Made by a program: the position numbers and the translations under genes
DNA from: Salpingoeca rosetta
Taxonomy: Eukaryota; Protista; Choanoflagellata
Assembly (NCBI GenBank): GCA_033442325.1
Contig: JAWQFM010000018.1
Coordinates: forward strand, 62,001-126,000
Direction of reading: 5' to 3'
Length of the DNA stretch: 64,000 nt
Shown here: piece by piece, positions 1 to 64,000 of the stretch
Position numbering within the stretch: the stretch's first letter is position 1
Layout: every line of letters begins with the position of its first letter
Notes under the pieces: generated by a model
Seen by the model: only the letters and a program-made list of their open reading frames with translations
The model's database searches: none
Told to the model about the DNA's origin: nothing

Positions 1-140
1 TCGGTACGCATTGACGTGTGCGTGCATTGTGGTCCCTGTGGTAACTGTGACATGCTACCGAGCGTGGTGATTCATGATTCGTGATCAGCGTTACTGTCGA
101 AGCTCACCCCCTATGCGCGTGTCTTGTCACGTTTATCCAG

Positions 141-181
141 CTCTGGCTGGCCAACCTCTACGAGCAGCGCACCATCGACAC

Positions 182-230
<49 letters not shown>

Positions 231-1268
231 GTTTGCGTGCGTGTCTGTCTGTGTGTGCATGTGTGTGTCTGTGTCTGTGAGTCTGTGTCTATGTGTGTCT
301 GTCTGTGCGTCTGTGTGTCTTTGTGCGTCTGTGTACGTAATTGTGTGTGTGTGTGTGTGCGCGTGTGATCACCTGTGTATGTGTGCACATGGTTTTGTGC
401 TTGTGTCCGTGTCACTTGGCTTCGTTGCCTCAGTCCACTTCTTCGAACATCATTCCGCCTTCTTCTTGGGGCATGTTCAACTCATCGCGTGTATCGTTGC
501 GACACAGGGGCTGCACCAAGTGGATGGTGCCGGTGATGATGGTGATGACGATGACGACGATGATGATGGCAACGATGGTGGGCAGCCCACACCCGCACAG
601 GAGCAGCCACAGCCACAGCCGCAGCAGCCGGACGCAAGTGGCAGTGAACCCAGAGACACACCAGAGACGCAGACGTCCACCGCAAGCACGGGCGGCCAAC
701 CACCGGCACCAGCGGAGCAGGAGCAACCCTCTCGCAATGATGAGAGCGTCAGCATCGACGACGACGACGACGACGATGACGAGGATGATGATGATGATGA
801 TGACGAGGAAATGGGCGCACGTCCAAACCACATTATCTGCCAGCACGAGCGGGTATACTGTGTGCATGCATGCATGCATGTGTGTGCGCGTGCGTGTGCG
901 ATTGTGTGTGTGTGTGTGTGTGCGTGTGCGATTGTGTGTGTGTGTGTGTGTGTGTGCGCGCGATTATGTGTGTGCGTGTGTGTGTGCGATTATGTGTGTG
1001 TGTGTGTGTGTGTGCGTGCGTGTGTGTCTACGTCTGTGCGCATGTGCCGGCCACACCACACTGTATTCACTTGCATTCCTCTTCCCACCGCCCCCCCCCC
1101 CCCCCACACACACACATTACCGCCTTCACGCCACTCCTCTGCGTCCCTGGCTGCTGCCAGATCAACCACTCGAAGAATGTGTGGAAGGCGGCGTTACGCA
1201 ACTGCGTCGTACACGTGGACGGCCAGGACTTTGTCTTCGGCGCCATGAAGCTCGACTATATCTGGTGA
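141..1268 (+). CDS. GTF2A1: General transcription factor TFIIA large (alpha/beta) subunit, 3' exons; 5' end lies upstream of the window
   Basis: Exons ~141-182, 508-852 and 1161-1268 join in phase at GT-AG sites. Product: LWLANLY...GLHQVDG, an acidic tract, then PNHIICQHER|INHSKNVWKAALRNCVVHVDGQDFVFGAMKLDYIW*. This matches the TFIIA-beta C-terminus (human VVVCQYDKIHRSKNKWKFHLKDGIMNLNGRDYIFSKAIGDAEW). Confidence 0.9.
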
Positions 1269-1429
1269 TCCGCAGTCGCCGCCGCTGCAGTGTTGGGTGT
1301 TGTGATGCCCGTGCTGTAGTGTCTTGTCGTGTATGAATTGTAGTCTGTGTTGTAGTGTGTGTGTGTGTGAGGTGGAGTGTATTTTGTGCGCGTTGTGTAC
1401 GTTGTGGTTGTGCGTGTGCGTGAACATGT

Positions 1430-1480
<51 letters not shown>

Positions 1481-1483
<3 letters not shown>

Positions 1484-2012
1484 TGCCTACGGGTGGGCGC
1501 TTATAGTCTTAGAGCGTTCAAAGGTAACGGGCGTAGCTTATTGTCTCCGGCGGTCCACGGACTGATACGTCCGTATGCACACTGCAACGGTGTGATCAAT
1601 TCCCACATTCATGTCTACAGATATCATGATGTCTACAAATCAGAAATACAGCTGCCGATGTCCAACGCCGATTTTTTGTAGCGGTTTCTGTGAATACCCG
1701 TGCGCACATAACCGTACGCACATCAGCCTTAGCCCGGGGCTGGACGCGAGTCTGGTAACTTCCAGGGACACAGAATGCGGACATTGGTGTGCATCTGTTT
1801 TCTGCTCTCTCCACATAGGGGAAGACCGCCCAGAGTTAGATTCACCTCAGTGGTAGCGAGTCGCCCACCGCACTAGAATAGTGAGTTTCTCACACGCCTG
1901 TCGAATTATGCCCTCAGATTACTCCATGCTAAAGCACAAAGCCACTATTTTTAGACTATATTCTGGTTGTAACCAGAACAAATATAGGACGTCTGTCCGT
2001 AGACAATACCAC

Positions 2013-2014
<2 letters not shown>
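1481..2014. mobile_element. Possible degenerate MITE-like insertion between (GT)n tracts
   Basis: About 530 bp free of microsatellites. Imperfect inverted ends (ctacgg...tatagtct at 1487-1509 vs agactata...ccgtag at 1953-2002). Flanks contain degenerate direct copies (~1360-1440 and ~2070-2150). Confidence 0.25.
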
Positions 2015-2085
<71 letters not shown>

Positions 2086-2409
2086 CAGTGTGCCTTGTGC
2101 ACGTTGTGCACGATGTTTGGGCGTGTGCGTGAACATCTTTATGTGTGTGTGTGTGTGCGTGCCTGCGTCATCTTGATCCTGCAAGAGTCTCCCACCACCA
2201 GCCTGCCGGCCGGGCGTCTCTCAGCTCAGATGCGAGGGAGCTCCATGTTTTATCGTCCAATAAATCATGGCGACGGCACACATTGCAACACGTGCATAAA
2301 CACACGCAACACCACCCACAAGCAGCTCTCGTCCTCCCTCTCCACTGCTTGACATCCCCATCCCCAGCTTCAACCACAACCACCACAACCACCACAACCC
2401 ACACCGTGC

Positions 2410-3765
2410 CTACTGCTGCTGGTGCTGGGCCGTCCGGCGGGTGAGAGAGCGCTCCCTGCGTTTCGTAGCGCTGAGATACACGAGCTCTTCGCCGCCCACA
2501 GTTGCCGTCGCATGCCGCGCCGCTGTGAACAGGTAGTCGCTCAGCCTGAATGAAGAGGGGGGGGGGGTGTAGGGTTGCACGGGTAGCGCAAGGCGGGGCG
2601 AGGATGGAATGTTGAGACGAGGTCGGAGGTGTGTGTGTGTGTGTGCGTGTGTGTGCGTGTGTGTGTGTGTTTGTGTGTTGTGCGTGTGTGGGAGATTGTA
2701 GCATCACGTCCACAAACCACAAGCATCACATACATACATACACATACACATACACGCATGCATGCATGCGAATGAGCACAGCAGCGCATACCTATTGATG
2801 AGTTGCATGGCGGTTTCTGAAATCTCATCGTGTGCATTTGCTTCAACCACGCGCCGCTCCGCCCGCCGGCATGCCTGCAGGCAACACGGTTAGTGTGCGT
2901 GCATATGCGTATGTGAACACAAAGTGCGTGCATGCACACGAACACAAGCCTTGCCTGCACCCTCATTCACATCTTGCATGCGCACACCATCATTCACGTG
3001 CGTGCTCGTGGGCGCGTACCGTCCGTGCGCAGTGGAGGGCAGCGCCCAGCTCTGTGCCGCCGGGGAGGATGAAGTTCTTGAGCGGCGGCAGCGTCTGCGT
3101 CATGGCGTCGATCCACCCCTCAAGATCTTCCGTGTACGACGCAGGCACACTCGTGCGCTCTGCACAGCAGCACCGCAGGTACGTGAGGAGGAAGAAGAAG
3201 AAAAGCAGGAGGAGGAGGAGGAGGAGGAGGAGGAGGAGGAGGAGGAGGAGGAGGAGGAGGAGGAGGAGGAGGAGGAGGAGGAGGAGGAGGAGGAGGAGGA
3301 ACGGGGGCAAGCAAGGGGACGGGAACTGCCAATGCACACAAAAATGAGACGCTGCCATGCGATATGCACACAACACACCGATTCTCGCCTCCGTGGCAGA
3401 CGTGGAAAGGCGTGGCGACGTGTGCTCCAACATCTTGCAGCATACACTGAATCTGGTGTTGTGGGAGCGGGTGAATGTGTGTGTGCGTGTGTGAGTGTGA
3501 GTGTGAGTCAGTGTGTGAGTGTGAGTGTGAGTGTGAGTGTGCGTGTGCGACAGAGAGAGAGTGTGTGTGTGTGCATGCGACAACAGGAAGCGTGATGGTC
3601 AGGCTCCATGAACGGCGACGCGTGGTACCTCGTAGAGCTGACTTCGAAGGTCTTCCAGGTTATCACTATCAATCTTGGCAATAGCCAACCTGAAAGCAAA
3701 GGAAAAAAAAAAACCTCTTGGTGAACGAGGCGTGACAACGGCTCTGAACGTACATGACCGCAACC

Positions 3766-3824
<59 letters not shown>

Positions 3825-4045
3825 ATAAGGCATTCTAACCCGATGAAGCTGGACACCTCGTCGATGCTGCCCAAGGCCTCAAACACGGCGTCACCCTTGC
3901 TGCGCCGTTCTCCAGTAAACAGACTCGATGTTCCTGCACGAAACAAAGTGCAGTTGCAGTGGCACGAGTCAGTGGGCACCACAGCGAACAGCCGCACAAC
4001 ATCACACAAGCAAGCGCGCAACATGGCCAACGACACGAAACAATG

Positions 4046-4088
<43 letters not shown>

Positions 4089-4398
4089 AAACCAATACAT
4101 CAACAAACACACACAGACACACACACACAAGCTGACCTTTGTCTCCTGTGCGCGTGTAGATTTTGAGGGTATCCGTGGAAGAGAACCGCTTGCTTACAGT
4201 GCAAGGCGTCGTTGTTCCACCTCGCTGCCATGCTGCGCAGAGCACAGCAGCAGTGGCGCCACTCAGCTGGCCATGGCGGTGGTGGTGGTGATGGTGGCGG
4301 TGATGGTGGCGGTGATGGTGGTGGTGATGTTGCACACCACCACGACCGACGCTGCGCACACAGCGCTTAGCAGCAGCAACAAGCGTCCGTCCAAACAT
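2410..4398 (-). CDS. MMAB: Cob(I)alamin adenosyltransferase (PduO type), mitochondrial; apparent 1-nt frameshift near 3406-3408
   Basis: Spliced motifs [10 protein letters not shown]|[75 protein letters not shown]|[14 protein letters not shown]|[10 protein letters not shown]. The N-terminus [15 protein letters not shown] resembles a presequence. TAG at 2410-2412. Confidence 0.93.
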
Positions 4399-4460
4399 GC
4401 CGTTCACAACACCACAAAAAGAACAGGGAAATTTATGAACATCATCGGAGATTCTTCCGC

Positions 4461-4468
4461 TTGGCAAC
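4461..4468 (-). promoter_or_regulatory. RFX X-box half-site (GTTGCCAA) in a short divergent promoter
   Basis: TTGGCAAC on the + strand, ~127 bp upstream of the ciliary-type CFAP97D fusion gene. Confidence 0.4.
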
Positions 4469-4594
4469 CCCGCAACACCGCACAGCCGTCCATCATCCAT
4501 TTTCGCGCATCTCGCTGCAGCAGCCATCAATCACCACCCACACCTCTCTCTCGCGCATACCACCCCTTCACCACTATCGCACGGCACACACGCC

Positions 4595-8306
<3,712 letters not shown>

Positions 8307-8913
8307 TGGATGATGTGATGATGATGATGATGCTGCTGCTGATGATGATGATGCATTGGTACCAGTGTTAGCTGATGTTGACTGTGCTGTGCATCTGTTG
8401 TCGTCGTGCGTGCGGACATTGTGTTGTGTATTTTCATGGTGTCCTTCTTACCTCTGTGCAACGCTGTGCTGAGTGGTGTTGGTGTTTGTCGTGCCACTGC
8501 TCCCGTGGTTTGCGCGTGTTCTTGTGTCTCACTTCATTTCCAAGCAAGTCGTTACGGTTGCGTGCAACGCGCATTGTGCTGTGCATCTTGTTTCTTCTCT
8601 TTCCTTGCTTGCCTGCCGTGGCTATCAACGTCACTGTGTGTGCTTTTCTTTCTTCCTTTCTGTGTGTTTTTGTCTCTTGTCGTCATTCATCACCAGCCCA
8701 ACAAGCCAACTCATGTCAAACAAAAACAACCTAAGCCAACGAATGATGTCATGTAATGAAGAAACTCGCGCAAGAGGGTGTGGCATGCAAAGCTATTGTG
8801 TACATTTGAAGAGCATCAGTCAAATGCAGAGGAAGGAAAGACGTTGTGCACAGAGGAAGAAGAGGAACAAGGGAAAAGGTTATGACGACGCAGCTGAGCA
8901 AGCCGGTCATCAA

Positions 8914-8958
8914 CAGTCATGTAACATCATCAGTCATGTAACATCATCAGTCATGTAA

Positions 8959-9030
<72 letters not shown>
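8914..9030 (+). repeat. 17-bp tandem repeat (cagtcatgtaacatcat x3) grading into (CAT)n
   Basis: Read directly; lies between convergent 3' ends. Confidence 0.9.
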
Positions 9031-9080
9031 GCCAAATCACACATTAACACGCGCAATGACGTGCATGCGTACACAAGCCG

Positions 9081-9995
9081 TTATGGTGATGCGTTTTCGG
9101 GAATGGTGGTCATGTGCGGTGAGCTTGCAAGCTTTTTTGCGCTCTGACGTTTGGCCTTTGCTTCCTGTGGTGGCTTCAAGTTGGGACGCGAGTACTGGCT
9201 CGACGTTGATGGATCGACTTTCGGAGGCCGTGGTCGCTTTCCCCCTTGCACATTCTCTGGTCGTGGTGATGTCGCTTCTACTGTGGTGCCAGCTTCTTCT
9301 TCTTCTTCCTCCTCTTCTTCTTCTTCTTGTCCTTCTTCTCGATCTTCCTCTTCCTCCTGCCCGCTCTCCGCGTCGCTCCCTTCATCGTGCTCGTGCTGGT
9401 GTTCCGCTGCACCCTCCCCCTCCTCTTCCTCCTGTTCCCCCTGGTCCTCCTGGTCCTCCTGTTCCCCCTGGTCCTCCTGTTCCTCCTCTTCCTCCTCTTC
9501 CTCCTCTTCTTCTTCTTCCTCTTCTTCCTCCTCCTCTTCACTCTCCTCTTCGTCTTCCTCCTCCTCTTCCTCTCCAAGTGACAGCTGCGTTTTGTCTCGC
9601 TCAAGACTAGGCACTGCGCAGAGCAAGCAAGCGAGTGTGAGCACACGCACTCGATCATCGTCCATTGCCCTGTGTTTCACGCATGTACACACACGCCCAC
9701 TCACACACGCACACATGTACGTGTGTATGTTCGTGACGCACCTTTGATGATGACATCGCCTTGCCCGTTGTCGTCTTCCTCCTCTTCCTCCTCTTCCTCA
9801 TCGTCATCGTCGTCATCGTCATCGTCGTTGTCGCTGTCGCTGTCGCTCCTCTCCGCTCTCTCATCTTCGTTTCGCTGGCGCTTCGGCGACAACTGCCCTC
9901 GCTCAGCGGCCTGCGGGTTCTGCGACACGCCAAGCATCATCGCGCCCTTGAATTTTTCGCGCATAACAGCAGCAGCAGCAGCAGAGGATGGCGTA

Positions 9996-10051
<56 letters not shown>

Positions 10052-11490
10052 TGTGTGTGTGTGAGTGTGTGTGTGTGTGTGGTAAAAGTGTGAGTTGTAT
10101 GTGATTGGACATCGCAACAAGCAGACCAAGGGAAAGGGCAACTTAAAGACGCAAGCGCAGAGTGACAAACAGTCACTGCCAATGATTATGATCACCACTG
10201 CCACCACCAACATCACCATCATCTCCACCTGTTGCCGCTCGAGGTTGCGCGTGTCCTCCTGCAAGTTCTTGAGCCCGCGCCAGACGCTCTCCAGCTCAAC
10301 CTGCAGCACGGACTGCGTGTGGTTGAGGGATTCGCTCACGAGCGCTTCCTGGCTGTCAATTGACCGCTGCATATCCGCAATGCGGTCCTCCGTCTGTGCC
10401 AGCACGTGGTCTGTTGCCCCGAGCTTCTGCCCAACCTCCTGTTTGTGTGAACATGCGTGCATACGTGCGCGCGCACAGGTGTACGTGTGAGTGCGAGTAG
10501 GGGCGCGGGAGCGTGGGGATGACGTCGAGGGGTGTGACACACGCAGGCAGTCATGGACATCAATCACAGCAGACAGCACGACCGCAGTGGCTCCCCAAAA
10601 CACGAATGCACTGTCATGCCAGACCTTGACGTGTTTGTCATGCTCCGTGACGTCAAGCTTGAGTGCAAGGGCACGCTGCAAGATCTCGATTTGCGCCTTT
10701 GTGTATTTGAGCTGAGCATCGAGTTGATCGGACGTTCGCTCGCGCACGCCGTGCAAATCCTCCTCTATCGCAGTCACTGCAATTGAACAGCGAACAAGAA
10801 CGGCCGTGAAATTAAGACGGAGACAAGATGGGTGCATCATGGGAGGGACAGGTGAGATTTCGAGCGCGCCACGGGAGCAGGAGCCAGCGACCAGTGAACC
10901 CGACAACAAAGCTGACACACATACACATCACACACAACACAACACAACACAACACAACACAGCACACACACAATACAACACAACACAACACAACACACAC
11001 GCACACGCACACGCACACGCACGTGCATATACACATATATAGGAGCACATGCTCGCTTGCACGAGTGATGACAGGTGGCGTACGCTTTGGGGCGATGGTG
11101 GCGATGGACGCGGCCGTGCGCTGGTTCGCCTCCACACGTGTTGCCTCACGTGCATGTAAACTCTTCAGCTGCACCTCCACATCATCCACCCGTCTGGCAG
11201 AACGTACACCGTGGGCAAATGGCATACAAACCAACAGCGTGAGTCAAGGATGTGTAGGTACCCACATTGTGCGCGTACGTGTGTGTATGTGTGTGTGTGT
11301 CTACATGCGCGTTTGCGTACCGTTGTAAGCTTGAGTGCGAGCCCGCCGTTGATGTCTCGATTGAAAGCTTCAGCTGCTTCATTTGGTCGTGAACACTCTT
11401 CGACAGCTGCAACAAACACACGATGCGGTGATGTGAATGTGCATGCAAAGCAACGATGGAGACGCTGGACCAGCAAGCGATCTGAATGGC

Positions 11491-11532
<42 letters not shown>

Positions 11533-13203
11533 TAAAAGCTGATGAGCACCTCGTCTGTGACGGCTGACTGCGCACTGTTGGAGTCCTTGATGGCTTTGGT
11601 GAGCTGGTCCGTTGTTGATTTGAGCTTTGTTGTGGCCTGTGTCCGCGCCACAATCTCCGCCTTCAACACCTACAGTGGCCACGGAAACCAAGGGGGGTGA
11701 GTTGACGAAACCAAAGGGGGTGGGGGAATGAATTGTCATGCATATCGACACACACGCACGCACAGCAACAACAACAACAAGCAAGATGCATTCATGTGCA
11801 CGCACAGCACATTCACATTCACATTCATACCCATGCACACGTGCAAACATGCGCGTCCACGCAAACATGCAATCATGCAATCATGCCAACATGCACACGA
11901 TTGATCTGCACCTTTTCCACGGAATCGAGTTTGTTCTTCACGTCGGCATCGGCGATGGACAGCGATGTTTCAAACTTCTTAAACGCGTCCGCCGCCTGCG
12001 ATTTGGCGCGCTGCACCATGTCTGATGCAACAAACAACACATCGTACGCAAGCAGAAACACGTGGAGTGGGTGAGGGTGAGGGCAGCAACGGCCCATGCA
12101 TTGCTTTTGCTCGTTCGGAGTTCGAGCCCATCGACGAAGCAACTGCCCACAATCACAATCACACGCACACACGCACACACGCACAGGCACACACACACAC
12201 ACACACACACGCACACACACAACACACGCAATCACGCACGCACACACAAAACACGCACACAGGCACACAGGCACACAGGCACACAGGCACGCACCTTCGA
12301 GCTCTGAGATGCGATTGCGAACGGCGTCGTCGACAGAGGCGAGCTTGATGGCAATGCCGGCCCGCGTGTCCTGCTCAAAACTCAACCGCTGTTGGCGCTC
12401 TGCATTGAGCTGTTGTGTCAACTGCAGCCGCTGTGTTTGCAGCATCTGTGGGTGCGGTGGTGGTGCAACGTGGCGTTGGTTGAGATGACGATACGTTGTG
12501 AGTTGAAGCGCCACATACATGCAGCAGAGAGTCATTCACTCATCCCATGTTGCTGCATGCACGCACGGAAACACTGAATGCATGTATGCGCGTATGCGCA
12601 TGTGCACACGCGTATGACACGACCTCACCTCCACCAGTTCCTGTCGCGTTGACTCGAGTTTCTTCATCATGCCTTCACGTGAGAGCCCGATGCTGTGCAG
12701 AAAGCAAACGCAGTGGTGATTGTGATCATTGACCGTGGTGTGGTGGTGGTGTGAGCATCGATTTGATGTGCGCACATGCCACGTGCACACACACACACAC
12801 ACACACTTACACAAGCAAACACACACATTCCCACCTTCCCACGCACAAGCACGCCTGTACCACAACGCACTTTGAAGCCATCTGCTTTGACTCTGTGGAG
12901 TGCTGCGTCTTCAACTCCTGCACAGCTGCGATGATGGAGTCGATGCTTTCGTTCGTGGACGCTGACACCTGCTGCAGCGCATCGTCCTGGCGGCGGCGGC
13001 GGCGGTTCATCACAGCAGTGACACCACGATGGTGGGCATGAGGATGTGGTGCCGATGGTGATGATGATATGTGCATGTGTGTGTATGTGTGTGTGAATGT
13101 GTGTGTGTGTGTGAATGTGTGTAAATGTGGCACACCAACAGCAATTCCTGGTTCGCTTGGCCAATCACAAGGACACACACACACACGTATGCACACACCC
13201 CTC

Positions 13204-13290
<87 letters not shown>

Positions 13291-14368
13291 CCTCCCTCGG
13301 TTACCTGTGTTGTGAATCTGGCAACAATGTCTTCTCTCTGATTCTTCAACCGCGACTCCATCTCCACCAGTCGCTGGTCCATGTCCTGTGCATGGTTCTT
13401 CTGCAGCGTCACCTGCGTCTGCAGCTGCTGCACCTCTCCCTGTACGTGTGCAGATGTATCGCTCCACTGCTGCAAATGCCGTTGCAGTGACTCGGCCACC
13501 GTGTCCACATCCCCCGACACCTTCTCCAACCGGTGCAGCCCTGCTGTCTGCCTCGACTGCACGTCCGACAGCTGCGACTGCAGTGACGCCCGCACGCCGT
13601 CAATCAACTGCTCAACGCCCTCGTGGTGTTTGCCCTGGCTCTGCTTCGTGTACTGGAGGTCCTGTGCCACCGCCTGCAGCGTCTGCGCCAATCGCTCCAC
13701 CTTTGCAGACAGGTCGTTGTACCGCAGCATCGTGTCCTGCTGCATCGAGCTCACCTTCGTCTCCACCGTCCTCGAGTGCTGCAGCGCGGCCTGCGTGTGT
13801 GTGTCCTGCAGGGTGTGGCGGTCGCTGCTGGATGCGCTTGCTTGCTCGAGCGCAATCACCGTTGATCGGCACCGGCGCACGTCCTCACGCATGCGCTCCA
13901 GCTCGTGTTGCATCTCCTGCTTCTCGCTCGCGTGCTGCTGCGCCATCGCCCGCATGTCCCCTGAGGCAGTGCAGGTTGTGCGTGTGTGTAGTGTAGTGTG
14001 TAGTGTAAGTGTAGTGTGTTGTGTAGTGAGTGTAGTGTGTGTGTATGTGTGTATGTGTGTGGGTGTGTGCGTGTGTGTGTAAGTGTGGTTCATGCAAAAG
14101 GATGTTGGGATGCGCGGGTTCACGAGCTGCAAAGCAACGCAAGTGGCAATCATACGTGCACACACACACACACACACACATACATACCTCTGAGACGCAC
14201 AGTCTCCTCGAGCAAAGCACGCATGGACTGGTCCGCACGTTGCTGCCACTCCTGGTGACAGGAAGCACAGACAATGCACACACACACACATGAACAGATG
14301 TGAGATGGCCCATGGAGCGAAACACCTCCGTTCAGTTCGCTGTATGCACACGGCAACACACGACACAC

Positions 14369-14458
<90 letters not shown>

Positions 14459-14736
14459 CGCACACGCACAACGCACACGCACACATACACACACGCGCGC
14501 GTACACACGCAGCATGCAAGTACACCTGCTGTTGCGGCAGGAATGCGGGGTCGAAGCCAATGCTCTTGCCAGCAGATACAGATGGCAAGGATGCGGGAGG
14601 CTTTGGCGGTTGGTTGCTGGAGGCATGGTGGACGGAGGACGATGCAGGCTCACGCTGTGACGACGGCAGCGGTTGGTGGGACTGGTGGGAGGTGCCGCCG
14701 TGCAGGGGCGGCAAGGCGGCCGCCACCTGGCCATGC
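9081..14736 (-). CDS. Long coiled-coil protein with acidic E/D-rich C-terminus (weak resemblance to CCDC154/FAM81); first exon not resolved
   Basis: Many GT-AG exons with heptad-like Q/E/L/K-rich sequence (e.g. 13304-13962, 12294-12446, 11550-11670, 10228-10438), then acidic exons ending at TAA 9081-9083. RADQSMRALLEETVRLR recalls CCDC154 RCERATRSLLRELLQVR. Confidence 0.65.
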
Positions 14737-15377
14737 CTGAGTGTGTGCGTGTGTGTGTGTGTTACGTGTTCGTGTGAACAGAGATTGCGGTGCGTATGGT
14801 GTGCGATGATGAGTGTTGAGTGATGGAAGCCGTGGCTCGTTCCTCAAGACTACATACAGTACCACGACCAGCAGGTCAAGCGGCCAACAAGTCGCTGCAC
14901 AAGAAGCACAAGGTGTGTGATGATGGCGGTGATGGTCGTGGTGGTGATGGTTGATGCACAACAGTCACATCCCAACTGCTTCTACGCACCGCAGCATCTG
15001 CGGCTGGTGGTGGTGCTGATCTTGCCACATTCACGCACAGACCACAGGTGACACACAGTCAGAGCGGCGTTGCTGCCTTCCTTCAAGTGGGGAGACACAA
15101 GAACGACAACAAGGGCACGCAGAGAACGATGGAAGCAAGGTCACACAACAACACAAGGCATGCGAGCGAGGGTTGTTGGTTGCCATCCAAGTTATTGCTG
15201 TTTGTTTGTGTTTGTCGCTGTTGTTGTTTGGGGGCGAAATTATTTCATTTCATTCATTCTTCTTTGGCCGAAGCGAAGAGTTGGGAGGTCGAGGTGGTGG
15301 TCTTGGCACGGACATCACACGCACGCATCTCACGCATACACGACGCACACATCTCACGCGCACGCACACCGCGCAAA

Positions 15378-15487
<110 letters not shown>

Positions 15488-15555
15488 AACACACACACTA
15501 CAAACACACACACTACAAACACATGCAAACACATCGCACGCACACCATGCACTTC

Positions 15556-16035
15556 TTAGTACATGCCAAGCGCCGTCTTGAAGGCATCGACGTTGTTCTT
15601 GACGACCCAGCCGCACATGTCTGCAATCATGTTTGCCATCTCAGCGCTCGGGTACAGCTGCAGGTACGTGTTGATGTTGGGGAAGTTCTTGAAGTGCCCG
15701 CTGTCCGGCAGGTTGGTGGGGTTGTCTGCGCCATGCTTCGGCTGCACGGCCTTGCGCAGGTCCGCTGGCAGCCGGCGCTCCCACTCCAGCGTGCGCGACA
15801 GGTACACCCACGTCACATTCGCACGGAAGCCCTGCAGGCGCGTGTGAACAAGGGTTGGGTGGTGGTGATGTGGGCGGAGGTGAGTAGGAGGATGATATGG
15901 GCAGGCGTGGTGAGAGAACACAGAGTGATTCCATGAGTGCATACATGCCAATGTGGACAAACGATCAAACACACACGCACGTTTACGTTCACACAAATGC
16001 ATACACACACATACACACACATACACACACACACG

Positions 16036-16099
<64 letters not shown>

Positions 16100-17470
16100 C
16101 ACTCACAGCTTCTCCCCCCTCCTCAAAACACAAAACATTGTTGAAGGGAACGTACCGCTTTGACGCCATACCACTTGTTCTCGACCGTCTCCAGCTCCGT
16201 GCGGAAGAATGTTCCGTTTCCGCCCACCTGCGCAGCCGTCAGGCCCTTGATCACGCGCGCAAAGTCCTTCTTGGGGAACACCTGGTTGCGGTGGATGTCC
16301 CAGAGCGGGGTGTCATGTGCAGCCGGGTTGATGCCAAAGAAGGTGGGCAGGTCGTCTGTCATGTCTGTCTCCGTCACGTTGCGCTGCATGGGGTCAAAGG
16401 TGGAGTTGAGGGCCTGCATGTTGTTAAAGAAGAGGATGATGTTTGGCACGCGCCGCTGCAGCAGCCCAATCAGGTGCACGTTCTCCGTGTTGCCTCCGTC
16501 GCCATACAACCCCTCCACAGCGTCCGTGTCTGGCGCAGGCAGCGACGGCGACCACGTGTTGAAGATGGGGTCGAGCCCGCGCGCAGCAAAGTTTGGCAGG
16601 TCAGACAGCAGCGCACCGGCTGCAAACGAGCTCATGCTGGCGATGCGAGCCGGCGACAGGCTGCGGTCGGCGATGGTGGTGGAGTGCAGCGTGCCGTTGG
16701 CGCCCGTCAGCCCCGTGGAGGGTGCCGCGCTGCCAAAGGCAAACGTGTCCATGTACCCGCCCACGGTGTGCGTCTGCGTGTGGCCCTTTGAGCTAGTGTA
16801 GGTGACATCGCGCGTGTACGGCTGGCCAACGTACAGCGGGGTGCCCTCCGTGATGGTGTATGAGCGGTTGCTCTCCTTGAACGGCGACAGCTTCTCCGGC
16901 CCAATGTACGAGATGCCCGCGATCCAGAACGGGCGGTTTGGGCGCGGCAGGGCAAAGTCCGAGACAGTGAGCGCTGGGTTGCGGTCGACGATGCGCTGGA
17001 TCGTCTCCGTGCTGGCGGCAGGGTACTTGTTGTCGGGAACACCGTAGGGCTTGAAGTAGACGTCGTTGACCGACTTGAACCACACGTCGCGGCCGTGCAC
17101 GAGCGGGTTGAAGAAGTTCTCCACGGCGTGCCAGGCAAAGTCCTTGTTGACAGGCCCGCCGCGCACGCACTCCGGGTCAATGTGCTTGAGGTTCTTCATG
17201 GTCATGTGCTGCGGCTCCATGATGGGCCCGAGCAGCTGCGTGTCGTTGCCCTGCGCGGTGCTGGCGTACATGTACGCGCAGGTGCCCCACGCGCCACCGG
17301 AGACGCCGGAGACGTAGCGGACGTTGGGGAGCAGGCCCGCCTCGTGCAGGCCCGCCAGGTATCCGATGGTGGCCAAGAAGGACCGCGTCCCGCCGCCAGT
17401 GAACGCAATGCCCTGAAAACCAGCAAGTGTGTGCGAATGAGGGAATGTGTGTGTGTGTGCGAATGAGGGA

Positions 17471-17529
<59 letters not shown>

Positions 17530-17958
17530 AGTGTGCATGTGTGCCAGTGTGCATGTATGTGTGTGTGCATGTGTGTGCGTGTGTGCATGTGCATGTGTGT
17601 GTGTTGAGATGGGCGTTCACAACAACAACAAGAAGAACGTGCGCGATTGAATCAACTTGCCACTGTGCCACAACCCTTTGGTTCTGCTCCACGGATACAG
17701 CAACAAACAAACACACACACACACACACACACAACAAACGACGCTGGTCAACAAGGACAGCCGACAACAACAAAGCAGCACATGACTCACTGCGTTGGGG
17801 CGCTGCATGACGTGCTTGAGGCTCCTCTCTGGAAACGTGAGGGTGCCGTCCTTCTCCATCTGCCATGCCTCAAAGTTGATGTTCAGCTGCGCAGCAACAC
17901 CAACCCCTTGCATGCACACCATGCACACCATGGCCACCACCGCCACGACCACCGCCAT
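15556..17958 (-). CDS. Secreted phospholipase B / cPLA2-like (patatin-fold) lipase
   Basis: Three exons (~17791-17958, 16157-17412, 15556-15832). Signal peptide [23 protein letters not shown]; oxyanion motif FTGGGTR; nucleophile motif GVSGG; catalytic Asp motif YGDGG. Confidence 0.85.
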
Positions 17959-18152
17959 GTGTGTTGTTGGCACGCGACTACTCCACAGCAGCATCGTTGC
18001 AGTTGTCACTGTTGTCCTCCAGAAACTGAATTCAGTCGACGTTCAGTTTCACCTGGAAAAGAAGCAAGCAACAACTGTGAACTGTCTGTTTGATCGACAA
18101 GAGCAAGAGGAGAACAATCGAACGGGAGCCAAGACCAATCGCAAGCACGAAG

Positions 18153-19984
18153 ATGGGCTTTGAAGCTGTGCGCGTTCCGGACGCCTCCACACGCATCTAC
18201 AAGGATGAGTGTGTGCTCACCTTCAAGACCTCGGTGCGAATATGTGTGTGTGTGTATGTGTGTGTGTGCGTGTGCGTGTGTCTGTGTCTGTGTGTTCGTG
18301 TGTGCGTGTGTGTCTGTGTGTCTGTGTGTGTGTGTGTGTGTGTCTGTCTACATGAAATGGGACACGGCGACGTGCGTTTCGGTTGGCATCTTGTCTCATC
18401 GGCCTTTGTGGTTTGATCATGATGACGACGCAGGAGAGCGAGGGCGGCCTGTTCGTGTGCATGAAGACCTTCCTTGGCTTTGCCAGGATGTGTCTTGACG
18501 CATACTTTGCCAAGACGATGAACGACGTCTTCCTGCGCATCAAGACGACCAAAGTCAAGGTGGGAGAGTACGTGGGGCATCCTTTGGTGTGTCTGTCTCT
18601 GTCTGTATGTATGTGGGTGTCATGCTGCGCAACAGTTGACAGATTTGGACACCCGCCGTTTCTGTTGGTGTCGTTTGCAGAAGCCAGCCGAGGAGGAGGA
18701 CGAGGCCGATGCCGCGAAGAAACCCACCAAGATGGCCATCGGTACAATGCGCGCAACCACACTTGTTCGTGCTGTTCTGTGTGTGTGTGTGTGTGTGTGT
18801 CTGTGTGTCTGTGTGGGTCTGTGTTGTGTGTGTGTCTGTGTGGTTTTGTGTGTGACTCGCCCTGGTCACCGTAGCTCACTGCTGGCGCGCATACCATCAC
18901 CGTGTTGTTGCTCGCAAGGTGTTGAAGGCGGCTTTGACGTGGACGATGCCGACAAGTACGAGTTCCACCACGAGTACGCCGTCGTCACTCTTCCCGACAT
19001 GAAGGAATACCCTCTCGACAGCCCAGAACTCCCAGACAACGTCCGTGTGCCTGTGTGTGTGTGTGTGTGTGTCATGTGTGATGTGTGTGTGTGTGTATTG
19101 TTTGTGTGTATGTGCTTGTGTTTGTGTGCGTCTGTCTGTCTGTGTGCGTGTGTGTCTGCCTCTGTGCATGTGTTTCTCTCCCCTTTTCTGCCATCGACAC
19201 ACCCTCACACACACACACACGCTCACACACACACACGCACTCACACTCAAACACACCATATCGCGCCTTGTCACTGTTGCAACTGCAGGTAAAGGCGAGT
19301 GCTGCTGCGATTGTTGCATTTGACTCTGCGCAGTTCAAAGACGAGACGGCGGCGTGGGAGGAGCAGCGGCAGGTGTCCAAGCACGCAGCAGACCTCGCCC
19401 AGCTCGACAACGGCATCAAGGTGCCACCAGGGTACGCTACTGCTGCTGCTGCTGCTGCTGCTGCTGTCTTGTCGCTGTCGTGGTCGTTGTCGTCACACGA
19501 TGTTGTCACAGGCACCTGTGGAGAAGAGACGATTAATAGAGAGGGTGGCGATGAGTGATGTGGGATCATGCATGACACGTGTAAGACGGGTGGAATGGGC
19601 TGAGGAAGCAAGAGAAAACGCGCGGGGAAGGCGATTGTGACATATGCGAAGTACGTCTGATATCATCATCATCATCACCACCATGGCGCCCAACGTCGCC
19701 ACCACCAACACCAAACAAAACTGCAGCAACTACAAGTGTGAGAAGTGCGACATCACGGACAACCTGTGGTTGAACCTGACTGATGGCTCCATTCTCTGCG
19801 GCCGCCGCTTCTTCGACGGTCAGCACTTGTTGCCTGCATGCAGTTGCTTGCACCTGTCCTCCCAACACACATTGCATGCAAGCACGTGTGACTCATTCGC
19901 GTTTCGAATCACAACACACGTGCATGCACCTCTGCGCCTGTCCTTATGCGACATCACGTATGACACTTGCTCACGTCCTCGCAT

Positions 19985-20043
<59 letters not shown>

Positions 20044-21487
20044 GGAGTGGCGGGAACAACCACGCTGTGGATCACTTCAACGAGACCGGGTATCCGCTCG
20101 CCGTCAAGCTCGGCACCATAACTCCAGAGGGTGCAGGTGATGACAACTAACTAACGCATTGTGTGCTGGCGGGGATGTAGGAGCTTCTGTGGGGGCAGCC
20201 CTTGCGGGGGGGGGGTTCCCTGTTGCAGGGGGAGATGAGGTGGATGTGTGTACAGGTTGATGGTTATGTGCAGGGTGATGTTTCTCGCTGTCCAAATGTG
20301 TTGACCTGCAAGTGAGTGCACACACACACACATACATGCATACATACATACATACATACATACATACATACATACATACATACATACATACATACATACA
20401 TACATACATACATACATACATACATACATACATACATACATGGACGAGCAAATGTAACGCTGCGTTCACCCTACCACTGTGGCGCTGCTGCTGGCGCAGA
20501 CGTTTACTCGTACGCTGAGGACGACATGGTGATTGACCCGCAGCTTGACAAGCACCTCGCCCACTTTGGCATCAACATCCTCGAGCAGAAAAAGGTGCGC
20601 CATGCCATCCACCCTTCATCGTTGAGAAGGGGTGTGTGTCTGTGTCTGTGTGTCTGTGTATGTGTGTGTCTGTGTCTGTGTCTGTGTCTGTGTGTGTGTG
20701 TGTGTGTGTTCGGATTCGAAGCACGTGGATTGTTCGCTTATTGCATGTGTGTATGTGATTCATGCACGCGAGCCCCTCAAACGATGATTCGAATACACGT
20801 TCCCTCCCCCCCTCTCCCAAATTTCACCTCACCACTCCCCCCCCCCACCGCTGTGGTATTTGTGCTTGTCTCCGCCGCGGTGCAGACTGCGAAGACGATG
20901 ACTGAGCTTGAGATTGAGGCGAACGAGCGGCTGCAGTTTGAGTTTGACGCCATCCAGGAGTCGGGCGTCACCCTCGAGCCCGCATACGGCCCAGGCCACA
21001 CCGGCATGAAGAACCTTGGCAACAGGTGCGGCAGTGGTGGTTGTGGTCGCGGTCGTGGGGATGATCGTGGTTGTGGTCGTGGTCGTGATGAGGATGGTGG
21101 TCGTGGTCGTGGTCGTGGTCGTGTTGCAAGTGTTGGTGCGACTGCTCTGTGCTGTTGACCGTGCTCATGGGACCACCGCTCTCTTGTCACCTCCATCCCT
21201 CCTTTCGTTTTGACATTGCTTCTCCTTCTCCCCCTCTCCACCTCCCAATATGGTGCAGCTGCTACATGAACACGGTGCTGCAGGTGCTCTTCAGCCTGGA
21301 GGAAGTGGCGGCCACATACGGCACGTCTGCCCTCGACCGTTTCCTCGCAAAGAACGTCGACAACCCCGTCACAGACCTCAACATCCAGCTGTACGTGGCA
21401 TGCTTCTGCTTGGGAGGCGGGAGGGAGGGCGTGTGTGTGTGTGTATGTGTGTGTGTGTGTGTGCGTGTGTGTGTGCGTGTGTGTGCG

Positions 21488-21537
<50 letters not shown>

Positions 21538-23678
21538 CAGGTGTCGTCCTCCTTTGTGTTCAATGAGTGTCTCATTCTCTCCCTTTATCCACTACATCAT
21601 GTGTTCTTGACACTCCACCCCACCCCACCCCCACCGTGCTGGTGGTGTGCAGGCACAAAGTCGGGTACGGGCTTGTCTCTGGCGACTACTCGTCGCCGCC
21701 GGCCGAAGAGGAGGACGCGCCCGGCATCACGCCGCGCATGTTCAAGGACGTCGCAAACAGCGGACACGCAGAGTTCTCGTCAGGCAGGCAGCAGGTGTGT
21801 GAACGGTTATGGGGGCTTGGGATGGCGAGGTGGTGGTTAAGGGTGTGGTGGGGAGCGTGTGAGAGCGTGTGAGAGGGGAAGTGGGGATCGATCGACGGCC
21901 TGCAGGCATACACATGGACAGGAGAAGGGATGACAGGCTTCGAGTGACATATGAGCACGCATACGCACACACATACACACACATATACACACATACACAC
22001 ACATACACACATACACATACACATACACGTACACATACACACAAGCGTACACGTACATACACATGACCACACTCACATGATGCTTCTTCACACGTATGAT
22101 GTGACGCGGCCGCGAGCAGGATGCGATGGAGTACTGGGCATACCTGATGGACAAGCTGCAGAAGGACGCGCGCAAGGAGAAGGAGCTTGACGTGTCGACG
22201 CTGTTCTCGTTTGACGTCGAGGAGCTGGTGCGCTGCAACGCGTCAAACAAGGTGCGACTGTCGGCCCACCAGGAGGGCCACCTCGCTGTCCCCGTCACCA
22301 TGGAGCTCATGACCAACAAGGACGAGTACGACGCATACAAGGCCCGCACAGCAACCGCAGGCGACGCCGCAAAGGTTGGTGGTGGTGGTGGTGGTGGTGG
22401 TGGTGGTGTATGGTGACGTGTGTTCGTCTGTGTTCGTCTGTGTTCGTCTGTGTTTGTTGGTTTGTATCTGCGTTTGTGTTTGCGTGTGCCTGTGCATCCT
22501 TTGTTCATCAACCTGTGTTGGTTCTGCCATCCTATGCATTGGACCATTCTTATGCATTGCAGCGCTGTCCCTTTATTTCATGCACCTCAATAACGACCCT
22601 TCTTCCCCCCCCCTTCGCTTCGTATGGAGACAGGACGAGCCTGTGGTTCGGCCTGCGTTTGATCTGTCGGCGCTGATTGAGGCGTCGTTCCAGCCGCAGC
22701 AGGTGGAGGACTGGTACAGCCCCGCCATCCAGGCAAAGACGTCATGCACCCAGACGCAGGGGTTCAAGACTTTCCCAAAGGTATTGATGTGTTGGCCTAG
22801 TGGTGGTACTCGCTACTGCCAGCAGTTGTCAACACATCCACACGCACGCACGCACGCGGGCACGCACGCACGCTCGCTCATGTTCGTGCGTGTCCAATAC
22901 CACCTCATCGCACGTGTCACCATCCTGCACCTCACCTCCCTCGACCCCCTTTGTCCACGACACCACCACCACCACCACCACCACTGCCCGTGTATGCCAC
23001 GTCAGTATCTTGTTGTTGCGGTGAACAAGTTCTACCTCGGCGACGACTGGACACCAAAGAAGCTCGGTGCGCTGATGTGTTGGCGCGCTGGTGGTGTGGG
23101 CCACGCGTAACCGTGTGGTGTGTGTTATGACTGTTGTTGGCCGTCGTCTTTGTGCACTCGGTCATCATCAGTTTCTAACATTTGACCAACCTGCTCACAA
23201 TCAACCCATCCATCACACACACACACACACACACAACGCGTTGTGTTGCGTTGCAGACATGTCGCTGCATGTGCCGGACGAGCTTGATGTGACGCATCTC
23301 CGCTCGAAAGGCAAACAGGAGGGCGACGAGGACCTGCCAGAGGAACCAGCAGAGCAGCAGCAGCAGCAGCAGGGTGGGTGGGTGGTTGGTGCACAGACGC
23401 AGTCATAGTGGTGGCGTGTGTGTGTGTGTATGTGTGTGTATGTTTTTGTGTGTGTGTATGTTTGTGTGTATGTGTGTGTGTGTGTGTGTGTGTGTCGTGG
23501 TGTGTTCGTTTCTGTCATCTGAAATGCACTGCTCCGCGTCTCGCTCGTTTGCGTCTCACCATGGCCATGTCGGTGGTGGCTGCTGCAGTGCAACTTGACG
23601 AAGGCATGGTGACGCAGCTTGCCAGCATGGGATTCCCACTGGAAGGATGCAAGAAGGCTGTCTTCCACAACCCGCAGA
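18153..23678 (+). CDS. USP5: Ubiquitin-specific protease USP5/USP13 (isopeptidase T); 3' end lost in the assembly gap
   Basis: IYKDEC cryptic zinc finger; Zn[32 protein letters not shown]|[10 protein letters not shown]; Cys box GMKNLGNSCYMN; [11 protein letters not shown]|DAMEY; first [18 protein letters not shown]. Confidence 0.95.
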
Positions 23679-23757
23679 GTACGCATTCCTTGCGCTTTAT
23701 TCGTTCTCGACCATACACATGCACACACATGCATGCATGCAGACATACCGACACACA

Positions 23758-23850
<93 letters not shown>

Positions 23851-24745
23851 NNNNNNNNNNNNNNNNNNNNNNNNNNNNNNNNNNNNNNNNNNNNNNNNNN
23901 NNNNNNNNNNNNNNNNNNNNNNNNNNNNNNNNNNNNNNNNNNNNNNNNNNNNNNNNNNNNNNNNNNNNNNNNNNNNNNNNNNNNNNNNNNNNNNNNNNNN
24001 NNNNNNNNNNNNNNNNNNNNNNNNNNNNNNNNNNNNNNNNNNNNNNNNNNNNNNNNNNNNNNNNNNNNNNNNNNNNNNNNNNNNNNNNNNNNNNNNNNNN
24101 NNNNNNNNNNNNNNNNNNNNNNNNNNNNNNNNNNNNNNNNNNNNNNNNNNNNNNNNNNNNNNNNNNNNNNNNNNNNNNNNNNNNNNNNNNNNNNNNNNNN
24201 NNNNNNNNNNNNNNNNNNNNNNNNNNNNNNNNNNNNNNNNNNNNNNNNNNNNNNNNNNNNNNNNNNNNNNNNNNNNNNNNNNNNNNNNNNNNNNNNNNNN
24301 NNNNNNNNNNNNNNNNNNNNNNNNNNNNNNNNNNNNNNNNNNNNNNNNNNNNNNNNNNNNNNNNNNNNNNNNNNNNNNNNNNNNNNNNNNNNNNNNNNNN
24401 NNNNNNNNNNNNNNNNNNNNNNNNNNNNNNNNNNNNNNNNNNNNNNNNNNNNNNNNNNNNNNNNNNNNNNNNNNNNNNNNNNNNNNNNNNNNNNNNNNNN
24501 NNNNNNNNNNNNNNNNNNNNNNNNNNNNNNNNNNNNNNNNNNNNNNNNNNNNNNNNNNNNNNNNNNNNNNNNNNNNNNNNNNNNNNNNNNNNNNNNNNNN
24601 NNNNNNNNNNNNNNNNNNNNNNNNNNNNNNNNNNNNNNNNNNNNNNNNNNNNNNNNNNNNNNNNNNNNNNNNNNNNNNNNNNNNNNNNNNNNNNNNNNNN
24701 NNNNNNNNNNNNNNNNNNNNNNNNNNNNNNNNNNNNNNNNNNNNN
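23851..24745. other. Assembly gap (895 N)
   Basis: Run of n directly after a (CA)n tract. Confidence 1.
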
Positions 24746-25412
24746 TCTGACGATCGCCTGGGCAGATCCAGCTACGCTACGGGTACGTGCGTCATTTAGT
24801 TGATATCGTAAACGAGCTACGTCAGTACGGGTCAGTCTCAGTCGGCATCGATCATGTTGTGATCGTGCACGTGACAGCATGCAGTACGCATCGTCGACTG
24901 CCCTGCAATTCATGCTGCATGTCTAGTCAGTCTGACGGCTACGTAGCTTGCTCCAATGCTCAGTCTCTGCCCACTTCACCTTTTCCGTGTCATCATCTCA
25001 GTATGGCTGCACACACTCGCCCCCCCCAGCATGTCGCTAACATTCTAGCCTCCTAGCTCATGCGCTGTGTTAGTCTTTCTACGTTCCTCATCTTGTGATG
25101 ACAGATTATTTTACATCGGAGAGCCCTCCTTCACATGGACTCTTCTGTCGCGAGTTAGTAGAGGGTAGCAACTCCTACGCCGGACCCCCCGCAACGGGCA
25201 TGCATGTCAGACTCCGCCTACTTATACAAATGACAACCACAGTCGCAGAGAGTATGTGCTCAGGCATTTTTTCTGTTAAATCGTCTAGTTTCTTCTCTCT
25301 CCCCTTCCTTTTTTGTACTTATTAGCTTCTTCGGCAGTGATGACTGGAGTTGTTCATGGGTAGTTGGTTCGTGATTCAGGGGGTGGTGCTCCTTTGGTTT
25401 CGCACACACGGT

Positions 25413-25493
<81 letters not shown>

Positions 25494-26224
25494 CGCCGAT
25501 AACCACCACCACCACCACCTCACCTTCCCTCCTCCCTCTTGTTGCATGGTGAGCAGGGTACCGCCTGAAGGCGTTTATCAGCCACGACATAACGGAGGCG
25601 CTTTTCTTCGCTGCAAACTGCAATCGAGCATGGATAATGGCGATTGTTGGGTATCTTTCACACACTTTCAGCACCTGCGACGTCGGAGATCTCCCGATTT
25701 GATTGGAGGAAGGATCAAGCGAGTGGAGCACACAGCCCAGCCACGGTGCGTTGGTGCGTTGGTGGTGCTGTGCTTGACGTGCGCGACTTGCGTGTGGCAG
25801 TGGGTGCTGACGTGCCTTGATGGTTTGCGCCAACCCAGCCAGCCCCCTACGCAACGTCACCGAACAACCACGGGATGTGTGACACGGACAGAAAGGCTCT
25901 TCATTTCAAACGCCCGAGCCATCCCCGACGTTGCCTCACCCACACAAACACACACACACACACACATCTGGCTTGGATTCGGTTGGCAGAACTACTGTTG
26001 CGCCCTGAGCCGCAAGTGTTCTTCTGCTTTCTTCTATGCTCTATTGCCGGCGACGTCGCAGCCTTGTTGTTGTTGTTGCACTTGTTGCTGTTGCTGTGGC
26101 CGTGCTGTCATTTCTCCTGGTTGCTGTCCTCTTCTCTCAGTCCCCTGCTTGGTACCACACTACCCCTCCTGAATCGCCGCATCGTCTCGGTCTCTCCTCA
26201 TCCCTTCCCACACCTTCTGCCACA

Positions 26225-26283
26225 ATGACCGTCAACGGCACGGTGAGTGTCTGTCTGTGTGCCTGTTTGCGTGCGAGCACCTG

Positions 26284-26314
<31 letters not shown>

Positions 26315-26997
26315 CTGTCTGTGTGTGTGAGCACCTGTCTATGTGTGTGTGTGTGTGTGTGCTTCAGCACGTGTGTGGATGCATCCATCTGTGCTTGTGT
26401 CTCTGCATCAGTACGCGCTTGATTCCATGCCTCGCTGTGATCCTTGGCTGTGTGCTGCTTGATAACGTGACATTGTGTTGCGCGTGTGTGCTGTGCTTGC
26501 AGGAGATGATGATGATGCCAATGTATTTCATGCTTGGCCACAAGACCACCATCTTGTTCAAAGACTGGGAAACAAAGACCATGGGCCGTAAGTCATGGTG
26601 TGCATGTGTCTGCGTGCGTCTGCGTGCGTGTGTATGTATGTCTATCTGTCTGTGTGTGTATGTATGTGTGTGTGTTCTGCTTTCTTGTGTGTCTGTCTGT
26701 TCGCCATGGTGTATGCAGTGTGCCTTGCCCTGTATCCCTCCTCCCTCTCCAAAGGCTTCACTGGCCACCTCACCCCCAGTGTGCGTTCCCTTGCTTCCCT
26801 TGTGCAGAGTACGTTGGCTCGTGCGTTGGGGTGCTCATCCTCGCTATCATCTATGAGTGGGGCAAGATCCTCCGTGCTGATCTTGACATGTGGATCTCCC
26901 GTCGCATCGCACCAAAGCCCTGCTGCATGAGCCTCATCAACAGCAGTACCCACCAGCCCAACAGCCACCACTCCCCTCCCGCCGCTCCAGAGTACGT

Positions 26998-27076
<79 letters not shown>

Positions 27077-27079
27077 CTC

Positions 27080-27112
<33 letters not shown>

Positions 27113-27583
27113 GTCTGTCTGTCTGCCTGTCTGTCTGCCTGTCTGTCTTCTTGCCTGTCTATCTGTCTGTCTTGAGTTTGTCAATCTCTTGACCAACCGC
27201 TCTCCTTATCTACCTGTGGCCCCATCTGCCTGCCTGTTCGTCTGCCTCCACCTCCTACACCTCCTACACCTCCGCCTCCGCTGTCCCATTCCCCACATCC
27301 TGCTCACGATGCACCTCGCTCCTCCACCCCCCCCCCTCCCGTCCAACCCCCGGCTCTGTCCGCAACCTGCAGCTGCGTGCCGTGGCACTACCAACTGCTG
27401 CGAACCGTGTGCCACATTGTCCACTTTACGCTCGCCTACTTCCTGATGCTGATTGCCATGACCTACTCCGTGGGGCTCTTCGTGTCCATGGTACTGGGTA
27501 GCGGCGTCGGTTACTTCCTCTTCATGCGCAGAAACATCTGCAAGGCGCAAGACAATGTCGAGACTGTCAGCTCGTGCCACTGA
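26225..27583 (+). CDS. SLC31A1: Ctr-family (SLC31) copper transporter
   Basis: Four exons: MTVNGT|EMMMMPMYF...ILFKDW; TM1 [12 protein letters not shown]; TM2 [12 protein letters not shown] (MxxxM); TM3 [11 protein letters not shown] (GxxxG); C-terminal SSCH*. Confidence 0.93.
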
Positions 27584-28217
27584 TCCCCGCCCCCCCCCCC
27601 TGCGTCTCGTGGGTGGTTGGTGGTGCGTGCAGTGTGGCGGGGATTGAGGTCATGTGTCTCAACCAACAACAACTCTCCATTTCATTGCCTCGCTCATCTG
27701 TTTTGTTTGTGTTAGCTGGCTGTTTGACCGCCTTTAGTTCACCTACCTACCCTCGTCAAAGGGATTTGTGTGTGTGTGTGTCTGTATATGTCTGTGTGTG
27801 TGTGTGTGTGTCTGTGTGTGTGTGTGTGTGTGTCTGTGTCTGTGTATGTGTCTGTGGTTGTGTCTCGCTCTGTCTGTCTTTCTGTGTCACCTCAGTTTTG
27901 TTCTGGATTTCATTAATTGACATGAAGTTGATAACCTTACTGCTTCCACCAATTCCCCTTGCTCCCTTCATTTCCTTCTCATTAGTTGCTGCTTGCACGG
28001 GCTGTTGGCAGCGATTACAGTCTGCTTTGTGTGCTTGGTCGGTGTTGTCGTTTAATTGCTGCGTGTTGGTTACGTGGTCTCGTCGCTTCCACGAATACAC
28101 AAGCACGCTGGATGGGCGGGTATTGTTTTGAGACTGAAGAGCTTGAGCGCACTTGTGCTGCACATGCAGCACGCACACCGGAGCTCACACACAGAGCGCA
28201 TGCAATGCTGAGGCGAG

Positions 28218-28284
28218 TTACTTGGTCTCCTTGAAGCTTGTCTCCTGCCAGGGGAAGAAGAGTGACGCGTGTCACGTGAAGAAG

Positions 28285-28328
<44 letters not shown>

Positions 28329-28887
28329 GTGTGTGTGAACGAGAGTGTGTGCGAGGAGAGAGAGAGTGTGTGTGTGTGTGTGTGTGCGTGTACGTGTGAC
28401 AAAGGCAAGTGTGAATCGTAAGCAACCCACACAGACTGATCTGCACGGCAATTCTCATATATGCAAGTCCATCTGTACACATCCGCCAATACAAACACAC
28501 ATACATACAAGCACACGCACACGCACTCGCATACACACACACGCACCTTGCCGGTCTTCTTGATTTGCTCAAGGACGGCATCTGAGGAAAGGGAGGTGAC
28601 AACGGTGACCGTCTGTCCAGCCATGTCGATGGAGATGTCCTCAACCTCTGTTGACGATGCCCATTGCATCACACACACGACACCGGTTAGTTCGTTGGTG
28701 AGCGATGAGCACCCCTCTGCTCTCTGATGCACACACGCACACACGCACACACGCACACACGCACACACGCACACACGCACACACGCACACACGCAGCGCA
28801 CATACCTGGAAGCTTCTTCAGCACCCTCTGCACGGCGCCGGAGCAGCCATCGCAGGCCATGGCAACGTTGAACACATGGGTCGGCAT
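28218..28887 (-). CDS. ATOX1: Atx1/ATOX1 copper chaperone (HMA domain)
   Basis: Three exons: MPTHVFNVAMACDGCSGAVQRVLKKLP|EVEDISIDMAGQTVTVVTSLSSDAVLEQIKKTGK|ETSFKETK*. Has the MxCxxC and KKTGK hallmarks. Confidence 0.95.
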
Positions 28888-29955
28888 GATGGATTGATCA
28901 GTCGTCGTCCACTGGAGTTCTTGCGTTGTCGACTTGATGCTTTGCTTTGCTTGCTTGCTTGTTGGTTGGTTGGAGATGTTTGTTGTTTTTTCGTGGTTGT
29001 GGAGCATTGGCGAAAGACAGCCACCAATTGTCGGCTAACACACTGCCCACAAAAAGGCAGCAAGCAAGAAGCAAGGCAGATGATGTGGATGGATGAAGGT
29101 TTGGAAGGGCGCTGACACAGTGTTTGTGCGGGAACACTTGCGACCACCAACTCTCCCCTCCCTCGCCACTGCTTCGCTTCTTGGGTTTGCTGTCTGTTCA
29201 GGAGGATCATATTGAGGGTCAGCACAACTACCGAAAGAAAAGAAAAGGAAAAAGACAAGTACAATGGTCTGCAGGGATGACAAAAGCTTTGGCGATTATG
29301 GCGAGCGAGACAAAACAAGACACCGACGACCACAAACACCAACCACCAAAGCACACCAAACGTAGACAACACGAAAGAAACACCACACGAAATGGCAACA
29401 TGCCGTCAAAGAAGGAATATCAATCACAGCCATACCAACAGCAACAAAAGAGCAGGAGCAGGAGAAGCAACATAACATAAACATAAGAATGCGCACGTCA
29501 AGAAATCAAGAAAAAGGGGAGGGGGGAGCTGCACAACAATGTGTACATCGGTACATGAACGCGAGCAACCGTACGTTGAACGGCTGTCTCGCGGGTCAAC
29601 AGCAACGCCAAGAAGCAACACAAAGAGCAACAACGTGAGGACTGGCGGGTGGAAAAAATTCCACACAGCCCATACATACGCACGAAAGAAGCCGTGATGC
29701 TGTGGGGTGAAAGAAGAGAGTGAAAACAAGGTCAACAAAAGAAAAGAAGCCTGCATGCATGGGTACAGCAAAATTAACATACGTCCACACAGTCGTGCAT
29801 TACATGCAAATCATCGATACGCACACACATCTACACACACGCACATCTACACACACAGGCGCGCACATTTACAATCTGCACGCGTGCACAATGCACACAT
29901 CCACACAACTCCACACGCATCTACGCACGCATCCAGGCACGCGCGAAGGAGGCGA

Positions 29956-30583
29956 TTAGTTGGGAGGAGGAGGAGGAGGAGCAGTGGTTGTGGGAACCGC
30001 GCCGCTGCCGTTGGCGGGAGCAACAGTCGGCACTGGCCGCGGCACACCAAGACCCGCACCAAGCCCGCCCTGCTGCTGTTGTTGCTGCTGCTGATGTTGC
30101 AAGAGAGCTTGTAACTGTTGTGGGTTCAAGGGAGCGCCAAAAGCACCGCCAGCCACCGCCGCAGCGTCAGCCGCAGTCGTCGTCGTGCCGGGCACATGCA
30201 GCCACTGCTGCTGCTGCTGCTGTTGGTGGTGGTGCTGTGGCTGTTGGGGTGGTGGTGGTACCACGTTGGCTGTGGTTATGGGGAGCGGGGCCTGGCCAGG
30301 GAGGCTGGAGGCCGCGGTGCTGAACATGAATGGCATGCGTGGATAGCCAAGCATCTGCGGAAACTGCTGCATACCGTATCCCGGCACCTGGGCCATGGGG
30401 CCTGCGCCAAGCATGTTCGGGAAGAACGGCGTCAGCCCACCAGGGGGCACTTGCCCATACTGCCCTTGCTGCTGCTGCGGCTGCAACTGCTGCTGTGGCA
30501 TTGCACTCATCATCTGCATCATCTGCATGTACATGTTATGCGGCTGGGGCATGCCTTCTAGCTGCTGCTGGTGTTGTTGCTGT

Positions 30584-30615
<32 letters not shown>

Positions 30616-30992
30616 TTGCTGGTGCTGCTGGTGTTGCTGCGGCACACCACCAAACCCATGCATCATCATGCCGTGCATGTGCGGGTGCATGACCTGGGCC
30701 TGGCTCAGCCCCGCCTGCATGGGGATGGACGTCGCGTGTGGGTCAAAGCCGGTGTGCTGCGGCTGCTGCTGCTGCTGCAGGTGCTGCCCATGCTTGGGCA
30801 GCTGGGCCGCTGTGGCCTTGGCGGTACGGTCCATACAGTGCTTCTCCATGTGCATGGTGAGCGACGACTTTTGGGTGAACCGTGTCCCGCACACCTCGCA
30901 CTTATACGGGCGCTCCTTCGTGTGCACCCGGCTGTGTCGGACAAGCTGTACCAGAGTCAAACGGACATGCAAAAGTATGTGAGTGTGAGTAT

Positions 30993-31030
<38 letters not shown>

Positions 31031-31293
31031 CTGTAGCCATGAACATGTCAGCAAGGGCACCATGTACACTTCCCTCACATCATCCCACAGCACAATGCAA
31101 CCTCCAGGCTGCAATATCATGTGCACACACACGCATGCACGCACACAGACGGACAAACGCACCTTGCTCTGGCTTGGGAATTCCTTCTTGCAATGCAGAC
31201 AGCGGTGTGTTTTCTACACAGTGGGGCACCAACACGGATGAGAAAAAGGCGAGCAAGCGGTGATTCGGCGGAAAAGCAGGACATTGACCTTCA

Positions 31294-31343
<50 letters not shown>

Positions 31344-33114
31344 CACACATTACGCACAATCACACACGCACGAAAACGTGTGTACTCACGAGGGCGCGTT
31401 CGTCGGAGTAGACGATGGTGTGGCCGACGAGGATGGTCATGCCAGACTCCACGCTCTGCACTGTCACGGGGATCTTCTTCACCATCACCATCCCGCGCTG
31501 CATCTCTTGCTCTTCCTCTTCCTCTTCCTCCTCGGCAACAGCACCTGCAGCTTGCGCGTACATTTGCTTCTGCTGCGTCTGCTGCTGCTGCTGGTGTTGT
31601 GCTGGTTGGAGGGCCGCGTGCGCCACGTGCGCGGTTGAGACGGTGCCGGGTTGCAGCCCCTGCTGCGGCTGTGGCAGCAAGTCTGCAGACGAGCTCCGCC
31701 CTTGCTTGGACAGGAACGCGTGCTGCAGCTTACTGCTGGGCGCGTGCGGGTCCACAAACTCTGCCTTTGCCTTCTTGGGGGTGTGGCCACCATCATCAGC
31801 GCGGCGCTTCAGCGTGTCTGTCTTCATCTTTGGGGCCTGGCCCGGCTGGCTGACATGCTCGGGCTCCACGCTGGCTTCGGTCTTGACAGCAACTTGTTTC
31901 AGCACGCGCGCGGTGTCCCGTTGTGTGTGCGCCTGTGCGCGTGTGCCACGGGTGTGCCTGTGACCGCGGTTGCGACCGGCACTGCTTGAGCCAGACGAGG
32001 AGGAGGAGGAGGAGGAGGAGTCACTGTCATCGTCGTCGTCTTCATCGTCTTGGTCGTCAACACGGCGGTGAACTGCTGTTGCTGCTGTCGTCGCTGCTGT
32101 CGGTGGTGCTGTTGCGGCAGCTTGTGTGACGCTTGCTGCGGGCGCCTCTGCCTCTGGAGCAGGCACCATCTCGTCACGGCTGGCCGTACCCCCGCTGACG
32201 CTGACGCTGGCAAAGCTGGCCCGGCGGTCCGCTGCCAGGGTGCCGAGTCGCTCGCGCAGGAGTGCCCTCTGCTCCTCCTCGCTCATGTCCTCCGTGGGCT
32301 CGTAGTCTGCATCGCCCTCCTCCGCTTCATGCTGCTCATGCTGCTGCTCCTGCTGCGGTGCGTGAACGCCGATGGCGGGCGGCGCGGCGCTGTCCGTGGC
32401 ATTACCACTGGTGCCGTTGGAAGCCTTGCTTGGGGACCGCACGGTCGCTGCTGTGGTGGTGACCCCAGCCTCCTTGCTGTTGCTGTCGTTGTCGGACTTG
32501 GCGGCTGCGGCTGCGCGCACCACGGCGGTGGTGCGAATGGCGGAAGTGATCGCACTGGCAGCAGCATCGTCGGCGACGTCACTGGTGCGGCCATGTGCGC
32601 CGAGGCGGTCACGGGCGCGGCTGTTGGGGCCGGGCTGGCCGTTGTGGCCCGGTGATGTGCAAGCGCTGATGTAGCCGCCACCGCCTCGAGACAAAGGGGT
32701 GTGGCGCCCTGTGTTCGCGTCCTGGGCGCCCAAACTGCCGATGGCGTGCGTGGTGGTGCTGGTTCCTGGGATGTCGTCGCAGCCATCGCAGGCCGGCTGT
32801 GCCTGTGTGCGACTGCGCATGGACACGCCGTGAAATGCCTTCAGGCCGGGCTGTGCACAGGAGGTGTGGCATTGAGCTGCGCGGATCGAGGCTGCAAGAG
32901 CCTGGCGTCGCGGGGCACTGGCAATGTCGCGCATGGCAGTGCTGACGGTGCTGACGGTGTTGTTGCCAGTGGTGTTGCTGCAGTCGTGACGAAGCAGGCG
33001 GAGCAGTGGTTTGGCGTGTCTTCGAGATCGTGGAGAACGCAGTGCCTGTGCTTGTGCCTGTGCTTGTGAATAGGGGAAATTGCTTGATGGCTCTTCTGAG
33101 GGGAGCTGGTCCAT
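29956..33114 (-). CDS. C2H2 zinc-finger transcription factor (2 fingers) with long disordered N-terminus and Q/M/P-rich C-terminus
   Basis: Exons ~31390-33114, 31163-31213, 29956-30945 join in phase: ...ERAL|KTHRCLHCKKEFPSQSK|LVRHSRVHTKERPYKCEVCGTRFTQKSSLTMHMEKH, with a Kruppel-type linker HTKERPY. The start codon is uncertain. Confidence 0.85.
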
Positions 33115-34495
33115 GCTACGCCAAAGGGAAAGCGGAGAGCCAAGGGGGGAGACATGCAAATGCACGGACAAAGAAGTGTGAGCCGAGGTTGTTGCAACCG
33201 TGTGATGTTGGGGGAAATGCAAAGTCGCGCGTTGATGGTGGTGGTGGTGGTGGTGGTGGTGGTGAGCAGGGGTGGAAAGATGAAGTTTGATGGGAGAAAG
33301 ATGGAGAGGTCATGGGTGAAGGCGCCGCGTGCGCGCACGCATGCATGTATTGATGTAGGCAAGCAAGCACACAAGCACAAAGCCAGAGAGAGAGAGAACC
33401 AACAGCTGGATGGACACAAAGGTCGGACGGTCGGATGGAAGAAGTGAGGAAAGGGAGAAGTGTTGGGGGGGTGCGAACTGGTGTGCGCCAACCAAACGGA
33501 AACAGACGGTGCAAACAAGAAGGAGAGACGAAGAGGCGACACAAGAAGTGCACCCGGTCAATGATGGTGCACGCAGGACTTTAGCAACGATAGAGAAAGA
33601 GAACACAGCAACGATAGAGAAAGAGAGCACAGCAACGATGGAGCTGCCGCCCACCAACCACCCCGGGCAACAACATGCAGCGTGAGGGAAGGGAGGGAGG
33701 GAGGAGTGTGCTAGTGCTTGAATGAGGGAGGGGGAAACGGAAGAGGATGGAGAGGGGGGAAGGGAGGATAGGATGGTCAAACATGCTACTTGGAGCCTGG
33801 TGAACACCCTTTCCCTTCCACCAGCACCTGGTGGTGGGAAAGTGCGTGACTTTGTCGTGTGTGTGCGTGTGTGTGTGTGACGACATACACACACCCACGC
33901 AAAAGCAAGCAAATGCGCTCGCTCACCTTGGTCGATTACACCTCGCGTGCGCAACAAGGGGACAAGAAGGTGGTTTATGGGTGTGGTGTAAACGTCAGCT
34001 TGCTTGTTCTGGTCGCTCAGCCGCTGATGGTGGTGGCTGGGTGGTGCTGGTGGTGCCTGTATCCGTGTTGGTTCGGTTCGTTCGTTCCAAGCAAGGAAGG
34101 ACGGCTAGAGGTGGGTTGCAATTGCGGAGCGGTGGTGGATGAATGAGCAACACCAAACCAACCAATTCGGCTGCCCGGAGCCTTCGGTTGGCCCAGCAGG
34201 AGACCACGCCTTGCGTCTTGGAGGACGTGTGTTTGCTGCCTTGTTGCTTGTTGTTGTTGGTTGAAGGTTGTCTAGGCTCGAGAGGTGTGTGTGAACGAGT
34301 TCCCAAAACGACGGCGTGCGACGCTGGTTGTTGTATTTCAGCCATGCGTCACCAAACCCAACCCCGCCTGCCCTCCGGGACACAACGATGCCTCGTAGGC
34401 CCTCTTGCTTTTGGTTGTATTGCGTACGGCCTTGAAAGTGGGACCTTGCACCCTTCAGACAGCCCAACAAGCATGACGTCAGCGCACCAAACATG

Positions 34496-45475
<10,980 letters not shown>

Positions 45476-46134
45476 GATGGGTGCAAGCGAAAGATCACGC
45501 ACTCAAGCACCAAGGAATCGAGAATATACGAAGGAAGGCGATGACGCTTGTCACAGAGGTCAGGGAAGGGTTCAACACTGGCTTGTTGCTTGACAGCTTC
45601 CTCCTCAAAGCAGGCTGCAAACGTGGAGTGCGCGAGATTGAGGAACGGTTGAGATCGTCGTGCGCCACGCCAATACATATGCCAACACAAGGACAGCGAG
45701 GGAAACGTAAATGATGAGCAGACAGATCGATCGCCAGTGTTATGATTATGATGATGTGATGCAGAGAGTCCATCAAACTCATATCAACCACAAACAGAAG
45801 CAACAAGTAACCAACCACACACACACAAACAAACAAACAAACAACCAACCAACACAACGCCGTTCTCGCACTGACAAGGGCAGCCACAAACGACAGAAGG
45901 ACAGACGAATGGATGATGAGTTATGTGCCAGTCGAAGGTTATGTTACACGCCAACTATCGACAACAACATGCACTATCGACCTTTCACTGTCTGTCGATC
46001 CGGGTTGCTGTTTGGAGAATTGTACGGAGATTTCCGCCGATTTTCGGCGATCCGCAACAGCGCATCAACGGGTGGGGAGCAAGAAGGATGACTCGTGGGG
46101 GTGGTGTGGTGTGCTGGTGTTGTGACCATGATCA

Positions 46135-46243
<109 letters not shown>

Positions 46244-46811
46244 TTGTGTATGTGTGTGTGTGTATGTGTGTATATGTGTGTCTGTGCGTGTACATGAATA
46301 TGAATGGATGCATTGACAAATTATCGCACACGCATGGCGGTGTGCGGGTGTTTGCTGCGTGTTTGTTGGCTGAAGTGTCCTCTGTTCCCTCTCCCTCCCT
46401 CTCCCTCTTCGTCCTTCTCCCTTTGCTCGCATGAGTGGTCGCCCTGAAACAATGCTTGTTTGTGCTGGTGGATCATGTGATGTGACATACTGGTCTTGAG
46501 GGTTGAGGTGATAAACACACTCTCTATTCGTGTGGCGATGACACCGGCTTTGTTCACTCTTCGCTGTGCTGTGTGCTGTGCGTTGTGCTGTGTTTGCGTG
46601 TGCGTTGTATGTCCACTGTGTCTGCGTACATGTGCAAGTGTGGCTGTCACCGTCCGGTTCGCTGTAGCCACTGCCTCTCTCTGAGACGATATGGCCTTGT
46701 CGATTGTCCTTCTTCATTCATTTTTTTTCGACACCGATTCACGTTCGTCCCCAACCAGCCGCTTTGAACTGGCCTTGCACTCACTCACTCATTCGTGCCT
46801 GCCTGTCGACC

Positions 46812-47429
46812 ATGCTTGGCGTCGCCGTGCCTGACATGAACAGCGAACCAGATATGAGCGAACCATGGGAGAAGATCCACTCGAACATAGAGCAGCAAGT
46901 GCCGAATGACGTGTACTCGTTTCGTGCCGTGCACTTGGCCCAAATGCTCATCGAGGGCCCACCAAACTCCGACTCGCAAGTGCGTGTGTCTGTCTGTCTG
47001 TCTGTCTGCCTGTGTATGTGTGTCTGTGTGTCTGTGTATGTGTGTGTCTGTGTGTCTGTGTCTGTGTCTGTGTGTGATCGACACCGCCTTGTGTCGATTC
47101 AGGAGCCCTGCTGCTGCTGCTTCTGCAGTCTGTGCATCCCCAAGCAACTCACACGTTGATGCGGTGTACACTGCTGCTCCTCCTCCTGTTGGCTGCACAC
47201 CATACCCTGCAGTTTGTTGTGACATTGCACCCACCCAGGCCCCAGAACACCACACAATCCGAAGTCCTCGACTACGCCACATTTCAGAAGGTGTGTGTGT
47301 GTGTGTGTGTGTGTGTGCGTCCGCCGTTGTTTGTGGCTCCTCTTACGCGTGCTCTGTTCACTTGCGGATGCTTGTTCACCTCGTCTTGCACGAGTCACTT
47401 TGAGCACAGCAGCTGTCTTCGCTCCTCCT

Positions 47430-47460
<31 letters not shown>

Positions 47461-47461
47461 T

Positions 47462-47521
<60 letters not shown>

Positions 47522-50159
47522 TGCACACGTCTTGTGTGCGCGCGAACGGGTGTGCTGAGCAGAAGTTTGCGCAGCTAACGGCGCGGCAGTGCTCGGATGC
47601 GCTCAAGGTTGAGGCGGCCACGATCCTGCAACGGTCTGCCAACGAGATACAATGCGTCGGCTGCCGGCGCAGCTTTACCACCTTCCTCACCGCCCTCCAG
47701 ACACACTTTCCGCGCGCCCTCTGGGTTGGTGGCAACACTAGTGGTGGTGGTGGTGGTGGTGGTGGTGGTGGTGGTGGTGGTGGTGGTGGCGTGTTTGTGT
47801 GTCTCTGTGTGTCTGTGTCTGTGTCTGTCTGTGTTTCTGTCTCTCTGTCTTTCTGTCCCTCTGCCCCTCTGTCTGCCCAATCGTCAGGCTGTCCGTCCGG
47901 CTGTTAACTAGCACGCTCACAACACATATTCCCACATACCCTTCAGCCGCTTGATGTTGGGAAGCGATGGATTCGCGTGCACCCGCAGCACCACTCCGCC
48001 AGGGAATGTTACCAGCTCCTGCAGTGGGCAAGGTGCGCTCGTGGTGTCGTGGTCGGAGTGGTCGTGATCATGGTGCCCTTGCTGACAACACCACCTACCT
48101 AAACCTCCTTCCCTCCACATCCCTCCTCACATGATCACACACATGCATACACACACACACACACACACAGGACGGAGCGGTGGGGGGCTGAGCAGCGTGG
48201 GCGGCGGCGCAACATGCGATGTCGACTGCACGCCATGGACACGCGCAAGAACCAGCAGAGCGCGACCACGTGGATGGAGGCGTGGGAAATGGTGTCCATG
48301 CAGTGCCGCCGAGACATTGTGACGGTGGACTCTGACACGTTTCTCACCGCCCTGGAGCACTACCTCGACAAGCACGAGTTTTGCGACGAGTGCAGAGACA
48401 AGGTCGCCGCCACCCACCCGCATGGGGATGGGAGAGTGGATGGATATGGCGCAGTGTGGTTGCATTTGCTTCCTTGCTTCCTTGCTTCCTTGCTTCCTTC
48501 CTTGCTTGCTTCCTTCCTTGCTTGCTTCGGTTGCTTCCTTGCGCGTGACTGCTTGCCATGAGATTGCTCGCAATCACGACACTCATTGAACATTACTGTC
48601 CCCCCTCCCCAAATTGAATTTGCTTGCATGCGATGCGCTGCAGATGTTTCATACGTCCGACATTCTGTTTGGAAAAACGACTGCAAACGCAGACGGCACG
48701 TGCGTACACTCTTACCTTTGTTTGCAGCCGTTTGTTTCATCGGTGCCTGTGTCTGTGAGTGAGTCATTTGTTTGGGTGTCTGGATTTTGTGTATACTTGC
48801 CAGTATTTTGGCTGCACTGACGCCACCGCCTTCGCCCCTCCCCCTCCTCCACACGTCTCCCTTGCTTTGGAGCATAGGTACCAGCCCGAGATCTTCAACG
48901 GAGTGACGTACTGCGCCACGTACTGCCATCTCCACGTCGACACGACCACACACTGCATCGCACATCTCATCAGTGCGTACGCATGCATATCGCGGCGACC
49001 GCTCCGTTTGTGCTGCTGATGATGGCACATACACACACACAAACAAATACACACAAGCACCCACCCGCTCACTCTTGTGTGTATGTGTGTGTGTGTGTGT
49101 TTGTGTGTGTGTGTGCAGCGAACTCGCATTCACTTTCACTCTCACTCACATACACACACGCACTCACACACTCACACATGCACTCGCACACACACACACA
49201 CACACTCACACTCTCCCTCACTCCCTCACTCACTCACTCACACACACTCACTCACACACACTCACTCACACACACACACACTCCCTCACTCACTCACACT
49301 CACACTCACACTCACGCACGCACTCACGCACGCACGCATACACACACGCGCACTCCCTGGCGTGCACCAGGCCGGGCGATGGCGGATCTTGTGAACGGCG
49401 AGCGGCACGCGACAACGACGGAGCAGGCCCAACGCGAACTGCTCATCTGCCTGGGATACGTTCTCCACGAACGCCTGCAGCACCTCTGGACCGTACGTCT
49501 ACATGTGCCTCTTGGCTGGCGCTGCTGCTGCTGCTTGCTGCTTGCTGCTTGCTTTGTGTTTTTCTGTGGAGAAGTTGCTTGGGCCATGCAGCGCTTTGAA
49601 GGTTGGTGCCAGACTGAACGTGAAGACAACCACGCCCGCACCCGTTTGCGCTCACTCACTCACGTGCTCACGTGCTTGCACATGTACGCGTGACTGCCCC
49701 TTGGTGTGGCGTGTGAACAGCGGATCAAGGCGGCTGAGCAGTCTGCGCTGCAGCTGCAGCAGCTGGTGGCGCGGGAGATGTGGCGGGCCGTGGAGACGGG
49801 CGGAAACACGAGGACGCAGCTCTCCGTCTCGGAGCTCATGGAGGAGTTTGACAGCATGGACGCCGCAAAGAAGGCGAAGAACAAGGCAAAGACGAAAGGC
49901 AAGGGGAAGAGCAAAGGGAACAAGCAGCAGCAACAGCAGCAGCGCCAAAGCAGTGCGCCAGAAGCTGGCAGTGGCAATGGTGCAAAGGTAAACAACAACA
50001 ACAACAGCAGCAGCAGCAGCAGCAATAGCATTAGCAATCGCAGCAAAACGGCTGGTGATGCTGCTGAAGCCGGCGGTGGTGAGCACAAGTGCAAACGGCA
50101 AACTGGTGCAACCACACCCGCGATCGAAGGTGGCAACAGCAACGCACCCCGAAACAAGC

Positions 50160-50209
<50 letters not shown>

Positions 50210-50734
50210 GAGAAGCAGAAGCAGAAGCAGAAGCAGAAGCAACACGAGTGTGACCATGCGCGTGCACGGATACGGGATGGTGGCGGCAGCGACGGTGCAA
50301 GCGTGTGCATTGACACCGTGCTTTCGACGCCGTCGCTGCAAGAGCTTGCTGCTGACCTGTACGACCATGGTGATGCTGATGACGAGGGCAGCGATGAGAC
50401 GGACAGCGGCAACCCCGACGGCGACGAAAGCGGTGTTGGGCATGCGAGCAGCAGCAGCCGAAGTAGCAGCAGCAGGCAGAGCGGCAACTGCAGCGGCCGG
50501 GGAAGCAACGCCAATGGTAAACAAGGCAGACACACGCCTGCAAAGCTGGCAGCGGGCCCACCACCCGATGGTGGCGGTGAGGAGCTCGTGTTCCCCGTGC
50601 CGAAGACGCTGCATGTTCGGTATCACGACCCCGCAGAGGCGAGCGAGTGGTGGAAGCGCTATGATGAGCCGTTCGAGGGCAGCAGCCCGGAGTTTGACGA
50701 CGACGACCACGACGATGACGATGAAGGTGACGAC

Positions 50735-50795
<61 letters not shown>

Positions 50796-51162
50796 CTGAT
50801 CGTGATGATGATGGCGATGGTGAGGCCAGGGAGAGCGATGGCTTTGTTGAGGTGGGGAAGGGAGGGAAGCATGGTGCAGGACAGACCCGCGGTGCACGAC
50901 AGAAGGCACCGTCACCGCATCTCCTGGAGAAAGGCAACAAGCCAGACAGCAGGAGCAGCATGGCGAAGGAGAAGACAACGAAGGACAACAAGCAACAGCA
51001 GCAGCAGGAGGATAAGAAGAATAACAAGCAAGGCAAGAGGAAGGTTGAAGAGCGGCATTTGGCTGCAGCACACGACATGCTGTGTGAACTCGGTTGGGAC
51101 AACGACCTCGAGGCCACAACTGTACGTGGGGCGTGTGTGTCTGTGTGTGCGTGTGTATGTGT

Positions 51163-51203
<41 letters not shown>

Positions 51204-51224
51204 TGTGTCTGTGTGTGTGTCTGT

Positions 51225-51256
<32 letters not shown>

Positions 51257-51760
51257 CTGTGTGTCTAGCTGTGTGTGTGTGTGTCTGTGTGTCTACCTGT
51301 CTGTGTGTCTGTGTGTCACTGCCAACGCCTCTAGTGTTTGTCGCTTCTCCCTGTCTTCAGTCCCTGTCCCTTCGTCCCTGTCTCTACTAACATGTGCTAC
51401 TTTACTTTTCCTTCCACTCCTCCACGCACCCCCACCACCACCACCACCACCACCACCACCACGCTCACTCTGCAACCGTTGCTGCAGGATGAGATTGAGG
51501 CGAGCCGGGTCAAGGCGAGAGCGCAGTTTGAGCGGTTCCTGGCCAGGGGACTTGTATCATATTGGGGTGATGATGATGGTGATGATGTTGATGGAGATGG
51601 TGCTGATAGAGACGCGAACGCAAAAGCGAATGCGAACACGAACGACGACGTGGAGAACAACAACAGCAGCCACAAAGACCACAGCACCAACACCAACAGC
51701 GGCGGCAGTAGCAGCAGCAGCAGCAGCAAGAAGAAGAAGAAGAAAAAGAAGCGGAAGTAA
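46812..51760 (+). CDS. GGNBP2: Gametogenetin-binding protein 2 homolog
   Basis: [60 protein letters not shown] and [30 protein letters not shown] follow human GGNBP2 motifs in order. Long low-complexity C-terminus with ELGW and RAQFERFL; ends KKKKRK*. Confidence 0.9.
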
Positions 51761-51954
51761 TTGGCATATCACGGTTGTTCAGTTGCCATCCACTGCGACC
51801 TGCATCAACATCACCTCCCCTGCACTGTCACCATTCTTTCGTGTAACTATGCAAGCACAACTAGTGGATGTACTTTGCTTACTTTTTGTTTTGTTTTTTT
51901 CAGTCAAGGAAGGCAAGCCAAACAGTTCCTCGCTTCTTTGGACAGTTACCACCT

Positions 51955-52031
<77 letters not shown>

Positions 52032-52585
52032 GAAGAGGCCAGCGTGTTGTTTGTTTTCTTCCCCCACTCCCTTCCGCCTCTCGCTCTCAATAAACCAAGC
52101 CCCTGAATTGAAACATTGTCTCAATCACTATCTCCCTTCTGCGATGATGCATTGACAAGATTGCTACGCCGTGTTTATGCCAGATGACGGAAAAGGACGA
52201 CAGAACGGGCAACAAACACACAGGTACGCCTACAGCGACAGCAACCGACAATGCAAAGTGCAGCAGAGCGGGTTGGTTGTGCAACTGAGGACAAACTGGA
52301 AAAGTGGGAGCAAAGCGGCGCAGCACTACATTTGTGTCAATTGGGGTTTTGGCGTTTGGAAAAGAGGGTGGGGGATGGAGTTGCTCTTGCTCGTCACCAA
52401 GGAAGAGACAAAGAGACTTGCTGATTGATAAAAGAGGAAACACAAGAAGAGGAGGGGGAAAAGAAGAAACACACAAGGCAGTGGAAGTGAGTCAGAGGAC
52501 GATGAAGCCTCCTTCACCTCTTCACAGACCTCATGCAACAGCACACGACGCAATCACGCAACAAAAATCCATGGTCGGCAACAGC

Positions 52586-53974
52586 TTAGTAGCCGCTGGA
52601 GTTGTTGGACACAGCCTGTATGAAGTAACACCGCAACAATAACAACACATGAGACAGTGGGTGAGTCGGTGAGTCGGTGGGTGGGGAGGAAAGAGCAAGC
52701 AGGCGAGTGTTTCATCAACGTTCGCGTGCACAAGCACCAACGTGCGTGGCTGTTGGGCTGATGATACGCATGGCGCAGAACAACGCAACCCAAACAACTC
52801 GAGCAATCAAGCAAGGCGGGCGCTCACCACAACAACCACAACACAATCATCACACACAAACACACACAATCATCACACGCCACGAAAAACCACAAACGTA
52901 CGCGGGTCTTGTCGACAGAGTTGATGGTGCGTGGGGGCTTGGGTGCCTGGAGGGCGGCGGAGACAGCGGAGGAGGAGGCGTCAATGTTGGGGCGGCCCTC
53001 AGCCTTGGCAAACTCGCGCTTGTTGAAGGTGGGATCCGGGACGCTGGTGGCGTGGGCAATCGACTGTGAGGAGCTGTCAATCGTGGGGGCGGCGTCGCCA
53101 CCCTTGTTGATGGAGAGAGATGCCTTCTGGGAGGTCTGGCCAGTCTGGGCTGTCAATTGGGAGAGGAGGGAAAGACAAAACAGACGGACAGGCAATAGAG
53201 CGATGTTCATTCAACACGAGGTACAGCAGAAGAAGAAAAAAACAAGACAGAGCATTGATTAGCTTGATTGATTGAATGAAGGGCTGAGGGGGGGGGGGAG
53301 TAACAATGCATGTGTGCGGGTGCGGGTGGGTGTGAGTGTGCGGGTGCTGTAAAACGGTTTGGGTGGCTGGTGGGTGGGGAAGGGGGGTGTGGCGCGGCTC
53401 AGTCGAAACACAAGTTGTGATGTGATGATGGCTTGTTGTTTGTGTTGTGTGGGGTTCGCTGATGTTGGTTGTCTGTCGAGCCATCACCGCCAGCCAATCC
53501 ATCACCAAGCAGCTGCTCATGGAAAAAAACGGCGCGTCCGTGTCATCAACCAAACTGTTCACACACACACACACGCACACACACACACGACCGCGGCACC
53601 ACAGCCACAAACAAGCTGTCCATGCTGTCGCTGCTGCCACATGGCTTCGCACTCCCTTTGCGTGCTGTGCACGCTTCGCTTCTCTTCACTTCCACATCTG
53701 TTGGCTGATGTTGTTGTCTCTCTCCGTTTGCATGCCATCGTCCTCCGCGCCACCCACCATCTTCGCGATATGTAGCCGCATGCAAAAAGCACGACAATCG
53801 CGCCAACCATCGCGCACACCTGCTTCACTTGCACCTTGCGACAGCCGCTCAAACACAAAGCAAAGAAAGGCAATGAAGCCACCACTTACACATGGCGTGC
53901 TTGACACCGACGGAATCGGCGGGGATGGTGCCACCGGGGCGCACCTGCCACTTGTACTCCTTCTTCTCAGACAT
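52586..53974 (-). CDS. Unknown 120-aa protein with three internal repeats
   Basis: Exons 53890-53974, 52902-53149 and 52586-52615 (85+248+30=363 nt) join in phase at canonical sites from ATG to TAA. Third codon positions are strongly C/G biased. Confidence 0.75.
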
Positions 53975-54467
53975 GGTTAAGGTCGGTTGGTGAGGGGGGA
54001 GGGTCAGGGGGTGGAGACGGACTGAATGAAGCGCTTGGTGTGAGAGCAAGGGAGAAAACACAGAAATGCCGACCGCGACAAGAGACGGGGTGCCAGCTTG
54101 TTGTTTGCCTCTTGCTTTGTTGTGGTTGTTGTTTTGTTGCTGTTGTTGTTGTTTTGTGTGGCGTGTGCTCAGCAGCGCCAATCTGTTGTTTTGGATGAGG
54201 ACAAATAGACGGTATCTTTTGCAGATTCTCTAGCCACACCCACATCCCCGGAATGGATGCTGGAAACACCACGTCAAATTATTCAATCTGGGACAATTCT
54301 ATAATAACAACGCAAATAATCGCAGGTCAGGTAATTCAGACTATGTGGTGTCGTGGCCGGCCACGACACAACGACACATAGAAATAGCGAAAAAGAAAGG
54401 AAGGCAAAGCAACGCAAGAAGCACGAGAGCAGAGAGCAACGCCACAGCAGCACGCATGCGTCCAACT

Positions 54468-58289
<3,822 letters not shown>

Positions 58290-58594
58290 CGTTCACGCGA
58301 CGTGTGTCTCCTGTGTCGTTGCAACGTTGCAAAGTCTGTGTCTGCCACAAAGGACACACTGGCTGGTGGACTGTGGCGCGTGTGTGCTTGGTGTTGTGGC
58401 GTGGTCGTTGTGATAATGTCGCGATGATTGATGCTGGGTGATCACGTCGTTGCGTGCTGTGTGCTGCTGTGGTGTGTGTCATCATGGCTCAGGACGCCTC
58501 GCCACACCAAACGAAGAAACCGCCACCCACTGCATTTTGTCGTGACGCCTGGAACTGCGACAGGCGACGGAGAAAGATAGCGTTGCTGATCACG

Positions 58595-58920
58595 ATGCCT
58601 GCAACGCGGAGGACAAGGAAGGCCACTGCCGCTGCCACTGTGGCCGCCGCTGCGGGTGGCCGAGGCACCATGACACAGAAGAAGGCGGCGTTGAAGGCAC
58701 AACGGGGGGCGTTAAAGGCGGCACCAGCACAGGCGCAAGTGCCATCACCTTCACCATCACCATCACCATCACCAACTCGGCGGCGAAGCGCCCGCAATGC
58801 CAGCAAGGCCGCCAAAGACAGTGCTCCTGCCACAAAGCGGGCAAAAGCGTCAACAGGCACACCAACAACGCGCCGATCCACCCGTCAGCAGACAGCAAAG
58901 TCTGCACGACTTGTTACAGC

Positions 58921-58974
<54 letters not shown>

Positions 58975-60222
58975 CGATGCTGCGACAACAGCAACAGCAA
59001 CAGAAACACGCCACCAAACACGCGCCAGTCGCAGAAACAGCAGCACCACGTCGACGCGCTGGAGCTCGAGGCTCACCGCAGCTGCATCTGCCACAAGCCC
59101 TCCAAAGGCGAAGGGAAAGCGCAGATCGCGCCTGCCAGACGATGACGACCACAGTGACATCAGTGCCAGTGATTTCGAGAACAGCAGCACCAAGAAGAAC
59201 ACGGGCCGCAAGCAGCGTGCTGCAGCTCGCACCAGCCAACGCAACACGACAACGTCAAGACCCGCCATCACAAAGAAGACCAAGCAGGCGCCAAAGACGA
59301 CGACGACGTCGTCAGAAGGCAGCTTGATAAGCAGCGTTCGGCGCGCTCGTCACACAACAACTCGCAGCAAGAGCATTACTGTCACTACTGTGGCACCATC
59401 ACCCACCGTAAGGTCCAGCACAGCCCGCAAACCCCTTCCTGATGACGATGATGATGACGATGACGACGATGATGATGGTGGTGGATCGCAAACACGAGCA
59501 GGGCTGACGCCTCCCAGCAAAGCATCGTCCCGCTCGCTCTGGCAGCGACACGCTGCTGCAGTCGACAAGCAGCACCCAGGTGCAGCCAGCGCCACGCACC
59601 ACCCCAGCAAGCGCACCAAGCAAGCAACGCAGGGGAAGAAGCAGGACAAGCAGAAGAAGACCGCGACGTCCTCTGCCAGTGTCAACCGGTTCCTCAACAC
59701 CGACACACTCTCAGAGGTATGTTGTGGGGCGCGTGTGTATGGCAGCTGCGTGGCTGTGGCTGTGGTTGTGCCTGTGATTGCTTGCTCTTTGCGCAGTTGC
59801 CTGCCTGCTGCTCGTGTCTGGCCTGTGTTTGCCGACTTGCCTCTGCTGGCCTGTGTGCACATGGTACAACAGCAGGCTGCTCACGACAGTGTGTCGACAC
59901 ACCTCGCCACCCAACAGGGCTGCTTCTACCACAAACCCGAGCTGGGCGCACAGGCGGCTGCCAGCGCTAAGCCGGGCTCAAAGGCAGCGGAGGGTAAGAA
60001 AAGCAAGTCACCTGCAGGCGCACGTGGCAGTCGACCAGAGGAATTGGAGTACGCGAGCACGGCGGCGCTTGGCGACGAGCACGTGCAGACGTGCTGGCCC
60101 ATCTTGCAGGATGTCTGGGCACATGTGCAGCACAAAGTGAATGTACGACTGAGAGAGTGTGCGTGTGTGTTTGTGGGTGTGGGTGTGGGTGTTTGTCTGT
60201 CTGTCTGCCTGTCTGCCTGCCT

Positions 60223-60269
<47 letters not shown>

Positions 60270-62497
60270 TGTCTGTCTGTCTGTCTGTCTGCCTGCCTGC
60301 CTGCCTGTCTGTCTGTCTGCCTGCCTGCCTGCATCATGTGCTTCTGTGCCTGTGCTTCTGATGTAAATGTGTACTGTTGTCTCGCTGTGCCCGTGGGTTT
60401 TTGCTTGCATACCACGTGTCTCCCCCCCCCCCAACACACACCGACCCTCCCACACCCACGTACTCCTCCCACACCTCTGGCGTGCCACCAGGCGCTGCAG
60501 CTGCAGGTGCATGAGCGGCTGTACAGTGACGTTGCCAAGTGCTGCAGAGCAACCCTCCTTCCCTCCACAGCACACGGCGCTGGGGATGCTGGCGCCTGGC
60601 TCACACCCTCCGTCCCATCCCCTTTCCAGGTGTGTGTTTGTGTGGGGGGGGGGATGTGTATGTGCGCGTGTGTGAGGGTGTGTGGGTGCGTGTATGTGTG
60701 TGCCGGCATCAGCAACGCGTTGTGTCTTGTTTCGCGCATCCCCGCCCTGCATCATTGCCTCAATTCACGCATCCATGTGTGTGTGTGCGTGTTTATGTGT
60801 GCAGGAGGTGCCGGCTGCGGCCATCTCCACGGGGATCAACATCTCCGACCACGACAGCATATTCCAGGGCCTCAAAACACACTTCACAAAGGTGCCTACG
60901 CTACCGGATCCTGCAAATTAGCCACCCGCTTCATGCTAGTGTGATCTTCTCTTCCTCTCCTCCCCCTTCCTCCGCCTCACACAACACAACACAACACAAC
61001 ACAACACAACGCGCTCGCACACGCACGTGCAGGAACTGTCGCCCCACTTTGCTGTGCTCAAAGCGCGCGACTGCAAAGGAATGGCGGGAATCATGAAGAC
61101 GCTGGTCTGTCCTTTCGCACCACCAGTCTTTGCGTTGGCGCATCCGCTGCTAGCTCTGCTTTGCCTCCATTGACAAGTGCTGCCACCGCTGTTCCCCGTG
61201 CTCACCGCTTGACCATCATTCTCATCATTATCACTACGTTCACAACCATCCCTCCTCTCCCCACCTGCTACCACACAAACACACAAACACACACACACAC
61301 CGACTATCAGGTGCGCTCGCTGCTCGATATTGGCTCGGTCCACAGCACCCTCCCGCTCAGCCGCCTGCCCACATACGACTTTCAGGTCAGACAAGCGCGT
61401 GCGGCGTGTGCATGTTGTGTTTTCTCGTGAACAATTGCGCATAACCTACCTCCCCCCCCCAACCCTTTCCTTTGCTAACACACGTTTGCTGCGCATCACA
61501 CGCCGGCTTCCCCGTCACACGCCCTTCTCCTCATCATTCCCCATCTGTCCTCTCCTGCACCTCCACCACCACCACGACCGCCAGGTGCTGCGCGGGTGGT
61601 ACGAGAGCCTGTATCCCTCGCGCGACATTCGCCCGCCACTTGTCATCGCCTTTCAGGACTTTGAGGCCTTTGATCCAATGGTTCGATGATACCAATGAAG
61701 AAGGGGGGGGAGGCGATGCCGAAGTGGCGTTCTGCACATGCGTGTGTGCATACGCCTGATGTGGACGTGTGAATGCCTGGAGCATGCACGCATGCATGCG
61801 TGTCGGCGTAAATTAGCGCCAGCACATGTGCATACACACACATATATACACGCACGCATGCGCACCATCACGCACACACGCACGCGCTGACACGATGGCG
61901 CCCGTGTACTTGTTTGCAGGGGCTTGCGGATTTTGTGTGCGTGTGCAGTCACTATCGACAGTCTCTGCCGATTTTTCTCGTGTTTGGGGTGGCGTCCGGC
62001 CCATCCGTGCTCGCAAGGTGCTGCACTTGTACTTGCTCGCTTGCACACGCATTGGCTGATGCTCGTGCTTCCATGCACTCTGTGCGCTCCCTCACTCGCT
62101 CGCACCATCACAAAACTTGCGGTCACTTCCCCTCTCCTCTCCAACCTCCTCTCCCACCCTCACACAATACACTTCTCCTCTCCCACCCTCACAATACACT
62201 TCTCCTCTCCCACCCTCACAATACACTTCTCCTCTCCTCTCCCACCCTCACACAACACACTTCCCCTCTCCCACCTCCCCCCCCCCCTTTCAAGGTACCT
62301 GCCTCGGCGGGCGATGAGCCAGCTGAACGTGCGGCGGTACCGGGTGCAGGCGTCGACGGTTGTGCTACATACCGTCGCCACAGACATCATCATGGACCCG
62401 GCCCTCCCGGCAAAGCTCGGCCCAAGGTCCGCCGCCTGTCCTGTTTATGGCATCTGCCTTTTGTTGTCTTGGCCGCGCTGCCTTCTTTCCCTGCTTT

Positions 62498-62540
<43 letters not shown>

Positions 62541-63104
62541 TTTTCTCTCGCTCAACTTCGTTTACACTTCGGTTTGTTGCTCTCATTCGCGCGCTCTTTC
62601 GCACACACATACACGCACACACACGCAAACCCTCACACGCACACGCACATACACACGTTCCAAACGAACAACACAACCCTTCCACACACATACACACTCT
62701 CCCCCTAGGCCGCTGCATGAGCTGCTGGATGCGTTTCTGTTCCACAATTTGTCTGTTGCTACGGTGATCAAGGGCCTTCATCTCGCCCTAGTGCACTTTT
62801 ACACATCCACGCCGACCGCACACAACAACTCCTTATCCGTACGCCTGCAACCTATACGTGGCCGTGGCGTTTATGCTGCAAGTGCTTGCACTGTTGTGTA
62901 TGCATCTGAGGTGCGCTGCTGTGTCCACCAGGCAGCCCAAATCCTTCTCATCACATCCATCGGCCACCACATACACACACGCGCGCCGGCGCGCTGATCT
63001 GTGCGTGCGTATGTCCTCTGACAGATCGACCTTGACACCATTGCTCGCGATGCCAACGTCAATGAGCGTGACAGTGATGACGATGATGATGATGATGATA
63101 ACGA

Positions 63105-63138
<34 letters not shown>

Positions 63139-63572
63139 GGTGGTGGTGATGCACTGCTGCTTCATGGCGAGCGCAACCGCGATCAGCTCGTGTGCGCGGC
63201 CGCATGCGCTCTCCACGCCATTGCACAAGGTGATGTGCATGCTATCGTGGTGGCAGCCCTGCTTCGGCCCTTGTTGCCTGCGGTGCTAGTGCTGCTGGTT
63301 ATGGTGTCTGTCTGTCTGTCTGTCTGTGTCTGTGTGTCTGTGTCTCTGTGTGTGTCTGTGTGCGTGTGTGTGTGTGCGTGTGCGTGCATGGATGGGAGAA
63401 TGGTGGCGGCTGACGTGAGATGGCGCGGTGTGATTGCATTCCATCATGCTGCAGGCGTGCCTGACCTGAAGGACTACCCGGTGACCAAAGACATTTTGTC
63501 ATGGCTCACCGAGATGCTCCACAAGTCCATCCACTCCTCCGACCTCTGGTCAACCCTCCGCCGCATCCTGGG

Positions 63573-63635
<63 letters not shown>

Positions 63636-64000
63636 TGTGTACGTGTGTGTGTGTGTACGTGTGTATGTGTGTGTGTGTGTGTATGTGTGCTCGTCCTGTC
63701 GTGTTTAGTTGCCTCGCTGTGCTTGTTTTGCTTTCCTCTCGAATCTGCCTGCATATTTTCTCTCCGTGTGCTTGTGTGCACGTCGGTTTGTCAATTTGCC
63801 ACAATGTCTGCTTGTTTGCGTGCCGCCATCGCCTTGTGCTTGTCCCTGCTTCCACAACATCTCATCCCAACCATTTGCGACCCACGTGACGTTTGCCACG
63901 CCCATGGAAACATACCCCACCACCTCAACCAGGATGGTAGCACAGGACACGCTTGCCAAACTCATATGTACTGCTGCTGCTGCTGTAAGCTCGCGTGCTG
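58595..64000 (+). CDS. ORC3: Origin recognition complex subunit 3 (5' part; continues past the window)
   Basis: GCFYHKP, VPAAAISTGINISDHDSIF, PPLVIAFQDFEAFD, LPIFLVFGVAS, LLDAFLFHNLSVATVIKGLHLAL are collinear with human ORC3 (GCFVFKP, IPTAALVLGVNVTDHDLTF, PPVVVILKDMESF, PLILIFGIAT). Confidence 0.88.
62146..62262 (+). repeat. ~27-bp tandem repeat (ctcctctcccaccctcacaatacactt, 3-4 copies) in an ORC3 intron
   Basis: Read directly. Confidence 0.85.

What the first reader, a model, noticed from the sequence alone, without database searches (positions are those of the whole stretch)
26225..33114. Candidate three-gene copper-homeostasis module: Ctr importer, Atx1 chaperone and a C2H2 regulator
Seen: the Ctr importer and the Atx1 chaperone are immediate convergent neighbours (stop codons ~630 bp apart). 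The next gene is a C2H2 factor carrying Cys- and Met/His-rich motifs. Established: Ctr hands Cu(I) to Atx1 through its C-terminal Cys/His tail, and the two genes are unlinked in humans and budding yeast. Inference: this is a functional cluster, possibly with its own copper sensor, in a lineage where I know of no described copper-responsive transcription factor.
Basis: partly seen in the sequence, partly recalled or inferred. Interest (0 to 1): 0.8.

Follow-up and report, generated by a model that had tools for sequence, protein, structure and literature searches.

The report
Linked copper importer and chaperone genes
In the choanoflagellate Salpingoeca rosetta the copper importer gene (Ctr) and the gene for its copper chaperone (Atx1) sit tail to tail, and one other related genome keeps the same arrangement, but nothing ties the neighbouring zinc-finger gene to copper.

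Summary
The window is Salpingoeca rosetta (GL832971.1).

- **Ctr importer:** 4 exons on the + strand, 165 aa.
- **Atx1/ATOX1 chaperone:** 3 exons on the - strand, 69 aa. The two genes are convergent, with stop codons 635 bp apart.
- **Next gene:** a 921-aa protein with two classical C2H2 fingers.

A 4.5-kb contig from an unidentified relative (run SRR21707646) carries a Ctr gene (39% identical, same intron phases) and an Atx1 gene in the same convergent layout. Both flanks of that contig are unrelated to the S. rosetta flanks. A second, diverged contig from the same run repeats the pair. Two sponge genomes and 43 metagenome Ctr loci show no Atx1 next to Ctr. An oomycete gene model fuses Ctr and HMA domains.

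The zinc-finger gene is not next to Atx1 in the relative. It has no copper-fist, MTF-1-like or SBP features and only seven non-finger cysteines. Its Cys-bearing N-terminal part shows no confident fold and only weak coding periodicity. Its Met/His stretches lie inside poly-Q low-complexity sequence.

I read this as a two-gene pair of ordinary copper genes whose linkage is old. No copper-response data exist. This scan noted the same stretch twice, and not on other DNA.

The parts
26225..26242 (+). Ctr exon 1 (MTVNGT)
   Evidence: ATG followed by a GTGAGT donor. The annotated upstream start at 26036 has non-coding-like GC3 of 0.46, and choanoflagellate orthologues start directly at the M-x-M-x-F motif.
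26503..26587 (+). Ctr exon 2: Met motif EMMMMPMYF and the start of TM1
   Evidence: The matching exon in L002 is also 85 nt and in the same phase.
26808..26991 (+). Ctr exon 3: TM1 and the cytosolic loop
   Evidence: Pfam Ctr, 28.9 bits.
27373..27583 (+). Ctr exon 4: TM2 (MLIAM = MxxxM), TM3 (GSGVG = GxxxG), C-terminal SSCH, stop
   Evidence: Pfam Ctr, 56.9 bits. M121, M125, G138, G142 and C164 are invariant in the choanoflagellate alignment.
27584..28217 (.). Spacer between the two stop codons; holds both 3' UTRs and (GT)n tracts
   Evidence: Read directly from the sequence.
28218..28244 (-). Atx1 exon 3 (ETSFKETK, stop)
   Evidence: CAG acceptor, in frame.
28547..28647 (-). Atx1 exon 2: second half of the HMA fold, ending in KKTGK
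   Evidence: Pfam HMA profile positions 26-61. Only PDB hit is yeast Atx1.
28806..28887 (-). Atx1 exon 1 with the copper loop M-A-C-D-G-C
   Evidence: Pfam HMA profile positions 1-24. Aligns to ATOX1 from residue 1.
28843..28858 (-). 16-nt string that encodes the Atx1 copper loop and recurs in the ZnF gene
29956..30945 (-). ZnF exon 3: end of finger 1, finger 2, and the Q/M/H/P-rich tail
   Evidence: Pfam zf-C2H2, 27.6 bits. PDB hits are generic C2H2 arrays.
30838..31201 (-). The two C2H2 fingers (residues 580-628), with intron 2 inside finger 1
30652..30690 (-). Met/His-rich stretch MHPHMHGMMMHGF (residues 678-690)
   Evidence: It is flanked by poly-Q.
30496..30540 (-). Met-rich stretch HNMYMQMMQMMSAMP (residues 728-742)
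31163..31213 (-). ZnF exon 2 (17 codons, first half of finger 1)
31390..33114 (-). ZnF exon 1 (575 codons), low complexity, holds the six N-terminal Cys
   Evidence: No stop codon for 575 codons. No Pfam domain. AF2 pLDDT of 37 for residues 1-200. Weak codon periodicity for residues 1-400.
32779..32794 (-). Second copy of the 16-nt string; encodes A-C-D-G-C at ZnF residues 108-112

Best explanation
This is a two-gene copper-uptake pair, not a three-gene module. The Ctr trimer imports Cu(I). Its cytosolic tail, which ends in Cys-His, passes the ion to the single-domain chaperone Atx1 through the M-x-C-x-x-C loop. Atx1 then carries it to a P-type ATPase; no such ATPase is annotated within about 10 kb on either side of Ctr. 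That pathway is inferred from the family features, which are all present. What is shown here is that the two genes lie tail to tail 635 bp apart and that the same layout survives in at least one other diverged, choanoflagellate-like genome whose flanks differ. I infer that the linkage is old and is probably favoured because the two partners are needed together, for example through a shared chromatin neighbourhood or coupled 3' ends. The upstream two-finger C2H2 gene is most likely an ordinary transcription factor with long disordered Q-rich regions that happens to lie next door.
For: Gene identities: Pfam Ctr on two exons and HMA on both Atx1 exons; best PDB matches are Atx1 and ATOX1; MxxxM, GxxxG and the C-terminal Cys are invariant among choanoflagellate Ctr proteins. 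GC3 is 0.80 for Ctr and 0.77 for Atx1. Conserved pair: L002 holds Ctr (+, 173 aa, 39% identity, two introns at the same places and phases) and Atx1 (-; exon 1 is 74% and exon 2 is 53% identical), and the two genes are convergent. L046 repeats the layout. Outside Ctr and Atx1, L002 matched no coding stretch of the 64-kb window, apart from one stray 13-residue match from window 61674-61769 on its left flank. Functional coupling elsewhere: the Lagenidium giganteum model DAZ98371.1 carries Ctr and HMA domains in one polypeptide. Hand-off chemistry: PMC4805863. ZnF as a bystander: it is absent beside Atx1 in L002; it has only two fingers and no copper-fist or other metal-sensor domain at E <= 1; its N-terminal part has no confident fold.
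Against: Only one other lineage shows the pair. Its organism is unidentified, and its two contigs come from one run, so they are not independent. S. rosetta and Monosiga brevicollis share measurable microsynteny in general (PMC5560861), so a retained neighbour pair need not mean selection. Convergent genes share no promoter, and no common promoter word was found. No co-expression or copper-response data exist. I could not find a Monosiga Ctr to test. The L002 flanks are short: 1.3 kb on the Ctr side and 1.4 kb on the Atx1 side.
Confidence: 0.5

Rival explanations
1. Neutral leftover. Ctr and Atx1 became neighbours by chance in a choanoflagellate ancestor and simply have not yet been separated. 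The adjacency has no functional meaning.
For: Choanoflagellate genomes keep some microsynteny (PMC5560861). The pair is absent in two sponges and in 43 metagenome Ctr loci. The tail-to-tail orientation gives no shared promoter, and no shared promoter words were found. A scan of a whole genome for related neighbours will turn up some by chance.
Against: Both flanks differ between S. rosetta and L002 while the pair, its orientation and roughly its spacing persist, at only 39% Ctr identity. The pair recurs on a second diverged contig. An independent Ctr-HMA fusion in an oomycete shows the coupling can be favoured.
Confidence: 0.35
2. The C2H2 protein senses Cu(I) through its N-terminal CxxxC/CxxC cysteines, which include an Atx1-like A-C-D-G-C loop, or through its Met/His stretches, and it regulates Ctr and Atx1.
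For: The gene lies directly upstream of Atx1. A 16-nt string encoding A-C-D-G-C is shared, in frame, with the Atx1 copper loop. Only 2 of 3000 codon shuffles reach that length, and it is the longest match of the Atx1 CDS in the window. MHPHMHGMMMH resembles Ctr ectodomain motifs. I found no paper describing a copper-responsive factor in choanoflagellates.
Against: The gene is not linked to Atx1 in L002. The similarity stops at the 16 nt, so there is no duplicated domain. There are only six scattered N-terminal Cys, against the dense clusters of Ace1, Mac1 or Drosophila MTF-1 (my own knowledge). The Cys region has pLDDT 37 and weak codon periodicity. Met-thioether sites bind Cu(I) too weakly to sense cytosolic copper (my own knowledge). 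No Pfam metal-sensor domain was found. No shared promoter words were found.
Confidence: 0.06
3. Coupling through the 3' ends. The convergent layout matters because the two transcripts overlap or terminate against each other in the 635-bp spacer, giving reciprocal (antisense) control of importer and chaperone.
For: The orientation is conserved in L002 and L046, and the spacing looks similar: the gap from the Ctr stop to the end of Atx1 exon 2 is 582 bp in L002 (1981 to 2564) and about 440 bp in L046, although the last Atx1 exon was not located in either contig. L002 and L046 share a 29-nt identical block inside the spacer.
Against: Transcript ends are unknown because no reads were laid. The 29-nt block is shared only between two contigs of one run.
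Confidence: 0.08

Closest known systems
Human CTR1 (SLC31A1) / yeast Ctr1 with ATOX1 / Atx1: the Cu(I) importer-to-chaperone hand-off
   Same: The family motifs are the same: a Met motif before TM1, MxxxM in TM2, GxxxG in TM3 and a Cys-His C-terminus in Ctr; MxCxxC and KKTGK in a roughly 70-aa single HMA domain in Atx1. Transfer from the Ctr1 tail to Atox1 has been shown for the human proteins (PMC4805863).
   Different: The ectodomain is very short here (about 14 residues before the Met motif ends). The two genes are immediate convergent neighbours. In humans (9q32 and 5q33) and in yeast (chromosomes XVI and XIV) they are unlinked; this is from my own knowledge and was not tested here.
Ctr-HMA fusion protein of the oomycete Lagenidium giganteum (DAZ98371.1)
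   Same: It couples the same two domains, Ctr followed by a GMxCxxC HMA domain.
   Different: There the coupling is a fusion within one polypeptide, in a gene model that may merge tandem copies. Here there are two separate genes on opposite strands.
Bacterial copZ-copA / cop operons (chaperone gene next to a copper transporter gene)
   Same: An HMA chaperone gene is linked to a copper transporter gene.
   Different: Those are co-transcribed operons with an efflux ATPase and a dedicated repressor (CopY or CsoR). Here an importer is paired with the chaperone, the genes are transcribed convergently, and no regulator has been shown.
Known eukaryotic copper-responsive factors: Ace1/Mac1/Cuf1 (copper fist), MTF-1 (six C2H2 fingers plus a Cys cluster), CRR1/SPL7 (SBP domain)
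   Same: Like MTF-1, the neighbouring protein uses C2H2 fingers and has some cysteines outside them.
   Different: It has two fingers, not six. It has no copper-fist or SBP domain and no dense Cys cluster.

Membership tests
Ctr / SLC31 copper transporter (PF04145) | Profile match above the curated cut-off | tested here: met
   Exon 3 scores 28.9 bits and exon 4 scores 56.9 bits against a cut-off of 25.3. The annotated protein P0001 carries PF04145.
Ctr / SLC31 copper transporter (PF04145) | MxxxM in TM2 and GxxxG in TM3 | tested here: met
   MLIAM and GSGVG are present. M121, M125, G138 and G142 are invariant in seven choanoflagellate sequences.
Ctr / SLC31 copper transporter (PF04145) | Met motif just before TM1 and a cytosolic Cys/His tail | tested here: met
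   EMMMMPMYF at the N-terminus and SSCH at the C-terminus. C164 is invariant.
Ctr / SLC31 copper transporter (PF04145) | Cu(I) uptake activity | not testable with these tools
   Needs complementation of a yeast ctr1 ctr3 mutant or a 64Cu uptake assay.
Atx1 / ATOX1 copper chaperone (single HMA domain, PF00403) | HMA profile match | tested here: met
   The two exons match collinear halves of the profile (positions 1-24 and 26-61 of 62) with 22.8 and 23.9 bits. Each half is just under the 24.8 cut-off on its own; together they are well above it. The spliced protein was not scanned whole.
Atx1 / ATOX1 copper chaperone (single HMA domain, PF00403) | MxCxxC copper loop | tested here: met
   M10-A-C12-D-G-C15.
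Atx1 / ATOX1 copper chaperone (single HMA domain, PF00403) | Stand-alone protein of about 70 aa that is closest to Atx1/ATOX1 rather than to ATPase or CCS domains | tested here: met
   The model is 69 aa. The best PDB hits for both exons are yeast Atx1 (1cc7) and human ATOX1, aligned from residue 1.
C2H2 zinc-finger transcription factor | CX2-4CX12HX3-5H fingers with a TGEKP-type linker | tested here: met
   Two fingers (residues 580-600 and 608-628) joined by the linker TKERPYKC.
Copper-fist factors (Ace1/Mac1/Cuf1) | N-terminal copper-fist domain and CxC/CxxC clusters | tested here: not met
   No Copper-fist hit at E <= 1. There is only one CxxxC and one CxxC.
MTF-1 | Six C2H2 fingers plus a C-terminal Cys cluster | tested here: not met
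   Two fingers. No Cys after residue 629.
Conserved functional gene cluster | Linkage kept in relatives | tested here: inconclusive
   Ctr-Atx1 is kept in L002 and L046, one unidentified lineage. It is absent in two sponges and in 43 metagenome loci. ZnF is not kept in L002. Monosiga was not testable.
Conserved functional gene cluster | Co-regulation by copper | not testable with these tools

The most novel reading that the evidence does not exclude
The C2H2 protein next to Atx1 carries its own Atx1-type A-C-D-G-C loop, encoded by the same 16 nucleotides. It receives Cu(I) from Atx1 or Ctr and tunes transcription of the adjacent importer-chaperone pair. That would be the first copper-sensing transcription factor described in the closest relatives of animals.
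Probability: 0.05. Interest if true: 0.8.

Novelty: new member of a known kind. Interest (0 to 1): 0.35.

Why it matters
Ctr and Atx1 are textbook partners, and both genes here are ordinary family members. The modest new point concerns genome organisation. An importer gene and its chaperone gene are kept tail to tail in at least two diverged choanoflagellate-type genomes, and an oomycete gene model fuses the same two domains. If wider sampling shows the pair is kept more often than random neighbours, it would be a clean eukaryotic case of selection for linkage of two physically interacting copper proteins. It would also be a convenient handle for studying copper uptake in S. rosetta, where gene knockouts are possible. 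The more exciting claim, a linked copper sensor, has no support so far.

Tried and rejected
- **Word search with ZnF exon 1:** blank. Low-complexity words swamped it, and it did not even find the annotated 921-aa protein, so the blank means nothing.
- **Word search with Ctr exon 4:** found only the S. rosetta protein itself.
- **Looking for a Monosiga brevicollis Ctr** among the exhaustive and profile hits: none seen, so the planned Monosiga synteny test could not be run.
- **Identifying the organism of SRR21707646:** paper search and a second look-up found nothing.
- **Atlas search with ZnF exon 1:** no usable hit.
- **AF2 of ZnF residues 1-200:** no confident fold. This was a single-sequence run, so the evidence is weak.
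- **Shared promoter words and MRE/CuRE/GTAC counts:** nothing above chance.
- **Locus-tag literature search:** nothing.
- **Contig L050:** too short downstream of Ctr to be informative.
- **Idea that the 16-nt identity reflects a duplicated HMA domain:** rejected, because the flanking sequence on both sides does not match.
Full report
**Source and gene models.** The window is Salpingoeca rosetta, assembly GCA_000188695.1, scaffold GL832971.1. I read the region on both strands and built spliced models with GT..AG borders.
- Ctr: + strand, exons 26225-26242, 26503-26587, 26808-26991 and 27373-27583, 165 aa.
- Atx1: - strand, exons 28887-28806, 28647-28547 and 28244-28218, 69 aa.
- ZnF: - strand, exons 33114-31390, 31213-31163 and 30945-29956, 921 aa.

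The public annotation has the same ZnF length. It starts Ctr at 26036 (228 aa, PTSG_06719) and the HMA gene at 29007 (109 aa). Three lines of evidence argue that those extensions are not coding:
- Their GC3 is 0.46 and 0.57, against 0.80 and 0.77 in the cores.
- Choanoflagellate Ctr orthologues begin directly at the M-x-M-x-F motif.
- ATOX1 aligns from residue 1 of the short Atx1 model.

**Identity of the genes.**
- Ctr exons 3 and 4 each pass the Pfam Ctr cut-off. The protein has EMMMMPMYF before TM1, MLIAM in TM2, GSGVG in TM3 and a C-terminal SSCH. The Met, Gly and Cys positions are invariant across seven choanoflagellate sequences.
- The two larger Atx1 exons match the two halves of the HMA profile. 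Their best solved relatives are yeast Atx1 and human ATOX1. The MACDGC loop and the KKTGK motif are present.
- The third gene has two canonical C2H2 fingers with a TKERPYKC linker and matches only generic finger arrays in the PDB.

The stop codons of Ctr and Atx1 are 635 bp apart and the genes converge. ZnF lies upstream of Atx1 on the same strand, 1069 bp away. 'Cys-rich' is too strong, however: the ZnF protein has 11 Cys in 921 residues, and only six lie in the N-terminal part.

**Relatives of Ctr.** An exhaustive search with the 165-aa Ctr gave 1737 hits. The closest are transcriptome proteins of Microstomoeca roanoka (52% identity), Hartaetosiga balthica, Salpingoeca infusionum and Mylnosiga fluctuans. 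After these come animal CTR1 and SLC31A2 proteins. Transcriptomes give no gene order. No Monosiga brevicollis Ctr turned up.

**The synteny test.**
- *First contig.* One hit was an 84-aa exon-sized fragment on a 4473-bp Logan contig of run SRR21707646 (L002). L002 carries a three-exon Ctr on the + strand (1294-1378, 1476-1644, 1714-1981; 173 aa; 39% identical to S. rosetta). Its two introns sit at the same places and phases as S. rosetta introns 2 and 3. On the - strand it carries Atx1 exon 1 (about 3051-2980, 74% identical, copper loop M-S-C-G-G-C) and exon 2 (2665-2564, 53% identical). The genes converge, as in S. rosetta.
- *Placement.* In a tree, the L002 Ctr groups with the choanoflagellate sequences, but weakly (77/83), and it matches none of the named species.
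- *Flanks.* I compared every stop-free stretch of the 64-kb window with L002. Apart from one stray 13-residue match (window 61674-61769 against L002 711-749, far from the finding), only the Ctr and Atx1 regions matched, so both flanks differ.
- *Second contig.* Contig L046, from the same run, repeats the layout with a diverged Ctr (73% nucleotide identity to L002) and Atx1 exon 2 (90%). It has a 5-nt insertion near the Ctr C-terminus.
- *Where the pair is absent.* Two sponge genomes have tandem Ctr genes and no HMA gene within 10 kb. None of 43 metagenome Ctr loci, about 20 of which have at least 1.5 kb downstream, contains an Atx1-like exon.
- *A fusion elsewhere.* One hit, Lagenidium giganteum DAZ98371.1, carries Ctr and HMA domains in one polypeptide.

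**How far this goes.** The pair is kept in one other lineage at deep divergence while its surroundings changed. That fits selection for linkage. But S. rosetta and Monosiga share some microsynteny in general (PMC5560861). The second lineage is unidentified, and its two contigs are not independent. Convergent genes cannot share a promoter, and no 7- to 9-mer is shared by the four promoters of the two species. I put about 0.5 on an old and probably favoured two-gene pair, and about 0.35 on neutral retention.

**The zinc-finger gene.**
- In L002 the 1.4 kb upstream of Atx1 holds a 388-codon + strand ORF with no significant Pfam match. No C2H2 pattern occurs there; the one regex match on the contig lies in the spacer between Ctr and Atx1.
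- The S. rosetta protein has no Pfam domain besides the fingers, and no copper-fist or SBP domain.
- No look-alike was found in the Atlas.
- AF2 gives no confident fold for residues 1-200 (pLDDT 37; single sequence, so weak evidence).
- Residues 1-400 show weak codon periodicity (GC1/2/3 near 0.65/0.62/0.68), whereas residues 401-921 look normally coding. The 575-codon open frame is still far beyond chance.
- The Met/His stretches (678-690 and 728-742) sit within poly-Q sequence. From my own knowledge, thioether sites bind Cu(I) too weakly to report cytosolic copper.

**The 16-nt repeat.** One oddity, noted by another reader (s1-435387), is real. The 16 nt encoding the Atx1 copper loop (28858-28843) recur in frame at ZnF residues 108-112 (32794-32779). 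Only 2 of 3000 codon shuffles reach that length, and it is the longest match of the Atx1 CDS anywhere in the window. The similarity ends at those 16 nt, so it is not a duplicated domain. I keep the copper-sensor reading at about 5-6%.

**Expression.** These places lie in the spacer between the ZnF stop and the Atx1 start. Three local scripts did include them: one search translated the whole window and compared it with L002 by a local tblastn, rescanned that same translation file for Met-rich stretches, and one search matched the Atx1 CDS against the rest of the window. Nothing matched in those places in any of the three. The only indirect sign of transcription comes from several runs guessed to be RNA. 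They have transcriptome-sized contig sets and hold 0.46-0.55 of the words of the Ctr-Atx1 stretch, as spliced transcripts would, whereas genome-sized runs hold about 0.9. No paper mentions these loci or copper regulation in choanoflagellates. The Ctr1-to-Atox1 hand-off itself is documented for the human proteins (PMC4805863).

**Verdict.** These are ordinary Ctr and Atx1 genes in an unusual and apparently old tail-to-tail linkage. The neighbouring C2H2 gene is unsupported as part of the system. The scan noted this same stretch twice; it was not found before on other DNA.

Noticed in passing
P0083 / L048:6001-11008 (Lagenidium giganteum NSDO01000177.1): An oomycete gene model carries Ctr domains, each followed after TM3 by a GMxCxxC HMA domain, so importer and chaperone domain are fused in one protein. 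The 1150-aa model looks like merged tandem copies, and another Ctr gene lies next to it.
   Followed up: partly
window 26036-26224 and 28888-29007: The public annotation starts PTSG_06719 (228 aa) and the HMA gene (109 aa) at upstream ATGs. These extensions have non-coding-like GC3 (0.46 and 0.57), are absent from orthologues, and are not matched by ATOX1, so the true proteins are probably 165 and 69 aa.
   Followed up: yes
window 28843-28858 and 32779-32794: The 16-nt string GGCCTGCGATGGCTGC encodes (A)CDGC both in the Atx1 copper loop and in the ZnF N-terminal region. About 7 in 10,000 codon shuffles reach that length. The flanks do not match.
   Followed up: partly
L046:505-610 compared with L002:1890-1990: The second Ctr copy from run SRR21707646 has a 5-nt insertion that shifts the frame before the C-terminal Cys-His, although the old ...ACH-stop codons are still readable downstream. 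It is either a decaying duplicate or an assembly error.
   Followed up: partly
L002:2452-2480 and L046:928-956: A 29-nt block, 100% identical, lies in the spacer between the convergent Ctr and Atx1 genes of the two contigs. It could be a conserved 3' UTR element.
   Followed up: no
window 23900-24750: An assembly gap (run of N) sits inside the upstream ubiquitin-protease gene (zf-UBP, UCH, UBA).
   Followed up: no
window 26260-28800 and elsewhere: Nearly every intron and UTR of these genes holds long (GT)n/(CA)n or (CTGT)n microsatellites.
   Followed up: no
P0005 / P0152 (Mylnosiga fluctuans transcripts): A Ctr domain sits at the C-terminus of a 463-485-aa ORF whose first 295 residues have no Pfam match. 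This may be a transcript-assembly artefact or a long ectodomain.
   Followed up: partly
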